Below are positions 1-64,000 of a DNA stretch of 64,000 nt, piece after piece. Position 1 is the stretch's first letter. The number at the start of each line of letters is the position of its first letter. Source of the stretch: an uncultured Alphaproteobacteria bacterium. GTDB lineage: Bacteria; Pseudomonadota; Alphaproteobacteria; Rhizobiales; Beijerinckiaceae. Position numbers and translations under genes: made by a program. The DNA is taken from positions 124,927 to 188,926 of the forward strand of contig CAVYDG010000024.1 in assembly GCA_963767245.1 (NCBI GenBank), in the 5' to 3' direction. Below the pieces are notes generated by a model. That model was not told the DNA's origin. It ran no database searches and worked only from the letters and a program-made list of their open reading frames with translations.

Positions 1-2678
1 GGCGTATCGGCGAGCAGCAAGTGGAGCCTGGACACCACAAATCCAACCATCGGCTCAGCCGAGGCGATGACCGCAACGCCGGTCGGCGGCGCGCTATGGC
101 CTCAAGCCGCACCAACCGGTCCCTATAATGGAACCGTCGCTGGCTATGGTCTCACCGTCGTCAGGCAGGGAACCCTCAGCATCTCGGTCAACGGAATTGT
201 CGTTTGCACCGACACCAATCAAACCTTCGACTGGAGTTTGCAGAGCGGGACTTGCACCGATTCCGGCGGCGGCGTGGTCGCCAGTTCGCTCATCAATTAT
301 TCCTCGGGCAATTACTCGCTCACGTTCAACAGCGCGCCCGCGAGCGGCGCGGCGATCACTGCCGCGTGGACGGCGTTGGTGTCATCGAATTTCCTCAAAT
401 ACGGGGAGCAGATCGACTTCATGTCCGGCGGCCCGACCACGGGCGTAAATGGCCCGGCGCCGGGCGGCAATGTCGCCGGCGCGGTGGCGCCGCTTCCGAA
501 CGGTCCTTCCGCCCATGCCCTCGGGGGCTGCAATCTGGACGGGACCGGCTTTCTGCAAGCGGGCAAGGGCTACCCGATAGGGGCGCTCGGGCTGACTCAA
601 ACCCACTCTTCGACCTACGGCTCGCGCTGGGCTGCGGCCTTTCCGCACGCCAACGCGAACATCCCGGTCGTCGTCTTTGCCCAGCAGCGGGCGGAATCGG
701 CGAGCAACATAACCAGCCGGGCCGCCGATTTTACCGATTGGCTCCCATGCGCGCAGTGGCCGCTCGACCTCGCCACGCTGTCGACCTTCACCGGCCAGAT
801 CAGCGGCGCGTCAGGTAACAACGGCCTCCTGACGCTGAAAAGCGCGGCGGTCGGGCTGTTGCCCCTGTGGGAAGGCGAAGTCATCGGCTGCAACCCGGTC
901 AGCGCCTCGTGCCCGATCACTCCGGGCACGCAAATCGTCAGCATCGCCAGGGGAGCGTGGGGCGCGAACGGCTCGACGTACAACGTCACTGCGCCGACCG
1001 CGATGGCGAATGTCGGCACGACCACCAACATGAACAATGGGGTTTATTATTACGGAGGCGGCCCAGCCTATTATGTCGGCCCGACCAACGACATCATCAT
1101 GGGCGCCCTCACTGTCGGGGGCGCCCTTCACCCGCTTTTCTCGGGGCCGTTCAGCGGGCCAAGGGCGACAAAACTGATCGGCGCGCTGACCTGGTCGCAT
1201 CTGACCGGCAACCCGACTGAGGCCGAACACCCGACGCTGACGAGAACTTCGTTCACCGGCTGCGACGCGGCTGCTGTGTCCGCCAACAATTCGCCCTGCT
1301 TCGACATCGGCTCGACCTTCCAGGCATCGGTCAGCGCCACCTGGTCCGGCTCGACAGTGACCGTCACTGGTGGCCTCGCTGCCAACGCTCGCCCGTTCGT
1401 TGACGGCATGGCGGTGTCATGCTCGGGCTGCAACTCGGGCCTGTTCATTCTTTCCGTGTCCGCTCCGCCGACGCAATCGACGGTTTCGGGCGCAGGTCAG
1501 GTCGGCAACACCTTCACCTTCACGACCAATGCGGCAATCGGGGGAAGCGGGTCGGGCACGATCAATGGCGGCTGTTCGGGCGCGTCGGGGGTCGGCTCGA
1601 ATTGCATCGACTTCAATTTCACCATCAACACCGCCGGAACCTACGTGACGGCGGCGGCGCTCGCCACCTGCGGCGTCAACAACATCCAGGGCACGGCGGC
1701 GAATTATACCGCGGCCAATGGCGGCTGCTTCAACTCCGGCAGCGGCGACATCGTGCGCGGCTTCAAGATCGGCACGTTGCAGGCGATGTACGGCGTCGGC
1801 TTCGGCAGCGGGAACGCCTACACCGATGCTGGCGTCGATACGTTGAACTTCGGCGTGGCGACGCAGAGTCAGGCGTTCACCTGCAACCTGGTCGGCAGCC
1901 CGGCGACGACCGTCCAGTGTGTGAAGGGTCCGACTTACGCCTATTCGGGCGGGTCGCTCACCACTTCGCTCGGGCAGTGGAGCACCGGGGCGACCTATGC
2001 CTCTTATGCGGACGGCATCAGCTATGCAGACAACATGGGAGCGTTGTGGGGCGCTGTCGGCGGCCAGAGCCTGCCCTTCACCGCTGGGTCCGGATACACC
2101 AACGGCGTCTACACCCTGCCGGGGCAAAGCTGCTCGCTTCAAGCCGTTGCTGGGGCCGCAGCCCCGACCGTGACGATCATCGTCGCCGGCGGATCAATCG
2201 CCGACGTGTACCCCAACGCGATGAGCAACGGCATTCAGGCCGGTTGCACCTTCGCGCTTGGAACCTTCACCTTCACCACGTCGGCGATGACTGGATCGGG
2301 ATCGACTCGGACGATTACCGTTTCGGGCACGCCTGGCGGCACGATCGCACCCGGCCAGGCGATCTCGGGAACATTCGGGACCGCAAACATTCTCGCCTAT
2401 ACCGGGACGCTGGCGGGGGGCGGCGCGGGGACCTACACCATCACCTGCGGCACATGCTCGTCCAACACCGCCGGAACGATTACCAACTCCAACACCATCC
2501 CGACCGCGATTGGGGCTGGGAGCGGTGGCGCGATCACGACCCTCAAGCTGGCCCCGCCGGAGGGCGCCGGCGGCATCGGCACCAACACCACCGACAACAA
2601 TATGCTGGGAACGATGATCTACGACAATTCCGGGCTTCCCGGCAATCCGCTGAACTCTGTGTTCACGACGGGATTTAG
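1..2678 (+). pseudogene. Large Gly/Thr/Ser/Cys-rich phage tail-fibre/adhesin-like protein, 5' part (frame open from base 1, so it probably starts upstream of the window); interrupted by IS1380
   Basis: Frame of ORF 67..2790 has no stop back to base 1. Very low in charged residues, many Cys pairs, and an 'INYSSGNYSLTFNSAPASGAAITAAW' motif resembling phage tail/baseplate repeats. Residues after base 2678 are IS-derived. Confidence 0.6.
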
Positions 2679-4326
2679 CCGCCATTTCTCAAACAGGGTA
2701 GCGCATCGGGTCGCCAAATCAGGCAAAAGTTGTTTTGCGAGAACGACTTGCGCTGATTTGGAGAGGCGGCCCGATGCAGACGGAGTGTAGCGCAGAACGG
2801 AGCATGTTTGGACGGGTCGAGGGTCGGGCCGTTATGGCGGAGTTCGACGGCGGCGCGCTGACGTCCGACGCGGGCGGCCTGCTGTTGGGCGCCGCCGACC
2901 AACGTCTGGGCCTAGTTCGCCGGATTGCGCGATGTTTTCGTGACGCGAGAGACCCGAGGCTCGTCGAGCACTCAGTCGCCACGCTCATCGGGCAGCGCGT
3001 GTTCGGCATTGCGCTCGGCTATGAGGATCTGAACGATCACGACGAGCTTCGTCACGACCCGCTGATGGCGGTGCTGGCGGGCAAGCTCGAGGCCAGGCGC
3101 GAGGATTGCGCGCCGGTGGCGGGCAAATCGACGCTGAACCGGCTCGAACTGTCGCGCGAGACGCCCACGAAGTACCGCAAGATCGCACATGAGCCCGCGG
3201 CGATCGAGGCCCTGTTCGTCGACCTGTTTGTCGAAGCGCACGCACGGGCGCCCAGGCAGATCATCCTCGACCTCGACGCCACGGACGACCCGCTGCACGG
3301 CGATCAGGAAGGCCGCTTCTTTCACGGCTACTATGATTGCTACTGCTACCTGCCTCTTTACGTGTTCTGCGGCCGGCATCTGCTGGCGGCCAAGCTCAGG
3401 CCGTCGAACATCGACGCCAGCGCCGGCTCGGTTGAGGAAGTCGCGCGCATCGTCGCGCAAATTCGCAGGCGTTGGCCGCGAACGCGCATCCTGCTGCGCG
3501 CCAACTCTGGGTTCGCCCGCGAGGCGCTGATGGCCTGGTGCGAGACGAACCGGGTGGACTTCGTCTTCGGGCTCGCTCGCAATGCGCGGCTGGTCGAAGA
3601 GATCAGCGTCGAACTCCTGCAGGCCGAGGCGGAGGCGTCCGCGACCGGCAAGCCCGCTCGCCGCTTCAGGGACTTCCGTTATGCGACGCTCGACAGCTGG
3701 TCGCGCCGGCGCCGGGTCGTCGCCAAGGCGGAATGGACAAACGGCGAGGCCAATCCGCGCTTCATCGTCACCTCGTTGAACAAGGCCGAGACCAGCGCCC
3801 GCTTTCTCTATGAGAAGGTCTACTGCGCCCGCGGCGAGATGGAGAACCGGATCAAGGAATGCCAAGGCGACCTGTTCGCCGACCGAACCTCGACCGCAAC
3901 CCTGGGCGCCAACCAGCTGCGGCTCTGGCTCGCCTCGTTCGCCTATGCGCTCCTGTGCGCCCTCAGGCGCATCGGTCTTGCCCACACCCAGTTCGCCGAA
4001 GCGACCTGCGGCACAATCCGGCTCAAGCTCCTCAAGCTCGCCGGTCTCGTCCGCGTCAGCGCGCGGCGCATCAAATTCGCGCTCGCCTCAGCCTGTCCCT
4101 ACGCCGACGAATGGCGGCTGGCCGCCGCCCGCCTCGTCACAACCGCCTGACGCGTCGCCGCGACGCCGAAAAAACGCGGCAATCCAACCCACAGCCCACC
4201 GGAGACCCCCAAAAGACCGACCCCATCCGCGCAAACCGCGCCAGGGATGCGCTCGTCCTCACTACAGTCACTGCGCAATCATTGTCGGGGCGCGAAAGAC
4301 CAAGCCCCTCCTATGAGAAAACCGGG
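2679..4326 (+). mobile_element. IS1380-family insertion sequence, 1648 bp, 4-bp target duplication TTAG
   Basis: TTAG at 2675-2678 and 4327-4330. Imperfect terminal IRs: left CCGCCATTTCTCA, right (reverse complement) CCCGGTTTTCTCA. Encloses a transposase. Confidence 0.93.
2774..4150 (+). CDS. IS1380-family DDE transposase (second catalytic Asp appears to be Asn)
   Basis: FDGGALTSDAGGLLL, GYEDLND, LDLDATDD, HGDQEGRFF and RGEMENRIKE motifs. RANSGF where the family has RADSGF. Confidence 0.95.
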   Translation: MQTECSAERSMFGRVEGRAVMAEFDGGALTSDAGGLLLGAADQRLGLVRRIARCFRDARDPRLVEHSVATLIGQRVFGIALGYEDLNDHDELRHDPLMAVLAGKLEARREDCAPVAGKSTLNRLELSRETPTKYRKIAHEPAAIEALFVDLFVEAHARAPRQIILDLDATDDPLHGDQEGRFFHGYYDCYCYLPLYVFCGRHLLAAKLRPSNIDASAGSVEEVARIVAQIRRRWPRTRILLRANSGFAREALMAWCETNRVDFVFGLARNARLVEEISVELLQAEAEASATGKPARRFRDFRYATLDSWSRRRRVVAKAEWTNGEANPRFIVTSLNKAETSARFLYEKVYCARGEMENRIKECQGDLFADRTSTATLGANQLRLWLASFAYALLCALRRIGLAHTQFAEATCGTIRLKLLKLAGLVRVSARRIKFALASACPYADEWRLAAARLVTTA

Positions 4327-4511
4327 TTAGCACCGGCTGCACAGCGGCGCCGTGGTGCTACTTCACCCCGGGAATCCCGGTGCTGCCGTTCGGCAACGCG
4401 CTCGGGGCGGCGATCAGCGGCGGCTTCCCTCTCTGGAGCCTAGCCTGTTTCTGCATGGTTCCCCGGCGGCGCGCCGCTAACGGCAATCGTCGCCTCGCGG
4501 AAGCCGCTTAG
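4327..4511 (+). pseudogene. Detached 3' end (~60 codons) of the large tail-fibre-like gene
   Basis: Removing 2679-4326 plus one TTAG restores the frame: ...TTGF-STGCTAAPWCYFTPGIPVLPFGNALGAAISGGFPLWSLACFCMVPRRRAANGNRRLAEAA*, stop TAG at 4509-4511. Confidence 0.85.
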
Positions 4512-4730
4512 CGGAGGCGCGCGCCATGTTCGACGCGAACATTAACATCAACATCATCGCGGTCGGAATCTTCGCCTTCCCGTTTGAACATCGGCGCCGC
4601 CAGGACTGTCTACCGGCGCGCGGCTAGTGGGACAACAGCCACATCCCGATCGCCGAGCGGCGGAGCGGCAATCCCCAGCCGACCTGTCCTATCCGCAACT
4701 GGGCGCGGCCAAGATCGACGAGGGCTTGCC

Positions 4731-4922
4731 ATGATCGACGCCATGCTCCGGCTCTATTTCGCCACCTACGGAGCGCCGATGGCGTTCGCCGCCGGCATCG
4801 TCAGCGCCGCGCAACCTGAACGGCAGCGGTATCTCGCCTGTGAGCGCCGCGCGGCGTCAATCGAGCGCGACGAGGAGATCGAGCGGCTCGAGCGCCGGCT
4901 CACCGAACTCAGGCGGAGATAG
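4731..4922 (+). CDS. Small hypothetical protein (63 aa, C-terminal coiled coil)
   Basis: ATG 4731 with GAGGG upstream; 3' half of track ORF 4584..4922; sits in a tightly packed same-strand run. Confidence 0.5.
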   Translation: MIDAMLRLYFATYGAPMAFAAGIVSAAQPERQRYLACERRAASIERDEEIERLERRLTELRRR

Positions 4923-4926
4923 AGCG

Positions 4927-5034
4927 ATGGGGCCCTGTCCGGCGAATCTGAGACAGGCGGCGGTCGTAGTTCTCGCCGCCGGAGCGCTGGTCTGTCTCGC
5001 CATCGGCGTGGCGATCGGGCGGTGGCTCCCATGA
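4927..5034 (+). CDS. Small single-TM peptide (35 aa)
   Basis: MGPCPANLRQAAVVVLAAGALVCLAIGVAIGRWLP; its stop overlaps the next ATG (ATGA at 5031-5034). Confidence 0.45.
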   Translation: MGPCPANLRQAAVVVLAAGALVCLAIGVAIGRWLP

Positions 5035-5477
5035 GAGACGCGGCGATAGCTATGCGCATTACCTTTCTGTCGCATTTCGTCATTTGCCTCGCGTGCACGG
5101 GCCTGGCGTTTTTTGCCTGGGTGAACGACGTGCCGCAAACAATCTGGGCTGACGACATGAGCATGATGACCTCCGTCATCGCTGCGCTGTTCACCTTCAC
5201 TGCGGTCTGCCTCGGCTGGCAGGCGTGGCGGATCGATGGGCGGTACGTCGTCGACCCCAGCTTCGGCCATCTCGCCGAACGCCTCTCCGTCATGTTCGGT
5301 TTCGTCGGCACGGCGATCGGCCTTTCCCTCCAGGCGACCGCGCTCGCCACCGGCGCGACCTCATTCGGCGCGCTCGCCACGTCGCTATTCACGACGGCCT
5401 GCGGCGGCGCCGCGGCCATCGGCATCGCGGTCATGACGTACAACCTCGAGGCGGGGATCGGGAGGGCGCGGCGGTGA
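5031..5477 (+). CDS. Minimal MotA/TolQ/ExbB-like proton-channel membrane protein (148 aa)
   Basis: Several hydrophobic segments with 'MFGFVGTAIGL' and 'ALATSLFTTACG', matching the two Thr-bearing channel helices of the MotA/TolQ/ExbB family. ATGA/GTGA overlaps at both ends. Confidence 0.72.
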   Translation: MRDAAIAMRITFLSHFVICLACTGLAFFAWVNDVPQTIWADDMSMMTSVIAALFTFTAVCLGWQAWRIDGRYVVDPSFGHLAERLSVMFGFVGTAIGLSLQATALATGATSFGALATSLFTTACGGAAAIGIAVMTYNLEAGIGRARR

Positions 5478-6075
5478 GGGACCGCAGCCCGATCTGGATT
5501 GGCCTCGCCGACCTTCTTCTCTGCGTCGTCTGCGTGGTCATCTGCGCCGTTGCGCCGATCAAGGCCAAGACAGATGGCGTCAACCCAAAGCTGAATATCT
5601 ACTCTCGGCCGACTGGGACGTCATGCTCGATTCGGATGTCGATCTTTGGGTCGTCAATCCGTCGCCCAAGCCCATATTCTACGGCTCCCGGCAGGTCGGT
5701 TGCGCCGATCTCGATCGCGACAGTCTCGGGTTCCAGACCTCGCTGGTGACGCTCGCCGACGGGTCGACCGTTCGCGCCGTCTCGAACAAGGAAGTGACAT
5801 CGGTTCGCTGCTTCGAGCCGGGTCACTGGGACATCGGGGTCAACCTCTATTCCGACCGCGAACTCGCCAAGGGCCGGAAGGACATCAAGGTTCATGTCGA
5901 AATCGTCGGCCTCAACCCGGAGGTTCGCACGATCTTCGCCAAGGACGTGACCCTCGATCGCGTCGGCGAAACCGTGAACGTCATTTCTTTCGACATGGAC
6001 CGCGCCGGCAAGATCACGCTCACCGATCCGCCGCTCGAGCCAATTACCGACGCTTATTGGGGGCGGAAGGAATGA
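5474..6075 (+). CDS. ExbD/MotB-like single-TM protein (TM Asp) fused to a YfaP/DUF2135-like periplasmic domain; -1 frameshift at ~5590
   Basis: GTG 5474 gives VRDRSPIWIGLADLLLCVVCVVICAVAP...GVNPK; the -1 frame continues AEYLLSADWDVMLDSDVDLWVVNPSPKPIFYG...LDRDSLG into track ORF 5623..6075. Confidence 0.68.
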
Positions 6076-6583
6076 CCTTTTTGAGCGCCTTCGCGCTTTC
6101 GTTCGGACTTTTGCTCGCCGGTCTGTCGCTCATTGCCGCATGGATGTTCCGCACCGCCGGGCGCCCTTGGCGGTCAAACTTGCCCTGCCGGCCCTATTGC
6201 TCGCCCTCGCTTGTCTTACTCCGTACGAAGTCAATTCGATGCTCGGCCTGCCGAGAATCGCCGAGCTCGCTGCGCTGCCTGAGCGGGCCGAACTCATAGC
6301 CTTCGTCGCCCATGACGCGGACAAGCGCGCCGACTTGTGGCTCCGCGTCGAGGATGCTCCGCCGCGCGCCTATGAGATCGCCATCGACAAAGAGATGAAG
6401 AAATTGCTGCAGGACGCTCGCGATCGCAAGGAACATGGCCGACGGGTGATGCTGGTCATGCGGGCCGCGGCTACCGGCAAAGAAACCGGGCGCCAAGGCG
6501 TGATCAGGTTGCGATCCGCCGATCCTGCCTACGCAATTGATGAGAGCGCCTTCGCCCTCCCGAACAAGGGCCGTGGCGACTAA
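6072..6583 (+). CDS. Two-TM membrane protein with periplasmic 'DLWLR...PPRAYEI' domain; -1 frameshift at ~6160
   Basis: ATG 6072 overlaps the previous stop. MTFLSAFALSFGLLLAGLSLIAAWMFRTAG joins track ORF 6140..6583 (APLAVKLALPALLLAL...). Confidence 0.62.
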
Positions 6584-6618
6584 CGGCCAACAACTGAGAT
6601 CCCTCCAGGAGACCCCCG

Positions 6619-6996
6619 ATGCTGCATAGGCTCACCACTGCCCTCACCGCCTCTCTTGTGCTTTGGGGCGCCGCAAATGGGGCGGAAGTCTCGCATCCCC
6701 GGTGCGAGGCCATGGATAAGCTCAAAGCGGAGTTCGACACCAAGACCCATGCCGTCGAGCTCGACCCGGGGCAGTTTCATTTCATTGAAGGCGTCTATGT
6801 CGGCTCACCGGCCACTCCGGATGGCCTCCCGCCAGGCGACGGCGCCCTGCTCGTGACTCACGACGGCGACGGAGGCGGAATCATCGTCTGGACCCGCGGC
6901 AAGCTCGCCTGCGCTCCGAGCCCCGTTAGCGACCGGCTTATCAAACTCATGGCCCGCGTCAAGACCGGCGCCGGCGAGGAGGACGGCACGCTTTGA
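6619..6996 (+). CDS. Secreted hypothetical protein (125 aa)
   Basis: AGGAG RBS upstream; N-terminal signal-peptide-like segment ending ANG-AE; two Cys. Confidence 0.65.
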   Translation: MLHRLTTALTASLVLWGAANGAEVSHPRCEAMDKLKAEFDTKTHAVELDPGQFHFIEGVYVGSPATPDGLPPGDGALLVTHDGDGGGIIVWTRGKLACAPSPVSDRLIKLMARVKTGAGEEDGTL

Positions 6997-7012
6997 TCCC
7001 GCCCGGCCCGCC

Positions 7013-8465
7013 CTACGGGAATCACACAAGCGATTTGCCGTGGGCGATTGCATAACCGTCGAGCATGGCGGCGAGGCGACGCCAACCATCGGCCATGGTT
7101 TTGGGTCCGGGCGGCTTGTAATAGGCGTTCCAGCCGCCGAGGCGGGCGGTGATCCATGCGAGCCAAGAGAGGGAGCCGCGCGGGTGTGGGTTCTTCTGCC
7201 GCATTGTTTTTCCTTCCAAGGCGCCGCCGATGGCGGCGGCGGCTTCGACCGCGCTTTCGTCGATCACGTCGGTTGCGGGGCGGGAGCCCGCGTCCCGGGC
7301 GTCGGTGAGTTGAAGGATTCGCGCCGCTGCGACCACGGCGAGGGCAGCGAGGTTGAACAGGCGCCGCGCGCTCTCGACCTGCGTCTCTTCCAGAGCCAAG
7401 CCGTCGCGTTTAAGCACGCGGAAGACCTCTTCGATGCGCCAGCGCAGACGATAGAGGCGAATGATTTCCCGAGCGTCCTCGGCGGTCTCAACCGGCAAGG
7501 TCGTCAAAAGCCGCCACATCAGCGGCGTGGTCCCCAAAGGAACGTCCCTTTCGCGCGCCACAACGACGTTGATCTCGCAGGCTTCGGGATCGCCGGCGGC
7601 CTGTCCGGTCTTGGGTCTGGCGATTGTCGCCTTGCCGAACGAAACGGCCACGCGGGCCGTTCGAACGCGCGCATCCGGCGCGCGCGGCTGGCGTGGGGCG
7701 GCCGCCACATCGATCTCGAGCGCCGTCGGAAAACCGTCGGCTGTGGCAAACAGGAGGCCGCCTCCGGCCAACTTGCGGTCGCCGCGCGCCCGCGTGATGA
7801 GATCGACGTCGCCCGGCTTTCGGATGAAGGCCTGGTAGATGTCATTCTCGCGGTCGCCGACAACAACGATGCTGGCGGCGTCGGCGAGCCGTTGAGCCGC
7901 GCTCTGCGCCGCATCGACCCAGCGCACGGATTCCTTGTCCTTGAGGCTCCGCTTGTGGCGATGCGTCTTCACTTCGCCGAGCGCGCGGGTCCAAATCTTC
8001 GCCCCCACTACGCCCAGAAGCGCTTCATCGTCGGCGTCGACGGCGACAAGCAAATGAATGAAGAAGCCGAGACTTGTCCCGTCGCCGCCCAGCCCCAGCT
8101 TCCGCCCCTTGTCGCGCCCGGCGAAATTGATCTCGGTCGTGTCCTGCGCCACGACAACGCGCCGACCCCGGCAAGCCTGCGCCGTGCGTTGGGCGGCCTC
8201 CTCCGTGATCGCTTCCGGGGTCGCCTGCTCCGATCCGAGAAAGCGATGGGCCGCTATCTCCCCCGCGCGATCCCGGCCAAACTTGCGAACCACCAGCGCG
8301 CCAGAACCGGCGATGTCCTCGAGGATCCGTTCAAATCGGCGAGAAACTCGAATATCGCCGCAGAAACCATCGCCCATCAACGCCTCCCGAAAACCGAACA
8401 GGCGTTAAATCAGAAGCCCAAACCATATGCCAGTCGAAAACGACTCGATTGTGTGAACGCCGTAG
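7013..8465 (-). mobile_element. IS4-family insertion sequence, 1453 bp, 10-bp target duplication CCGGCCCGCC
   Basis: CCGGCCCGCC at 7003-7012 and 8466-8475. 17-bp IRs CTACGGGAATCACACAA / CTACGGCGTTCACACAA (3 mismatches). Confidence 0.94.
7022..8380 (-). CDS. IS4-family (Tn5/IS50-like) DDE transposase
   Basis: QDTT, VGDREND and YRLRWRIEEVFRVLK (YREK) motifs. Confidence 0.95.
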   Translation of the reverse strand: MMGDGFCGDIRVSRRFERILEDIAGSGALVVRKFGRDRAGEIAAHRFLGSEQATPEAITEEAAQRTAQACRGRRVVVAQDTTEINFAGRDKGRKLGLGGDGTSLGFFIHLLVAVDADDEALLGVVGAKIWTRALGEVKTHRHKRSLKDKESVRWVDAAQSAAQRLADAASIVVVGDRENDIYQAFIRKPGDVDLITRARGDRKLAGGGLLFATADGFPTALEIDVAAAPRQPRAPDARVRTARVAVSFGKATIARPKTGQAAGDPEACEINVVVARERDVPLGTTPLMWRLLTTLPVETAEDAREIIRLYRLRWRIEEVFRVLKRDGLALEETQVESARRLFNLAALAVVAAARILQLTDARDAGSRPATDVIDESAVEAAAAIGGALEGKTMRQKNPHPRGSLSWLAWITARLGGWNAYYKPPGPKTMADGWRRLAAMLDGYAIAHGKSLV

Positions 8466-8510
8466 CCGGCCCGCCAAATTCGTCTCTCTCTCCCTGAAGG
8501 ACGCCATCTC

Positions 8511-9458
8511 ATGGAGACTTTATACGTGGTGACCTGCGTCGCGAACCCGCTGCTGTGGAGGTCGCGGGCAGCCTTGGCGCGGGCCGCGATCGTCGACTGG
8601 CTCAAGGAGCCAAACCTCCACATCACCCTCGCCGAATGCGCCTACGGCTCGCGCGGCTACGAGCTCGCCGATCTCGCATCCGATCGCCTCGCCCATATCG
8701 AATTGCGCGCGACGACGATGGCCTGGTCGAAGGAGAACCTCATCAATATCGCGATCTCGCGCCTGCCGCCGGCGGCGCAGAAGATCGCGGTTCTGGACGC
8801 CGACATCACCTTCCGCCGCGACGGGTGGGCGACCTCCGCCCTCGCCGCGCTCGACCTCTATCCGGTCATTCAGCCGTGGTCCGTATGCTACGATCTCGGG
8901 CCGAACGACGAACATATCGGTGTCCACCAAGGCTTCGCCTCGGTCTGGCACGCCGACAAGCCGGTCGTCCCGAACGGTAAGACATTCTGGCTCTCGGAAG
9001 GCGGTCCTTACGCCTACCCGCATCCGGGCTACGCCTGGGGCTGGCAGCGGCGGATCCTCGACCGCATCGGCGGCCTGTTCGAACTTGCCGGCATGGGCGC
9101 CGGCGACCATCACATGGCGCTCGGCATGGTTGGCGAATATCGCTATTCGCTACCTCGAGGAGCGGCAAAAAGCTACGAACTCGCGGTCGCCACCTGGGCT
9201 GAGCGCGCCACGCGCGAGGTCAATGGCAAGCTCGGCTTCGCCCATGGCTCGATCGAGCACCCGTTCCATGGGCGAAAAAGCGACCGCGGCTATCAATCGC
9301 GTTGGGCGATGTTCCTCGACAGCGGCTTTGACCCTGTTATCGACCTCAAGCGCAACAGCCATGGCGTCCTTGAATTCTCGGGCGCCAATCCCAACCTTGA
9401 ACGCGCCTTTGACCGCTACCTCCGCTCGCGCGAGGAGGACGTCAATACGCTGACGTAA
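8511..9458 (+). CDS. Putative GT-A-fold nucleotide-diphospho-sugar transferase (315 aa)
   Basis: WSKENLINIAISRLP followed by a DxD motif (LDADITF), then 'GYAWGWQR...IGGLFE...GAGDHHM'. Confidence 0.55.
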   Translation: METLYVVTCVANPLLWRSRAALARAAIVDWLKEPNLHITLAECAYGSRGYELADLASDRLAHIELRATTMAWSKENLINIAISRLPPAAQKIAVLDADITFRRDGWATSALAALDLYPVIQPWSVCYDLGPNDEHIGVHQGFASVWHADKPVVPNGKTFWLSEGGPYAYPHPGYAWGWQRRILDRIGGLFELAGMGAGDHHMALGMVGEYRYSLPRGAAKSYELAVATWAERATREVNGKLGFAHGSIEHPFHGRKSDRGYQSRWAMFLDSGFDPVIDLKRNSHGVLEFSGANPNLERAFDRYLRSREEDVNTLT

Positions 9459-9463
9459 GAGAC

Positions 9464-9491
9464 GCAGGCAGCGGAAAGCCTGTCTGCTTTC
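9464..9491 (+). terminator. Possible weak intrinsic terminator
   Basis: 8-bp stem GCAGGCAG/CTGTCTGC (one G-U pair) followed by only TTT, 5 nt after the stop of 8511..9458. Confidence 0.3.
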
Positions 9492-9581
9492 GCCCGGTGG
9501 TTCGAGATTGCCACCGCGCGACCTTACAGCATCTGGGGACCTCCAAACACTCCGCAGCCAGCTGGCCTTAACAAGGACGAC

Positions 9582-9941
9582 ATGAATGCACCGGAAAGCC
9601 CGCCCTGGGGTTTTCTTCAATGGGCGGCCGCAGGATTGGCGTCAATCGGGGCGAGCGCGGCCGCATTTGTCTGGCGACTGATGACCCGGCTTCACGCTCT
9701 CGAGATCGCTGCCCGGCAGCACCGGCACGATCTCGATGTGTCGCAGTCAGCCAATGAATCTGCGCTCTTGCGTCTTGCTGAAAGACTGGCGTTGCTGCAT
9801 GACGATCACTATCGGCTGCGCGAGACGATCGGCGCGCTTCCCAGTCGCGCAGACATTCATGATCTGGAGCTTAGCTTGGGCGAGCGCATGGAGTCGCTCG
9901 CCGTTCGCTTTGACCGAGCTTTCGACGCTCGTGTTTCATGA
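9582..9941 (+). CDS. Phage-type TM plus coiled-coil protein, DUF2730-like
   Basis: N-terminal hydrophobic helix, heptad-rich body, 'LPSRADIHDL' motif; AAGGA RBS upstream. Confidence 0.5.
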   Translation: MNAPESPPWGFLQWAAAGLASIGASAAAFVWRLMTRLHALEIAARQHRHDLDVSQSANESALLRLAERLALLHDDHYRLRETIGALPSRADIHDLELSLGERMESLAVRFDRAFDARVS

Positions 9942-10281
9942 TCATGTCCTTGTGGCGCGGCCGCAAGACCATCTCGCTTCGCGCCCAAAGCGGATTCAAA
10001 CGTGCGGCGCGTCGAGCTTTTGTGGACGCGGCGATGCTGCGAGGCAGCCCGAAAAGGGGGAAATAGGAGTCTCGACGCGTGGAGATGGTCCATCCGGCAA
10101 CGCACTGGGCGTTCGATCTGCGCCCGCGGCGTCTGACCTGAGTTTGCTCAGCCCACCGGGAAAGGACGATCTCAATCCCGCTTCGTCTTTCAAGGACCAG
10201 ACGAAATTCTTTCCCAGCGTACGAAACTTGGGCAGAATGAGTTTTCAATGATCTGAATTCCTGGGACGTTGTCGACGACCG

Positions 10282-11247
10282 ATGCGAATTGTCTTCATGG
10301 GCACGCCGGAATTCGCGGTTCCGACGTTGTTGGAAATCGCGAAGAGCGGACACCTGATTGTCGCGGTCTATACCCGAGCGCCCGCGCGCGGCGGACGTCG
10401 AGGCCTCGAAATCCGGAAGACGCCGGTTCATCTCGCGGCGGATTCGTTTGGGATCCCCATCTTCACGCCGAAGACCTTGCGCGACGTCGAAGCGCAGAAC
10501 ACCTTTTACGGTCTCGCGGCGGACGTCGCCGTTGTGGCCGCGTATGGTCTGTTGCTGCCCATCCCTATCCTTGAGGCGCCGAGACTAGGCTGCTTGAACC
10601 TGCACGCTTCGTTGCTGCCGCGCTGGCGCGGAGCTGCGCCCATCCAACGAGCGATCATGGCGGGCGACACGCAAACTGGCGTCGACGTCATGAGCATGGA
10701 TGCCGGTCTTGACACAGGGCCGCGCGCGCTTCGCGAAATCGTTCCTATTCTTCCCCGGGACACGGCCGGAGACCTCGCAGCATATCTTGCCCGCATCGCG
10801 GCCAAACTATCGGTGAGCGCCTTGCAATTGTTGGACGCTGGTCAGCTTGAGTTTCGGGAGCAATCGGCTGTCGGCGTTTGCTACGCGCACAAGATCGAGA
10901 AGACTGAGGCCGAAATTGATTGGATGCAGGGGGCGGAGAGAGTTCGCAATCAAGTTCATGGGTTGTCGCCTGCGCCGGGCGCTCGTTCGAAAGTGCTGGT
11001 TGGGGCTCGCGAGGAAAGCATCAAATTTTTGCGCGTTGAGGTGGTCGCGGGGACCGGACAGCCGGGGACACTCCTGTCCGAAGACATGAGCGTCGCGTGC
11101 GGCGCCGGCGCCATACGAGTTCTGCAAGGGCAACGGGCGGGAAAGACGGTGATGAATGGCCGTGAATTGATGCGAGGCGCAAAGCTCGCTCTAGGCACGG
11201 TCTTTAGGAGGTCCATTGCGCCTTCATCTCCCGAAGCATCGATTTGA
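10282..11247 (+). CDS. fmt: Methionyl-tRNA formyltransferase
   Basis: MRIVFMGTPEFAVPTL, NLHASLLPRWRGAAPIQRAIMAGD and MDAGLDTGP. Confidence 0.95.
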   Translation: MRIVFMGTPEFAVPTLLEIAKSGHLIVAVYTRAPARGGRRGLEIRKTPVHLAADSFGIPIFTPKTLRDVEAQNTFYGLAADVAVVAAYGLLLPIPILEAPRLGCLNLHASLLPRWRGAAPIQRAIMAGDTQTGVDVMSMDAGLDTGPRALREIVPILPRDTAGDLAAYLARIAAKLSVSALQLLDAGQLEFREQSAVGVCYAHKIEKTEAEIDWMQGAERVRNQVHGLSPAPGARSKVLVGAREESIKFLRVEVVAGTGQPGTLLSEDMSVACGAGAIRVLQGQRAGKTVMNGRELMRGAKLALGTVFRRSIAPSSPEASI

Positions 11248-12071
11248 GTTCCTCCTTGCTGCCTTCGGCGGCCCGCAAGATCTGGCCAGCCCGAAAGAAA
11301 TCCAGGACTGCGAAATGCTTCACCTTGGGCCGCACGATAACGTCCGGCGCGCGCAGTTTGATTTTTGAGCCGTGATCGCTCCTTGCATGATTTGCGCGGC
11401 GCCAAACATGGACGCAAATGGTGGCGGAGTCCATCGCTTCGGCGACCTACCCCCGAACGTCACGTCCACTGCAACAACAATGTCCGAGAGACCGAACAAG
11501 AGATCATTGGGCAACGGGTTCACAGCTCCGCCGTCGATCAGCACCCCGTCTCCGAACAGGACCGGACGAAACAGTCCGGGAATGGCCATTGAGCCAGCCA
11601 CCGCCGGCCTTCGCGGCCCCGTCTTGTACGCGACCTCGTTCCGATCAAGATAATTTGTCGCCACAACGATGGTTTCGATGTCGAGATCCTCAAAACGGCC
11701 TGGCATCCGGGGGGCCAAAACAAGTGAAGACAAATCTCAGGGTCCAGTAGCACCGGGTTGCCACGACCCCGGGGCACGAGGTCAGCGAAGCGTCCAACTC
11801 GCGCCCGCAGAAGCTTGCTCATGACGTCGGAGCGGTTGCGCAGAACGCGCAATATGTGGGTCCGAATAGCCCGCCCTTCAATTCCCGCCGCATAGGCCGC
11901 GCCGACGACAGCGCGCATCGACGTGCCCGCGATGGCTACGGGTCGAATCCCCATTTCGTCCAAGGCTTCCAGCGCCAAGACATGCGCAATTCCTGGCGCG
12001 CCACCGCCTCCGAGCGCGATCGCGACCCTCGGCCGAAGAACTTTCCGAACCTGATCGCGGCTTCCGTCCAC
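11204..12071 (-). pseudogene. Patatin-like phospholipase, two frameshifts (~11712, ~11362) and altered catalytic motifs
   Basis: GGGGAPG (family GGGGARG), GTSMR (family GxSxG) and DGG, spread over three frames (track ORFs 11538..12071, 11320..11733, 11204..11434). Confidence 0.8.
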
Positions 12072-12079
12072 AGCGCCTC

Positions 12080-13357
12080 CTATTCACTTTCGCGAGCTAT
12101 CCCCCGCCAACCAATATCGCGTCGGCAGAATCCTTCCGGCCATTTTAGGCGATCGACGGCCGCGTACGCTCGTTTTTGCGCCTCAGCGACATTGCTGCCG
12201 AGCGCAGCAATCGCTAGCACGCGGCCCCCGTCGGCGATTATTGCGCCGTCAACTTCGCGTGTGGCGCCGTGAAAGACAACCACCCCGGGGGCCGCCTCCG
12301 CGTCCTCGATCCCGCCGATTTTCGAACCGCGAACCGGTTCGCCGGGATAGCCTCGGGCCGCCATTACTACGGCCAGGGCCACATCCGAGTAAAACCTCGG
12401 AGCATCGCCGCGCAGCGTCCCTTTCGCACAGGCGAGAAGAAGCGGCAGCAAGTCGTCCTTCAGGCGCGGCAGGATAACCTCCGCCTCCGGATCCCCGAAT
12501 CGAACATTGAATTCGATTACTTTTAGACCATTTGGGTCGACCATCAAGCCTGCAAACAGTACACCCCGAAAGGGCGATCCTCTTTCGCTCATTCCGCGCA
12601 GTGTTGGCGAGATCACTTCGCGCATGACACGTTGGGTCAATTCCGCGGTCATTGTGAGCGACGGAGAATAGGCTCCCATTCCGCCCGTATTCGGTCCGGT
12701 ATCCCCGTCCCCTGCACGCTTGTGATCCTGCGCGCTAGCAAAGGGCATGGCCGTAACGCCGTCGCACAAAGCGAAAAAAGATACCTCCTCGCCCTCAAGG
12801 AACTCCTCGACGACGATAGCCGCTCCCGCCGAGACAAGGGCCGCGGAAAGCAATGCGTCAACTGCGACCTCCGCCTCCTCCACCGTAGTCGCGACGACGA
12901 CTCCCTTACCCGCAGCAAGTCCGTCTGCTTTGACCACAATGGGCGCGCCGACGCTACGGATATGCGCCTTTGCCTCATTTGGATCTCGGAATCGTCGATA
13001 GGCCCCGGTCGGAATCCCGAACTCGCGGCAGAAGTCCTTTGCATATCCCTTTGACCCTTCCAGCTTCGCCGCCTCTCTCGTCGGCCCGAAGCACGATATG
13101 CCCGCCGACACGAGATCGTCCGCCAGTCCGGACACCAGCGGGCCTTCGGGCCCGACCACCACCAAATCAATCGATTCCGCTCGACAAAACGCGATCACCT
13201 TCTCGCTGTCGAGTAAACCCAGCGGCACGGTCTGCGCGACTGTTGCGCAGCCCGGATTGCCTGGAGCTACGAAAAGGTTCCTGGTTAAAGGTGACTTGGC
13301 GCAAGCCCAGGCCAAAGCGTGCTCCCGAGCTCCGGAACCTAGAATTAATACATTCAT
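12080..13357 (-). CDS. purD: Phosphoribosylamine-glycine ligase
   Basis: MNVLILGSGAREHALAW, KADGLAAGKGV, QDHKRAGDGDTGPNTGGMGAY and EFNVRFGDPE. Confidence 0.97.
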   Translation of the reverse strand: MNVLILGSGAREHALAWACAKSPLTRNLFVAPGNPGCATVAQTVPLGLLDSEKVIAFCRAESIDLVVVGPEGPLVSGLADDLVSAGISCFGPTREAAKLEGSKGYAKDFCREFGIPTGAYRRFRDPNEAKAHIRSVGAPIVVKADGLAAGKGVVVATTVEEAEVAVDALLSAALVSAGAAIVVEEFLEGEEVSFFALCDGVTAMPFASAQDHKRAGDGDTGPNTGGMGAYSPSLTMTAELTQRVMREVISPTLRGMSERGSPFRGVLFAGLMVDPNGLKVIEFNVRFGDPEAEVILPRLKDDLLPLLLACAKGTLRGDAPRFYSDVALAVVMAARGYPGEPVRGSKIGGIEDAEAAPGVVVFHGATREVDGAIIADGGRVLAIAALGSNVAEAQKRAYAAVDRLKWPEGFCRRDIGWRGIARESE

Positions 13358-13561
13358 CGTTCGATCTCGCTTGAACCTTTGCGCCTTGGCGCGCACGGCA
13401 TGACGCCGTGCTGGCCAGCGCTGCTTTCCGAAAGTGAAACTCCGCGGTATTGACTCCCGGCTTTCGATATGGCGAGCACCAGCGTTGGCGCCGGTTCTAT
13501 GGGCATGAATTCCGGTGAATCGCGCGAACGAACAGGGACAATCTCACACTCCACTCTGGCT

Positions 13562-14833
13562 ATGATCAATTTTGCCTTAGAGTCACCGAACCACAAATGG
13601 ACAGCGCTCGCGAGCCACCGGAGTTGGCTTTTGCGGGAAGCGGAAGCGCTATTCTCATTTTTCGAGCGGAGAATTATCAACCCGCTCGGCGGGTTTTACG
13701 ATCTTGACGACTACGGGCGCCCGACTGCGCCGGGTTACGGTGGGGCAGTAAAGCCCGCCCGATATCTCTTCGCGACCTCAAGAATCATTCACGCCTATGC
13801 GATCGCCCATCTGATGGGTCGGCCGGGCGCTGACGTTATCATTGATCATGGAATGAATTTCTTGTGGAACGGCCATCGTGACCCTGAGTACGGAGGTTAC
13901 TATTGGGGCGTCGGGTATGATGGGCCTTCAGACAGCAGCAAACAGGCGTATGGTCACGCGTTCGTTCTTTTGGCCGCATCGAGCGGTAAGGTCGCAGGCC
14001 ATCCAGACGCCGACCGACTTCTCGATGACGTATCAACCGTCATAAGCGAGCGATTTTGGGAGGAGCAGTTCGGGGCGGTCGCCGAGGAATTCACCCGCGA
14101 TTGGCAGCCCTACGACCATTACCGCGGCCAGAACTCGAACATGCATCTGACAGAGTCGCTAATGGCCGCGTTCGAGGCAACACACGATTCCACCTACCTG
14201 AACATGGCGCAGCAAATCGCAGACCTTATTGTCCGTCGCCACGCTGCTGCGAACGATTGGCGGCTTCCCGAACATTTCACAGACCGGTGGATAGTAAATC
14301 GGGCTTACTCGGGCAACCCAACATTTCGCCCGTATGGAACCACTCCCGGCCATTGGCTCGAATGGTCTCGGCTACTGCTCCAGTTGTGGGAGCTTGGCGG
14401 TCGCAAACTAGACTGGCTTCCACAATGTTCGAAGGCGCTGTTCGGCCAGGCGGTGAGGGACGGGTGGGATGATGGCAAAGGGGGATTTTATTATACTCTC
14501 GATTGGGACGGCAATCCGCTAGTTCGAGACCGATACTGGTGGCCGTGCTGCGAAGGAATTGGAGCGAGCGCCTTTCTCAACGCCATTGACGGCGATCCTG
14601 TTTACGAGCGCTGGTACCGTCAAGTTTGGAGTTTCATCGCTGCCCAATTTATCGACAAGGAGAACGGAGGTTGGCGAGCACAGGTCGACGATGCATTGCA
14701 GCCGAGTTCTGGGCCGTTCTTCGGTAAAGTGGATATCTACCACTCACTTCAGGCCTGTCTCATTCCAACTCTGCCAACGACCGGCAGTGTGACGAGGGGC
14801 TTGCTCGAAATCGCTTCCGGCGGCCGGCCATAG
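13562..14833 (+). CDS. AGE-family sugar epimerase/isomerase (YihS/mannose-isomerase-like)
   Basis: KQAYGHAFVLLA, YRGQNSNMHLTE, PGHWLEWSRLL and YWWPCCEG motifs. Alternative start at 13469. Confidence 0.88.
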   Translation: MINFALESPNHKWTALASHRSWLLREAEALFSFFERRIINPLGGFYDLDDYGRPTAPGYGGAVKPARYLFATSRIIHAYAIAHLMGRPGADVIIDHGMNFLWNGHRDPEYGGYYWGVGYDGPSDSSKQAYGHAFVLLAASSGKVAGHPDADRLLDDVSTVISERFWEEQFGAVAEEFTRDWQPYDHYRGQNSNMHLTESLMAAFEATHDSTYLNMAQQIADLIVRRHAAANDWRLPEHFTDRWIVNRAYSGNPTFRPYGTTPGHWLEWSRLLLQLWELGGRKLDWLPQCSKALFGQAVRDGWDDGKGGFYYTLDWDGNPLVRDRYWWPCCEGIGASAFLNAIDGDPVYERWYRQVWSFIAAQFIDKENGGWRAQVDDALQPSSGPFFGKVDIYHSLQACLIPTLPTTGSVTRGLLEIASGGRP

Positions 14834-14933
14834 CCATTTCAACTCGGGCTGTTCCAAAGCGTCTGACCGACAGTCTCGAAATTTCTCTCTCGGCGCGCTA
14901 CAATCTGACCTCGAGCTCCTGACCGCGGGTGGC

Positions 14934-15455
14934 TTAGCGCACGAAATCAGCACATTTTTGCGATCCGTTATCCTGGGCTCCCCAGGGCTGAACAGGTACA
15001 GTCGATGTCGCGTTCTTCGGTGAACCCTCGACCAATTTATCGCTATAGGTCATGTAAACTAGAATATTACGCCTTGTGTCGCATCCCCTAACGATTTGCA
15101 TTTTTTTGAATATGAGTGAGCGGCGTTCACTGAAGACGACATCGCCTTGACCAAAGGTTCCTTTGAATTTGATTGGGCCATATTGTCGACACGACAGCGA
15201 AACGTCGGACGTTTGTTCGGCCAAGCCCAAAGCGCCCGACAGCCCGCCTCTTTCGGGGGTCGTGTAGTGACATGCAACGCCATCCACCAGTGGATCGTCA
15301 ATACCATAAACGGCGAGTTTGTCATTGGGTGTCAGTAGTTTGAATGTCGTCGATTTGCGGAAGATCAGATCCGGGTCAGAAGGATCGGCGGTCGCCAAGC
15401 AAGGCATTATCACCATCACAATGAACGCCACCGCGATTTGCCGAATTCGGTTCAT
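14934..15455 (-). CDS. creA: CreA-family protein
   Basis: Signal peptide; DDPLVDGVACHY, SDVSLSCRQYGPI and GSPKNATSTVP. Confidence 0.9.
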   Translation of the reverse strand: MNRIRQIAVAFIVMVIMPCLATADPSDPDLIFRKSTTFKLLTPNDKLAVYGIDDPLVDGVACHYTTPERGGLSGALGLAEQTSDVSLSCRQYGPIKFKGTFGQGDVVFSERRSLIFKKMQIVRGCDTRRNILVYMTYSDKLVEGSPKNATSTVPVQPWGAQDNGSQKCADFVR

Positions 15456-15626
15456 TCCTTTGTGCCTCAGGGTGCGCGGAAAGGCATAATCGCCAAACCC
15501 GGACCTTCATGTAGAGAGTGCGTGCCCAAGGCCAAGATGGCGGATCACTGCAAACTCGTGTCTCCCTAATCCGTCAATCTTGAATTTTTCGATCCGCGCT
15601 GGCCTGCGGCCGGGACAGCGGGCATA

Positions 15627-18215
15627 TTGAGCGCGATCGCCTCCGGGACGAACGGCGGCTTAAGTCTTGAACCACGGATCGATGGGGTTCGCTTGCCAGG
15701 ACGTTTCTCTTCGGCGGCATCCGACAAAACCTCCGGGTTGGAACGGTTTGAAGAGTGGACGCGAAACTATGCCCCCCTGCCGGGGATTCCTGACGAGTTT
15801 ATCAACTCCCGCGGCTTGAGCCGTCCGCATTGGCGACGGCTGCTTTCCGCGCTAGCCGAGTATGAGCCGAACGAAATTCAACAAAGCTTTGCGACAGCTG
15901 ACCGGCGGATTCGAAATCGAGGGCTGTCATACCAAGTCGCGGGCGAAAAGGACGAGCGGGTCTGGCCGATCAGTCGAATGCCGTTGCTCCTGACGGAGGA
16001 GGAGTGGCGCGGAATCGCAACGGGCGTCGCGCAGCGCGCCGAGTTGATGGAGCGAGTACTCGCCGATGTTTATGGGGAAGGTCGTCTAATAGCAGAAGCC
16101 GCGCTGCCCCTGCCCGCGCTCACCGGCTCGAAGGACTACGTTGCGGCGATGCGTGGCGTAAGACCGCCGGGAGGGCGATGGCTTCGTCTTTACGCTGTGG
16201 ACATCGGTCGCGGACCAGACGGCTCTTGGTGGGCGCTCAGCGACCGGGCGCAGGCGCCGTCAGGTTGCGGGTACGCGTTGGAAAACCGGCTCGTGGTTTC
16301 ACAGGCGTTTCCAGATCTTTACGCCCAGCTCAACGTTGAAAGGCTGGCGCCATTTTTTCGATCATTGAGCGCAGGTTTGAAGTCGTCGGGGCAGAGAGCG
16401 GAGCCCCGCATCAGCATCCTAACCCCCGGTCCTCTGAGTCTAACCTATTTCGAACAGGCCTATCTGGCGCGTTATCTCGGCTTCCTGCTGGTGGAAGGCG
16501 AAGATCTCGTCATGCGCGATGGGCGCATTTTTGTCCGCACGATCGCCGGCCTCAAGCAGTGCGACGTCATTTGGCGCCACGTTGACGCGGACTGGTGCGA
16601 TCCCCTCGAGCTGAACGCGTCCTCTCGCATCGGTGTGCCGGGTCTCCTCGAGGCGATACGGAACGGCGGTGTCGCGGTCGAGAACATGCCGGGAGCAGGG
16701 CTCGTGGAATCGCGAGCGCTTCTGGCATTCTTGCCTGTACTGGCGCGGCGCCTGCTCGACCAGGATCTACTTATTCCCAATATCGCGACCTGGTGGTGCG
16801 GACAATCGCAGGAGCGAGATAGGGTCCTCGATGAGTTCGACAAAATCTCGATCGCCGCGGCCTTCGGCGACGAACTGCCCGGAATGAATGGCCAGTCGAG
16901 CGTGGTCCCGGCTGAAATGCCGGCCAACGAGCGCGAGCGGCTGCGTAATTCAATCGCCCGACGCGGAATCGACTATGTCGGACAAGATATTGTTCGGCTG
17001 TCGACCACTCCGCGCTGGATGCACGGCAAACTCGAGCCGCGGCCGTTCGTCTTGCGGGTATATTGCGCGGCGACTTCGGACGGCTGGCGCGTCATGCCAG
17101 GCGGATTTTGCCGAATTTCGGATCGTGCCGACGCGCGCGCTGTCGCGATGGGCGATGGCGTCGAGTCTGCCGATGTCTGGGTGCTCGCTGAAAATCCTGT
17201 CGAGGTCTCAAGCCTCCTTCCCTCTCCTGAAAGCGCGCAAATCACCCGTCTTTTGGGAAACCTCCCAAGTCGCGCGGCCGATAGCCTATTCTGGTTCGGC
17301 CGCTACCTCGAAAGAGCTGAAGCGACGCTGCGTGTCGTACGTTGTCTCAGCGCGCGGTCAGTTGACCCGGACACTCCTATGCAACTCGGCCGGCAGTCGC
17401 TCGATCGTCTCATGGGCGTTCTCGTCGGTTGGGGCGCGGTCGATCCGAGGACGCCGGCGAAAGGGGCGGCCTCCGCCAGTGAGCAGGGCCTGCGCAGCGC
17501 GGCCAACTATGGCTCCGCATTGTCACTCGCCCGTTCAGCTCGCAGCGCAGCGTCGGTTATTCGAGAGAGGCTGACGCACCAGACCTGGGCCTTGATCGAT
17601 CGTCTGGAAGTCGCACTCAAGCCGCCCCGGGAGCGACGTCCTTCGGCGGGTGAAATTGTTGATCTTGCCGACGATGCGCTGACTGCTATCGCGGCGCTTT
17701 CGGGATTGTTTGACGAAAATTTCAACCGCGGCGCAGGCTGGGTATTCTATGAAATGGGACGATGCGTCGAACGAGGAGCAAACACGTGTCGTTGGTTGCG
17801 GCAATTTGCCGCCCATGACGCGACCGAGCACTCCCTTGGCGTGATGCTCGATCTCATCGATTCGCAGATCACATATCGCTCGAGATACCTAGTCGGCATG
17901 GCGTTGGCGCCTGTCCACGACATGGCGTTGCTGGATCCGTTCAATCCACGATCCGTTGCATTTCAAGTCAATCGCATTGACGAAGGAATAAGCACCCTTC
18001 CTACCCTGCGTCGAGATGGGATGCTCGAAGAACCAAGGCGGCTGACGACGCTTCTGCGAGCCCAACTGACCGCCGAACGAGCCGAATTGGTCGATGACGC
18101 GCGTATTTTGGCCGTCGAGCAAGAACTGCTCACATTGGCGAACGCAATCGCCGCCCGGTACTTCCTGCAAGGAGCCGGTCAGGGCCGCGCGGAGAAAGTC
18201 ACGGGATTCGAGTGA
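15627..18215 (+). CDS. Circularly permuted type 2 ATP-grasp protein fused to an alpha-E domain
   Basis: DRAQAPSGCGYALENR, RFVRTIAGLKQCDVIWRHVD, LRVYCAA...VMPGG, then the alpha-E signature LFWFGRYLERAE and GRCVERG. Confidence 0.9.
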   Translation: MSAIASGTNGGLSLEPRIDGVRLPGRFSSAASDKTSGLERFEEWTRNYAPLPGIPDEFINSRGLSRPHWRRLLSALAEYEPNEIQQSFATADRRIRNRGLSYQVAGEKDERVWPISRMPLLLTEEEWRGIATGVAQRAELMERVLADVYGEGRLIAEAALPLPALTGSKDYVAAMRGVRPPGGRWLRLYAVDIGRGPDGSWWALSDRAQAPSGCGYALENRLVVSQAFPDLYAQLNVERLAPFFRSLSAGLKSSGQRAEPRISILTPGPLSLTYFEQAYLARYLGFLLVEGEDLVMRDGRIFVRTIAGLKQCDVIWRHVDADWCDPLELNASSRIGVPGLLEAIRNGGVAVENMPGAGLVESRALLAFLPVLARRLLDQDLLIPNIATWWCGQSQERDRVLDEFDKISIAAAFGDELPGMNGQSSVVPAEMPANERERLRNSIARRGIDYVGQDIVRLSTTPRWMHGKLEPRPFVLRVYCAATSDGWRVMPGGFCRISDRADARAVAMGDGVESADVWVLAENPVEVSSLLPSPESAQITRLLGNLPSRAADSLFWFGRYLERAEATLRVVRCLSARSVDPDTPMQLGRQSLDRLMGVLVGWGAVDPRTPAKGAASASEQGLRSAANYGSALSLARSARSAASVIRERLTHQTWALIDRLEVALKPPRERRPSAGEIVDLADDALTAIAALSGLFDENFNRGAGWVFYEMGRCVERGANTCRWLRQFAAHDATEHSLGVMLDLIDSQITYRSRYLVGMALAPVHDMALLDPFNPRSVAFQVNRIDEGISTLPTLRRDGMLEEPRRLTTLLRAQLTAERAELVDDARILAVEQELLTLANAIAARYFLQGAGQGRAEKVTGFE

Positions 18216-19081
18216 TCTACGAGATCACGCATCTCACGCGCTACACCTACGGCGCGATCGTAGAACTCACAACCGGGGTGCTGCGCCTTGCCCCTCGTTC
18301 CGGCGACGGTCAAGAAGTCGAGCGCTTCAGCATCGTCACTGATCCCGTTTCGAAGCCCCTGACCGAACGGCTCGACCCGTTCGGCAACCGCGTCACGAGC
18401 CTGCGGATCGAGATGCCCCTCAGGCAACTCTCGATCACGGCGTCATCGCGCGTACGTGTCAATCGAGCGCCTGCGCCAACGCGAAGCCCAGCTTGGGAGA
18501 GTGTTGCCGCCGAGGCGATCGCTATGACGACTCTCGATGCGGACTGCCCGGCAATTGCGCTCTACCCTTCTCGTCGTGTTGCGCTTTTCAATGAGGCGAC
18601 AGTTTACGCCAAACAGAGCTTCGCCCCGCACCGTCCGATTTTTGACGCGGCGACCGAGTTGGCGCGGCGCATTCGGTCCGACTTCATCTATGATCCGGAA
18701 GCGACTGAGGTCAGCACGCCGGCGGCAGAAGCCTTTAGTCGCCGACGGGGCGTTTGTCAGGATTTCGCCCACATCATGATCGCCGCAGTTCGCGGCATTG
18801 CCCTGCCGGCGCTCTATGTGAGCGGCTACATTCGCACCGTCCCGCCACCCGGCAAAGAACGTCTCGCAGGCGCCGACGCAACTCATGCATGGGTGTCGGT
18901 GTGGTGTGGCGGGTCGCTCGGTTGGAAAGATTTCGACCCCACCAACGCAACGCCCATCCAGAACGACCACGTTGTCGTCGCCAGGGGACGAGACTACTCC
19001 GACGTGTCGCCTGTTGAGAGCATGGTCCTGTCGTCCGGGCGCCATCGACTCGAAGTGGAGGTCGACGTCATACCCGTCTAG
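18212..19081 (+). CDS. Transglutaminase-like protein with N-terminal domain
   Basis: YEITHLTRYTY, GVCQDFAHIM (catalytic Cys), HAWVSVW, DPTN and RDYSDVSP. GTGA overlap with the upstream gene; its stop lies in the CTAG target site. Confidence 0.92.
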   Translation: MIYEITHLTRYTYGAIVELTTGVLRLAPRSGDGQEVERFSIVTDPVSKPLTERLDPFGNRVTSLRIEMPLRQLSITASSRVRVNRAPAPTRSPAWESVAAEAIAMTTLDADCPAIALYPSRRVALFNEATVYAKQSFAPHRPIFDAATELARRIRSDFIYDPEATEVSTPAAEAFSRRRGVCQDFAHIMIAAVRGIALPALYVSGYIRTVPPPGKERLAGADATHAWVSVWCGGSLGWKDFDPTNATPIQNDHVVVARGRDYSDVSPVESMVLSSGRHRLEVEVDVIPV

Positions 19082-20652
19082 GAGCCTGTCTGCTTAATCC
19101 TCGGCGAGATGGGATTTGAACCGCTCAAGCCAGTCGGAGAGCCGGATGCAGCAAATTCGCGCATCCGGTTTGATGTAAGGTTGGGTGGAAGCTTTGCGGC
19201 CATCGTTCGTTGCACCGTTTCCGAGGTGGCGAAGCTCAGCCGGTTGCGCGTGCGGCCAGGGACGGGGTCCGCCCCTGGGCGAGCTTCAAGATATTGTGGG
19301 CGAGGCAGACGAGGCCCCACTCGTTGGCGACCTTCTCGACGCCGCGCAAGAGAAACTGACGGAAGCCGCGCGCCTGCTTGATCTGTCCGAACACCGGCTC
19401 GGGCAGCTGCTTTCTTAAGCGGTAGGGGCTGGAGTGCCCGCCGGCCTTGATTCTTTCGCGCATGGCGGCGACGCGGGCGCCGCCGCCTTCTCCTTCCCCG
19501 GCGTGCTTGGCCCGCCCCGGCGCGATATAGGCGTCGATCTCGCGTTCCTCCATCGCTGTAAGGTTGGCGTCGGAGCAATAGCCCGCGTCCGCCGACAGTT
19601 GCGTCGGCTTCTTGCCCAGATTGGCTTCGATGGCGTCGGCCATCGGCGCCAATTGATGTTGATCGCTCTGCTTCGCGTCGAGGCCGTGGGCGACGATCAC
19701 CTGCGCCGTCGCGTCGACCGCCGCCTGCGCATTGTAGCCCTGGATGAAGCCGTCCTTGGTTTTCATGATGCGGCTTTCGGGATCGGTGAAGTTCTTCTGC
19801 GCTTTGGGGTCAGGCTCTTCGGATGGCGGGGCGGCGGGCTTGCCCGGTTTCTTGCGGCCCTCGGCTTGTCGCCGCTCCTCGGCCTGCGCTTTGGCCTTGG
19901 CCGCCGCGGCCGCTTTCGCCTCGGCCTCCAATTCGGCCTTCGCCGCCCGGATCTTCTCGACGCGCTTCTTCTTGTCGGCGACCCATTTGGGCAGCTCCTC
20001 GCCGCTCTTGTCGCGGCCGAAGGCTCTGTCTTCCTCGGCGTCCGCAGCCTCGGCTGCGCTCAGCCACCGCTCGACCTCGGCCTCGAGCTCCGCCGCACGC
20101 TTCTCCATGCGCTCGTAGCTCATCGCCTTGTGCTTGGAGGCGTTCGCCTTGATCTTCGTCCCGTCGAGCGCGACATGGCCGAGCTTCACAAGTCCCGCCT
20201 GTTCGCACAGCTTGAGAACTTGCCCGAACAGTCCCGCAAGCACCTTCAAGTGCCGCTTGCGGAAGTCAGAGACGGTGCGAAAATCCGGCGGATCGAGCCC
20301 GACAATGCTCAGGAAGTCGACCCGTTCGCGCGCCGCCTTGGCGATCCGGCGCGACGAGTAGACGCCGTTGCAATAGCCGTACAGCAACAGCGCCGTCATC
20401 ATCGCCGGGTCAAACGGCGGCTGCCCGCGCTCGCTCGCATACGCGGCTTCGATCTCACCAAGGTCGAGAGGCTCGAGCACAAGCGCCAAAATGAAGCGAG
20501 CCAGATGGTCCTCGCCGACAAAGTCCTGAACGCTCGGCGGCAACAACAGCGGCTGATCGATCGTCCAGGGCCGGAAGGTCTTGCTCATAAGCAAACAAAA
20601 TCCAATTCGAGCAAACGCCGCCACCACAATCCGCTATTATCCAGACAGGCTC
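19082..20652 (-). mobile_element. IS1182-family insertion sequence, 1571 bp, 4-bp target duplication CTAG
   Basis: CTAG at 19078-19081 and 20653-20656. IRs GAGCCTGTCTG perfect for 11 bp, 15/17 overall. Confidence 0.94.
19236..20588 (-). CDS. IS1182-family transposase
   Basis: GQPPFDPAMM, YSSRRIA, PDFRTVSDFR, ALDGTKIKANAS, GYNAQAAVD, ADAGY and EPVFGQIKQARGFRQFLLRG. Confidence 0.95.
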   Translation of the reverse strand: MSKTFRPWTIDQPLLLPPSVQDFVGEDHLARFILALVLEPLDLGEIEAAYASERGQPPFDPAMMTALLLYGYCNGVYSSRRIAKAARERVDFLSIVGLDPPDFRTVSDFRKRHLKVLAGLFGQVLKLCEQAGLVKLGHVALDGTKIKANASKHKAMSYERMEKRAAELEAEVERWLSAAEAADAEEDRAFGRDKSGEELPKWVADKKKRVEKIRAAKAELEAEAKAAAAAKAKAQAEERRQAEGRKKPGKPAAPPSEEPDPKAQKNFTDPESRIMKTKDGFIQGYNAQAAVDATAQVIVAHGLDAKQSDQHQLAPMADAIEANLGKKPTQLSADAGYCSDANLTAMEEREIDAYIAPGRAKHAGEGEGGGARVAAMRERIKAGGHSSPYRLRKQLPEPVFGQIKQARGFRQFLLRGVEKVANEWGLVCLAHNILKLAQGRTPSLAARATG

Positions 20653-20871
20653 CTAGCCGCTTCGCTTTTATTTGCCTTACACATTCATATTGATGCATGT
20701 TTGTATATGTCCCTGCGGTGTGACAGATTGACGCGCCGGATGGCGTCTTCGCCGCAGTCCTCGGTCTCTGCCTTCATTCGACCAAGATCGGCAGGTTCGA
20801 TGCAATCGCCCGGCACTGGTGTGGCCGTTTCGAACGTGCTTTAACGGCCTCGCCGTTTAGGAGGGCCTCAC

Positions 20872-21111
20872 GTGGCGGATCGCTTCACTCCGCACTTTCA
20901 CAATGATCTCGGCGTCCCCTCGATCACGGTTGGGGTGAAAGAGTTCATGTGCACGGGCGCGAAACCGCCGTTTGATCATCCTCACATCTTCATCGACATG
21001 GGGTCGGACGGCGAGGCGATCTGTTCCTATTGTTCGACGAGATTCGTGTACGACGGCGGACTGAAAGGATCTTGCTCACCCGCAGAATGCGAGTTGAGCG
21101 ACATCGCGTGA
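20872..21111 (+). CDS. Zinc-finger (zf-CHCC-type) domain protein
   Basis: FMCTGAKPPFDHPHIFIDMG...CSYCST; GGAGG RBS. Confidence 0.85.
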   Translation: MADRFTPHFHNDLGVPSITVGVKEFMCTGAKPPFDHPHIFIDMGSDGEAICSYCSTRFVYDGGLKGSCSPAECELSDIA

Positions 21112-21114
21112 CGC

Positions 21115-22299
21115 TTGCCGCCGCGTGCGATCATCGCTGGCGCGGGAATCGGCGGACTCGCTGCGGCAATGGCGTTGTCGCAGGCCGGCTTCAAAGTCGC
21201 GATTTACGAGAGAGCGGACAAGCTCGAGGAATTCGGAGCCGGACTCCAAATCACCCCAAATGCAACCCGGATTTTGGCTGAACTCGGCCTGCTCGCGCGA
21301 GTGCGCGAGCTGTCCTCGAAGCCGCCAGCCGTCGTGGCGCTGCGCGGTTCGGATGACGCCAAACTGCTGCGCCTGCCCCTCGACGACGCCGAGCGCCGGT
21401 GGGGCGCAGAATATCTGGTTATTCATCGCGCCGACCTGCAGACCGCGCTGGTCGAAGCCGTCAGGGCCGAACCGGGGGTTGAACTGTCGCTCGGCACGAC
21501 GGTTGTCGGATTTGCAGCCGAGAGCGGCGCCATTTCAGTTCGTCTGCAATGTGGTCCCGCGACAGTGCGCGACCAGGCCGATCTCCTAATCGGCGCAGAC
21601 GGCCTGCGCTCTCAAGTGCGCCATGGATTGGGATTTGGCGCGCCGGATCAGGCCGAGTTTACCGGACGCGTCGCCTATCGCGCCGTTCTAAGGGCCGAGG
21701 ACGCCGATCCTCGGTGGGCGCGAAGCGAAATTGTTCTGCGTCTGGGACCTGAGGCCCATCTGGTCCAGTATCCCTTGCGGCGCGGGTCGATCATCAATCT
21801 AGTGGCGACCATCAAGTCCGCACGCCGAGCGGGCAGCGCCGATCAGCAATGGGACGGCCCCGCCGACCGATCAACGCTTGAGCATGCGTTTGCAGGATGG
21901 TCGAAGGAGGCGCGAGCGCTGATTGGAGCGCCGGTCCAATGGCGCGCCTGGCCGCTCTACTGCCGGCCGCCAATTCCTTCTTTTTCGCTCGGGCGTGCGG
22001 CCCTGGTCGGCGATGCGGCTCATCCGATGGTCCCCTTCCTCGCCCAGGGTGCAGCTCAAACCATCGAGGATGCCGGCGCGCTGAAGCGCGTATTCGCACG
22101 AACGCAGGATATTCCGTCCGCGCTGACGCTTTATTCGCGGGATCGCGTGGAGAGAGCAACTCGGGTTCAACGCGAAGCGCTCAGGCAGGGCCGCATTTAT
22201 CATCTCAGCGGCCCCATGGCGTTCGCTCGCGATCTGACGATGAGAATGCTTGGCCCGCATGAACTGAGCGGGCGGTACGATTGGCTCTATCGCGCCTGA
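21115..22299 (+). CDS. FAD-dependent monooxygenase (salicylate/3-hydroxybenzoate hydroxylase-like)
   Basis: GAGIGG, IHRADL, ADLLIGADG and GDAAHPMVPFLAQGA. Confidence 0.9.
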   Translation: MPPRAIIAGAGIGGLAAAMALSQAGFKVAIYERADKLEEFGAGLQITPNATRILAELGLLARVRELSSKPPAVVALRGSDDAKLLRLPLDDAERRWGAEYLVIHRADLQTALVEAVRAEPGVELSLGTTVVGFAAESGAISVRLQCGPATVRDQADLLIGADGLRSQVRHGLGFGAPDQAEFTGRVAYRAVLRAEDADPRWARSEIVLRLGPEAHLVQYPLRRGSIINLVATIKSARRAGSADQQWDGPADRSTLEHAFAGWSKEARALIGAPVQWRAWPLYCRPPIPSFSLGRAALVGDAAHPMVPFLAQGAAQTIEDAGALKRVFARTQDIPSALTLYSRDRVERATRVQREALRQGRIYHLSGPMAFARDLTMRMLGPHELSGRYDWLYRA

Positions 22300-22308
22300 A
22301 GTGCGCCC

Positions 22309-23085
22309 TCAATGCAGGATCTGGCTCAAGAACAGCTTCGTGCGTTCATGCTGCGGGTGGTCGAAAAACGGCGCTGGCGCGTTCACCTCGACAATTTCGC
22401 CCCCGTCCATGAACACGACGCGATCGGCAACCTGTCGGGCGAAACCCATCTCGTGGGTGACGACGATCATCGTCATGCCCTCCTGGGCGAGCTCGGTCAT
22501 CGTGTCGAGCACCTCCTTCACCATTTCCGGATCGAGAGAGGATGTCGGCTCGTCGAACAGCATGATCTTCGGGGCCATGCACAATGCTCGCGCGATCGCC
22601 GCGCGTTGCTGCTGCCCACCTGAGAGCTGGCCCGGATATTTGTGGGCCTGATCCAGGATTTTCACCCGCGACAGCAACTTCGCGGCCAGTTCGTCCGCGT
22701 CGCGTCTGGGCATTCTTCGGACCCAGATCGGCGCCAGGGAGCAATTTTCAAGAATGGTGAGATGCGGAAAGAGGTTGAAGCTCTGGAACACCATCCCAAC
22801 TTCCCGCCGCACCTCGTCGATCCGTTTAATGTCATCGGTCAACTCAACTCCGTCGACCACTATGGATCCGCGCTGATGTTCCTCGAGGCGATTGACGCAC
22901 CGGATCAGCGTCGACTTGCCGGAGCCTGACGGACCGCAGACCACGATGCGCTCTCCGCGACCGACGGTCAGGTTGATGTTCCGCAACACGTGAAAACTTC
23001 CGTACCATTTGTGGACTCCGGCAAATCGGATCGCGACGTCGCCGTCTCGCTCGGCGCCGGTGGAAGCGCCGGCGCTCGACATCAC
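22309..23085 (-). CDS. aapP: General L-amino acid ABC transporter, ATP-binding subunit
   Basis: [16 protein letters not shown] and DEPTS; third gene of the QMP run. Confidence 0.9.
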
Positions 23086-24212
23086 TTACGCCCCTTGGCT
23101 AGGATTCGCTCGACATGGGCGGAGTAGCTGGCCATCCCGAAGCAGAAGCAAAAATAGAAAATCGCGGCAAAGACGTAACCCGTAACCATGATCGTCGGAC
23201 CGGCCCAGACCGGATCCTTGATTGCATTGTTCATCGCTTCGAGGAAGTCAGTCATCCCGACGACTGAAATGAGTGTCGTGTCCATGAACAGGCCGATGAA
23301 ATTGTTGACGATCCCGGGTATCACCAACGTAAGCGCCTGGGGCAAAATGACGAGACCCATCATCCGCGGATAGTTCAGTCCCAAGGCCAGCGCCGCTTCG
23401 TACTGGCCCCTGCCCAACGACTGAAGACCGCCTCGCACCTCTTCCGCCATATAGGCGGCCGAAAATATCACGATGCCCGCCAATGGGCGCAGGAAGCGAT
23501 CCGGCGCCCATGTTTCGGGCAGGAACAGCGGCAGCAGATTATTGGCCATGAACAGGATCGTGATGAACGGCACGCCGCGCACGAACTCGATGACCACGAC
23601 GCTCGCCATTCTGACCGCGGGAAGCGGCGACCGGCGGCCAAGCGCAAGCAGCACGCCAAGCGGCAAAGAGAACACGATCCCGACCACGGCTGTGACCAGC
23701 GAAACGAAAATCCCTCCCCAAAGCAGCGTATCGACGAACGGCAGGCCGAGCAGGGACGAGCCGCGCAGAAGAACCAGCGCCAGAATCGGATAGACGACAA
23801 AAAACAGGAGAGCGGCCCAGGTCCGACGCGGCGCGTTCGTCCACAGCAGCCAGACGATCAGAACGGCGCCGATCGCCTCGACGGCGTCGACCCGCCAACG
23901 CTCCGCGACTGGATAAGACCCGAAGCGCAGGTAGTCCGACTTGGCGATGACGAACGCCCAGCAGGCGCCGTCCTGATGTTGACGGCAGGCAGCTCCGTCC
24001 CCCGCGCTCCAGACCGCGCGCGTCGTCGCCCATTCGATTAGGGACGGCAGCAAATAGACGATAAGGGCGAGAAAACCGATGGTGGTGACACTGGAGCCGG
24101 CCGACGAGAAGAGGTTGGCCCGCGCCCAGGTGAGCGCGTCGTCGGTCAGGGTCGGCGGCGGATCTTCCGGCTCCGGCGCCTCACGGACATAAGCCACAGG
24201 CTGCAAACTCAA
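23082..24212 (-). CDS. aapM: General L-amino acid ABC transporter permease
   Basis: [28 protein letters not shown] and EAA loop. Confidence 0.88.
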
Positions 24213-25387
24213 CGCTCCTTCAGCGCGTAGCGCGAATTGAAAAGGTTAAGCGCCAGCGCGACCACGAGCGAAATGGACAGATAGACCACCATGGTGATCG
24301 CGATCACCTGCACCGCCGCCTGCGTCTGGTTGAGAACCGTGCCGGCGAAAATCTGGACAAGATCCGGATAGCCGATGAAGACGGCAAGCGACGAATTCTT
24401 GACAATATTCAGGTATTGCGACGTCAAAGGCGGTGTAATCAGTCGCATCGCCTGCGGAATCACCACCAGATTCATTGTCAAACCGCGATGCAAACCGAGT
24501 GCGGCGGCCGCCTCGCTCTGGCCGGCCGGCACCGCAAGCAGACCCGCGCGGACGATCTCCGCGATGAACGCCGCGGTGAAGGTGACGAGCCCGAAAACAA
24601 GCGCGGCCATTTCGGGAATGATCTGGAGCCCGCCCTTCATATTGAAGCCGGAGAGTTTCGCGATATCGAACCCGAACGGCGCCCCGCCCACCGCCGCTAC
24701 GAACGCGGGTAAGCCAATGATCAGCCCGACAGCGACGAGGATGCTCCGCGCTTGCACGCCCGTGCGCTCCTGGCGGCGGCGCGCCCACTCGCGAAATCCA
24801 ACTGCGAGGATCAGGCCCGCCGCGATGGCGCCCGTGAACCAGACCGCCTGGTCCCTGGGGACAGGCATCGGCAAATAGAGGCCACGGTTATTGAGAAATA
24901 CGACGTCGCCAACGCTGATCGACTGCCGTGGTCCCGGCAGGGATTTCAGAACCGCGTTGTACCAGAACAGCAACAGGAGAAGCAGCGGGGTGTTGCGCAC
25001 GATGCTGGTGTAGACGAGCGCAAGCCGTGACATGAGCCAGTTCGGCGATAGTCGGGCGACGCCGACCGCAAAACCCAGAAGCGTCGCAAGCGGAATGCAG
25101 ATGACCGCGATGAGAAGGGTATTGAGGAGTCCGACCCAGAACGCACGGCCATATGTGGAGAGGTTGGTGTAGCTGATCAGGTGGAGGTTGATGTCGAAGC
25201 CGGCGACTTGGTTCCAGAATCCGAAGCCCATGGGCATGCCGCGGGCGCGCATATTGGTCAGCGCGTTATAGCTGGCGCCCCAAGCCAGCGCCCCAACGCA
25301 CACAAGCAGCAGGATCTGGTAAACTCGCGCGCGCACCCGCTGGTCGTTGAGCCAAGTCGACAGCTTGGCGCCCCTCGCCGGGTCCAT
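24209..25387 (-). CDS. aapQ: General L-amino acid ABC transporter permease
   Basis: GFGFWNQVAGFDI, GLLNTLL, RNTPLLL and AFIAEIVRAG. Confidence 0.88.
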   Translation of the reverse strand: MDPARGAKLSTWLNDQRVRARVYQILLLVCVGALAWGASYNALTNMRARGMPMGFGFWNQVAGFDINLHLISYTNLSTYGRAFWVGLLNTLLIAVICIPLATLLGFAVGVARLSPNWLMSRLALVYTSIVRNTPLLLLLLFWYNAVLKSLPGPRQSISVGDVVFLNNRGLYLPMPVPRDQAVWFTGAIAAGLILAVGFREWARRRQERTGVQARSILVAVGLIIGLPAFVAAVGGAPFGFDIAKLSGFNMKGGLQIIPEMAALVFGLVTFTAAFIAEIVRAGLLAVPAGQSEAAAALGLHRGLTMNLVVIPQAMRLITPPLTSQYLNIVKNSSLAVFIGYPDLVQIFAGTVLNQTQAAVQVIAITMVVYLSISLVVALALNLFNSRYALKER

Positions 25388-25480
25388 TTCTCAGATCCTT
25401 GGGTCCTCAATGCCTCTGCTGAGGACGATCAATCGGCCGATGAGATGGCGCGGTTGGTCGGCGCAAGTCGGTCCCGCCGC

Positions 25481-25888
25481 TCACCACATGTCGAGCGCGA
25501 CGCGCGCCTCGTCGGACATTCGGCTCTGATCCCAAGGCGGATCAAACACCATGTTGACCTTCGCGCCGGCGACGCCAGGAACAGCGCCGACCGCATTCTC
25601 GACCCAGGTCGGCATCTCGCCGGCGACAGGACAAGCGGGCGCGGTCAATGTCATCTCGATAGTGACGAACCGGCTATCGTCTATGTCTACGTTGTAAATA
25701 AGCCCGAGTTCATAGATATCCGCCGGAATCTCAGGATCAAAAACGGTTTTCAGCGCCGCTATGATGGCGTCGGTCAATGGGCTCAGCTCTTCGGGCGCCA
25801 TCTCCGACGGCGGCCGGATGACCGCGTTCCGCGCAATGGGCGGCGCGGGAGTTTCGGTGTCGTTCGGGTGGCTTTGGGCGTCGTCCAT
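25481..25888 (-). CDS. sufT: SUF Fe-S assembly protein (DUF59/SufT)
   Basis: LKTVFDPEIPADIYELGLIY, MTLTAPACPVAGEMP and FDPPW. Confidence 0.88.
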   Translation of the reverse strand: MDDAQSHPNDTETPAPPIARNAVIRPPSEMAPEELSPLTDAIIAALKTVFDPEIPADIYELGLIYNVDIDDSRFVTIEMTLTAPACPVAGEMPTWVENAVGAVPGVAGAKVNMVFDPPWDQSRMSDEARVALDMW

Positions 25889-25899
25889 GCCCCATTTCC

Positions 25900-27147
25900 C
25901 TACTGGAAGAGCTTTCGCGCGCGGATCAAGGCTTCCGCGAGCGCCTCGACCTCGGCGAACGTATTGTAGAGCGCGAACGAGGCTCGGCAGGTGGAGGTCA
26001 CTCCGAACCGTTGCAGCAGCGGCATGGCGCAATGCGTTCCGGCTCTCACCGCGACGCCCGACCGATCGATCAGCGTTGCGATGTCATGAGCGTGCGCGCC
26101 TTCCATCGTGAATGAGACGATTGGACCCTTGTCCCGCGCCGTGCCGATAATGCGCACCGAATTGATCGAGGACAAAAGATCGTGCGCGTAAGCGCAAAGG
26201 GCCTCCTCGTGCGCGCGAATACGCGCCCGCCCAATCCCCTCCATGTAATCGAGCGCCGAACCGAGCCCGATCGCCTGCACGATCGGCGGGGTGCCGGCTT
26301 CGAAGCGATGCGGCGGATTGTTGTAGGTGACGGTCTCCCGGGTCACTTCCTCGATCATCTCGCCGCCGCCCTGATACGGCGGCAACGTTTCGAGGAGTTC
26401 GCGCTTGCCGTAGAGCACGCCAATTCCTGTTGGCCCGTACACTTTGTGCCCGGTGAAAACGTAGAAGTCGGCGTCAAGGTCGCGCACATCAACGTCAAGA
26501 TGGACCGCGCCTTGCGAACCGTCGATGAGCACGGCGATGCCGCGCTGATGAGCGAGCTTGACCATGTCCTTGATCGGCGGCGCGGTCCCCAGGACATTGG
26601 ACATCTGCGTTATCGCGACCACCTTCGTGCGATCGCTCAGCGCGCGCTCGAACGCCTCGAGCGAAAAGGAGCCGTCGTCGGCGACGTCGACCCAACGCAA
26701 AACCGCGCCCTTGCGCTCGCGATGGAAGTGCCAGGGCACGATGTTGGAGTGATGCTCCATCACGCTCAGCACGATCTCGTCGCCCGCGCCGATGCGTCGG
26801 AGACCAAAGCTGGACGCGACCAGATTGATCGCCTCGGTCGCCGAGCGGGTGAAGATGATCTCGTCGTGCGAAGCCGCGTTGACGAACCGCCGGACCGTTT
26901 CCCGGGCCGCCTCGTAGGCCTCGGTCGCCGCGTTGGCGAGATAGTGCAACCCGCGATGCACATTCGCGTATTCGTGCTCGTAGGCGTAAGTCAGCCGGTC
27001 AATGACCTTCTTCGGCTTCTGAGCCGAAGCCGCGTTATCCAGATAGACAAGCGGCTTCCCATAGGGACGCTCGGCAAGGATCGGGAAATCCGCGCGTATC
27101 GCCTCTACGTCATAGGCTTCGAACGCGGTTTGGGCGATATTGTTCAC
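25900..27147 (-). CDS. sufS: Cysteine desulfurase
   Basis: LVYLDNAAS, FTGHKVYGPTG, FEAGTPP and RAGTHCA. Confidence 0.95.
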   Translation of the reverse strand: MNNIAQTAFEAYDVEAIRADFPILAERPYGKPLVYLDNAASAQKPKKVIDRLTYAYEHEYANVHRGLHYLANAATEAYEAARETVRRFVNAASHDEIIFTRSATEAINLVASSFGLRRIGAGDEIVLSVMEHHSNIVPWHFHRERKGAVLRWVDVADDGSFSLEAFERALSDRTKVVAITQMSNVLGTAPPIKDMVKLAHQRGIAVLIDGSQGAVHLDVDVRDLDADFYVFTGHKVYGPTGIGVLYGKRELLETLPPYQGGGEMIEEVTRETVTYNNPPHRFEAGTPPIVQAIGLGSALDYMEGIGRARIRAHEEALCAYAHDLLSSINSVRIIGTARDKGPIVSFTMEGAHAHDIATLIDRSGVAVRAGTHCAMPLLQRFGVTSTCRASFALYNTFAEVEALAEALIRARKLFQ

Positions 27148-27231
27148 GCCTTCCCCTCCGCCGTACGGCGCCGACCGCGCGAGCCGCGGTCCCAAGTCCG
27201 TTCGCTGGCCGGCGCTGCCTGCATCAGAGCC

Positions 27232-28494
27232 TCACGTCCGCGACCCGAGCCAGGCGCGCATCCGGGCGCGCAAGGCCTCGATCAGCACTTCGTTCTCGAT
27301 GCGGTCGATGGACTCTCCCCCGAACGCTTCCAGCAGCATCGCCTTGGCGTCGCTCTCCGGGATTCCGCGCGATCGCAAATAGAACACCTGCTCGGGATCG
27401 AGCGAAGCGACCGTCGCGCCGTGCCCGCAGACGACATCGTCGGCAAAGATCTCGAGTTCCGGCTTCTCGTTCATCTGCGCGCGGGGAGACAATAGGACGG
27501 CTTGCGATCTCATCGCCCCATCGGTCTTTTGCGCCGCCCGCTCGACGATGATCTTGCCCTGAAAGACGCCAATCGCGTCGTCGTCGACGATCGCTCGGTA
27601 GAACTCGCGGCTCGTCCCTCGCGGCGCGGCGTGAACGACCTGCAGCGTTGTGTCGGCGCGCCGGGCGCCATCGACAAGCGCCAGTCCGCCGAGCGAGACT
27701 TTCGCCTGTTCCCCGGCTATTCTGATAAAAATCTGCCGGCGCGTGAGGTCGCCGCCGGAGACGAGACCAAAGGCGCAAACCTCGGCGTTTTCCGCCAAGT
27801 CGCAGATCTGGGTCTCGATATGGAGTCCCGGCTCGTCCCCGAGTACGGCGACGTGCCTTGCGTTGGCGCCCTTCGCAAGTGTCATGATCGTCGCGGCGTG
27901 GCGCTGGACGCGGGCGTCGGCGCCTTCGAACACCTCGACGAACGAGGCGCGCGCTCCCGCATCGAGGGCAATGGCGGAGCGCGAATAGACCGAACGCGCC
28001 GCGGTCCCGTTCGCCAGATGGAGGAGCGTGATCGGCTCGGCAACGTCGGCCCCGCGCTCGACTGAAATCTTGCAACCGGACGGGCTCAGCGCCTCGTTGA
28101 GAGCCGCCAGCGGATCATCGACCGGATCGGCGGCGACGGCTCCCTCCGTGACGCTGACCCCGGCCGGGAGGCGATCCGAGAGCTCTCCAACATAGTGTCC
28201 GCCGAGCAGGACGAGCTGCGCGCCCGTCGTGAAGCGTTCGCGGCGCGCGAGCTGGGCCCGCGCCACCTCGATGTCCGCCGGCGTGGGCGGGGCGACAAGC
28301 GGCGCCGCATCCGTCATCGCGGCGCGCAAATCCGTATAGTGCCAGGCCTCGATGCGCCGGGTCGGCAGACCAGCGTCGGCAAAGCGCGCGAAGGCCGCGG
28401 CCCGCGCCGGCGACGGCTCGCGCGCTTGGCTCTCGGCGAATTGCCTGAAGAGGGTCTTCTCGGCGGCCGATCGGTTGGTGATATGGGCGGTCAT
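27232..28494 (-). CDS. sufD: Fe-S cluster assembly protein SufD
   Basis: EAWHYTDL, FQGKIIV...AQKTD and KPELEIFADDVVCGHGAT. Confidence 0.93.
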   Translation of the reverse strand: MTAHITNRSAAEKTLFRQFAESQAREPSPARAAAFARFADAGLPTRRIEAWHYTDLRAAMTDAAPLVAPPTPADIEVARAQLARRERFTTGAQLVLLGGHYVGELSDRLPAGVSVTEGAVAADPVDDPLAALNEALSPSGCKISVERGADVAEPITLLHLANGTAARSVYSRSAIALDAGARASFVEVFEGADARVQRHAATIMTLAKGANARHVAVLGDEPGLHIETQICDLAENAEVCAFGLVSGGDLTRRQIFIRIAGEQAKVSLGGLALVDGARRADTTLQVVHAAPRGTSREFYRAIVDDDAIGVFQGKIIVERAAQKTDGAMRSQAVLLSPRAQMNEKPELEIFADDVVCGHGATVASLDPEQVFYLRSRGIPESDAKAMLLEAFGGESIDRIENEVLIEALRARMRAWLGSRT

Positions 28495-28501
28495 CGGCGG
28501 C

Positions 28502-29251
28502 TCAAGCAGCCTCCTCCGCAAAATCGCGATAGCCGTTGCGTTCGAGTTCGAGCGCGAGCTCCGGGCCGCCGGTCGCGACAATCCGACCCTTCGACATCAC
28601 ATGCACGACATCCGGCTTGATGTAGTCGAGCAGCCGTTGGTAGTGCGTAATCAGGACGAAGGCTCGGCTTGGATCGCGAAGCGCGTTGACGCCCTCGGCG
28701 ACGATCCTGAGCGCGTCGATATCGAGGCCCGAATCGGTTTCGTCGAGGACGCCGACGCGGGGCGCGAGCAGCGCCATCTGCAGCACCTCGAAGCGCTTCT
28801 TCTCGCCGCCGGAGAAGCCGACATTGAGCGGCCGGCGCAGCATCTCCTGGTCGATCTTCAAGGCCTGAGCCGCTTCGCGCACCCGGCGCATGAAATCGGG
28901 CGTGGTGAGATCGCCTTCGCCTCGCGCCCGCCGCTGCGCGTTCAGGGCCGCCTTCAGGAAGGGCATCGCGCCGACGCCGGGAATTTCGGTCGGGTACTGG
29001 AATGCGAGAAACACCCCCTTGAGCGCACGCTCGTTGGGCTCAAGCTCGAAAAGATTCTCGCCGTCGAGAAAAATCTCGCCCGACGTGACCTCATAGCCCG
29101 GCTTGCCGGCGATGACGTAGGCCAGCGTCGACTTGCCCGAGCCGTTCGGTCCCATGATCGCCGCAACCTCGCCAGCGTTGACGCTGAGGCTGAGGTTGTC
29201 GAGGATCCGCTTGTCCTGGATCGAGACGCTGAGGTTCCTGATTTCGAGCAT
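28502..29251 (-). CDS. sufC: Fe-S cluster assembly ATPase SufC
   Basis: GPNGSGKS, FQYPTEIPG, GFSGGEKK and LDETDSGLDIDAL. Confidence 0.96.
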   Translation of the reverse strand: MLEIRNLSVSIQDKRILDNLSLSVNAGEVAAIMGPNGSGKSTLAYVIAGKPGYEVTSGEIFLDGENLFELEPNERALKGVFLAFQYPTEIPGVGAMPFLKAALNAQRRARGEGDLTTPDFMRRVREAAQALKIDQEMLRRPLNVGFSGGEKKRFEVLQMALLAPRVGVLDETDSGLDIDALRIVAEGVNALRDPSRAFVLITHYQRLLDYIKPDVVHVMSKGRIVATGGPELALELERNGYRDFAEEAA

Positions 29252-29283
29252 TGCGCGTCGATCTCCGCTTTGCGCGCCGACCA

Positions 29284-30753
<1,470 letters not shown>

Positions 30754-30988
30754 GACATCTCCTCGCCTTGACGGTTTCAAGGACCGCCGGTGGGGGTCGT
30801 GATCGTCCCCGCACGAGGAGGCCTGCTTCGATGGGCAGGGACGAACGCTCCTATATGGCGTTCATCAGCGCCGATTGCAAATGACCAATTGGCGCCATGC
30901 CGCGAGGAAAATCGCTACGCTCGATCATATTATACAGATACATCGCGTTCTTACGGTCGCCAAGCCTCCGGGGACCCAGCCCTTTCGG

Positions 30989-32732
30989 CTAGGCGGCCTC
31001 GCCGCGCAGTTGCGCGGCCAGTCGCTTCAAGTCGATCGGCTCCGGATCGCGTTCGCCAGGACCGGCGGCGCCGCGATCGTCGTGGCGCCCGGATATGTCG
31101 GCGAACTTCATCCGCATCGGCGTCGCGATCGCCTCGCCGAATGCGATCGCCTCACGGTCGGCGATCGAGGACAGGAAGGCGACCGTGCTGCTCGCCGAAG
31201 CGCCCGCCGCGGCGCGAATGATCCCCTTGTCGAGTTCATTGGCGAGCCTCATGGCGAACAGGGTCGAGCATTGCGACAGCACGGTCGAATCGAGCTCCGA
31301 TGGACGTTGCGACACGACCCCGAGCGAGGCGCCGTACTTCCGTCCTTCCTTGGCGATGCGGCCGATCGCCTGCCTGGCCGGGCCGAAGGTTTGCCTGCTG
31401 TCGGCTGGAATATAGCGGTGCGCCTCTTCGCACAACACGTTGATTTCATAAGACCCCGAGCACCAGAAGGCGATCTCGAACGCCAGCCGCGCGAGCACCG
31501 AGACGACCGAGTTGATGACCTCGTTGGGCAAGCCCGCAAGCCGGACGATGGTGATCGGCAGGCCTCGCGTCGGTATGCGAAAGAGGCGCGAGATCACCTT
31601 GGCGATATCGTCTTCGACCACCAGTCTGCCAAACATGAACCGAAACCGCGGATCGCGGTTGAGCCCCTCCAGTCGATAGCGCAGCGCCCTGAGATCGGAA
31701 CGGGGAAAGCGCTGATCGAGCATCCCGAGCCAGTCCTCGATGATGGCGACGACGTCGATGATGCGGAACGGCGTCGGGGTATCGGCGGTGACCGAAACCG
31801 CTTCGGACATCGGCTGGCGCCGCACCGTGCTGGCCCCCGCCGGCGAGCCCTGTTCGGCAAGGTACTTCGCCTTGGCGGCGCGGATGACTTCGTAGAGCGC
31901 GTCCCGTTCGTCGGCGTGCGGTTGACGCCCGCTGAACACGACGTCGGCGAGCTCGTCGAATCGGAACATCCAGAACGGCAGCTCGAGACTGTCCGAATCG
32001 ATGATCTGCGCCAGTCCGGGAAAATGCGCCGCATATTCGTTGTGCGGATCGAAGATGATGACCCTGAGCTTCGGCCTCATCGCGACCGACTTCCGCAATA
32101 GAAGGCTGACCGAAGTCGTCTTGCCGACGCCGGTCGATCCCAGCACTGCGAAGTGACGCCTGATCAATTCGCCGACGTCGATTTTCCGCCGGAATCGCTG
32201 GGTTCTGGCTCAGCCGGCCAATTTCAACCCCCTCGCGCCCTCGAAACGCATAGATGGCGCGAAGATCGTCGGCGCGGATGCGGTGCGCGGCCGCGCCCAG
32301 CGAGGGAAACGAGCTTACGCCGCGATGGAAGTACGGCGCGCCGGACGAATCGTCGACAATCTCGCCGGCGAGCTCGATTGTTACGCGGGCGATGTTGACC
32401 TCCGTCGCCGACCACCGGCCGTCGTGAGTTTCGACGTCGCAGACGGCGCCGACCAGTCGCGCGGTCTTGTGAACGATGGTGATCAGATGGCCGACCGACC
32501 AGTCCTCTTCACTCGTACCGAGCGGACAGCTGATCACGCCCTGGGTTCCGTTCAACGCCACCAGGCGCCCGATCACGCGCGGCTCGACCTCCCGCCGGTC
32601 GGGCGCGAACTCGGTTTCGGCCCCGGCGTCACCCGCCTCCGGTCCCTCGCGGTCGGCCGGCGCAGACGAAGCTGCGCCGAGACGTTCGAGAGCGTCGCGA
32701 AAAAGTCGGCTGTCGGTGCGAAACGAATGCAT
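30989..32732 (-). pseudogene. HerA/DUF87-like P-loop ATPase with N-terminal HAS-barrel-like region; one frameshift at ~32186
   Basis: N-terminal part in track ORF 31446..32732, C-terminal part in 30989..32167 with GSTGVGKT, EEAHRY, KEGRKYG and SQRPSELD. May be a sequencing error. Confidence 0.75.
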
Positions 32733-32885
32733 GTCTGACCGATTGTGAAGGCGTGGGAAGGCAAGCTTGCCGGTGAGCGGGTAAAGAATCCGTTCGACGC
32801 CTTAACGCGTTGGGAGGTCTGTATCGCGTTGGGACAAGCCGTTGTCGCATGCCGCCGCGTCACTTATCGACGGCTTCACATAGCC

Positions 32886-34394
32886 TCAAGCCGACGTCCG
32901 GATCTCCGGATCGCCGCCGATCAGGCGGGCGAACTGTCGCATGCGCGATCGCAGCCGTTCGCTGCTTAGCGGCGCCAGGTCAGGCGGCAGGGTCAGGATT
33001 ACGTGCCCCTTGTCGCAGATCATCGGCGCGCGCGGCAGGACTCCGGGCATCGCTGCCGAAATGTTGTAGGCGACCCGCATCGCCGCGCCGAGGATTCGCG
33101 CCCGGTCGAGTTGGCGCGCCGTCACCAATGCGCGTGACTGGGGCGAGACGAGGTCTTCGCTCGACATATGCCGGTAGGACGCCGCGAGCGCAAGGAACGC
33201 GCGCGAGGGATGGTCGACGCCGATGAAGGCTGCGTTCGCGACCAGATCGTAGGCCTGGGCGCCGCGATAGTCCGGGTGCGCGCGCCAGGCGATATCGGAC
33301 AGAAGGCACGCGGCGTGCCGAAGACGCTTGTCCTGCTCGTCTTCTTCGAGATGGGTTGAATCGATCAAGCGGCCTGTCCAGTCATAGAGCTCTGCGCCAT
33401 GTTCGGGCGCCCGCGAACGCAGCTCATTAAATTCGCGCGCCGAGACGATGAGGGGATCTTGCGCCTGCTCCGCCGGCGACAGCCGTGAGTAGATGAGCCC
33501 CTCGCGCACCCCGAGCGCGGAGATGACGATCTCTTTCGGATTGGCCTGGCGGATGATCTCTTCCAGCACTGCGGCGCCGTACGCCAGAAGTGGCCTGCGG
33601 GCCGACGACACTGACTCGATCGACAACAGCGCGTCGGCTTCGATCCGTTCGACCAGCCGCGCGAATTCGAGCGCGTCGCGGGTCGGGATCACGTAATTGT
33701 GCATTACGTTCATCGGATATTGCCGCTGGCGCATATGGAGACGGGCCAAAGCCCGCCAGGTGCCGCCGACCGCGTAGAACGTTCGCCCGGCGAGCCCCTG
33801 CAGCGCCTTGACCGGCGCAAGGCTGTCGCGGACAATTTTGGCCGCCTTTTTTGGCGAGCGCTCCGAAAGGTCCATCAGCGACAACCCGCCCAGCGGTAGC
33901 GTGATCCCCTGTGCGCATTGACCGTCCCTGATGTCGGTCAGTTCAAGCGAGCCGCCGCCGAGATCGCCGACAACGCCGTCCGCCTTGTGGATCGAGCTCA
34001 CGACGCCGAGCGCCGACAATTTCGCTTCCCGCTGACCGCTCAGGAGCTCGATTTTGCAGCCGATCGCGCGCTCGGCGCGATCAAGAAATTCCGACCCATT
34101 CGCCGCATCACGCACAGCGGCCGTCGCCACCCCCCGAACATCGTGGATTCGCATGTTGCCGCAGAGAACGCGAAAACGCTCGAGCGCGGACAGCGCCTTG
34201 ACGATCGCGTCCTCCGGCAGGAGTCCGCTCATCGCCACCCCTCGCCCGAGACCGCACAGGGCCTTTTCATTGAATGTCGGCGTCGGCGCGCGCGACGGCG
34301 ACTCGTACGACACCAGGCGAATCGAATTCGAGCCGATGTCGACGATCGCCAAGGGCTCGCCCGGCAAGCGTCCGGAAGCTGAATTGTCGGGCAT
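32886..34394 (-). CDS. ppx: Exopolyphosphatase (Ppx/GppA)
   Basis: VDIGSNSIRLV, ATAAVRDA, DLGGGSLE and GVREGL. Confidence 0.93.
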   Translation of the reverse strand: MPDNSASGRLPGEPLAIVDIGSNSIRLVSYESPSRAPTPTFNEKALCGLGRGVAMSGLLPEDAIVKALSALERFRVLCGNMRIHDVRGVATAAVRDAANGSEFLDRAERAIGCKIELLSGQREAKLSALGVVSSIHKADGVVGDLGGGSLELTDIRDGQCAQGITLPLGGLSLMDLSERSPKKAAKIVRDSLAPVKALQGLAGRTFYAVGGTWRALARLHMRQRQYPMNVMHNYVIPTRDALEFARLVERIEADALLSIESVSSARRPLLAYGAAVLEEIIRQANPKEIVISALGVREGLIYSRLSPAEQAQDPLIVSAREFNELRSRAPEHGAELYDWTGRLIDSTHLEEDEQDKRLRHAACLLSDIAWRAHPDYRGAQAYDLVANAAFIGVDHPSRAFLALAASYRHMSSEDLVSPQSRALVTARQLDRARILGAAMRVAYNISAAMPGVLPRAPMICDKGHVILTLPPDLAPLSSERLRSRMRQFARLIGGDPEIRTSA

Positions 34395-34438
34395 AAATGA
34401 TCCTGAAGGGGAGTCCGGGTCGGCGGACACGCCCTCTA

Positions 34439-36634
34439 TCAGGCGCGCCTGCCCAGCGCCATTGGAAACGAGTCCATAAGCGCCTTGCCGCGGCCCGACA
34501 GGCTCGGATTGGTCATGAAATATCTGTGGGCGTTGAATGGCTCCTCGCCTTCGGCTGGCGCGATTCGTTCGCTCGAACCGTCGGGCAAAATGCGAAAGCT
34601 TTGTTGGTTGTCCATGAGGTTCGCTTGCATGATCTGTTCGAGCACTTGCTCGTGAACCGTGGGGTTGAGCAGGGGAACGAGCGCCTCGACACGGCGGTCC
34701 AGATTGCGCTGCATGAGATCGGCGGACGAGATGAATGCCCGCGCCTTCGGATGGGGCAGCCCGTGGCCGGCGCCGAACGCATATATCCGCGCGTGTTCCA
34801 GGAATCGGCCGACGAGCGACTTCACGCGAATATTATCGGAGAGGCCGGGCACGCCCGGGCGCAGACAGCAGATGCCGCGGATCACGATGTCAATCTGCAC
34901 GCCGTCGCGGCTGGCGGCATAGAGGGCGTCGATGATCTGCGGGTCGACGAGCGCATTGCATTTGATCCAGATCTGCGCCGGCCGGCCAAGCCTGGCGTAG
35001 TCGATCTCGTCGGCGATGTTGCGCAACAATGTCTTCTTGAGCGTAATCGGCGAAATCGACATCTGCTCGAGACCGTCCGGCTCGGCATAACCGGTGATGA
35101 AATTGAAAATGCGGGCGACGTCCCGTCCGATCGCGGCGTCGGCGGTGAAAAGAGAAATGTCGGCATAAATGCGGGCGGTGACGGGGTGATAATTGCCGGT
35201 GCCCAGGTGACAATAGTTGACCAGCCCGCCGCCCTCGCGCCGCACCACCATCGAGAGCTTGGCGTGGGTCTTGAGCTCGATGAAGCCATAGACGACCTGC
35301 GCGCCCGCCCGCTCGAGATCCCGCGCCCAGCGGATATTCGCCTCTTCGTCGAAGCGCGCCTTGAGTTCGACGAGCGCGGTGACCGACTTGCCGGCCTCTG
35401 CGGCTTCGATCAGCGCTCGGACGATCGGGCTGTCGGCCGAGGTGCGATAGAGCGTCTGCTTGATCGCGACGACGTTCGGATCGTGCGCCGCCTGGTTCAG
35501 GAATTGTACAACGACGTCGAACGATTCGTAGGGGTGATGAACGACGAGATCCTTCTGCCGGATCGCAGCGAAGCAGTCGCCGCCGAGTTCCTTCACCCGT
35601 TCGGGAAACCGAGGGTTGTAGGGCGGAAACTTGAGATCCGGGCGGTCGATAGCGACGAGCTGCGACAGGTCGTTAAGCGCCAGCATGCCTTCGACCAGCA
35701 CGATGCCGGACGAGACGACGTCGACGTCGCCGGCGACAAACGCGCGCAGCGATTCCGGGGTGCTGGCCTCGATCTCGAGGCGGATGACGGAGCCGCGCCG
35801 GCGCCGCTTGAGCGCGCTCTCGTAGAGGCGAACGAGGTCCTCCGCCTCTTCCTCGACTTCGATGTCGCTGTCGCGAATCACGCGAAAGGCGCCCTCGCCC
35901 AACACTTCATAGCCCGGAAACAACAAGCCGATGAAGGCGACGATCAGCCGATCGAGCATCACGAAGCGCGCCGCGCCCCCGAGCGGTCCGTCGGGCAGCC
36001 TGATGAAGCGCTCGACGCTCGCCGGAATGCGGACCAGCGCGCTCATCGCCTTGCCGTCGCGCGGATTGAGGAGTTCGAGCGCCAAGCTCAGTCCAAGATT
36101 GGGAATGAACGGAAAGGGATGCGCCGGATCGACTGCGAGCGGCGTCAGGATCGGAAACACATGGGAGAGGAAATGATCCTGCAGCCATTCGCGTTCCCGC
36201 CGGGTGAGATCGGCGACCTCGAGGATCACAACCGCATTGGCGGCGAGCTCGGACCTCAGCGTCTTCCACCGCGATTGCTGTGAGGCGACGGTCGAGGCGA
36301 CGCGCTCGCTGATACGCTCGAGTTGCTCCGCCGGAGAGCGGCCGTCGTCGGAAATCTCCGCCACCCCGGAAAGCACCTGGCCAACCAGGCCGGCGACACG
36401 GACCATGAAAAATTCGTCGAGATTGTTGGCTGAAATTGACAGGAAGCGGAGTCGCTCTAGCAGCGGATGGCTGGGGTTGGCCGCTTCCTCTAGCACCCGG
36501 CGGTTGAATTCAAGCCACGACAGTTCCCGGTTGATGAACCGCTCGGGCGACGACAACAGCGGCGGCGGATCGTCGTTCGCCGCCGCCGGAACCGCCGCAA
36601 AACTCTTCTCGCTGGTCGCAACCGCGCGGGCCAA
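34439..36634 (-). CDS. ppk1: Polyphosphate kinase 1
   Basis: [39 protein letters not shown] and GRFLEH. Confidence 0.97.
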
Positions 36635-36823
36635 ACGGGAACTCCCTTCTCGTCGCCGCCATATTGCGGCAATTGCCGCATTCCGCCAAGCGTCGCGAGC
36701 GAGCTTTCAGACTGAAGTCGCAGGGACGCGACGAGGGGCGTCCGCGGACCGGAGAGCCCGGCGCGCCGCATCAATCGTAAAGCAAACCCCGGCGACCGCT
36801 ACGCGCAAAAACATCTCGGTGAT

Positions 36824-37054
36824 ATGTACAAGAATGGCCGGGGCGTGGAGCAAAGCGATAGCGAAGCCGTGCGCTTATATCGCCAATCGGCCGAGCAAGG
36901 TTATCGTGGAGGAGAAACCGCGCTCGGCCTCATGCTTCTCGCAGGTCGCGGGGCGCCAATGGACCGTGCCGGAGCAATCGCATTGTTCAAGCGGGCTGCG
37001 GCGCAGGAAGAGCCAGAGGCGATCACGCAACTCCAGCGACTTTCGGCAAAATAG
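36824..37054 (+). CDS. Short Sel1-repeat protein or N-terminally truncated remnant
   Basis: AQKHLGDMYKNGRGVEQSDSEAVRLYRQSAEQG and LGLMLLAGRGAPMDRAGA repeats. The first repeat begins upstream of the ATG, with no earlier ATG in frame. Confidence 0.6.
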   Translation: MYKNGRGVEQSDSEAVRLYRQSAEQGYRGGETALGLMLLAGRGAPMDRAGAIALFKRAAAQEEPEAITQLQRLSAK

Positions 37055-37171
37055 TTTCGGGAGTTGCGGCGCTGGGCGAGTGGTCGACGGTGCTCAAAGG
37101 CGCGGGAACAAGCCCCGTGCCCCTTTAAGGATACGCGGCCGTCGCCAACGACAGAGCGCGGCGCGCTCCGC

Positions 37172-37435
37172 CTAGTTGCAGACCCTCACCCCATGCCGCC
37201 ACCAGCAATGCCGGCCGCCGTGATAATGATAGCCGGGCGCGACCACGACCGCGCCGCCGCCGCCGTTGGGACGGCAGCCGCCGTTCGGGCCGCGGTGGAA
37301 GCCGGCGCCGCAGCCTCCCGCGACGAGGGTGACGTTCGACCCGGTGTCGGGCATCACTGGGATGTCCATCGCATAGGCGGGAACCGCGGCCAGTCCCAAC
37401 AGCGCCATTGCCCCAGCAATCAAGGTTAGTCTCAT
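37172..37435 (-). CDS. Small secreted GCG_CRPN 'prefix-to-repeats' domain protein
   Basis: Signal peptide, then VAGGCGAGFHRGPNGGCRPN, then HCWWRHGVRVCN. Confidence 0.8.
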   Translation of the reverse strand: MRLTLIAGAMALLGLAAVPAYAMDIPVMPDTGSNVTLVAGGCGAGFHRGPNGGCRPNGGGGAVVVAPGYHYHGGRHCWWRHGVRVCN

Positions 37436-37789
37436 ATTCAGTCCTCTCGGCGCTTTGTCCTACGACCCGCCCATCGCGGATTGCGCCAGAGTAGGAATGC
37501 TCGCCGATTTTGTCCAGCCGCCAACCCGCTTCTGGAGCAAACGATTTCGCGAGCGGGAGCTTGAGCGCGGGGGTACGGACCGGCCTCGCGTCGCGTAGCC
37601 GGGGTTGAAGGCGCCAGTGGGCAGCGCTCAGCGCCGGGGTTCGGTGTCCAAGGCTTCTGGAAAAACATATGGTGGGCGATCCGAACAATATATTGCTGAA
37701 CTTCAGAATCAATGCTAGCCTCATCTTCATGCTTGGCGTGCCTAGCGTCGTTTGCGACGAATCGCACAAACGGTGAGACAAGAGGGGAT

Positions 37790-37846
37790 TTTCCGTGCCA
37801 AAAGGCCGCGCAACCCCTTGAAAAGTCTCGATTCGGACGAGAGAAG
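37790..37846 (+). repeat. Left part of a GANTC-containing intergenic repeat (copy 1), split by IS1595
   Basis: TGAAAAGTCTCGATTCGGACGA (37819-37840) is 21/22 identical to the reverse complement of 50058-50079. Outer boundary approximate. Confidence 0.7.
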
Positions 37847-37908
37847 GGCGATTATAACGTTGACAAAGCCAAAACTTGAGAGTATGAATGGCGGCATAGG
37901 AGCTATCC

Positions 37909-38857
37909 ATGTCCGCCGCCATCCTTCAAAACCCGATCTTCACCGATACTGACAAGGCCCGCCAATGGCTTGAGGCCCGCATTTGGGCTTCTGGGCGACC
38001 CTGCCCACACTGCGGCGTTGTCGATAACTCCACGGCTCTCCAAGGCTCCAAGCACCGTCCCGGTGTCTACCAGTGCAACGCCTGTCGCGAACAATTCACA
38101 GTGACGGTAGGAACGGTTTTCGAGCGCTCCAAAATTCCGCTCTGCAAATGGCTCGCGGCACTCTTTCTCATGGTTTCCAGCAAGAAAGGCGTATCCGCGC
38201 ACCAAGTTCACCGCTTGCTTGGCATCTCATACAAGAGCACATGGTTCATGATGCACCGTTTGCGCGAAGCAATGCGCTCAGGTGATCTTGCTCCGATGGG
38301 TGGTTCGGGCAATGGTCGTTGAGGTTGACGAGACGTTCATCGGCAAGCGTGAAGGCTTCGAAGCTAAGCCGGGTTGGGTCCGCCACAAGAACACGGTTCT
38401 GACGCTCGTGGAGCGCGGAGGTCGTGCGCGTTCATTCCATATCGACGAGGCGACAAAAGAGAACATCGTCCCCATCGTAAATGAGAACCTAAACCGCGAA
38501 AGCCATCTGATGACGGACGAGGCTCGCCGTTACGAGACAATCGGCAAGGACTTTGCCGCTCATGACGTTGTCGATCATCATCGCGGCGAATACGGCTACA
38601 CGGACCACGAGACGGGCGCGAAGGTCAACACGAACACCGTCGAAGGCTATTACTCAATCTTCAAGCGCGGCATGAAAGGCGTTTATCAGCACTGCGGTGA
38701 AAAGCATCTGCACCGCTATCTGGCAGAGTTCGATTTCCGTTATAGCAACCGCTCTGCCCTTGGCGTCGAGGACCGCGAGCGTGCTGACTTGCTGGCGAAG
38801 GGCATCGTTGGCAAGCGCCTTACCTATCGACGGCCTCACGGGCTCAATGTCGCCTAA
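37909..38857 (+). pseudogene. IS1595-family transposase with N-terminal Zn ribbon; frameshift at ~38311
   Basis: CPHC...CNAC ribbon, TVTVGTVFE and KSTWFMMHRLR, then VEVDETF, LMTDE and NTVEGYYS...YLAEFDFRY in the next frame. Confidence 0.9.
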
Positions 38858-38882
38858 CAAGCGCAATTGGGAGTTCTAGGGA

Positions 38883-39137
38883 ATGACCGTAACCCCACGC
38901 GAGCTTAGGCGCGTACGTTTCAGCGCGCCTAACTCAGAAACTCGATCTCTAACGATCCATCTTCATGCAGGACCGATCGACCATGAGGAATCCATCGTCC
39001 TCTCGGTCTCTTGCGACGGGCTGATGAGTTTAATGCGAGGGATTCAGGAATATCGGGCTCTGCATAAACTCCCCATTCCTCATACTGTGAGGCGGAAGGG
39101 AAAACCCTCTCTCTCTGTCGTATCTGATCATCGCTAG
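38883..39137 (+). CDS. IS passenger hypothetical protein (84 aa)
   Basis: ATG 25 nt after the transposase stop; ends RKGKPSLSVVSDHR. Confidence 0.45.
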   Translation: MTVTPRELRRVRFSAPNSETRSLTIHLHAGPIDHEESIVLSVSCDGLMSLMRGIQEYRALHKLPIPHTVRRKGKPSLSVVSDHR

Positions 39138-39287
39138 CGCGCTCTTTTTGGCGATGCTGCGGCCCGCTCTTTGACACCGTATCGACGGCGCGCTCAAATC
39201 GCTCCCACGCATCGGGAACCAACTCGACTTCCTTGGTGCCTCTCATAAGGTCATCCTTATCACGCGCCATACATTGGAACCACCCCA

Positions 39288-39908
39288 ATGGTCGAAACGC
39301 CAGCGCTGCCGCCACAACAAAATATCACAATCACGACAAACTTATTAACCGCCCCGCTATACGCCGAGCAACTAGGGCACCTTTGTGTTGCATGGTCCAA
39401 TCTTGAGTGGCACATGTTTCTATTGTTTCAGTTTATCTGCGGAGCGCCACCAGCAGTCGCTAGAACAACTTTCTACGCGATAGAAAGTAATCGGGGCAGA
39501 CGGGAAATATTGAAGTCAGTAGGAGGGGCCGTACTCTCCAAGCAAAGTCACAGAGACGCACTTGATGACATTCTCCGCCGAATTGGCAAAACAGCCTCTG
39601 TAAGAAACAAATATGTCCATGACACATGGGGTGTCGCGGCCACTCAAAAGCATGAAATCTTTCAAATGCGACTATCCAACCCGCAAACATTTCAAGATAT
39701 GGAGGAAGTTACGGTATCCGATCTAAAAACTTGTTGTGAAAATATTCAAAAAGTCACTGAGGCGCTGAACGATTTCCGGGAGAAGGTTCACCCATCGCTC
39801 GAATCATCGCTACGAACACTTCGCGAACAGCCTGGGATAGCCCTGCAGTTCGCCAAGAAAGGCAGTCATCCGGGACAGAAGCCAAAAGGGCATCGACGCC
39901 AGCGTTGA
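39288..39908 (+). CDS. IS passenger protein with HEPN-like Rx4H motif (putative RNase toxin/defence effector)
   Basis: Helical protein 'GHLCVAWSNLEWHM...LDDILRRIGKTASVRNKYVHDTW'; RNKYVH at 39603-39620; visibly AT-richer than the flanks. Confidence 0.6.
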   Translation: MVETPALPPQQNITITTNLLTAPLYAEQLGHLCVAWSNLEWHMFLLFQFICGAPPAVARTTFYAIESNRGRREILKSVGGAVLSKQSHRDALDDILRRIGKTASVRNKYVHDTWGVAATQKHEIFQMRLSNPQTFQDMEEVTVSDLKTCCENIQKVTEALNDFREKVHPSLESSLRTLREQPGIALQFAKKGSHPGQKPKGHRRQR

Positions 39909-40026
39909 TCATCTTATGTGAAACCATAGGCGAGCCTGCGCGTGCTTTAGCGCGGGACACCTTCACGCCGGCCTGTCCCGCTTCGTTTAACATCCCATCC
40001 TCGGCTTTGTCAACGTTATAATCGCC

Positions 40027-40135
40027 GAGAGAATCCAAGCCTATTATTTTGCTGGATTTTGTCTTCGGCGCGGTCCAGGCGGGCCCGAACCCGTCCAGGC
40101 GAGGTTTTCCAAATTTGGTTGGCCCAAGCAAGACG
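40027..40135 (+). repeat. Right part of intergenic repeat copy 1
   Basis: GAGAGAATCCAAGC...TTTTGCTGG parallels GAATAAGACCAAGC...TTTTGCTTGG of copy 2. Outer boundary approximate. Confidence 0.55.
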
Positions 40136-40145
40136 CCCCTTCCCG

Positions 40146-40748
40146 TCAGCGACCTTCGGTTTCGGCGGCGCTGAGCGAGCGGGCGACCGCCGCCAGGGCT
40201 GCGGGATAGATCCGGTGCTCCTCCCTCAGAACGCGAGCAGCGAGCGCCTCGGCGTCGTCGCCGGGCAGAATCGGCACGCGGGCCTGGGCGATGATCGGTC
40301 CGGCGTCGAGTTCGGCGGTCACGAAATGGACCGTGCATCCGTGCTCGGCGAGACCCTCGCGAAGCGCGCGCTCATGGGTGTTGAGCCCGCGCAGGTTCGG
40401 CAGCAGCGACGGATGAACGTTGAGCATGCGGCCCTTCCACCGCTGGACGAAGGCCGGGCTCAATATGCGCATGAACCCGGCGAGGCAGACGATCTCGGCC
40501 CGCTCGGCGCGAAGCCGCGCCTCGAGCGCCGCCTCGAACGCGGCCTTCCCGGGGCAAGCTCGAAAGTCGATCGCCTCCGCCGCGACTCCCGCCTTGCGCG
40601 CGATCGAAAGACCAGGCGCGTCGGGCTCGTCCGACAGGACCGTCACGATCTCGGCTGCAAAGTCGGGCGATCGCGCAGCCTCGATAAGAGCGCTCATATT
40701 GGAGCCGCGCCCGGAGATGAGAACGACCGTCCGCGCCCGAGCGCTCAC
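40146..40748 (-). CDS. purN: Phosphoribosylglycinamide formyltransferase
   Basis: [25 protein letters not shown] and GCTVHFV...DAGPII. Confidence 0.96.
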
Positions 40749-41809
40749 AACTTGAGCCTTCCGCGGGTGACAACGCGCCGGCCGGCTGCAGGAACGAGTT
40801 CCCCGATCAGGACCGGCGACAGGCCAGCGCCCGCGAGAGCCGCGCGCGCCTCTTCCTCGTCGTCGGCGGAAACGAACGCCGCCATTCCGAAACCGCAGTT
40901 GAAGGTTCGCAACATCTCCTCCTCATCGAGACTGCCGGCCGCTGCGAGCCAGGAAAAGACTGGGGGCGGCGCGAAGGCGTCCAGATCAAGCGAGACAGCG
41001 AGGCTGTCGTCGAGCACGCGCGGCAGGTTGTCCGGATAGCCCCCGCCGGTGATGTGGGCCAGCGCGTGAATGCCTCGCGTCCGCGCCAGCGCCTGAAGCA
41101 GCGGTCGCACATAAAGGCGCGTCGGCGTTAGCAAAGCCGTGGCGAGCGAGCGCGACGGGTCGAACGGCGCAGGCGCGTCCCATCCCAGGCCGGAACGCGA
41201 AACGATGCGCCGCACCAGCGAAAATCCATTCGAATGGACGCCAGACGAGGGCAGGCCATAGACCAGGTCGCCTGCCGTCAGTCCCGGCCGGGGCAGCAAG
41301 GTCCCGCGCTCCGCCGCTCCGACCGCGAAGCCGGCGATGTCGAAATCGCCAGCAGCGTAAACGCCGGGCATCTCCGCCGTCTCTCCGCCGATCAACGCGC
41401 AGCCGCACTCAGCGCACCCCTCGGCGACACCTTGCAGGACGGCCGACACGACGTCCTCGTCGAGCTTTCCGGCGGCGAAATAGTCCAAGAAAAACAGAGG
41501 CTCCGCGCCCTGGACGACAATGTCGTTGACGCACATCGCAACCAGGTCGATGCCGATCGTGTCATAGACGCCGCTCTCGGCGGCGATCTTCAACTTGGTG
41601 CCGACGCCGTCGTTCGCGGCAACCAGGATCGGATCGACAAAGCCCGCCGCGCGAAGATCGAACAGTCCGCCGAATCCGCCAAGCTCGGCGCTCGCCCCCG
41701 GGCGGCGGGTGGCCAGGGCCAACGGGCGTATCCGATCGACGATCCGGTTGCCTGTATCGATGTCAACTCCCGATTCGGCGTAACTTAGAGGCTTGCGGCT
41801 TTCGGACAT
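40745..41809 (-). CDS. purM: Phosphoribosylformylglycinamidine cyclo-ligase
   Basis: [30 protein letters not shown] and HITGGG. Confidence 0.97.
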
Positions 41810-41992
41810 CGGGGCTCCGCAGGAGTTCGGGCGCGATCGGCGTAATTGCCCGCTGCGAAACGCGCAAGGGCGGCAGTTCGGGCGTAGTTTCCCAACCCAA
41901 GGCGATTTGTGTTAGCCTTTACGTCGTCATCCGCGTGAGTGGCGACGTCCTGGGAGGAGATGCTTGGGCGGTGACGCCAGGGGCGTCAATAC

Positions 41993-42547
41993 TTGATGAA
42001 TATTGGCCAAGTTCTCAGCAATTTACCCAATCTGGTCACACTGGCGCGAATGCTGATGACGCCTTTGGCCGTAATGATGATCATTTCGCAGCGATTCCTT
42101 CCGGCGTTTTTGATTTTTATCCTCGCCGGCGTCTCGGACGCGATCGACGGCTTTATCGCCAAAAATTTCGATCTCCGCACCGAGTTGGGCGCTTACCTTG
42201 ATCCCCTGGCCGATAAAGCGCTGTTGATCTCCATCTATGTTTCGCTCGCGATTTATGCCGATTTGCCGGCCTGGATCGCCGTCACGGTCGTATCGCGGGA
42301 CGTGATGATTCTCTTCGCCGTTTTGGTCTCCTGGCTGCTCGACAAACCGGTCGAAATTCGCCCCGTCTGGGTGTCGAAGTTCAACACGGTCGCGCAGATC
42401 GCGCTCGCGGGCTTCGCGCTTGGAGTTCGCGCCTACGGCCTCGATGCTCAGCCCGTGCAGACCTGCCTTGAGTGGGCGGTCGCCGGGACAACCGTGGCCT
42501 CGGGCGGCGTCTATATTGCCCAGTGGCTGAACCACATGAGCCGTTAG
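41993..42547 (+). CDS. CDP-alcohol phosphatidyltransferase (PgsA-like)
   Basis: NLPNLVT and SDAIDGFIAK...GAYLDPLADK. Confidence 0.9.
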   Translation: MMNIGQVLSNLPNLVTLARMLMTPLAVMMIISQRFLPAFLIFILAGVSDAIDGFIAKNFDLRTELGAYLDPLADKALLISIYVSLAIYADLPAWIAVTVVSRDVMILFAVLVSWLLDKPVEIRPVWVSKFNTVAQIALAGFALGVRAYGLDAQPVQTCLEWAVAGTTVASGGVYIAQWLNHMSR

Positions 42548-42555
42548 GCGCCGCT

Positions 42556-42966
42556 ATGCTCCAGCGCGTTGCCGCCGTCACCGTTCTGGTCCCTAGCTAC
42601 GACGAGGGCCTCGCCTTCTTCCGCGACGCCCTCGGTTTCGCAGTTCTCGAAGACACGCCACTCAGTTCCGACAAACGCTGGATCGTAGTCGCCGGATCGC
42701 AATCCGCAGCGGCGGCGCTCGTGCTTGCAGTTCCCAGTGACGAGCGCCAGAGGGCTCGCCTCGGCGACCAGACCGGGGGGCGGGTCGGCTTTTTCCTTCA
42801 CACCGCGGACTTTTGGGGCGATTACAAAACCATGCGCGCTCGCGGGGTCAGATTCCTTGAAACGCCGCGCCGCGAGCCGTATGGGCTGGTCGCAGTGTTC
42901 CTCGATCCCTGGGGCGGCAAATGGGACCTGCTGCAGCCAGCTGGCAGACCCGGTGAAATCCGATGA
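42556..42966 (+). CDS. VOC/glyoxalase-family protein
   Basis: YDEGLAFFRDALGF, GDQTGGRV and PRREPYGLVAVFLDPWGGKWDL. Confidence 0.85.
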   Translation: MLQRVAAVTVLVPSYDEGLAFFRDALGFAVLEDTPLSSDKRWIVVAGSQSAAAALVLAVPSDERQRARLGDQTGGRVGFFLHTADFWGDYKTMRARGVRFLETPRREPYGLVAVFLDPWGGKWDLLQPAGRPGEIR

Positions 42967-44072
42967 GGGTGGAGCGCCAGGTTCTGTTCTGGGCCGCCGC
43001 AATTGCGGCAGTCTTGTACGTCGTGTATTTGCTCGGGTCGACAATAACGCCTTTCGCGGCCGGCATCGTGCTCGGCTACCTTCTCGACCCCGTCGTAATC
43101 AAGCTTCAGAGGTTCGGATTCAACCGTCTGGGCGCGTCGCTCTTCATTCTGATCGCTTTCGCCCTGGGCATGGTGATTGTCCTCATTCTCGTCGCTCCGG
43201 TTTTGAGCAATCAATTCATAGATTTTTCCCAACGCCTGCCGGACTACGCGGTGCGTCTCCAGGCCCACGCCGTGGAGGAGGGCAACGCCCTCATTGCGAA
43301 ATACGGCGGCGGCTGGCTGCGCGCCTTGGGCCTCAGCCAACAGCTGTCGAGCGCGCAAATTCAGAGCTCGATTAGCAATTTTGTCACCCAGGGCGCACAG
43401 TGGCTTCTCAATGCCATCAGATCGCTCGTCTCCGGCGGCGCGGCGGTATTCAGTTTCTTGTCGTTGCTGATCATCACGCCTGTCGTCGCCTTCTATATTC
43501 TGATCGACTGGCATCGCATGATCTCGGAAATCGACAGCTGGCTCCCGCTCGACTACCGAGACAGTCTGCGAAAAATCGCTGCGGAGATAAATCACGCTTT
43601 CGCGGGTTTCATCAGGGGCCAGTCGATCGTCTGCCTGTTCCTGGGGATCTGGTACGGCGTCGGATTGACGCTAATCGGCCTGGATTTTGGATTCCTGATC
43701 GGCGTGTTGGGCGGCCTTCTGAGTTTCGTGCCCTACGTGGGATCGCTGACCGCGCTCGTCCTCTCGCTCGGAGTCGCGCTTGTTCAGGGCTGGCCAAGTC
43801 TGAAGCTCTTCTTCATGGCGCTCGCCGTTGTCGGGGTCGGTCAATTTCTCGAGGGAAACGTGCTGTCGCCGAAGCTTGTCGGATCATCGGTCGGACTTCA
43901 CCCGGTCTGGCTGATGTTCGCGCTGTTGGCCTTTGGCCAATTGTTCGGATTTCTCGGGCTCCTGATCGCCGTTCCAATGGCTGCTGCAATCGGCGTCGTG
44001 GCCCGCCATCTGATCGCGGTCTACCTGAGGAGTCCACTTTATCGAGGCCGCTCGGCGTCGGACAGCCGATGA
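42963..44072 (+). CDS. AI-2E (PerM-like) family transporter
   Basis: Multiple TM helices; GFIRGQ, FVPYVG and PKLVGSSVGLHP. Confidence 0.9.
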   Translation: MRVERQVLFWAAAIAAVLYVVYLLGSTITPFAAGIVLGYLLDPVVIKLQRFGFNRLGASLFILIAFALGMVIVLILVAPVLSNQFIDFSQRLPDYAVRLQAHAVEEGNALIAKYGGGWLRALGLSQQLSSAQIQSSISNFVTQGAQWLLNAIRSLVSGGAAVFSFLSLLIITPVVAFYILIDWHRMISEIDSWLPLDYRDSLRKIAAEINHAFAGFIRGQSIVCLFLGIWYGVGLTLIGLDFGFLIGVLGGLLSFVPYVGSLTALVLSLGVALVQGWPSLKLFFMALAVVGVGQFLEGNVLSPKLVGSSVGLHPVWLMFALLAFGQLFGFLGLLIAVPMAAAIGVVARHLIAVYLRSPLYRGRSASDSR

Positions 44073-44761
44073 TTTCTCCCCCTCGCCAGCTGACTTTTCG
44101 CTGGCAGCATTCGCCGAGCTTCGCGCGCGAAGATTTTCTCCCCGCGCCGTCGAACCGCGAAGCTTTGGGCGCGATTGAGCTTTGGCCAAGCTGGGCGGGT
44201 CGAATGTTGACCCTTGTCGGGCCGGAAGGCGCCGGAAAGAGCCATCTTGGAGCGATCTGGGCCGGAGCCTCCGGCGCGATCACGCTGCTTGGGGAGGCTC
44301 TGAACAATGAGAGCGTCGAGGCCTGCGGTCGCGCGCATGCGGTGTTGATCGAGGACGCAGACCGCGCCGCGCGATCGGAGGCGTTGTTTTTTCACCTCAT
44401 GAATATGGCGCTCCAAAACGACGTGTGGCTGCTGCTGACCTGTCGCGCCGCGCCGGACGCGTGGGGACTGCACACTCCCGACCTGTTGTCACGACTTCGA
44501 TTGGCCCCCATAGTGCGGCTTGCCGCCCCGGATACCGAATTGACCGAAGCGGTTCTCTTCAAGTTGTTCAGCGATCGCCAGCTTCAGGTCGAGCCCCATG
44601 TGATCGGCTACATTGCGCTGAGAATCGAACGTTCGCTTGGCGCCGCGCGGGAGATTGTCGCCACGCTCGACAATGAAGCCTTGACGCAAGGTCGCCGGGT
44701 AACCCGCGCCATGGCCAGCGACGCGTTGCGCGAGATGGCCGCGAAGAGCGAAGCGCCATAG
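44069..44761 (+). CDS. hdaA: DnaA regulatory inactivator HdaA/Hda-like
   Basis: RQLTF clamp-binding motif, GPEGAGKSHL and PDLLSRL; usual purM-pgsA-AI-2E-hdaA neighbourhood. Confidence 0.85.
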   Translation: MISPPRQLTFRWQHSPSFAREDFLPAPSNREALGAIELWPSWAGRMLTLVGPEGAGKSHLGAIWAGASGAITLLGEALNNESVEACGRAHAVLIEDADRAARSEALFFHLMNMALQNDVWLLLTCRAAPDAWGLHTPDLLSRLRLAPIVRLAAPDTELTEAVLFKLFSDRQLQVEPHVIGYIALRIERSLGAAREIVATLDNEALTQGRRVTRAMASDALREMAAKSEAP

Positions 44762-44865
44762 CCGGGCCACAAATTCATGGTTTAGTTTTTGCTAATTCGC
44801 GCTGTCCGCGCGGGAGATGCGTGGACGTGGGCGGCGAAATTCAAGCGAGAATCGCGGAGGAGACC

Positions 44866-45129
44866 ATGCGGAAGTCCCTCATTCTCTTTCTCATAGGAAT
44901 CGGAGGCGGCGCGAGCTACGCGGCGGGAGTGACCGAGGTGGCGACCGGCCCTGGTATGGACGACCCGTCCACCTGGCGTTGGCAGGTGGCTTCCATTCTC
45001 GCCGAGCAGGGCGATACGACCGCTCGGCGGGTCGAGACTGTCGGCGTACTCGACGCCGACGCATTCAACCAACGCTACGAGCGCTATACGCCATTGGGCC
45101 TGCCGCAAGCGCGGGGTAGTTCGCCCTAG
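44866..45129 (+). CDS. Small secreted hypothetical protein (87 aa)
   Basis: GGAGGAG RBS; MRKSLILFLIGIGGGASYAA signal-like N-terminus. Confidence 0.55.
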   Translation: MRKSLILFLIGIGGGASYAAGVTEVATGPGMDDPSTWRWQVASILAEQGDTTARRVETVGVLDADAFNQRYERYTPLGLPQARGSSP

Positions 45130-45212
45130 ACGCGCATCGTCGCACGAGGTTCGTTTCGGCAGCGTTTGACCAATGGGTCGGTCACCTCGATTTACCTCGC
45201 GTTCGCCAGTCT

Positions 45213-45764
45213 TCAGCGAGGCGCATCGAGAGCCCCGATGTTTTCCGCGCGCGCCCATATGAGGTCGAAGTTGGTTTCGAAAGCATCGACGACCGCTTGA
45301 TCGGTAATCAGGATAAGATCGTTGTCCTGGCTGGAGAGCCCGGAGCGGGAGAAGTTGCCTGAACCCGTCCTCAACACCTCCGCGTCGACCGCGTACGCTT
45401 TCAAGTGCATCAAGACACCCTCGCCCTTGACCCGTGCGAGGACATTGGGATGGGCGAGCAGTGCTTCGACCAGCCCCCCTCGCATAGGTCCGTGCGCAGC
45501 GAATTGAGACTTGTCGAGATAGAGGCGGATGACCACGTCGCGTTCTGCGGCGTCGGTCAACGCCTCGATGATTTGCGGGTCGGAGAGGACATAGGCCGCC
45601 ATGTCGATCGACAGTTCGGCTCGACCGATCTCCTGAACGTCGACCTGCTCGAGATTTTCTCGCGGAGCATAGTGGATCTCGAGCCGGGTTTCGTTCTGGG
45701 CCCACGTTGTGATCGGCAAGATCAATCCCGCGATGCAAACTGTTAGTGTGAAGCGGGTCGACAT
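45213..45764 (-). CDS. Single-HKD phospholipase D-family (Nuc-like) nuclease with signal peptide
   Basis: 3' end of track ORF 45213..47243: SIDMAAY, MHLKAYAVD (HxKx4D) and TGSGNFS. Confidence 0.85.
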   Translation of the reverse strand: MSTRFTLTVCIAGLILPITTWAQNETRLEIHYAPRENLEQVDVQEIGRAELSIDMAAYVLSDPQIIEALTDAAERDVVIRLYLDKSQFAAHGPMRGGLVEALLAHPNVLARVKGEGVLMHLKAYAVDAEVLRTGSGNFSRSGLSSQDNDLILITDQAVVDAFETNFDLIWARAENIGALDAPR

Positions 45765-45884
45765 TGGCCATCTTGCGAGCGTTGCTGGATACAACTTATA
45801 GTTGTTATGAGTTGCAAAGGCAAGAGAGGCCGCGATATTGCCATTCGCGGGCGCTTTGTCGGATGATGCGTCCTTGGAGAGCCG

Positions 45885-47972
45885 ATGAACGCGGTTGCCG
45901 AAGTCACTACACGTCACTCTGTCTGTCCGCACGACTGCCCTTCGGTATGCGCTCTCGACGTCGAGGTTATCGGCGGAAAGCGCATCGGCCGCATCCATGG
46001 CGCGCGCGATCAGACCTATACGTCCGGGGTCGTCTGCGCCAAAGTCGCTCGCTATTGGGAGCGCATCCATCATCCGGATCGGCTCACGCAGCCGTTTCGC
46101 CGCGTCGGTCCGAAGGGAAGCGGGCAATTCGCGCCGATCGGTTGGGACGAGGCGCTCGACCGCGTCGCGGAGAATTTCCTGGCGGTCGAGCGCGAGCTTG
46201 GGCCCGAAGGCGTATGGCCGTACTTCTACGCCGGTACGATGGGTCTCGTGATGCGCGACGGAATCGAGCGCCTCACGCACACGAAGCGCTATTCCCGCTT
46301 CCATGGAACGATCTGCGTGGGCATCGCCTGGCCCGGATATGTCGCCGGAACCGGCCGGCTGGTCGGCGTCGATCCGCGGGAAATGGCGAAGTCGGATTGC
46401 GTCGTCATCTGGGGCACCAACGCAGTCGCCACCCAAGTCAACGTGATGACCCACGCCATACGCGCGCGCAAGGAACGCGGCGCGAAGATTGTCGCGATCG
46501 ACATCTATGAAACGGAAACTATGCGCCAGGCCGATCTCGCATTGCGCCTCAGGCCCGGAACTGACGGAGCCTTGGCTTGCGCTGTCATGCACGTCCTTTT
46601 TCGCGACCGCCTCGCCGACTGGGACTATCTTGAACGATACACCGACGCGCCCCGTGAACTCGAGGCGCACGTGCAGAGTCGCGAGCCGGCGTGGGCGGCC
46701 GCGATCACCGGCCTCGGCGCCGACCAAATCGAGGAATTCGCGGCGCTGATCGGGCGCTCGAAACGAACCTTCTTCCGCCTCGGCTACGGCTTCTCGCGCC
46801 AGCGCAACGGCGCGACGAATATGCACGCGGCCCTGTGTATTCCAGCCGTTACTGGCGCCTGGGCCCACGAGGGAGGCGGCGCCTTCCACAGCAATAGTGG
46901 CGTGTACAAGCTGCAAAAGACGATGATCGAGGGGCTCGACGTCCGCGACACGAGCGTTCGTCGTCTCGACCAGTCGCGGGTGGGCTCGATCCTCACCGGC
47001 GACGCCGAGGCGCTGAAAGGCGGGCCGCCCGTGCGCGCCATGCTCATTCAGAACACGAACCCGCTCTCCGTCGCGCCGCATCAGGAGAAAGTGCGCCGCG
47101 GTTTTTCGCGTGATGATCTGTTCACCTGCGTCCACGAGCAGTTCATGACCGACACGGCGCGCTACGCCGACATCGTCCTGCCCGCCACGATGTTTCTGGA
47201 GCACGACGACATCTACACGGCCGGGGGCCATCAGCACCTGCAATTCGCGCCCAAGGTCATCGATCCGCCCGAGGGCTGCCGCTCAAATCACGACGTGATC
47301 ACCGCGCTCGCAGGACGCGTCGGCGCCGAACATCCGGCGTTTTCGATGTCGCCGCGCGAGATCATTGATTGGACCTTGCGCGAATCCGGTTACGGCGATC
47401 TCGCGACGCTCGAAACCGATCGTTGGCTCGACCTCCAGCCGCCTTTCGAAGAATCGCACTTCCTCCATGGCTTTGGCTTTGCGGACGGAAAGTTTCGGTT
47501 CAAGGCAGACTGGACGGACACGCCGGTAGCCAATGACGGGATGCGCGGGCGCTGGCGCGAGATGCCGAGTTTGCCGGACCACTGGCCGATAAACGAGGAT
47601 ACCGACAAGGAGCGCCCATTCAAGCTCGCGACCTCGCCGGCGCGAAATTTCTTGAATTCGAGCTTCACCGAGACTCCAACCTCGCGTTCGCGCGAACAGC
47701 GACCCGAGGTCCTGATGAACCCGTCGGATGCGTCCCGCCTGGGGCTCGCGCAAGGCGACGTCGTGCAACTCGGCAACGAGCGCGGCCGAACCCGACTGCA
47801 TGTGAGGATATTTGGAGGCGTGAACGAGGGAATCCTTGTCAGCGAAGGCGTTTGGCCCGCTTCGACATTTCTCGACGGGTGGGGAATCAACACGCTTGTC
47901 GGCGATGACAGCGTCGCTCCGCATGGCGGCGTGGCGTTTCACGACGTCAGCGTATGGGCGCGCCGAGCGTGA
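45885..47972 (+). CDS. Molybdopterin oxidoreductase (DMSO-reductase superfamily, substrate unknown)
   Basis: CPHDCPSVC...VCAKV [4Fe-4S] motif, VIWGTN, DIVLPATMFLE and C-terminal molybdopterin-dinucleotide-binding domain. Confidence 0.9.
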   Translation: MNAVAEVTTRHSVCPHDCPSVCALDVEVIGGKRIGRIHGARDQTYTSGVVCAKVARYWERIHHPDRLTQPFRRVGPKGSGQFAPIGWDEALDRVAENFLAVERELGPEGVWPYFYAGTMGLVMRDGIERLTHTKRYSRFHGTICVGIAWPGYVAGTGRLVGVDPREMAKSDCVVIWGTNAVATQVNVMTHAIRARKERGAKIVAIDIYETETMRQADLALRLRPGTDGALACAVMHVLFRDRLADWDYLERYTDAPRELEAHVQSREPAWAAAITGLGADQIEEFAALIGRSKRTFFRLGYGFSRQRNGATNMHAALCIPAVTGAWAHEGGGAFHSNSGVYKLQKTMIEGLDVRDTSVRRLDQSRVGSILTGDAEALKGGPPVRAMLIQNTNPLSVAPHQEKVRRGFSRDDLFTCVHEQFMTDTARYADIVLPATMFLEHDDIYTAGGHQHLQFAPKVIDPPEGCRSNHDVITALAGRVGAEHPAFSMSPREIIDWTLRESGYGDLATLETDRWLDLQPPFEESHFLHGFGFADGKFRFKADWTDTPVANDGMRGRWREMPSLPDHWPINEDTDKERPFKLATSPARNFLNSSFTETPTSRSREQRPEVLMNPSDASRLGLAQGDVVQLGNERGRTRLHVRIFGGVNEGILVSEGVWPASTFLDGWGINTLVGDDSVAPHGGVAFHDVSVWARRA

Positions 47973-48071
47973 ACCGCAGCGCCCTATCGCACTTTCTTTG
48001 CCAGGGTTGGCGCGATATGCGAAATCCCAATTGTTGACGAGCACATCCCTTCCCCGCGCGAGCGAAACGAA

Positions 48072-48572
48072 ATGAAAAAGCCGTCCGGCACGCAATCCGA
48101 CGGGTCTGCGCAAAGCCTTGTCGACATCGCTGCGATCGAGCGGCTCGCAAAGATCGTGGCGCAATACGATCTTAACGAGGTTGAAATCAGCCTCGGAGAG
48201 CTGCGAGTTCGCATGGCTCGTCAGCGATCGCCCTCGGCTCAGGCGATCACGGCGGAGCCTGAAGCGGCGCGGATGATCGTCAATCCTGACCAGGGGTCGG
48301 TCGTTCTCCCGATCGCGCAGCCGCCGACCCTGGATCTCGCGGGCGCGGTGAAATCGCCGATGGTCGGCACAGCCTATCTGCGGGCGAGTCCGGAAGCCAA
48401 ACCGTTCGTGGAGCTTGGATCGGTGGTGAAGATCGGAGACAAGCTTCTGCTGGTCGAAGCCATGAAGACCTTCAATGACATTGTCGCCTCCCGGGCGGGC
48501 AAGGTTGTCAGCATCCTGGTCGCCGACGGCGCGCCGGTCGAGTACGACCAGCCGTTGATGATCATCGAATGA
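48072..48572 (+). CDS. accB: Acetyl-CoA carboxylase biotin carboxyl carrier protein
   Basis: VKSPMVGT and VEAMKTFN. Confidence 0.95.
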   Translation: MKKPSGTQSDGSAQSLVDIAAIERLAKIVAQYDLNEVEISLGELRVRMARQRSPSAQAITAEPEAARMIVNPDQGSVVLPIAQPPTLDLAGAVKSPMVGTAYLRASPEAKPFVELGSVVKIGDKLLLVEAMKTFNDIVASRAGKVVSILVADGAPVEYDQPLMIIE

Positions 48573-48626
48573 CCGCCAATCGGGGGTGCGTGGCGGTCGT
48601 TGCCGGTGATCGGGGAAATTGCCTCG

Positions 48627-49997
48627 ATGTTCGATAAAATCTTGATCGCCAACCGGGGCGAAATAGCGCTGCGCGTGATGCGCGCCGCCAAGGAGCTCGG
48701 CATCGCCACCGTCGCGGTCTATTCGACGGCCGATCGAGATGCGATGCACGTCAAGCTCGCCGATGAGAGCGTTTGCATCGGGCCGCCGCCCGCACGCGAT
48801 AGCTACCTCAACATCCCCGCCATCGTCGCGGCGTGCGAGATCACCGGCGCAGACGCCGTTCACCCAGGCTATGGGTTCCTGGCCGAAAACGCGCGTTTCG
48901 CGGATATTCTCGAGGAGCACGAAATCGCTTTCATCGGTCCAAGGGCCGAACACATTCGGATCATGGGGGACAAGATCGAGGCCAAGCGCACCGCTGCGCG
49001 TCTCGGTATCCCGTGCGTTCCGGGATCCGAAGGCAGCGTACGGAACGAAGCAGAAGCGCGGCGGATCGCCGCGGAGATCGGCTACCCGGTCATCGTCAAG
49101 GCCGGGGCCGGCGGGGGCGGTCGCGGGATGAAAGTCGCGCGCGAGCCGGATGAACTTGCCGACGCAATCGCCTCCGCCAAGATTGAGGCCAAGACCGCCT
49201 TCGGCGACGACGCAGTCTATCTCGAAAAATATCTCGCCAAGCCGCGCCACATCGAAGTCCAGGTGCTCGGCGACACCCAGGGACATGCCATTCACCTCGG
49301 AGAGCGCGACTGCTCCCTGCAGCGCCGCCACCAGAAAGTGTGGGAGGAAGGTCCCTCCCCTGCCTTGAACGCCGAACAGCGCGACAGCCTCGGCGGAATC
49401 GTCGCCAAGGCGATGGCCGCATTGGGCTACGTTGGCGCCGGCACGGTCGAGTTCCTCTACGAGGACGGAAAGTTCTTCTTCATCGAGATGAACACCCGCG
49501 TGCAGGTCGAGCACCCAGTCACGGAGATGATCACCGGGATCGACATTATCAACGAGCAGATCAAGATCGCGGCCGGCTCCCCGCTTTCCCTCGCGCAGGA
49601 CGATGTTCGATTCCTTGGCGCCGCAATCGAATGCCGGATCAACGCTGAGCATCCCCGCACGTTCGTTCCCTCACCAGGTCGAATTACGTATTTTCATCCC
49701 CCCGGCGGTCTCGGCATTCGCGTCGATTCGGCGGCCTATCAGGGTTATGTGATTTCCCCCTATTATGATTCGCTGGTCGGCAAGCTCATCGTGCATGGAC
49801 GAACGCGAACCGAAGCCCTGATGCGGCTACGTCGCGCCCTCGACGAATTCATCGTCGACGGGATCGAGACGACGCTGCCTCTTTTCCGCTCCCTGGTCCG
49901 AAACTCCGACGTTCAGAACGGCCAATATGACATCCACTGGCTCGAGGGTTTCCTTAAGGCCGAAGCCGAGGGCGAGGCGCCCAAACCCGTCGCGTGA
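48627..49997 (+). CDS. accC: Acetyl-CoA carboxylase biotin carboxylase
   Basis: KILIANRGEIA, HPGYGFLAEN, GGGGRGM, RDCSLQRRHQK and EMNTRVQVEH. Confidence 0.97.
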   Translation: MFDKILIANRGEIALRVMRAAKELGIATVAVYSTADRDAMHVKLADESVCIGPPPARDSYLNIPAIVAACEITGADAVHPGYGFLAENARFADILEEHEIAFIGPRAEHIRIMGDKIEAKRTAARLGIPCVPGSEGSVRNEAEARRIAAEIGYPVIVKAGAGGGGRGMKVAREPDELADAIASAKIEAKTAFGDDAVYLEKYLAKPRHIEVQVLGDTQGHAIHLGERDCSLQRRHQKVWEEGPSPALNAEQRDSLGGIVAKAMAALGYVGAGTVEFLYEDGKFFFIEMNTRVQVEHPVTEMITGIDIINEQIKIAAGSPLSLAQDDVRFLGAAIECRINAEHPRTFVPSPGRITYFHPPGGLGIRVDSAAYQGYVISPYYDSLVGKLIVHGRTRTEALMRLRRALDEFIVDGIETTLPLFRSLVRNSDVQNGQYDIHWLEGFLKAEAEGEAPKPVA

Positions 49998-50011
49998 CGT
50001 TCGCGCTCCGC

Positions 50012-50112
50012 GGCCAAATAGCTCCAAGCGAAACCAAGCAAAACTGCTTGGTCTTATTCGTCCGAATCGAGGCTTTTCAGCCGTCACCGGCGAAACCAGA
50101 AAAAAAATCCCG
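50012..50112 (-). repeat. GANTC-containing intergenic repeat, copy 2 (uninterrupted)
   Basis: Reverse complement of 50046-50079 is TGAAAAGCCTCGATTCGGACGA-ATAAGA-CCAAGC; copy 1 after IS removal is TGAAAAGTCTCGATTCGGACGA-GAGAAT-CCAAGC. Boundaries approximate. Confidence 0.7.
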
Positions 50113-50259
50113 ACCCCTTTTCTTTCATTTGCGAGCGGCGTCCCGCCAAGCCGGGTTCGAGCCGAGCCATGGGTAAGGTTTTAGCACGGATTGCCGCTCC
50201 GGTCCCCGTCCGACGATAGCGCCGCGCGGCGCTCGCCGGGCCGGCAGGATCCGGCCGTC

Positions 50260-51123
50260 TCAGCCCAAGCGCTGCAACGCGGCGCGGGCTTCACTGTTGT
50301 TCGGGTTGACTTGCACGGCGCGCTGGTAGGACTCGACCGCCTTGGCGTGATTGTTGGTTTTTTCGTAGCAGAGCCCGAGGCCCGCCCAGGCTTCCGAATT
50401 GTTGGCGTTGACATTGAGGGCGGCGTTGAAATCCTCGATCGCCGCATCGTATTTGCCGGTGGCCATCAAGCTTTGGCCGCGCGCCTGGTATGGCGCGCCT
50501 GCGAACGGGTCGCGGTCGATCGCATTGTTGAAGTCGGTGATCGCCTGAACGTTGTCCCCCTGGCGCTGATAGATCAGCCCGCGCGCGTGGTAGGCCTGCG
50601 CGCCCTCGGGATTGAGCTGGATCGCCTTGTTAAGGTCGGCGAGCGCGGCGGTGAAATCGTTCTCCGACCGGAGAAGGTTGCCCCGTCCGAGATAGGCGGC
50701 TGCGTCATTGGGATTGACGACGATCGCCTGGTTGAAATCCTGCAGCGCGAGATCGTCTTTGTGGATCTGGCGATAGGCCAGCGCCCGGTTGGTGTAGGCG
50801 CCCGAAAAATTCGGGTCTAGCTCGATAGTGTGGCTGAAATCCTCGATCGCATTGGAATAGCGGCCGAGCTTGGCGTAGACGACGCCGCGGGTGTTGTAAG
50901 CGGCGGGGTCGCGCGGATTGCGCTCGATGACTTCGGTCAGGGACGCGATGTTCCCGGCATTGGAGGTCTGAGCCGCGGAATTGGCGTCGACCTCCGCCAC
51001 ATGGGTCGAGGGATTGAAGCCGCCGATCGTTTCGCTGCATCCGGCGAGCATCAGCGCGGTCGCGGCCAATCCCGCCGGCATCCAACCGCGATTGAGCGCC
51101 GATCTTCCGATCATCGCAAGCAA
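50260..51123 (-). CDS. Tetratricopeptide-repeat lipoprotein
   Basis: LMLAGC lipobox; tandem TPR-like repeats (AYNTRG, AYTNRA, AYLGRG, AYHARG). Confidence 0.88.
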   Translation of the reverse strand: MLAMIGRSALNRGWMPAGLAATALMLAGCSETIGGFNPSTHVAEVDANSAAQTSNAGNIASLTEVIERNPRDPAAYNTRGVVYAKLGRYSNAIEDFSHTIELDPNFSGAYTNRALAYRQIHKDDLALQDFNQAIVVNPNDAAAYLGRGNLLRSENDFTAALADLNKAIQLNPEGAQAYHARGLIYQRQGDNVQAITDFNNAIDRDPFAGAPYQARGQSLMATGKYDAAIEDFNAALNVNANNSEAWAGLGLCYEKTNNHAKAVESYQRAVQVNPNNSEARAALQRLG

Positions 51124-51163
51124 GCGTCTCGATCAATGACTGGCGACGCCATTTCCAAATCCC

Positions 51164-51463
51164 TCAGGCGCGCTTCCCCCGAAGCACCGCCGCCGTCATG
51201 CTCCGGCCCGAATCAGCCGGCGGACCGGGCGCCCCAGGGACGGGCTTCGGCTTCATAGGAAGCAGGCCCTCGCGCTGCAACTTCTTGCGCGCAAGCTTGC
51301 GCGCACGCCGGACCGCTTCGGCCTTCTCGCGGGCCCTCTTTTCGGACGGCTTCTCGTAGTGTCCGCGGAGCTTCATTTCGCGGAAAATTCCCTCTCGCTG
51401 CATTTTCTTCTTGAGGGCTTTGAGGGCCTGATCGACGTTGTTGTCGCGAACGAGTACCTGCAC
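51164..51463 (-). CDS. rpsU: 30S ribosomal protein S21
   Basis: [25 protein letters not shown]...YEKPSE. Confidence 0.97.
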
Positions 51464-51688
51464 GGGCTATCCTGTTTGCTGAGGCAGAGCCTCAAAAGAA
51501 GTGAAGATTGGCGCGAACCGCAATCACACCCGCTTCCTGGAAGCGAATGTCGCGGAATTGCGCGGCCTTTACCAGAGAGGCCATTTTTTGTCCAGTAGCA
51601 GCGCCGCCTGGCGCGACCGCGGCCAACGATCTGGTTTCCTTGCGGCGGCGATCGTGGCATAGAACAATGCAATCGGGATCTTTGAGCG

Positions 51689-51922
51689 ATGAACAGGTTT
51701 GAGCGGCGTCCGATCGACGCAGGCGAAGCGAAAATTGAATTTGTCGACGGCGAATATCGCATCCTCCGCCCGGGGGCCTTTGTGCGCTGCGCCGTCACCG
51801 GCGAGCCGATCCCCGTCGAGGATCTGCGTTATTGGAGCGTCGATCGGCAGGAGGCTTATTCCAGCCCGGCCGCCTCGATGACGCGGGAGCGCGAGCTGGG
51901 TTATGGCGCGTCGGGTGAATGA
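51689..51922 (+). CDS. DUF2093-family protein
   Basis: GAFVRCAVTGEPIPVEDLRYWSVDRQEAY. Confidence 0.85.
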   Translation: MNRFERRPIDAGEAKIEFVDGEYRILRPGAFVRCAVTGEPIPVEDLRYWSVDRQEAYSSPAASMTRERELGYGASGE

Positions 51923-51986
51923 CTGCGTAGCTCGGGAATAGGCCGACGCGCGGTCGATTGTCGATCGCCCCGCCTTTGGCCGCCGG

Positions 51987-53042
51987 TCATCGAATGGGCG
52001 GGGCGTATTGGATGCCGCCGGCGTTCCACAATTGATTGAGGCCGCGCGGTATCGCGAGCTGGGTTTTCGAGCCCAGATTGCGCTCAAAGACCTCGCCGTA
52101 GTTTCCGACATACCGAACAATGTTCGCCGCCCACTCATTGTTGAGCCCGATCACTTCGCCGAAGTCTCCGCTGGTGCCGACCAAGCGCATAACCTCGGGC
52201 TTCTGCGATTTCAGCGCCTGATTGATGGTCTTCGAACTGACCCCGAGTTCCTCGGCGTTGACCATGGCGAAATAGGTCCATTTGACCACGCTGATCCATT
52301 GCAGGTCGCTGTCACGCACCACCGGGCCCAACGGCTCCTTCGAGATCACGTCCGGGAGAATGACGTGATCTCTCGGATTGGAGAGCCGCAGCCGCAACGC
52401 ATAGAGCTGGGAAAGGTCGCTGGTCAGGACCGAGCATTGACCGGCGTCGTAGTTCTTGATCGCCTGGTCGGTCGACGAGGAGACGACCTCCTGGAGGGTC
52501 ATGCCGTTGCTGGTGAAGAAATCGGCGAGATTGTCGATCGTGGTGGTGCCGCTTTGTACGCACACCTTCGCCCCATCGAGCTCTAGCGCCGAATTGATCC
52601 GCATGGCGCGAGGGGCCATGAATCCCTGCCCGTCGTAATAGGTGACCCCGACAAAGGTCAGGCCGAAATCGGCTTCGCGCCCCATCGTCCAGGTCGAGTT
52701 GCGCGACAGAACGTCGATCTTGCCGTCCCTCAGCGACTGAAATCGGGCGTCCGCCGAAAGCGGCACGAGCTTCACCTTGTTGGGATCGCCAAAGATCGCT
52801 GCGGCGATCGCACGGCAGAAATCGACGTCGAAACCGGTCCAGATCCCCCGTTGGTCGACAAATGAGAATCCCGGCAGTCCCTCATTGACGCCGCAGATCA
52901 AAGACCCGCGCGCCTTCACCTCGGCCAAGGTTTGCGACGATGCGAACGCGGACGCACCGACGGTCATCGCCAACAGGAACGTCGAGAGAGCCCATTTGAG
53001 GGCTCTTCGACCGGGCCTCTTACCTCTGTCCGGAGGAACCAT
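51987..53042 (-). CDS. aapJ: Amino acid ABC transporter substrate-binding protein (AapJ/BztA-like)
   Basis: QTLAEVKARGSLICGV, GFDVDFCRAIAAAIFGD, RNSTWT and ISKEPLGP. Start codon uncertain. Confidence 0.85.
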   Translation of the reverse strand: MVPPDRGKRPGRRALKWALSTFLLAMTVGASAFASSQTLAEVKARGSLICGVNEGLPGFSFVDQRGIWTGFDVDFCRAIAAAIFGDPNKVKLVPLSADARFQSLRDGKIDVLSRNSTWTMGREADFGLTFVGVTYYDGQGFMAPRAMRINSALELDGAKVCVQSGTTTIDNLADFFTSNGMTLQEVVSSSTDQAIKNYDAGQCSVLTSDLSQLYALRLRLSNPRDHVILPDVISKEPLGPVVRDSDLQWISVVKWTYFAMVNAEELGVSSKTINQALKSQKPEVMRLVGTSGDFGEVIGLNNEWAANIVRYVGNYGEVFERNLGSKTQLAIPRGLNQLWNAGGIQYAPPIR

Positions 53043-53125
53043 AGGGTAATTCACCGTCGACCCCGTCTCATGACAGTAGCTCAGAGACAAGGCCGAGAAA
53101 ACTGGCCCCGGTCGGCGGCGTCGGC

Positions 53126-54316
53126 TCAAGCCGCGGCGAGCGCTTTACGGGTGGCTTCAAGGAAGGCGTGCCCGTACCACCGGCATGGCTCGAGATGCGC
53201 GCCTTCGGCCCATTCGTTCCAGGCATTGATGAATACCGGGGTCATGGGAACACGGCGGTTCGCGGCGTCGCGTCGGGACTGCCGGATCGTCTCGACCAGC
53301 CAATTGCCATAGAAGTCCGGCGAGGAGTTGACGTAAATCGCCGCCAGGTTGCCGAACCTAGGGCTGCTGTCAAAAGTGGTGAACACGCCGCGAAAGACCG
53401 GTTTGCCGTTGCCGGCGTAGCGCATGAATTGATCCCTGCAGATCGCTGGATTTTTCAGATAACCCTCGAATTTCTTATTGAAGAACGACGGGTTCTCGGC
53501 TCCCTTCACGCGGAACTCCTGAATATCTCCGGAAGGCGGAAACTGAAGCACTCCGTCCAGGCCGGCGTCGTCAACCGTGCCATAGCCCGGGACGCTCATG
53601 ATCAGGATTTCTCCCACGCCGGCGTCCCGACACGCCTGACGCCAATAGTCGAGCGCCGATCGGTCGGTCATTAAATTCTGTCTGTAGATGGAAATGACCG
53701 GCTTGCCGTCATATCGAAGATAGCGATCGTCCTTCAAATAGGGCATAATACTGTGAATGAATTCGCAATCGATTTTTGGATCGTGGCGCTGGGCGATAAT
53801 CAGTTCTTGTTCGTCGATCCATCGCTTCGACCAGGATTTATTCGCCCACATGACGCAATATTTCATCTCAATGTCTTTGTTTTTGTACAACATCTCCAAT
53901 GGTCCATCCATCACCCGCTGTTCCTGAAACCAATAATAGTAAAAGCAGAACCCGCTCACTCCGTAGTCTTTCGCCAGAGTGGCTTGAGCGCGAAGAGTCT
54001 CGACCAGGCGCAAATCGTAAAACCCGAGGTCGGCCGGCAAATGGGGCTGATAATGGCCATAAAAAAAGGGCTGCGCCTTGGTGATTTGCGTCCACTCGGT
54101 GAAACCTCGCCCCCATGCAGCTTCATTCAGAGGAACGGGTTGGTACTGGGGAAGATAAAACGCGATCAGCTCGCAGGATGAGACGTCAACCGCGTTCGAC
54201 TGGCGGTACGGCTGATAGAACTGCGAGTTCTTCGTGAGTATTGTATTTAGATATGCGTAATAATCGTGTTGCCCGACGAGCGTTTCGTCAATCAAGAAGC
54301 TTATTGTTTCGCTCAT
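53126..54316 (-). CDS. WbsX / GH99-like polysaccharide-related protein
   Basis: IAFYLPQY...WGRGFTEW...PADLGFYDLR, FCFYYYWF and INAWNEWAEGAHLEP. Confidence 0.88.
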   Translation of the reverse strand: MSETISFLIDETLVGQHDYYAYLNTILTKNSQFYQPYRQSNAVDVSSCELIAFYLPQYQPVPLNEAAWGRGFTEWTQITKAQPFFYGHYQPHLPADLGFYDLRLVETLRAQATLAKDYGVSGFCFYYYWFQEQRVMDGPLEMLYKNKDIEMKYCVMWANKSWSKRWIDEQELIIAQRHDPKIDCEFIHSIMPYLKDDRYLRYDGKPVISIYRQNLMTDRSALDYWRQACRDAGVGEILIMSVPGYGTVDDAGLDGVLQFPPSGDIQEFRVKGAENPSFFNKKFEGYLKNPAICRDQFMRYAGNGKPVFRGVFTTFDSSPRFGNLAAIYVNSSPDFYGNWLVETIRQSRRDAANRRVPMTPVFINAWNEWAEGAHLEPCRWYGHAFLEATRKALAAA

Positions 54317-54541
54317 CGCCCTATATTCCGTCGAAGCCTACGATATCGGCACAATCCGTGTATCCACGTGAAATCAACTGTGTCAACGATTTGAGGAACG
54401 CTGAATGGAGGCGAGCGGCGGCCTTGTCCCCCTGTCCTCATGCCGCTCACTGGCGAGCCGTCGCAATCGGATTGCGCCGAGTTCCGCCGCCATGTACCAA
54501 CCGGCCCCGAACTCGGGGTTCGTCGATCAGGGAGCGGGGCG

Positions 54542-54985
54542 ATGATCGAGTGGTTCGACGATCTTGTTCTAGGCATGCGCTTCAAGAGCCCCGAGAAGCG
54601 CGTGACCCGCGAGGAGATCAAGCGGTTCGCATCCGAATTCGATCCCCAGCCCTACCATCTCGACGAGGAAGCCGCTAAGCGCTCGGTGTTCGAAGGCCTT
54701 GCCGCCTCGGGCTGGCACACTGCGGCGATGGCGATGCGGCTTGCGGTCGAAACGCGCCCGTTCGGGCCGCACCCCTTGCTCGGGCTCGGCGTCGACGAGC
54801 TCAGATGGCTCGCCCCGGTGCGCCCGGACGACGTGATCCATCTCGTAGGCGAGGTGGTCGAACTGACGCCGTCGCGATCGAAGCCGCAAGGGATCGCCCG
54901 GATAAAATGGACGGCGTTCAATCAACGCGGCGAGCCGGTCTATACCTTCAATCCGATCGCGATCGTTCCGCGCCGCCTCGCCTGA
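54542..54985 (+). CDS. MaoC-family dehydratase
   Basis: FDPQPYHLDE, GLAASGWHT and LRWLAPVRPDD. Confidence 0.9.
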   Translation: MIEWFDDLVLGMRFKSPEKRVTREEIKRFASEFDPQPYHLDEEAAKRSVFEGLAASGWHTAAMAMRLAVETRPFGPHPLLGLGVDELRWLAPVRPDDVIHLVGEVVELTPSRSKPQGIARIKWTAFNQRGEPVYTFNPIAIVPRRLA

Positions 54986-55112
54986 TCGCGCGCCCGCGTT
55001 GCGATTCCGCTTGCAATTGGCGCCGAGATAGTTCATATATGAACCTTCTTGCGGCGCTCACGCCGCTTCGGCCGCTTTGGGCGGCCTTTTCGCTTGTCCC
55101 TCGGAGCGTACG

Positions 55113-56903
55113 ATGCCGACATACAAGGCGCCGGTAAGCGACACCGTTTTTCTATTGAACGACGTGTTCAATTACGCCAACTACGCCAACGCCCCCGGCT
55201 TCTCGGAGGCGCCGATCGACATCGTCGAGGCGGTGCTGAGCGAGGGCGCGAAATTTGTCGAGGAGATCGTCCAGCCCCTCAATCGCCCGGGCGACATCGA
55301 AGGCTGCAAATGCCACGACGACGGCAGCGTGACCACGCCCAGGGGCTTCAGGCAAGCCTATAAGGCGCTGGTCGACGGCGGCTGGGTGGGGCTGGCTGGC
55401 GATCCGGCCTTCGGCGGCCAGGGCCTGCCGATGTTCCTGGCGGTCCTGTTCAGCGAATACGCCTATGGCGCCAACATCGCCTTCTCAATGTACCCCGGCC
55501 TCACCAATGGCGCGGCCGCGGCGCTGACGGCCCATGGCAGCGAAGATCTCAAGTCCCGGTACTTGCCGAAGATGACAACCGGGGAGTGGACCGGCACGAT
55601 GTGCCTGACCGAGCCCCATTGCGGCACCGATCTCGGCCTCATCAAGACCCGGGCGGTCCCTCAGGCCGGCGGCTCCTACGCCATCACCGGCCAGAAAATC
55701 TTCATCTCCGCCGGCGAGCACGACCTCGCCGACAACATCGTCCACTTGGTGCTGGCTCGAATCGAGGGCGCTCCTGCGGGCGTGAAAGGGATCTCGCTCT
55801 TCCTCGTGCCGAAATTCCTGCCAGGTCCCGACGGCGGCGTCGGCGAGCGCAACGGCGTCATGTGCGGCTCGATCGAGCACAAAATGGGCATTCACGCCAA
55901 CACGACGGCCGTGCTGAATTTCGACGGCGCCACCGGCTGGCTGGTCGGCGAAGAGCATCGCGGCCTTCCGGCGATGTTCGTGATGATGAACGGCGCCCGG
56001 CTCGGGGTCGCCGTCCAGGGCCTCGGCGTTTCGGAGGTCGCCTATCAGAACGCGGCGGCCTACGCCAAGGAACGCCGGCAAGGCCGTTCGCTCAAAGGCC
56101 CGGTCGAGCCGGACAAGCCGGCTGATTTGCTGCTGGTCCATCCCGACGTCCGCCGCATGCTGCTCGAAGTGCGCGCCTTCAATGAAGGAGCGCGAGCGCT
56201 CCTGGTCTGGATCGCCCTCACTCAGGACGAGGCCCGCCACGCCCCGGACGACAAGGCGAGGCAGGCTGCCGACGACCGGCTCGGCCTGATGACGCCGGTG
56301 CTCAAGGGCGTGTTCACCGACTATGGCTTCGCCAACGCGGTCAAGGCGCAGCAGGTGCTCGGCGGACACGGCTATATCGCCGAATGGGGCATGGAGCAGT
56401 TCGTGCGCGACGCCCGCATCGCCATGATCTACGAAGGCGCGAACGGTGTGCAGGCGCTCGACCTTGTCGCGCGCAAACTGCCCAAGGACGGCGGACGGGC
56501 GCTCATGGCGTTCCTCGGCGAGGTGTCGCAGTTCCTCGCGGCGGAAAAGAGCGACGCCGCGCTCGCTCCCTATCTCGGTGGCCTGCAGGCCGCGCTCGGC
56601 CATCTGCAGCAGGCAAGCCTGTGGCTGTCGCGCAATGGCGTCACAGATCCCAACAACGCCGGCGCGGGGTCGACCGACTACATGCATCTGTTCGGTCTGA
56701 CCGCGCTCGGCTACATGTGGGCGCGCGTGGTCAAGGCAGTTTTGGCGCGCCAATCCCGAGGCGAGAGCAATCCGGCTCTTGACGCCAAATTGATCCTCGC
56801 CAAGTTCTTCAGCGAGCGTATGCTGCCGGAGACGGCGGCGCATCTGGCGCGGCTCAGCGCCGGCGCTTCGACACTGATGGCGCTGCCGGCAGAGGCATTC
56901 TGA
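55113..56903 (+). CDS. Acyl-CoA dehydrogenase (long form with C-terminal domain)
   Basis: GTMCLTEPHCGTDLG, KIFISAGEHD, EHKMGI, GGHGY and IYEGANGVQA. Confidence 0.93.
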   Translation: MPTYKAPVSDTVFLLNDVFNYANYANAPGFSEAPIDIVEAVLSEGAKFVEEIVQPLNRPGDIEGCKCHDDGSVTTPRGFRQAYKALVDGGWVGLAGDPAFGGQGLPMFLAVLFSEYAYGANIAFSMYPGLTNGAAAALTAHGSEDLKSRYLPKMTTGEWTGTMCLTEPHCGTDLGLIKTRAVPQAGGSYAITGQKIFISAGEHDLADNIVHLVLARIEGAPAGVKGISLFLVPKFLPGPDGGVGERNGVMCGSIEHKMGIHANTTAVLNFDGATGWLVGEEHRGLPAMFVMMNGARLGVAVQGLGVSEVAYQNAAAYAKERRQGRSLKGPVEPDKPADLLLVHPDVRRMLLEVRAFNEGARALLVWIALTQDEARHAPDDKARQAADDRLGLMTPVLKGVFTDYGFANAVKAQQVLGGHGYIAEWGMEQFVRDARIAMIYEGANGVQALDLVARKLPKDGGRALMAFLGEVSQFLAAEKSDAALAPYLGGLQAALGHLQQASLWLSRNGVTDPNNAGAGSTDYMHLFGLTALGYMWARVVKAVLARQSRGESNPALDAKLILAKFFSERMLPETAAHLARLSAGASTLMALPAEAF

Positions 56904-56930
56904 GATCGGTTGCGAGGGAGGTTACGGGCG

Positions 56931-57398
56931 ATGGCGATCGACGCAGCGACCGGCTTTGCGGGAGGGTGCCAGTGTGGCGCGGTTCGCTACCGGCTCGAAG
57001 CCGAGCCGACGGGCGTCAACGTCTGTCATTGCCGAATGTGCCAGAAGGCGAGCGGGGGACCGTTCATGACTTTCGGCGGCGTGCGGATGTCGGAATTCGT
57101 TGTCACCCATGGCGCAATCTCGACCTTTCCCAGTTCGGACATCGCCGAGCGTGGCTTCTGCGCCCGATGCGGGACCCCTCTGACCTACCGGGGCCTCGGC
57201 GCCGACCGGATCAGCGTGACACTGGGCAGTCTCGACGATCCGAACGAAGTCGAGCCGACAGGGCAGCTCGGCGTCGAGTCGAGGGTGCGTTGGCTCACGC
57301 GCTCGCTGGCGGCTCCGGAGACGGTGACAGAGCAGTGGCTGGCCCGGAAGAAGATCGCCGCCGTGCAAAATCACCAACACCCGGATCGCGAAGCTTGA
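56931..57398 (+). CDS. GFA-family (CENP-V-like) Zn-binding protein
   Basis: GGCQCGAVRY, CHCRMCQKASG and FCARCGTPL. Confidence 0.9.
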   Translation: MAIDAATGFAGGCQCGAVRYRLEAEPTGVNVCHCRMCQKASGGPFMTFGGVRMSEFVVTHGAISTFPSSDIAERGFCARCGTPLTYRGLGADRISVTLGSLDDPNEVEPTGQLGVESRVRWLTRSLAAPETVTEQWLARKKIAAVQNHQHPDREA

Positions 57399-57434
57399 AC
57401 GCCGCGTGCGGCTTGCGCGGCAAGGAGAACCCTG

Positions 57435-58644
57435 ATGAGTGACGCCTTCATTTATGATCACGTGCGAACGCCGCGCGGTCGAGGCAAGCCGGACGGCTCC
57501 CTGCACACCGCCTCGACGCTTCACCTCGCGGCGACGGCGCTGAAGGCGATCAAGGATCGCAACCATCTGGACCCGCTCGAGGTCGACGACGTGGTCCTCG
57601 GCTGCGTCGATCCGGTCGGCGAAGCGGGCGGCGACGTCGCACGGATGGGCGCGCTCGCCGCGGGCTTCGGCCAGACTGTGCCGGGCGTCCAGATTAACCG
57701 CTTCTGTGCGTCAGGCCTCAATTCGGTCAATTTCGCCGCCTCGCAGGTGATGAGCGGCCAGCACGACTTGACGATCGGCGGCGGCGTCGAGTTCGATGAG
57801 CCGCGTCGGCATCGGCGCTTCCGGCGGCGCGTGGCCCGTCGATCCTTCGCTCGCGATTCCCGCCTATTTCATGCCACAGGGCGTATCGGCGGACCTGATG
57901 GCGACAAAGTATGGCTTCTCGCGCGACGACGTCGACGCCTACGCGGTCGAATCGCAGAAGCGGGCGGCGGCGGCGTGGAAGGACGGCCGATTCAAGAACT
58001 CGATCGCGCCCGTCCTCGACGTCAACGGCCTGCCGATGCTCGACCATGACGAGCACATGCGGCCAAACACCGACATGCAGTCGCTGGCCTCGCTCAAGCC
58101 GTCATTCGTCATCCCCGGCGAGCAGGGCGGCTTCGACGCGGTCGCCATTCAGGCCCATCCCGAGGTCGAGCGCATCATCCATGTCCATCATGCCGGCAAT
58201 TCGTCGGGCATCGTCGATGGCGCCGCGGCGGTGCTTCTGGGTTCGCGCGAGGCCGGGGCGAAAGCCGGCCTCAAGCCCCGGGGACGCGTCCGCGCCTTCG
58301 CTAACATCGGTTCTGAGCCGGCGATCATGCTGACCGGTCCGGTCGATGTGACGAAGAAGGTGCTGGCCCGCTCCGGCATGAAAATGAGCGACATCGATCT
58401 CTTCGAGGTCAACGAAGCGTTCGCGGCGGTCGTGCTGCGTTTCCTCCAGGCATTCGACATCGACCCGGGCAAGGTCAACGTCAATGGCGGCGCGATCGCG
58501 ATGGGTCATCCGCTCGGCGCTACGGGAGCGATGATCCTCGGCACCGCGCTCGACGAGCTCGAGCGCACCGGCAAGAGCACGGCGCTCATTACCTTATGCA
58601 TCGGCGGCGGCATGGGCACCGCCACGATCATCGAGCGCGTTTGA
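57435..58644 (+). pseudogene. Acetyl-CoA C-acyltransferase (thiolase), one-base insertion at ~57792 (probable sequencing error)
   Basis: NRFCASG in the first frame; GVE-SMSRV junction restored by deleting one T; [13 protein letters not shown] and CIGGG in the second frame. Confidence 0.9.
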
Positions 58645-58666
58645 TTGCGAGACGGAGATTCTGACC

Positions 58667-60874
58667 ATGAGCCTCGCCAATTTTCGTCTTGAAACCGACG
58701 CCGACGGCGTCGCCCTCGTGACTTGGGACATGCCGGGCCGGTCGATGAATGTGATCAACAACGACGTTGTCGGCGAACTCGGCCAGATCGTCGACAGGAT
58801 CGCAAGCGACAAAGCGATCAAAGGCGCCGTATTCACGTCCGGCAAGGATGGCTTCGCGGCAGGCGCGGACCTGACGATGCTCGAGACCTCTGGCCATGAA
58901 TACGCGCGCCGCGCCAAGGCCGACGGCAAGGAGGTTGCGATGCGCTCCTTCGTCGACGGGACTAAGCAGCTGTCGCTGATTTACCGGCGCCTCGAAACCT
59001 GCGGCAAACCGATAGCCGCCGCCATTAACGGCGTGTGCATGGGCGGCGGCTTCGAACTGGCCTTGGCCTGCCACTATCGGATCGTCGCCGACTCGACAAA
59101 GCGCGCGTCGGACTGCCGGAGATCAAGGTCGGGCTCTTTCCCGGCGGCGGAGGCACACAGCGCGTGGCGCGGCTGATGCCGACGCCTGATGCGCTGCAGA
59201 TGCTGCTCAAGGGCGACCAGATCCGCCCCGCGGCGGCCAAGAAGATGGGTCTCGTGCATGAGGTCGCGCCTGCCGATCAGATCGTCGCGCTCGCCAAGGC
59301 CTGGGTGAAAGCCAACCCGAACGCCAAGGCGCCGTGGGACGATCCGAAGTTCAAGCTGCCGTCGGGCAAGGTCTTCTCGGCGCCGGGCATGATGATCTGG
59401 CCGCCGGCCAACGCCATCTACCGGCGTGAAACTTATGACAATTATCCGGCGGCGAAAGCGATCCTTACCTCTGTGTTCGAAGGCCTGCAGTTGCCGATGG
59501 ATCTGGCGCTGGCGGTCGAGAGCAAGCATTTCGCCAACATCCTCCTCAGCAAGGAAGCCGCGGCGATGATCCGCTCGCTGTTCCTTTCGATGGGCGAGCT
59601 CAACAAGGGCGCGCGCCGTCCGGCCGACGTTCCGCCGACCAAATTGCGCAAGGTCGGCGTGCTCGGCGCTGGGCTCATGGGCGCTGGCATCGCGTTATGT
59701 CTCCGCCAGCGCCGGACTGGAGGTGGTGCTCATCGACCGCGACCAGGAATCGGCCGACAAGGGCAAAGCCTATTCGGACAGGATCGTCAGTTCGCAAATC
59801 GCCAAAGGGCGCGCCAAAACCGCCGACAAGGACGCATTGCTCGCCCGGATCGAGGCGACCGCCGACTACGCGGCGCTCAAAGGTTGCGATCTCATCATCG
59901 AGGCGGTTTTCGAGGATCGCGCGGTCAAGGCCGAGGCGACCAGGAAGGCGCAGGCGGTCGTTGGACCGGACACCGTGTTCGCCAGCAACACCTCGACCCT
60001 GCCGATCTCCTCGCTCGCCGCAACGTCGATGAACCCGGAGCATTTCATCGGCGTGCATTTCTTCTCGCCGGTCGAAAAGATGATGCTGACCGAGATCATC
60101 ATGGGAGAAAAGACCGGCGCCAAGGCGCTGGCGACCGCGATGGACTATGTGCGCGCGATCAAGAAGACGCCGATCGTCGTCAACGACTGCCGCGGCTTCT
60201 ATGTCAACCGCTGCGTCGGCAATTACATGGTCGAAGCCCACGCGATGGTCATGGAAGGCGTGCCGGCGCCGATGATCGAGAACGCCGCCAAGATGGCCGG
60301 CATGCCGGTAGGGCCGCTGGCGCTCAACGATGAAGTCGGCATCGACCTGTCGTGGAAGATTCTTCAAGCGGCGAAGAACGACCTCGGCGCCAACGCTGTT
60401 GATCCGGCGCAGGAGAAGCTGATCGAAGCGATGGTGGTCAAGCAGGGCCGCCTCGGCCGCAAGAACGGCAAGGGCTTCTACGACTACCCGGCGAATGGAC
60501 CGAAGAGCCTGTGGCCTGGAGTGGCCTCGATCGTCGGCAAGCAACTCGACCCCGACACGATCAGCGTCAAGGACCTCAAGGACCGATATCTGTTCACGGT
60601 GGCCATCGAGGCGGCGCGCTGCCTGTTCGAAGGCATCGTCACCGATCCGCGCGAGGCCGACGTCGGTTCGATCCTCGGCTTCGGCTACGCGCCCTACACT
60701 GGGGGCGCGATTTCATTCATCGACGGCATGGGGCTTAAGGCCTTCGTCGCCCGCGCCAAAACGCTGGCGGCGAAATACGGGCCCCGATTCGAGCCGGGCG
60801 ACAAGCTGAGCGCAATGGCCGAACGCGGCGAGACGTTCTACGGAATCTATGGCGCGAGGCAGAAAGCGGCTTGA
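58667..60874 (+). pseudogene. Multifunctional enoyl-CoA hydratase / 3-hydroxyacyl-CoA dehydrogenase (FadJ/FadB-like), frameshifts at ~59093 and ~59695 (probable sequencing errors)
   Basis: GGGFELALAC / VGLPE..GLFPGGGG, GAGLMGAGIA / VSASAG, ASNTSTLPI and GVHFFSPV, across three frames. Confidence 0.9.
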
Positions 60875-60955
60875 GGCGGGGCGAGGCAAGGCGACTATCG
60901 CCCCTGGGCCCCCGGGGCGCAGCACTCGATCCTGCCTGCTGCTAACAGATTGATT

Positions 60956-60970
60956 TGGCACGACTTTTGC
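60956..60970 (+). promoter_or_regulatory. Sigma-54 (-24/-12) promoter for usg
   Basis: TGGCACGACTTTTGC matches TGGCACG-N4-TTGC with GG and GC separated by exactly 10 nt; 65 nt upstream of the usg ATG. Confidence 0.75.
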
Positions 60971-61035
60971 GGAACGAACGATTGCCAGGAAGCGTTGGGA
61001 ATGACACCATCGCTCCCGGAATCAGGAGAATCCGC

Positions 61036-61305
61036 ATGGCTCGCGCCGAATTCCGCCGCCAACTCGAGGGCTACGGCCTCACGACCGCCAACATCCTCTA
61101 TCACATGCCGGATCATCCGGGGATCCTGCAAAATTACATCTGGCAGCAACACGACCTGCATCCCCATTTTCCCGAGCTGAGAAAGTTCCTTGATTTCTGG
61201 TCGCGCGAGCTCGAGGGTTTTCTCCACTCCGTCACCGTCGCTCACGCCCGCCTCATTAGGCCGGCGGAATTCAGGGCGATCGGCGCGGAATTCAGGCTGC
61301 ACTGA
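61036..61305 (+). CDS. usg: Usg-family protein
   Basis: FRRQLEGYGLTTANILYHMPDHP...DLHPHFPEL..FLDFW..ELEG.LHSVTVAH; AGGAG RBS. Confidence 0.9.
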   Translation: MARAEFRRQLEGYGLTTANILYHMPDHPGILQNYIWQQHDLHPHFPELRKFLDFWSRELEGFLHSVTVAHARLIRPAEFRAIGAEFRLH

Positions 61306-61338
61306 AGGCCGCGATTTTAGGCAACCCTATCGGCAGCG

Positions 61339-63765
61339 CTACGCCAACTCGGCCGCCTGCCCGGGCGCGCCGATCCCTTCCCGGTCGCCGATCGCCTCGA
61401 GGAATGAGCGTCTGAACGCGGCGCGGGAAAAATGAGCGCGCGCATATTCGAGTTGCCGACGCGACGCCGCTCGCCAAAGGGCGTCGTCCAGCAGCAATTT
61501 CACCGCGGCGTCGGCCAGGGCGCGCGCCTCGTCGGCGATTGCGACGCACTCTTCGATGCCCGGCAGGCCTTGGGCGCCGACCGGCGTGGTGACCAGCGGC
61601 AATCCTTCGCGCAAGGCCTCGACCACCTTTGATTTGACGCCCGCGCCCATTCGAAGCGGCACCACCGCAATCCGGGCGCGAGCATAGCGCGCCCTGAGCT
61701 CGTTCTCGCTCACCCGGCCCCTGACCTCGACCCGGGCGCTCGCGAGCGCCCGGACAACCTGGGTAGGATTGGCGCCGACCAACGACAGCGTCGCGTCCGG
61801 AACCTGCTCCCAAATCAATTTCATAATATCGCTCGCGAGCCAGACGGCCGCATCCACATTCGGGGGGTGGCCGAATCCCGCGACAAAGAGAATTTCGTGA
61901 TTGCTGGCCGGTTCGCGGCCGTCGCCGAACTCATCATACGCATACGGGATGATGGTCTCCGCCCGCACGGCCAACGGTCGCGCCACTGCGGTTTCTTCCG
62001 GCGACGGATAGAGCACCACGTCCACCCGCGGCCATACGGATTTTTCGATTCCCTCCATCATCGCCGCGTCGATGGCCAATTGTTCGTCGCCAGTCCTCTG
62101 CGCCTCCATGCTCATTCGCTGGAAATGGAGGTCATGCCCATAGTAGACGATCGTCGCCTTGGAATGCCGTCTCAACGGCCCGATGTATCGCGTCGCAAAT
62201 GCCGGCCGGCTGAGCACAGCGAGCGAAATCGCGTGGCCGTTCTCTTTGATCCAGTCGTCGAAATAATAGCCAAATCCATAGAACACCTCGACGTCGGAGG
62301 CCTGAAGAGGCGCGGTGTATTCGGGAACATAGGCGAGATTATCCGGCCAGAATTTCACCAGATACCCGGCGTATTGCAGGCTTTCTATGATCGCCAGCAT
62401 GGTACGGGAGCCGGCGTCCTGATCCGGCTGCGGAATATAGTGGTCGACAACCAACGCCGTTTTGCGATTCAGGCTGCGGTCGCGCGCGCGCATGGCCTCG
62501 GAGCCTCGAATGAAATGCTCCTTCCATAAAACCTCGCGCCACTTTTCGTAGAGCTTGTTGGTATTTGCGACTTGATAAGACTTAAAGCCCGACGCCAAGT
62601 CTTTGCCTAGGCTCATTCCCTCCAAATGCACGATGGTCGAGAACGGACAATAATAGACCTTCTTTCCCGACGCTCTGATACGGAACGCAAGGTCGCTGTC
62701 CTCACAATAGGCCGGCGCAAAATCTTCATCGAATCCGCTGAGCTTTTCCCATAGCGCGCGAGAGATCAGGATGGCGCAACCGGAAATGTAATCGGTCTCT
62801 CTGACGTAATTATATTCCGGCTTCTCCGGGTCGTCGCCTCGGCCGTAGTTCCAGGCCGTGCCGTCCTCCCAGATGATTCCGCCCGCTTCCTGAAGGACCC
62901 CATCAGGAAACAGCATTTTCGACCCGGCCAGGCCCGCGTCCGGAAATCGATCGAACACCTCCAGCAAAGGCTCGAGCCACGCTCCATGAACCAGCGTGTC
63001 ATTGTTCAGGAAGAATAAGTAATCCCCCTTCGCCGCTCGAGCGAGGCGGTTGCACGACTTGGTGAAGCCGAGATTGGTCGGGTTGACCTCAAGCCGAAGC
63101 CCCGCAACATTTTTCAGGACCTCGACGCCTGCATCGCCTGAAGCGTCGTCACCGACAATAACCTCGAATGGCGCTGCGGGCGGAAACTTTGCGATTGATT
63201 TGAGGCATTGCAAAGTCAACCATGGCTTGGCGAAACAGGGAATGATCACTGACACGAGCGGGCGATCGCTTGTCGGCAGGCTCACGCCCGCGACATCCAC
63301 GCTGCGAAGCGGCCGCTTGGGCTCCGACGTCAGGATTGGTCCGAACACCAGTCGCCTTGGCCCCGGCGCGCCCAGCGGCGCAAAGTACTTGTCGAAGCGG
63401 CTTGGGCTGCGGCTTTCGGCGGAACTTGCAAACCGGGCCGACATTCGCCCGGAGATTGGCGCCGTCGCCGAACTGAGCAGCCTCAGCAGGCGGAAATTGA
63501 GGGCGAACTTGATCGGCCTCCACGGCCGTTCATATGTTCGTTTGAGCTGTTCGGCGAGGTTTGCGCGCTCGCTGGTCAAATGCTCCACCACCGCGCGGAG
63601 CAACTCTCTCGCCGCAATCGCGGAATCCCGTTCGGTTTCATATTGCGAGGCGCGCGCTTCCGCTCTTGCTTGCGCGGCGCGAGCGGCGTCCCGCTCGGCA
63701 ATGAAGTCGGCGGAGTTGGAGTCTCTCGTGCCTCCGGGGTCGCTCTCCAAGGTCGAATTGCTCAC
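61339..63765 (-). CDS. Multidomain glycosyltransferase: N-terminal coiled coil, GT2 domain, GT4-like domain
   Basis: VSVIIPC...DDAS, FLNND, YCEDSDL; then PQPDQDAGS, FVAGFGHPPN and GVKSKVVEAL. Confidence 0.9.
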   Translation of the reverse strand: MSNSTLESDPGGTRDSNSADFIAERDAARAAQARAEARASQYETERDSAIAARELLRAVVEHLTSERANLAEQLKRTYERPWRPIKFALNFRLLRLLSSATAPISGRMSARFASSAESRSPSRFDKYFAPLGAPGPRRLVFGPILTSEPKRPLRSVDVAGVSLPTSDRPLVSVIIPCFAKPWLTLQCLKSIAKFPPAAPFEVIVGDDASGDAGVEVLKNVAGLRLEVNPTNLGFTKSCNRLARAAKGDYLFFLNNDTLVHGAWLEPLLEVFDRFPDAGLAGSKMLFPDGVLQEAGGIIWEDGTAWNYGRGDDPEKPEYNYVRETDYISGCAILISRALWEKLSGFDEDFAPAYCEDSDLAFRIRASGKKVYYCPFSTIVHLEGMSLGKDLASGFKSYQVANTNKLYEKWREVLWKEHFIRGSEAMRARDRSLNRKTALVVDHYIPQPDQDAGSRTMLAIIESLQYAGYLVKFWPDNLAYVPEYTAPLQASDVEVFYGFGYYFDDWIKENGHAISLAVLSRPAFATRYIGPLRRHSKATIVYYGHDLHFQRMSMEAQRTGDEQLAIDAAMMEGIEKSVWPRVDVVLYPSPEETAVARPLAVRAETIIPYAYDEFGDGREPASNHEILFVAGFGHPPNVDAAVWLASDIMKLIWEQVPDATLSLVGANPTQVVRALASARVEVRGRVSENELRARYARARIAVVPLRMGAGVKSKVVEALREGLPLVTTPVGAQGLPGIEECVAIADEARALADAAVKLLLDDALWRAASRRQLEYARAHFSRAAFRRSFLEAIGDREGIGAPGQAAELA

Positions 63766-63940
63766 GCTTTCAATCCAATCGCCCTGGGGCCGGGCCCCGT
63801 AGCACCGGTATCGTTTGCCTGTCCAGCTTGTCCGACGGTCGCCGTGCGCGAGAGCGCGTCGCCTCGATCTTGTTTCTTCTTGGCGGTGTGACTATTACCC
63901 GCCCGCCGTGAACGCCCCTGGCGGCCTTGATGTCTCGGGA

Positions 63941-64000
63941 TCATTTGATGAATGCGTCGCGCCAGCTCCCGGGCAGTATCATGGACCCAACGGCGCGGCC
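63941..64000 (-). CDS. 3' end of an unidentified gene continuing beyond the window
   Basis: Open frame ...GRAVGSMILPGSWRDAFIK* ending at 63941, same strand as the glycosyltransferase; only 19 codons visible. Confidence 0.3.
   Translation of the reverse strand, partial: GRAVGSMILPGSWRDAFIK

What the first reader, a model, noticed from the sequence alone, without database searches (positions are those of the whole stretch)
5031..6583. Prophage-associated minimal MotA/ExbB + ExbD-like three-gene membrane module of unknown function
SEEN: three genes coupled by ATGA/GTGA overlaps (5031-5034, 5474-5477, 6072-6075). Gene 1 (148 aa) has GFVGTAIG and ALATSLFTTACG helices joined by an unusually short linker. 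Gene 2, rebuilt across a -1 shift, has one TM helix with an Asp (GLADLLL) followed by a soluble 'W...DxDLWVxxP...LDxD..G' domain. Gene 3 has two TM helices and a 'DLW...PRAY' domain. ESTABLISHED: MotA/ExbB/TolQ pentamers pair with MotB/ExbD/TolR dimers whose single TM Asp is the essential proton-binding residue; Zorya ZorAB uses the same fold for anti-phage defence. INFERENCE: this is a compact ion-driven motor of a separate type. Gene 2 lacks the OmpA-like peptidoglycan-binding domain of MotB/ZorB, and no flagellar, tonB, tolA or zorCDE genes are adjacent. Gene 3 may be the TonB/TolA-like load, and the DUF2135/YfaP-like domain a sensor. Its place next to a tail-fibre-like gene suggests a phage accessory role: superinfection exclusion, membrane depolarisation/abortive infection, or energising entry. 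From memory, similar uncharacterised gene pairs occur in environmental phages; this is unverified.
Basis: partly seen in the sequence, partly recalled or inferred. Interest (0 to 1): 0.85.

Follow-up and report, generated by a model that had tools for sequence, protein, structure and literature searches.

The report
Phage-borne minimal MotA/ExbB-like membrane module
Three overlapping genes in a decaying prophage-like region encode the smallest relative yet seen here of the proton-driven MotA/ExbB-MotB/ExbD membrane motors, and the same trio sits in lytic Rhizobium phages, so phages appear to carry their own stripped-down ion-powered envelope machine, whose job has not been tested.

Summary
Genes g1 (5031-5477), g2 (5474-6075) and g3 (6072-6583) overlap by GTGA/ATGA. 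g2 and g3 each carry a one-base homopolymer deletion, which is probably an assembly error.

- **g1:** it has no Pfam hit on its own. Its family profile reaches 193 small proteins; 60 of 77 sampled match PF01618. The profile hits solved MotA, TolQ, PomA, ExbB and ZorA structures (E down to 3e-10). The two essential channel threonines of TolQ/ExbB are conserved. g1 has four TM helices and almost no cytoplasmic domain.
- **g2:** it has one N-terminal TM helix whose Asp is invariant down to 26-30% identity, then a beta-sandwich. There is no OmpA or ExbD fold. Its best solved match is the ZorB TM helix (E 0.24, not significant).
- **Co-occurrence:** the trio recurs in about 24 further loci. These include prophage or GTA-like late regions between tail fibre and endolysin, stand-alone cassettes, and three lineages of lytic Rhizobium phages, all annotated "hypothetical". 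A secreted 125-aa protein often accompanies it.
- **Complication:** g2 also occurs alone at a conserved chromosomal locus in 22 genomes.

The best reading is a minimal Exb/Tol-like 5:2 ion-driven complex acting in the periplasm. Its role is inferred only; superinfection exclusion is the leading guess. It is a new variant of a known kind.

The parts
4927..5034 (+). 35-aa ORF with one hydrophobic helix; its stop overlaps the g1 start (ATGA)
   Evidence: It is also called as a gene in the near-identical L001, but no gene is called at that position in L002. Whether it belongs to the module is doubtful.
5031..5477 (+). g1: 148-aa, four-TM, minimal MotA/TolQ/ExbB-superfamily A subunit. The conserved core is GFVGTAIG (TM3) and ALATSLFTTACGG (TM4). 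T94 and T122 align with the essential TolQ T145 and T178.
   Evidence: residue roles from PMC12905483.
5474..6075 (+). g2: B-subunit-like protein, 200 aa when read through a one-base deletion in an A run at about 5581-5583. It has a short basic N-terminus, a TM helix (residues 5-26) with invariant Asp13, a 12-15-residue linker and a beta-sandwich (residues 42-184).
6072..6583 (+). g3: 170 aa when read through a one-base deletion in a G run at about 6158-6161. It has two hydrophobic helices joined by a basic loop, then a conserved domain (AELIAFVAHD...DLWLR...APPRAYE) that the positive-inside rule places in the periplasm.
6619..6996 (+). p125: 125-aa protein with a signal peptide, predicted periplasmic. 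It is a frequent fourth gene of the module, downstream of g3 here and upstream of g1 in distant relatives.
7013..8465 (-). IS element (452-aa transposase at 7022-8380) inserted between p125 and p315; about 10 bp of the target is duplicated relative to L001.
8511..9458 (+). p315: 315-aa conserved neighbour of the module in the prophage-type loci. It has no family match; the only phage homologue is in Xanthomonas jumbo phage XaC1.
9582..9941 (+). c119: 119-aa protein with an N-terminal hydrophobic helix, then (by eye) coiled-coil-like sequence. In relatives it follows the Amidase_2 endolysin that the window lacks. It is the last gene of the element before the fmt-like gene.
1003..2769 (+). Fibre-like 629-aa gene (relative to L001) immediately upstream of the module. 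It is cut by an IS at 2678-4326 and its 3' end lies at 4297-4524.
2678..4326 (+). IS element (471-aa transposase at 2735-4150) that interrupts the fibre-like gene.

Best explanation
g1 and g2 are the A and B subunits of a stripped-down member of the MotAB/ExbBD/TolQR/ZorAB class of ion-driven 5:2 complexes, carried by phages of Hyphomicrobiales.

**Shown here**
- g1 belongs to the MotA/TolQ/ExbB superfamily.
- g1 keeps the two threonines that, with the B-subunit Asp, are essential in TolQR and ExbBD.
- g1 has MotA-like four-TM topology, but only a 15-40-residue loop where MotA, ExbB and TolQ carry a cytoplasmic domain.
- g2 is translationally coupled to g1. It has the B-subunit layout: a short basic N-terminus, one TM helix and an invariant Asp.
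- g2 carries a compact beta-sandwich on a short linker instead of an OmpA-like or ExbD-type domain.
- g3 travels with the pair throughout, and a secreted protein (p125) often does.

**Inferred**
- A g1 pentamer encloses a g2 dimer.
- Protons pass via Asp13 and T94/T122.
- Because there is no cytoplasmic interface, any work or signal is delivered in the periplasm, to or through the g2 sandwich, g3 and p125. Alternatively, the output is simply a gated proton flux.

**Most likely role (weakest step)**
The complex is an envelope-level accessory function of infected or lysogenic cells. The leading candidate is exclusion of superinfecting phages, or abortive depolarisation triggered from the periplasm.
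For: **A subunit**
- The A1 profile finds 193 cluster representatives, nearly all 140-180 aa.
- 60 of 77 of them hit PF01618, best E 1.1e-12.
- The A3 profile hits MotA 8gqy (2.9e-10), TolQ (1e-9), PomA, ExbB and ZorA.
- hhalign of A3 against E. coli TolQ/ExbB/MotA gives 94% probability, E 1.3e-7. It aligns T94 with TolQ T145, T122 with T178, G125 with G181 and Y137-N138 with Y-N. Those residues are essential according to PMC12905483.
- T94 and T122 are invariant in the close family.
- The only PDB hit of the close-family profile is MotA, at the same motifs.

**B subunit**
- GTGA overlap with g1.
- Asp13 is invariant in 37 close homologues and is one of two invariant columns in 11 diverse ones, including three phage lineages.
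- The top PDB hit of that profile is the ZorB TM helix with the Asp aligned (E 0.24).
- The AF2 model is a TM helix plus a beta-sandwich.

**Module**
- Every distant g1 relative examined is followed by an overlapping g2-like gene.
- The trio is present in RHph_N34, RHph_N3_19 and RHph_I1_18, in 2 IMG/VR contigs and in 18 of 40 MAG loci.

**Phage context**
- Portal, capsid, tape measure and tail genes lie upstream, with an endolysin downstream.

**Role**
- The mix of lytic phages (among replication genes), prophage cargo position and mobile stand-alone cassettes with unrelated flanks is what I would expect, from my own knowledge, of exclusion or defence modules. All soluble domains are predicted or inferred to be periplasmic.
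Against: - g1 itself has no Pfam hit. The close-family profile against E. coli proteins is not significant. Foldseek on the g1 model is not significant, with the best hit ExbB at E 0.32 on a pLDDT-70 model.
- g2 has no significant match to any B subunit.
- g2 occurs without g1 or g3 within 10 kb at a conserved chromosomal locus in 22 genomes, and is well conserved there. It can therefore apparently function without a neighbouring A subunit.
- Stoichiometry and ion conduction could not be tested, because no multimer prediction was available.
- There is no match to any known defence model.
- The role is untested. The position just upstream of the endolysin fits a lysis function equally well.
- No usable RNA evidence was found.
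Confidence: 0.55

Rival explanations
1. Lysis-clock or depolarising channel. The g1/g2 pair does no mechanical work. It is a regulated proton leak, used like a pinholin or holin partner to collapse the membrane potential and time the endolysin. g3 and p125 would be envelope-disruption helpers.
For: - In the prophage-type loci the module lies directly between the tail fibre and an Amidase_2 + PG_binding_1 endolysin, which is followed by the 119-aa protein c119, with one N-terminal hydrophobic helix.
- g1 is small, has four TM helices and lacks any cytoplasmic domain.
- In phage RHph_N34 the g3-like gene is followed by an overlapping 42-aa ORF with what looks by eye like a lipoprotein signal. 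That resembles an i-spanin/o-spanin pair.
Against: - In all three lytic phage lineages the trio sits among replication and early-type genes, with no annotated endolysin within the flanks examined.
- Stand-alone cassettes have no endolysin nearby.
- The window and L001 keep the module but have no amidase.
- There are no PHROG lysis-family hits.
Confidence: 0.2
2. Tol/Ton surrogate or hijacker. The phage supplies its own TolQR/ExbBD-like energiser, or a B subunit that plugs into host TolQ/ExbB pentamers. This would keep or redirect outer-membrane energisation during infection. The orphan g2 genes would be domesticated copies working with host A subunits.
For: - The layout is closest to ExbD/TolR: a short linker and a compact periplasmic domain.
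- The two best profile hits are MotA (2.9e-10) and TolQ (1e-9).
- Orphan g2 is conserved at 83-89% identity in 21 of 22 genomes, with no A subunit within 10 kb.
Against: - g3 has no TonB/TolA similarity and, by inspection, no SHLS-type His motif.
- The g2 domain is a beta-sandwich unlike the ExbD/TolR fold.
- Nothing links the module to an outer-membrane receptor.
Confidence: 0.15
3. g2 is not a motor subunit. It is simply a membrane-anchored periplasmic DUF2135-like beta-sandwich protein. Its adjacency to a MotA/ExbB-like gene and its TM Asp would then serve some other purpose, such as oligomerisation or anchoring.
For: - There is no significant B-subunit match.
- 22 orphan loci lack g1.
- DUF2135 is the commonest, though weak, Pfam hit (14 of 37 members, best E 0.044).
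- The sandwich recurs in large uncharacterised phage proteins (PHROG 1735).
Against: - The Asp is one of only two invariant columns across 26-71% identity.
- g2 always directly follows g1 with overlapping codons in the module loci.
- The top PDB hit is ZorB's Asp-bearing TM helix.
- g1 retains the partner threonines.
Confidence: 0.1
4. In this window the module is a dead remnant: g2 and g3 are real pseudogenes in a decaying prophage.
For: - There are two frameshifts.
- Two IS insertions in the element cut the fibre-like gene and separate p125 from p315.
- The endolysin is missing.
Against: - Both frameshifts are single-base homopolymer deletions.
- Both are absent from independent short-read contigs, one of which matches the window with no other difference at the g3 site.
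- Other genes in this assembly and in L001 also show frame breaks, as expected of long-read assembly errors.
Confidence: 0.2

Closest known systems
ExbB-ExbD and TolQ-TolR (non-flagellar 'generic ion transporter' 5:2 complexes)
   Same: - A-then-B gene order with overlapping codons.
- The A-subunit core helices align with TolQ TM2-TM3 (hhalign 94%), with both essential Thr conserved.
- The B subunit has a short cytoplasmic N-terminus, one TM helix with an Asp, a short linker and a compact periplasmic domain.
- A third membrane-anchored periplasmic protein is encoded next door.
   Different: - g1 has four TM helices (MotA-like), not three.
- g1 has essentially no cytoplasmic domain, whereas published classes have two- or three-helix condensed domains (PMC12505986).
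- The g2 periplasmic domain is a beta-sandwich, not the ExbD/TolR fold.
- g3 has no TonB/TolA similarity.
- The module is phage-borne.
MotA-MotB / PomA-PomB flagellar stator units
   Same: - Best solved-structure hit is Aquifex MotA 8gqy (2.9e-10).
- Four-TM topology.
- The B-subunit motif W-I-x-x-A-D-L-L resembles MotB/PomB/ZorB.
   Different: - No torque-generating cytoplasmic domain.
- No plug or long linker.
- No OmpA-like peptidoglycan-binding domain.
- No flagellar genes nearby.
Zorya ZorA-ZorB anti-phage system
   Same: - A non-flagellar MotAB-type pair found on mobile elements.
- ZorA is hit by the family profile (E 0.007-0.03).
- ZorB is the top hit of the g2 profile.
- A phage-related role is plausible.
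   Different: - No long ZorA cytoplasmic tail.
- None of g1, g2, g3 or p125 matches any PADLOC model, and neighbouring genes were not scanned for ZorC/D/E.
- g2 lacks ZorB's peptidoglycan-binding domain.
- The module is encoded by phages themselves, including lytic ones.
Phage superinfection-exclusion and abortive membrane proteins (T4 Imm and Sp, lambda RexB). This is a functional analogy from my own knowledge, not homology.
   Same: They are small inner-membrane or periplasm-facing proteins. Lytic and temperate phages encode them in accessory regions, and they act at the envelope or by depolarisation.
   Different: No sequence or fold relationship was found. The function of the present module is untested.

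Membership tests
MotA/TolQ/ExbB A subunit (PF01618) | Significant sequence match to PF01618 or to solved A subunits | tested here: met
   g1 alone: no hit. At family level: 60 of 77 members hit PF01618, and one member at E 4e-30 to the g1 profile scores 32.6 bits against the cut-off of 22.9. The A3 profile hits MotA/TolQ/PomA/ExbB/ZorA at 3e-10 to 3e-2. hhalign gives 94% probability.
MotA/TolQ/ExbB A subunit (PF01618) | Two C-terminal pore helices carrying the conserved channel threonines (TolQ T145/T178, ExbB T148/T181) | tested here: met
   T94 and T122 align with TolQ T145 and T178 and are invariant in 37 homologues. Their essentiality is stated in PMC12905483.
MotA/TolQ/ExbB A subunit (PF01618) | Folded cytoplasmic domain between TM helices (torque interface in MotA; two- or three-helix condensed domain in ExbB/TolQ) | tested here: not met
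   The TM2-TM3 loop is about 15 residues in g1 and is a variable 15-40-residue linker in homologues. The published classes are described in PMC12505986.
MotA/TolQ/ExbB A subunit (PF01618) | Pentamer enclosing a B-subunit dimer | not testable with these tools
MotB/ExbD/TolR/ZorB B subunit | Gene immediately downstream of the A gene; single N-terminal TM helix with a conserved Asp | tested here: met
   GTGA overlap. Asp13 is invariant. The same arrangement is seen in every distant relative examined.
MotB/ExbD/TolR/ZorB B subunit | Sequence match to MotB_plug, ExbD or a solved B subunit | tested here: inconclusive
   No Pfam hit among 37 members. hhalign against TolR/ExbD/MotB is not significant, although the Asp is aligned. 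The top PDB hit of the diverse profile is the ZorB TM helix, at only E 0.24.
MotB/ExbD/TolR/ZorB B subunit | OmpA-like peptidoglycan-binding domain (MotB/ZorB) or ExbD/TolR-type periplasmic domain | tested here: not met
   The AF2 model is a beta-sandwich. No significant PDB fold match (best E 0.016). Only weak DUF2135 hits.
Zorya defence system | ZorA with a long cytoplasmic tail, plus ZorC/D or ZorE effector genes | tested here: not met
   No PADLOC match for g1, g2, g3 or p125; other neighbours were not scanned against PADLOC. g1 ends 11 residues after TM4. Neighbouring genes are IS transposases, p315, c119 and an fmt-like gene.
Ton/Tol systems | TonB/TolA partner: N-terminal TM helix with SHLS motif, extended periplasmic linker and C-terminal domain | tested here: not met
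   g3 has no Pfam or NCBIfam match. Its TM helices have no conserved His, by inspection of the alignment. No E. coli-type Tol/Exb/Mot gene lies in the window.
Phage lysis cassette (holin / spanin) | Match to known holin or spanin families, and constant linkage to an endolysin | tested here: not met
   No PHROG lysis hit for g1-g3, p125 or the small upstream ORFs. The endolysin is adjacent only in the prophage-type loci, not in lytic phages or stand-alone cassettes.

The most novel reading that the evidence does not exclude
Phages of Alphaproteobacteria encode the smallest self-contained 5:2 proton-driven machine. It is an A pentamer with no cytoplasmic domain around a B dimer that bears a new periplasmic beta-sandwich. 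The complex works with g3, and often p125, entirely on the periplasmic side, to sense or repel incoming phages or otherwise remodel the envelope. The B subunit has also been domesticated as a chromosomal orphan that may pair with host TolQ/ExbB.
Probability: 0.3. Interest if true: 0.85.

Novelty: new variant of a known kind. Interest (0 to 1): 0.66.

Why it matters
The 5:2 ion-driven motors (MotAB, ExbBD, TolQR, GldLM, ZorAB) are being intensively studied as a unified class. All characterised members are cellular, and their A subunits carry a cytoplasmic domain that defines their output.

A phage-encoded version pared down to the membrane core, with a new periplasmic domain, would do three things:
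- It would give a minimal system for dissecting how proton flow is converted to work.
- It would show that phages, not only hosts, deploy this machinery.
- It would open a testable question about what a lytic phage gains from a PMF-coupled periplasmic device.

Cultured, sequenced Rhizobium phages with known laboratory hosts (RHph_N34, P10VF, RHph_N3_19) carry the module, so the question is directly addressable by genetics. In all 20-23 GenBank phage records these genes are annotated only as hypothetical proteins. My literature searches found no description of a phage-encoded minimal MotA/ExbB module.

Tried and rejected
- **Direct family scans.** Pfam, NCBIfam, PADLOC and PHROG scans of g1, g2, g3, p125 and the small upstream ORFs gave nothing significant. 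The one exception was a weak g2 match to PHROG 1735, of unknown function.
- **Shallow profile-profile comparisons.** The close-family alignments against three E. coli sequences were not significant. Only the diversified g1 alignment worked.
- **Fold searches against the PDB.** The g1 model gave many ExbB/TolQ/MotA chains near the top, but none significant. The g2 model gave only generic beta-sandwiches. Against viral predicted structures, g2 hit only uncharacterised phage proteins.
- **p315.** No Pfam, PHROG or PDB match. My guess from its DAD motif that it is a glycosyltransferase is unsupported.
- **RNA evidence.** One metatranscriptome held two tiny contigs upstream of the module and nothing on it, which is uninformative.
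- **Wider scans.** A scan with the phage-type g2 alignment returned only two loci.
- **tRNA and Rfam scans of the window.** Both were empty, so no att-site tRNA or RNA element was found.
- **Holin or spanin identity for g1 or g3.** Considered, and not supported by homology or by context in lytic phages.
- **Programmed frameshifting.** Considered for g2 because the site is a C CCA AAG heptamer in frame. I judged it a coincidence of the homopolymer deletion, given the intact relatives and read evidence.
Full report
**Observation.**
- g1 (5031-5477) is an intact 148-aa ORF.
- g2 starts at GTG 5474 and must be read through a -1 shift near 5581-5590 to reach the stop at 6075, giving 200 aa.
- g3 starts at ATG 6072 and also needs a -1 shift, near 6158-6161, to reach the stop at 6583, giving 170 aa.

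A contig about 97% identical in DNA over this stretch (L001) has intact genes of exactly 148, 200 and 170 aa, followed by genes of 125 and 315 aa, and has no IS elements.

**Are the frameshifts real?**
Against L001, the window lacks one A of an AAA run in g2 and one G of a GGGG run in g3. Several other single-base homopolymer differences lie nearby. Short-read-derived contigs from independent soil metagenomes carry the extra A at 5581 (two runs). They also carry an extra base at 6158/6160, and one of those contigs is otherwise identical to the window. Other genes in this window and in L001 also change frame relative to each other. I therefore read both frameshifts as probable long-read assembly errors, although real mutations cannot be excluded.

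Two IS insertions are real structural differences. One (2678-4326) cuts the upstream fibre-like gene. The other (7013-8465) separates p125 from p315.

**g1 is a MotA/TolQ/ExbB-superfamily protein.**
On its own, g1 matches nothing in Pfam, NCBIfam, PADLOC or (significantly) PHROGs. It has 398 close homologues with no Pfam annotation.

A profile of 37 of them has a single PDB hit at E <= 10: Aquifex MotA (E 1.7), aligned at GxxGTxxG and TTxxG. The same profile, searched against 1.8 billion cluster representatives, finds 193 proteins at E <= 1e-3, nearly all 140-180 aa. Of 77 full-length members spanning that range, 60 match PF01618, with a best E of 1.1e-12.

The signal is continuous with g1:
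- A 68%-identical relative has PF01618 as its only hit (E 0.016).
- A relative at E 4e-30 to the g1 profile exceeds Pfam's gathering score, 32.6 against 22.9 bits.

The diversified profile (A3) hits solved MotA (2.9e-10), TolQ (1e-9), PomA, ExbB and ZorA chains. It aligns with E. coli TolQ/ExbB/MotA at 94% hhalign probability, E 1.3e-7. In that alignment:
- g1 T94 and T122 fall on TolQ T145 and T178.
- G125 falls on G181.
- Y137-N138 falls on the Y-N of TolQ.

The Ton/Tol review PMC12905483 lists TolQ Thr145/Thr178 with TolR Asp23, and ExbB Thr148/Thr181 with ExbD Asp25, as the essential residues. T94 and T122 are invariant in the close family.

The AF2 model (pLDDT 70) is four long helices. 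Foldseek lists many ExbB/TolQ/MotA chains near the top, but none is significant.

By the positive-inside rule, the topology is MotA-like: N-terminus in, four TM helices. The TM2-TM3 cytoplasmic segment is only a 15-40-residue variable loop. This places g1 outside the published A-subunit classes, which have two- or three-helix condensed cytoplasmic domains or four- or five-helix torque interfaces (PMC12505986).

**g2 looks like a B subunit, but this is not shown by sequence statistics.**
g2 has 348 homologues of 200-201 aa. Its layout is:
- a short basic N-terminus;
- one TM helix (residues 5-26);
- a poorly modelled 12-15-residue linker;
- a beta-sandwich, residues 42-184 (AF2, pLDDT 71).

Asp13 in the helix is invariant in 37 homologues. 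In an alignment of 11 proteins down to 26% identity, the only invariant columns are Asp13 and Glu41. That alignment includes three lytic-phage versions and two distant metagenomic ones.

No Pfam MotB_plug, ExbD or OmpA match appears in any of the 37 members. The commonest weak hit is DUF2135 (14 of 37, best E 0.044), which agrees with two JGI annotations. The top PDB hit of the diverse profile is ZorB (8qyd chain F), with the TM helices and the Asp aligned, but at only E 0.24.

The sandwich has no significant PDB neighbour. It does match several large uncharacterised phage proteins in BFVD at E 2e-5 to 5e-4.

**g3, p125 and the extent of the module.**
g3 has only 38 detectable homologues. It has two hydrophobic helices joined by a basic loop, which places the C-terminal domain in the periplasm, and a conserved AELIAFVAHD...DLWLR...APPRAYE core.

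The phage genes that follow g2 have the same architecture. They are clearly homologous to each other (E 1e-18 to 1e-22). Two of the three are hit by the g3 profile, at 1.4e-6 and 3.7e-4 in small searches.

p125 carries a signal peptide. It follows g3 in the window-type loci and precedes g1 in distant relatives. It is therefore a recurrent, though not universal, fourth gene.

**Distribution.**
The pattern scan of species-representative genomes returned 40 loci, nearly all in Roseiarcus/Hyphomicrobiales soil MAGs. Four contexts appear:

1. **Prophage or GTA-like late region.**
   - On an IMG/VR contig the order is: portal, protease, capsid-like, adaptor, tail completion, tape measure, an RcGTA-like set of distal tail genes, two conserved tail genes, a hypervariable 2,380-aa fibre, then g1-g2-g3.
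   - In several species the same element continues with p125, p315, an Amidase_2 + PG_binding_1 endolysin and c119. It abuts the same fmt-like and purD genes.
2. **Stand-alone trios.** These are about 80% identical to each other but sit in unrelated neighbourhoods, one of them with an IS.
3. **Lytic Rhizobium phages of three lineages.**
   - They are RHph_N34/P10VF-type 153-158-kb phages, RHph_N3_19-type 68-kb phages and RHph_I1_18 (171 kb).
   - Genes of 113-148, 194-200 and 144-154 aa, overlapping or closely spaced, sit among replication genes.
   - All are annotated "hypothetical".
4. **Orphan g2 in 22 loci.**
   - There is no g1 or g3 within 10 kb.
   - The position is always dapE / CI-LexA-like repressor / orf310 / orf75 (absent in one) / g2.
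   - g2 is as conserved there as dapE.

Every distant g1 relative whose contig I could read is followed by an overlapping g2-like gene with the TM Asp.

**Mechanism.**
*Shown.* An A-subunit homologue retains the essential threonines. It is translationally coupled to a protein with the B-subunit topology and an invariant TM Asp. Every folded domain is predicted or inferred to be periplasmic. The module is carried by phages.

*Inferred.* The proteins form a 5:2 complex that conducts protons through Asp13 and T94/T122. With no cytoplasmic interface, its output is either periplasmic work on g2's sandwich, g3 and p125, or a gated proton flux.

*Role, the weakest step.* The mix of lytic-phage accessory regions, a prophage cargo position and mobile stand-alone cassettes is what one expects of superinfection-exclusion or defence functions. 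That is my leading guess. A lysis-timing channel and a Tol/Ton surrogate or hijacker are live rivals. The orphan g2 genes show that g2 can be kept without a neighbouring A subunit, which either weakens the obligate-pair idea or points to pairing with host TolQ/ExbB.

**Comparison and novelty.**
The module is most like ExbBD/TolQR in layout, like MotA in topology and in best sequence hit, and like Zorya in being a non-flagellar, phage-related member. It fails three defining features of those families:
- a cytoplasmic domain in the A subunit;
- an OmpA- or ExbD-type domain in the B subunit;
- TonB/TolA or ZorC-E partners.

I therefore file it in the superfamily as a new architectural variant, not as a member of any named system. 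I found no paper describing it, and the GenBank phage records call these genes hypothetical.

Noticed in passing
L011-L020, L022-L029, L038, L041, L043, L044 (e.g. L013: 6360-10597): Orphan g2 genes sit at one conserved chromosomal locus: dapE(-), an HTH/S24 CI-LexA-like repressor(-) that is 90-97% identical across species (more conserved than dapE), orf310, orf75 (not found in L022), then g2. No g1 or g3 lies within 10 kb. This looks like a domesticated or cryptic-prophage-derived gene under purifying selection.
   Followed up: partly
window 1-9941; L002, L007, L010, L021, L042; L049/L064: The element carrying the module has an RcGTA-like order of distal tail genes. It lies next to the same fmt-like and purD genes in species whose housekeeping proteins are only 74-87% identical. 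It may be a vertically kept, GTA-like or domesticated prophage rather than a freely integrating one. No tRNA gene is found anywhere in the window.
   Followed up: partly
window 5584-5590: The one-base deletion in g2 happens to create, in the zero frame, a canonical X XXY YYZ slippery heptamer (C CCA AAG). A -1 slip there would restore the full-length protein with a single K-to-N change. This is probably coincidence, given the read evidence.
   Followed up: partly
window 2678-4326 and 7013-8465: There are two IS insertions relative to L001. One cuts the 629-aa fibre-like gene (about 3 bp of target overlap). The other is intergenic between p125 and p315 (about 10 bp of target duplication).
   Followed up: yes
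It joins the last ~270 codons of a 1309-aa gene (frame change near 730-744), the 629-aa gene, and read-through into the IS end.
   Followed up: yes
L006 6912-7040 (Rhizobium phage RHph_N34, EVC06_148): A 42-aa ORF with what looks by eye like a lipoprotein signal (…FLSSC) overlaps the end of the g3-like gene. This is reminiscent of an i-spanin/o-spanin pair.
   Followed up: no
window 6195-6215 (g3 residues ~42-49): The second hydrophobic helix of g3 ends in L-A-L-A-C-(L/A)-T-P-Y, with what appears in the alignment to be an invariant Cys in a lipobox-like context. It is preceded by a basic stretch starting at an internal Met. The Roseiarcus-type g3 might be lipid-modified or have an alternative start. 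The phage versions lack the Cys.
   Followed up: partly
g2 residues 42-184 (window 5597-6027): The beta-sandwich matches predicted structures of large uncharacterised phage proteins (Campylobacter phages CP21 and IBB35, Cellulophaga phage phi4:1, a 'tellurium resistance-like' siphovirus protein) at E 2e-5 to 2e-3. It also weakly matches PHROG 1735.
   Followed up: partly
window 8511-9458: p315 has no family match. Its only homologue among GenBank phages (30% identity, full length) is in Xanthomonas jumbo phage XaC1. It contains a DAD motif.
   Followed up: partly
L058 1053-2036: In a distant relative the module lies beside an Acyl_transf_3 gene, a family that includes O-antigen acetylases typical of lysogenic conversion.
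   Followed up: no
window 38001-40000 and 42001-44000: There is a local GC dip (0.537) and a strong negative AT skew (-0.24). The Rfam scan of the whole window found no RNA family.
   Followed up: no

Follow-up and report, generated by a model that had tools for sequence, protein, structure and literature searches.

An IS1595-family transporter insertion sequence with a HEPN-like passenger gene and two conserved small genes on the opposite strand

Organization and insertion site of the element

The window, i.e. the whole 64-kb stretch of DNA analysed here, contains one copy of an IS1595 element of ~2.2 kb (2.18 kb), inserted, in what looks like the genome of a soil alphaproteobacterium, downstream of purN among housekeeping genes, with ppx and ppk on one side, purN and purM on the other, and no defence island in this neighbourhood (Table 1). 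The sequence of its terminal inverted repeats (IRs) occurs at these two sites only in the window, against 0 sites expected from 100 shuffles. The flanks read GAGAGAA-G, insertion sequence (IS), GAGAGAA-T, which amounts to a direct repeat of 7 bp, or 7/8; a target duplication of the same pattern borders the related element of locus L001 (TCAGAGG), and that of the deltaproteobacterial locus L023 reads TAATAA(A). Between the transposase stop codon and the right IR lie 1,145 bp of cargo (38858-40002) with at least three conserved ORFs, in the order variable slot, sB (minus strand), ORF206 (plus strand) and sC (minus strand), the last one overlapping the 3' end of ORF206. The GC content is 51.6% in the cargo and 48.8% in ORF206 alone, as compared with 63.3% in the flanks. 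An earlier reading of the same DNA, made from the sequence only, had described perfect 24-bp IRs around a transposase and ~1.1 kb of AT-richer cargo, a description that the IR complementarity and the GC figures bear out. Its view of the locus as an IS1595-family element with passenger genes stands as well: the architecture matches that of the transporter ISs (tIS) of ISfinder and TnCentral, defined as ISs with passenger genes inside their IRs (TnCentral preprint), and the element is almost certainly a tIS of the IS1595 family.

Metagenome contigs bear on the insertion itself. In a contig of run X1, from a related strain, a variant left flank is joined directly to the right flank from position 40032 on, devoid of the IS. 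Contigs that match the window up to 37845 go on with TCCAAG, the same letters as those following the right GAGAGAA copy, and look like the unoccupied target, an empty-site reading that is blurred by the 33-45 bp left of the IS, which are a dispersed repeat in the same metagenomes.

Table 1. Features of the IS1595 element and its borders, with positions counted in the window
Feature	Position	Strand	Description
Left target-site duplication	37839-37845	.	GAGAGAA, 8th base G; read from sequence
Left IR	37847-37870	+	24 nt, GGCGATTATAACGTTGACAAAGCC
IS1595-family transposase	37909-38857	+	N-terminal zinc ribbon and DDE domain (VEVDETF, MTDEA, NTVEGYYSIFK)
ORF84	38883-39137	+	in the variable slot between transposase and sB; gene status without support
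sB	39127-39270	-	divergent from ORF206; start 17 bp from the ORF206 ATG
ORF206, HEPN-like protein	39288-39908	+	206 aa; WSNLE 36-40, RNKYVH 106-111
sC	39754-39927	-	57 aa (52 aa if counted from the conserved Met, 39912); convergent with ORF206, overlaps its last ~50 codons
Right IR	40003-40026	-	24 nt, 100% complementary to the left arm
Right target-site duplication	40027-40033	.	GAGAGAA, 8th base T; read from sequence

Transposase and putative promoters

The transposase matches Pfam PF12760 Zn_ribbon_IS1595 (1.9e-9) and PF12762 DDE_Tnp_IS1595 (3.3e-30), and NCBIfam NF033547 transpos_IS1595 (6e-30). In the window a surplus G (38314/38315) splits it into one ORF at 37909-38322 and another at 38282-38857; once this G is deleted, a single ORF of 315 aa results. 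A programmed frameshift was rejected: a slippery site is lacking, the shift needed would be +1, and contigs of three independent soil metagenome runs (X1, X2 and X3) are without the G. The element looks like a candidate member of the ISNwi1 subgroup of ISfinder: the IR start GGCGATTAT agrees with the IR ends ggnnatTAT of this subgroup, and the E-x7-K of the transposase (NTVEGYYSIFK) with its catalytic signature DDEK.

The left IR holds an inward-facing TTGACA (37860-37865), followed 17 nt on by TATGAA (37883-37888), and an AGGAG precedes the transposase ATG. This pair, partly within the IR, is likely the transposase promoter; a promoter consensus scan did not report it because its -10 hexamer ends in A. 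The right IR holds an inward TTGACA too (40008-40013, minus strand), ~75 nt upstream of sC, which may be a promoter as well. Scanning the element for Rfam families and for terminators gives no match.

ORF206 belongs to a large family with a conserved RNxxxH motif

ORF206 itself reports 0 matches in Pfam, NCBIfam and PADLOC. Searches for relatives collect 2,562 representative clusters at E<=1e-3 and, judged by these sequence searches, the family is a large one that none of the three curated libraries covers. The 206-residue helical protein with RNKYVH and an upstream WSNLE, as the sequence-only reading had described it, is found again in the ORF translation and in a mostly helical AF2 model. 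Conserved residues are W36, E40, R106, N107, H111, D112, T113 and W114; among the close homologues (n=37) the stretch RNKY[VI]HDTW is nearly fixed, and R106 and H111 are invariant in 28/28. Among distant members (n=79), only E40, R106 and H111 exceed 90% conservation (E40 77/79, R 78/79, H 78/78), N being kept in 71/78. The Rx4H motif is thus a property of the family, and its loss in homologues, which had been named as a ground for giving up the HEPN assignment, is removed from consideration.

As for the distribution of the family, a PHROGs search with the 79 relatives reports unnamed families only, and no relatives were found among viral contigs and phage records. The sole relative on plasmids is a distant one in Paracoccus, located in an operon behind a response regulator. 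Zinc-ribbon fusions occur in six of the 79 distant relatives.

Is the ORF206 fold HEPN?

HEPN domains share an Rx4-6H motif in which the R is directly followed by a polar residue (N, D or H in most cases); the motif ends helix-3, a conserved acidic residue lies upstream, and inserts occur between helices (PMC3710099). The AF2 model of ORF206 (pLDDT 84) comprises helices at residues 23-51, 55-64, 68-82 and 86-111, a β-hairpin (113-127), a last helix (143-180) and a basic tail (181-206) that is modelled with low confidence (pLDDT <60). In this predicted structure, helix 86-111 ends at H111 and is followed by a strand, and in the model of a second family member, P0185, helix 76-100 stops one residue short of H101. 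In both models RN..H sits where a helix of 25 residues reaches its C-terminus, with the E in the first long helix. This Glu (E40) has no K/R at +4, unlike the usual HEPN Ex3[KR], which adjoins the active site.

Profile searches with distant members point in the same direction. The PADLOC Csx1 model matches 5/79 of them with weak, short matches (best 6.5e-5). In a chosen set, Csx1 is matched by 6/10 members (E<=0.05), in every case at profile positions 317-396 (of 440), i.e. the HEPN part, and across RNxxAH; CARF-HEPN models are matched (0.016-0.046) by one of the six and by a seventh member. Structural comparison, which the sequence-only reading had proposed as a check against HEPN families, did not retrieve any HEPN structure. 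Foldseek analysis of the two confident models (pLDDT 84) against the PDB reports no HEPN chain in the top 50 and no hit below E 0.07, the hits being generic helical bundles, and a four-helix up-down core superposing on solved HEPN domains was not found in these predicted models. PDB sequence and profile searches (A1, A2 and sub-clade A5) return coiled-coil noise only. A Foldseek search of BFVD yields a single phage protein, unnamed and 159 aa long (E 9e-5, TM 0.58/0.74), which is uninformative and probably a member of the family.

These results could also fit a helical bundle unrelated to HEPN, whose E...RNxxxH residues would be convergent, or serve binding and not catalysis. Besides the Foldseek outcome, such a reading draws on the absence of a significant Pfam HEPN family (HEPN_Cthe2314 is matched by 2/79 distant members, at 0.038) and on an architecture with an extra β-hairpin and a 38-residue last helix. 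It would nonetheless have to explain a motif typical of HEPN in its R, N, spacing and H, positioned at a helix end with an upstream Glu, as well as the repeated matches to the HEPN segment of the Csx1 and CARF-HEPN models, and Foldseek in general separates all-helical bundles poorly. We consider it rather unlikely. The HEPN reading of the sequence-only analysis is thus upheld as regards the motif, its helix-end position and the Csx1 matches of distant members, but not by Foldseek nor by any family match of ORF206 itself; on balance we lean towards ORF206 being a HEPN-type RNase.

Recurrence of the ORF206 family in IS1595 elements

ORF206 family members are located within the IRs of at least seven divergent IS1595 elements, with identity falling as low as 24%. 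In the window and in loci L001, L009, L010 and L031, a family member and an IS1595 transposase lie together inside IRs, and L015 and L017 are of the same type. The deltaproteobacterial L023 also combines a family member and an IS1595 transposase, with IRs and a target-site duplication of its own, while L011 is a partial IS1595-linked case and L019 retains a remnant of the transposase C-terminus. The IS-borne members span two phyla and mutual identities from 72% down to 23%, and they always stand at the right end near the IR, in the orientation of the transposase. For roughly half of the close homologues whose context could be read (L003, L004 and L020-L022), no transposase lies in the vicinity, and paralogues are also found grouped in islands of hypothetical genes. 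Related IS1595 tIS possess other cargo in place of ORF206, either PIN/VapC (L036 and L039) or a Panacea-domain gene pair (L041). Cargo of the RNase or toxin-antitoxin type therefore recurs in this IS group.

ORF206 might be a hitch-hiking passenger, beneficial or neutral to the host and without special ties to the IS. IS1595-family tIS are indeed defined by unrelated passenger genes (TnCentral preprint), the family is also found outside ISs, and the identities of transposase and cargo are uncorrelated (Pearson r 0.24, p 0.38, n=15 pairs), a pairwise test upon which co-divergence of the two was dropped. Against this stands the recurrence of a single family over such divergence and two phyla, always at the IR-proximal right end and in the same orientation, for which independent chance captures are hard to credit. 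We regard simple hitch-hiking as quite improbable.

Small genes sB and sC accompany ORF206

The sequence-only reading had suggested that small neighbouring ORFs could be an antitoxin or a regulator. Small ORFs do neighbour ORF206, but the most obvious of them, ORF84, has no relatives, and the conserved ones are the minus-strand sB and sC. ORF84 matches no Pfam family, tblastn detects it in none of the related loci, and the slot it occupies holds DUF3892 and sD, or unrelated small ORFs, in other elements. It was rejected as an antitoxin, being conserved nowhere.

The conserved core of sB is ELxPDAWERFERAVxxVxKSxPQHR, after which mostly comes a tail rich in Lys/Arg. The sB frame of the window extends to 38929 (113 aa), and sB corresponds to the first 48 residues, counted from the ATG at 39270, of the minus-strand ORF128 (38929-39315). 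Analysis by tblastn reports sB in L001, L011, L017 and L016, and in L031 and L032 it is called as a 56-aa gene. Substitutions by codon position (0.41/0.38/0.64) fit coding on the minus strand. The sB gene is found in IS-borne copies only and is missing from all IS-less loci.

The sC consensus is M-I-x-A-G-x-x-A-L-L-A-S-F-P-E-D-V-L-S-E-R-T-P-G-L-x-Q-A-V-x-D-I-F-x-A-M-L, and its frame is open and conserved in 11/13 loci. Third-position differences in ORF206 drop from 0.57-0.70 elsewhere to 0.22 in the sC overlap, a dual-coding signature, and comparison of the window with L015/L017 gives an identity of 54-57% for the minus frame and of ~27% for the plus frame of the same DNA. Gene calls on 14 metagenome contigs include relatives of sC. 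Synonymous resampling of antisense openness is weakly informative, with values of 0.1-0.65 per locus. In the Bradyrhizobium loci L003 and L004, sC is degenerate and ORF206 intact; conversely, L041 has sC without ORF206. As a partner throughout the superfamily, sC was rejected, the deltaproteobacterial L023 being without such a frame, and a 79-aa antisense gene beside the family member P0148 is unrelated to sC in sequence. Neither sB nor sC matches a Pfam family.

With sC degenerate in L003/L004 and sB missing from IS-less loci, neither looks like an obligatory antitoxin, and the Bradyrhizobium loci in particular argue against a simple obligatory toxin-antitoxin pair. As the ORF206 gene is accompanied by two conserved small minus-strand genes, the earlier description of a 'single-effector' unit is too simple.

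Proposed role of the module

The left half of the element would be the transposition machinery, with the transposase expressed from a promoter overlapping the left IR, and the right 1.15 kb an accessory module of variable slot, sB, ORF206 and sC. ORF206 is predicted to be a divergent, metal-independent RNase of the HEPN type, its active site being made up of R106, N107 and H111 at the end of the long helix together with E40 from the first helix. Its most likely role would be that of a growth-arresting or abortive-infection-type effector, of benefit to the element by retention or addiction, or through service to the host. An opposing transcription unit (sC and sB), antisense to ORF206, would keep the expression of ORF206 in check. 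Taken as a whole, this chain, a tIS with a HEPN-type RNase effector under antisense restraint, is tentative, and we hold it to be somewhat short of probable; a toxin, addiction or defence role of the cargo is possible, with perhaps slightly greater doubt. The search for a known defence or toxin-antitoxin system, also proposed by the sequence-only reading, comes back with 0 PADLOC families for ORF206, ORF84 and ORF128, and the Paracoccus relative behind a response regulator hints at non-toxin roles in the family. The housekeeping surroundings of the element and the uncorrelated divergence of transposase and cargo likewise count against the chain.

One such role would be that of a transposition accessory, in which ORF206 would bind nucleic acids or process RNA and in this way tune the expression of the transposase or the assembly of the transpososome; it might cleave or bind the long plus-strand transcript running through transposase, slot and ORF206, with sB and sC as co-regulators. 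Several observations fit this reading, namely the fixed place of ORF206 by the right IR in at least seven divergent elements in which the transposase-side slot varies, the inward TTGACA hexamers in both IRs, the retention of ORF206 without sC in Bradyrhizobium, and the distant relatives fused to zinc ribbons or placed behind a response regulator. Yet about half of the close homologues whose context is readable lie away from any transposase, paralogues are also grouped in islands of hypothetical genes, and related IS1595 elements transpose without ORF206, with PIN or other cargo. A transposition accessory is, in our view, unlikely, and we retain the HEPN-type effector under antisense restraint as the working proposal.

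This proposal can be taken one step further. In one IS1595 tIS lineage, HEPN RNases of a clade not recognised before may have been domesticated into a selfish module built into the element. The RNase gene, read from the transposase strand, would be opposed by an antisense unit that starts from the right IR (sC and sB), so that the element would possess its own circuit for addiction or transposition control and not just a passenger, and the family of 2,562 clusters would represent a new, widespread HEPN clade that Pfam, NCBIfam and PADLOC lack. In this full form the idea is speculative and, as we see it, improbable.

ISs are commonly viewed as a transposase alone, and the tIS, which depart from this picture, have received little study. 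Should a HEPN-type RNase module recur at the level of a lineage in IS1595, next to PIN and Panacea in relatives, then the smallest transposons would also carry functions of the toxin or addiction type, which would bear on how ISs persist, on how toxin and defence genes spread and on how such genes are annotated. A further outcome is a large protein family, strict in its E...RNxxxH signature and covered by none of the curated libraries searched. The sC/ORF206 pair, moreover, offers a clean natural case of genes that overlap in antisense and whose dual-coding signature can be measured.

Comparison with known systems

With the IS1595 tIS, its putative subgroup being ISNwi1, the element shares a transposase with zinc ribbon and DDE domain, IRs starting with GGnnATTAT, a target duplication of 7-8 bp, extra genes inside the IRs and a total length of 2.2 kb. 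It differs in its cargo, which is not of the resistance or metabolic kind but a conserved three-gene module, HEPN-like plus two antisense small genes. A literature search found no published description of HEPN-like cargo in IS1595 tIS.

The minimal HEPN toxins and abortive-infection proteins (HepT/DUF86 of HEPN-MNT, AbiD/AbiF/Abi_2, AbiU2, AbiV and the HEPN domain of Csx1/Csm6) resemble ORF206 in being small and all-helical, in the R-N-x3-H at a helix end with an upstream acidic residue, and in their carriage by mobile elements. In contrast, ORF206 matches none of their Pfam, NCBIfam or PADLOC models significantly, is not accompanied by an MNT or other known antitoxin gene, and has a β-hairpin inserted past the motif as well as a basic tail overlapping an antisense gene; no structural similarity of its models to solved HEPN domains was detected.

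Similar in organization are IS1595 tIS whose cargo is PIN/VapC or Panacea (Methylobacterium oryzae pMOC1, Roseomonas marmotae p1318-1 and the metagenome locus L041). Their transposases are related, with 49-52% identity to that of L001, their IRs are similar (GGGGATTATGTATTTGACAAACAC in L039), and the transposase is likewise followed, inside the IRs, by a small toxin-like gene set. The effector fold is PIN, however, the partner genes are co-directional, and none of these elements has a HEPN-like gene.

Lastly, convergent 3' overlaps are known from type I toxin-antitoxin loci such as txpA/RatA and bsrG/SR4 of Bacillus subtilis. There, as would be the case here judging from the arrangement of the genes, an antisense transcript runs across the 3' end of the toxin gene, a putative one in our element. 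The two cases differ in that the antisense unit of the IS1595 element encodes a conserved peptide, and in that the putative toxin is an enzyme-like protein of 206 aa and not a small membrane peptide.

A family of helical proteins with a conserved RNxxxH motif

ORF206, the 206-residue protein encoded in the right arm of the element, carries the two segments picked out by the sequence-only reading, WSNLE (residues 36-40) and RNKYVH (residues 106-111), and its predicted structure is chiefly helical. It returned no match in Pfam or NCBIfam, nor among PDB sequences. Its 37 relatives in a large protein collection come mostly from soil metagenomes, with two Bradyrhizobium isolates and one alphaproteobacterial MAG besides; W36, E40, R106, N107, H111, D112, T113, and W114 are invariant in the 28 full-length ones. 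An exhaustive profile search reported 2,562 representative clusters at E<=1e-3, hence the ORF206 family is large and unannotated. Among 79 distant members (17-36% identity), the sole positions conserved above 90% are E40 (77/79), R106 (78/79), and H111 (78/78), and N107 and W114 are found in 71/78 and 67/78. The earlier proposal depended on an Rx4H motif conserved in homologues, and by alignment RNxxxH is indeed the most conserved feature of the family. Several distant members of 230-310 residues (P0073, P0076, P0084, P0103, P0115, and others) begin with a CxxC zinc ribbon to which the HEPN-like domain is fused; these ribbons match NCBIfam ECs_2282_CxxC in 6/79 members, and Lar-like and YgiT-type ribbons also occur.

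Relationship to the HEPN superfamily

The HEPN survey defines the domain by four features: an Rx4-6H motif with a polar residue after the arginine, a second conserved acidic residue upstream, a four-helix up-down core that has inserts between helices 2 and 3, and placement of the motif where helix-3 ends (PMC3710099). The AlphaFold models of ORF206 and of P0185, a deltaproteobacterial relative of 173 residues (pLDDT 84 for both), appear consistent with the second and fourth of these. Both predict RN..H at the C-terminus of a helix of ~25 residues, with the conserved glutamate in the first long helix, two short helices between them, and a long last helix after a hairpin or loop insert. PADLOC reports no match for ORF206 itself, but its Csx1 model matches 5/79 distant members (best E 6.5e-5). 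Within a chosen set of ten members, six match this model at E<=0.05 over profile positions 317-396 of 440, a stretch that we read as the C-terminal HEPN part; each of the six matches spans the helix and RNxxAH. CARF-HEPN models are matched by one of the six and by a seventh member, and Pfam HEPN_Cthe2314 gives two matches at 0.038 among distant members. Profile support for HEPN is weak but coherent. Structure comparison points the other way: Foldseek analysis of both models against the PDB reports generic helical bundles only (E>=0.07), with no HEPN chain in the top 50 for either. The motif, its helix-end position, and the Csx1 matches speak for HEPN identity, while the Foldseek result and a glutamate lying outside the usual Ex3[KR] context speak against it. 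Membership of the superfamily is not established, and an ORF206 without homology to HEPN is, on this balance, rather unlikely; we lean slightly towards a protein that works like a HEPN RNase.

Architecture of the element and its insertion site

Perfect inverted repeats (IRs) around the transposase and ~1.1 kb of AT-richer cargo had been described, and both were confirmed: the 24-nt arms are perfectly complementary, and the 1,145 bp of cargo following the transposase ORFs contain 51.6% GC, compared with 63.3% in the flanks. The IR sequence has no other copy in the window (0 expected in shuffles). The arms are directly bordered by GAGAGAA(G) to the left and GAGAGAA(T) to the right, giving a target duplication of 7 bp, or 7/8. 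NCBIfam transpos_IS1595 agrees with the IS1595-family assignment of the transposase, which is split into two ORFs. When contigs from four soil-metagenome runs were aligned to the region, all those covering 38314 in the runs X1, X2, and X3 had one base fewer there. Deleting one G of the GG at 38314-38315 yields a single 315-residue ORF (GGSGNVVEVDETFIG) that agrees with the intact 294-residue transposase of the related element L001 (GGPGKVVEADETYYG). Because the X1-X3 contigs are without the extra base and the L001 transposase is intact, the break is ascribed to an assembly error or a private mutation. A programmed frameshift was rejected, since the repaired frame matches L001 and these contigs read through without the extra base. 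The transposase is probably intact in nature, and the extra G probably arose as an indel in the consensus or assembly; by the same token, further frameshifts in the window may be artefacts.

In the same alignment, a related-strain contig joins a diverged copy of the left flank directly to the right flank from 40032, and in several metagenome contigs the match ends at 37845 and continues with TCCAAG, the letters following the right-hand GAGAGAA. This is the pattern expected of an insertion, with the caveat that the 33-45 bp left of the IS are a high-copy short repeat in the same metagenomes. In X1, word depth reaches 66x and the segment is bordered on either side by many different sequences, marking it as a short repeat dispersed in that metagenome; the window contains a single copy, without a match in Rfam. 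Insertion of the IS precisely at the 3' edge of this repeat may point to a target preference. The surroundings are those of a housekeeping region, not a defence island. One flank carries ppx, ppk, and ORFs for a Sel1-repeat protein and a small secreted protein; the other carries purN, purM, and an AI-2E transporter, and the IS lies ~120 bp downstream of the purN stop.

Features of the element and of related loci
Locus	Feature	Coordinates	Strand	Remarks
Window	short repeat	37801-37845		...CCCTTGAAAAGTCTCGATTCGGACGAGAGAA; hairpin TCTCG-attcgga-CGAGA
Window	IRs	37847-37870 / 40003-40026		
Window	transposase ORF 1	37909-38322	+	Zn_ribbon_IS1595 match
Window	transposase ORF 2	38282-38857	+	DDE_Tnp_IS1595 match
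Window	ORF84	38883-39137	+	variable slot
Window	sB	39270 to ~39127	-	divergent, starts 17 bp from ORF206 ATG
Window	ORF206	39288-39908	+	
Window	sC	39927 or 39912 to 39754	-	convergent, overlaps last ~50 codons of ORF206
L001	IRs	4056 / 6689		TSD TCAGAGG
L001	sD	5533-5778	-	
L009	IRs	2308-2353 / 4679-4724		
L010	IRs	1961-1994 / 4499-4532		perfect 34-nt IR
L011	right-end IR copies	1737-1760, 2257-2280		contig cut, partial element
L031	IRs	3166-3206 / 6526-6566		cargo 29-31% identical to ORF206; L015, L017 same type
L031	246-aa ORF	5672-6412		also L032, L033
L023	IRs	3050-3075 / 5851-5876		deltaproteobacterial MAG; TAATAA(A) duplication; cargo 24% identical
L019	IRs not found			transposase C-terminus remnant only
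L004, L019, L022, L015	paralogues	1444-2064; 900-1466, 6471-7160; 1899-2438; 2804-3142		
L015, L017, L018	sD	1815-2048; 725-961; 493-723	-	
L034	region of distant member	4261-5480		Paracoccus ferrooxidans pFER4
L036	transposase and cargo	757-3310		Methylobacterium oryzae pMOC1
L039	element	3425-6056		Roseomonas marmotae p1318-1
L041	transposase and cargo	5688-7660		

Recurrence of the family in IS1595 elements

In the window and in L001, L009, L010, L011, L015, L017, L019 (a remnant), L023, and L031, an IS1595 transposase lies upstream of an ORF206-family member in the same orientation, and where both contig ends are present the two are enclosed by one IR pair. The slot beside the transposase is variable, being occupied by ORF84 in the window, in five loci by DUF3892 plus sD, a small antisense ORF, and by unrelated ORFs elsewhere; the right end always carries the HEPN-like gene. 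Such a constant place could suit a transposition accessory or regulator. No transposase was found near the close homologues in Bradyrhizobium (L003, L004) or in L020-L022, and this role seems unlikely to us. The relative P0148 stands among small phage-like genes. On pFER4, a distant 173-residue member overlaps the stop of a response-regulator transcription factor by 4 nt and adjoins a sulfate ABC transporter operon, a non-mobile, regulatory-looking context.

Transposases are pairwise 47-65% identical and cargo proteins 23-72%, without correlation (r = 0.24, n = 15). The association thus recurs, but strict co-inheritance is not demonstrated, and related ISs may equally well have exchanged the cargo module. 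Plain hitch-hiking of the gene as cargo would be compatible with this lack of correlation and is set against its constant right-end position; we hold it to be decidedly improbable.

Further observations concern individual loci. L011 has two identical copies of the right-end IR on the downstream side of its HEPN-like gene, 520 bp apart; a duplicated end, or a second element abutting the first, could account for them. In the DUF3892-type elements of the L031 kind, the HEPN-like gene is succeeded, still within the IRs, by a 246-residue ORF that has no counterpart in Pfam. Distant HEPN-like paralogues lie within a few kb of the main copy in four loci, hence family members tend to occur together in islands of small hypothetical genes. 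In L015 the paralogue closely follows the main copy (2078-2692) and falls within the final 340 bp of the contig, where no right IR was located.

IS1595 elements had been said to carry passenger genes, and this is borne out by the family members within the IRs of several loci and by related elements with other cargo. Among plasmid records, the closest IS1595 transposases (49-58% identity) are likewise accompanied by cargo. In pMOC1, where no IR pair was found, and in p1318-1, the transposase is followed in the same order by a 266-288-residue hypothetical gene, PIN/VapC, and a ~61-residue ORF; in the latter the whole cargo is inside IRs (GGGGATTATGTATTTGACAAACAC) and the PIN domain is confirmed at 5e-6. 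A Mesorhizobium element (L035) carries DUF3892 and a 256-residue ORF whose place corresponds to that of the 246-residue ORF in L031. In L041, the transposase precedes a SocA_Panacea-domain gene (168 residues) and a 127-residue ORF whose C-terminus is hydrophobic. The two genes resemble a toxin-antitoxin pair of the PanA type, and their adjacency to the transposase suggests that they are IS cargo. The same contig has a second IS1595 transposase, and sC left beside a truncated DUF3892 gene. Profile searches returned no HEPN-like gene in the plasmid IS1595 elements or in L041. RNase or toxin-antitoxin-type cargo therefore recurs in this IS group, which supports the idea of the sequence-only reading by analogy.

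Small antisense genes and transcription

The sB core, PDAWERFERAV..V.KS.PQHR, recurs in L001, L011, L016, and L017, with mainly third-position substitutions (0.41/0.38/0.64). The sC frame is phased such that each wobble position is the second codon position of the other frame. Third-position differences in ORF206 are 0.57-0.70 in codons 17-156 and 0.22, not above position 2, in codons 181-200; judged from codon positions, this drop in the sC overlap is the signature of dual coding. Comparison of the window with the distant L015/L017 gives 54-57% identity for the minus frame and ~27% (our own count) for the plus frame over the same DNA, and on 14 metagenome contigs relatives of sC have been called as genes. 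The sC gene is degenerate in both Bradyrhizobium genomes with intact ORF206 and, following a deletion, persists in L041 where ORF206 is missing, and sB is restricted to IS-borne copies; on this distribution, neither behaves like an obligatory antitoxin. The likewise conserved ~78-residue sD (MSFI.RELDRIS...YEQLYAAQQAL.WALEP) overlaps the 3' end of the DUF3892 gene, mirroring sC/ORF206; small antisense genes may thus be arranged in series along these elements.

A putative promoter overlapping the left IR (TTGACA, 17 nt, TATGAA, then AGGAG and ATG) could drive the transposase, slot gene, and ORF206 as one transcript. On the minus strand, sC, sD, and sB stand in series downstream of an inward-facing TTGACA in the right IR, and from this gene order a transcript antisense to the whole of ORF206 may be proposed. 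A consensus promoter scan of the element was uninformative.

Proposed role and comparison with known systems

Our tentative reading, which we consider possible rather than probable, is that the right arm would encode a HEPN-type RNase effector, that the opposing sC/sB unit would hold it in check, and that the effector may serve retention of the element or confer an abortive-infection-type benefit on the host. The general architecture of these elements is that of the transporter IS, which is restricted to the IS1595 and IS66 families (TnCentral). The IS type, the transporter IS concept, and HEPN toxins are all already known. The searchable literature outside ISfinder gives no description of the unannotated E...RNxxxH family, of its repeated presence at the right end of IS1595 elements, or of the overlapping antisense partner, and all three appear to be new.
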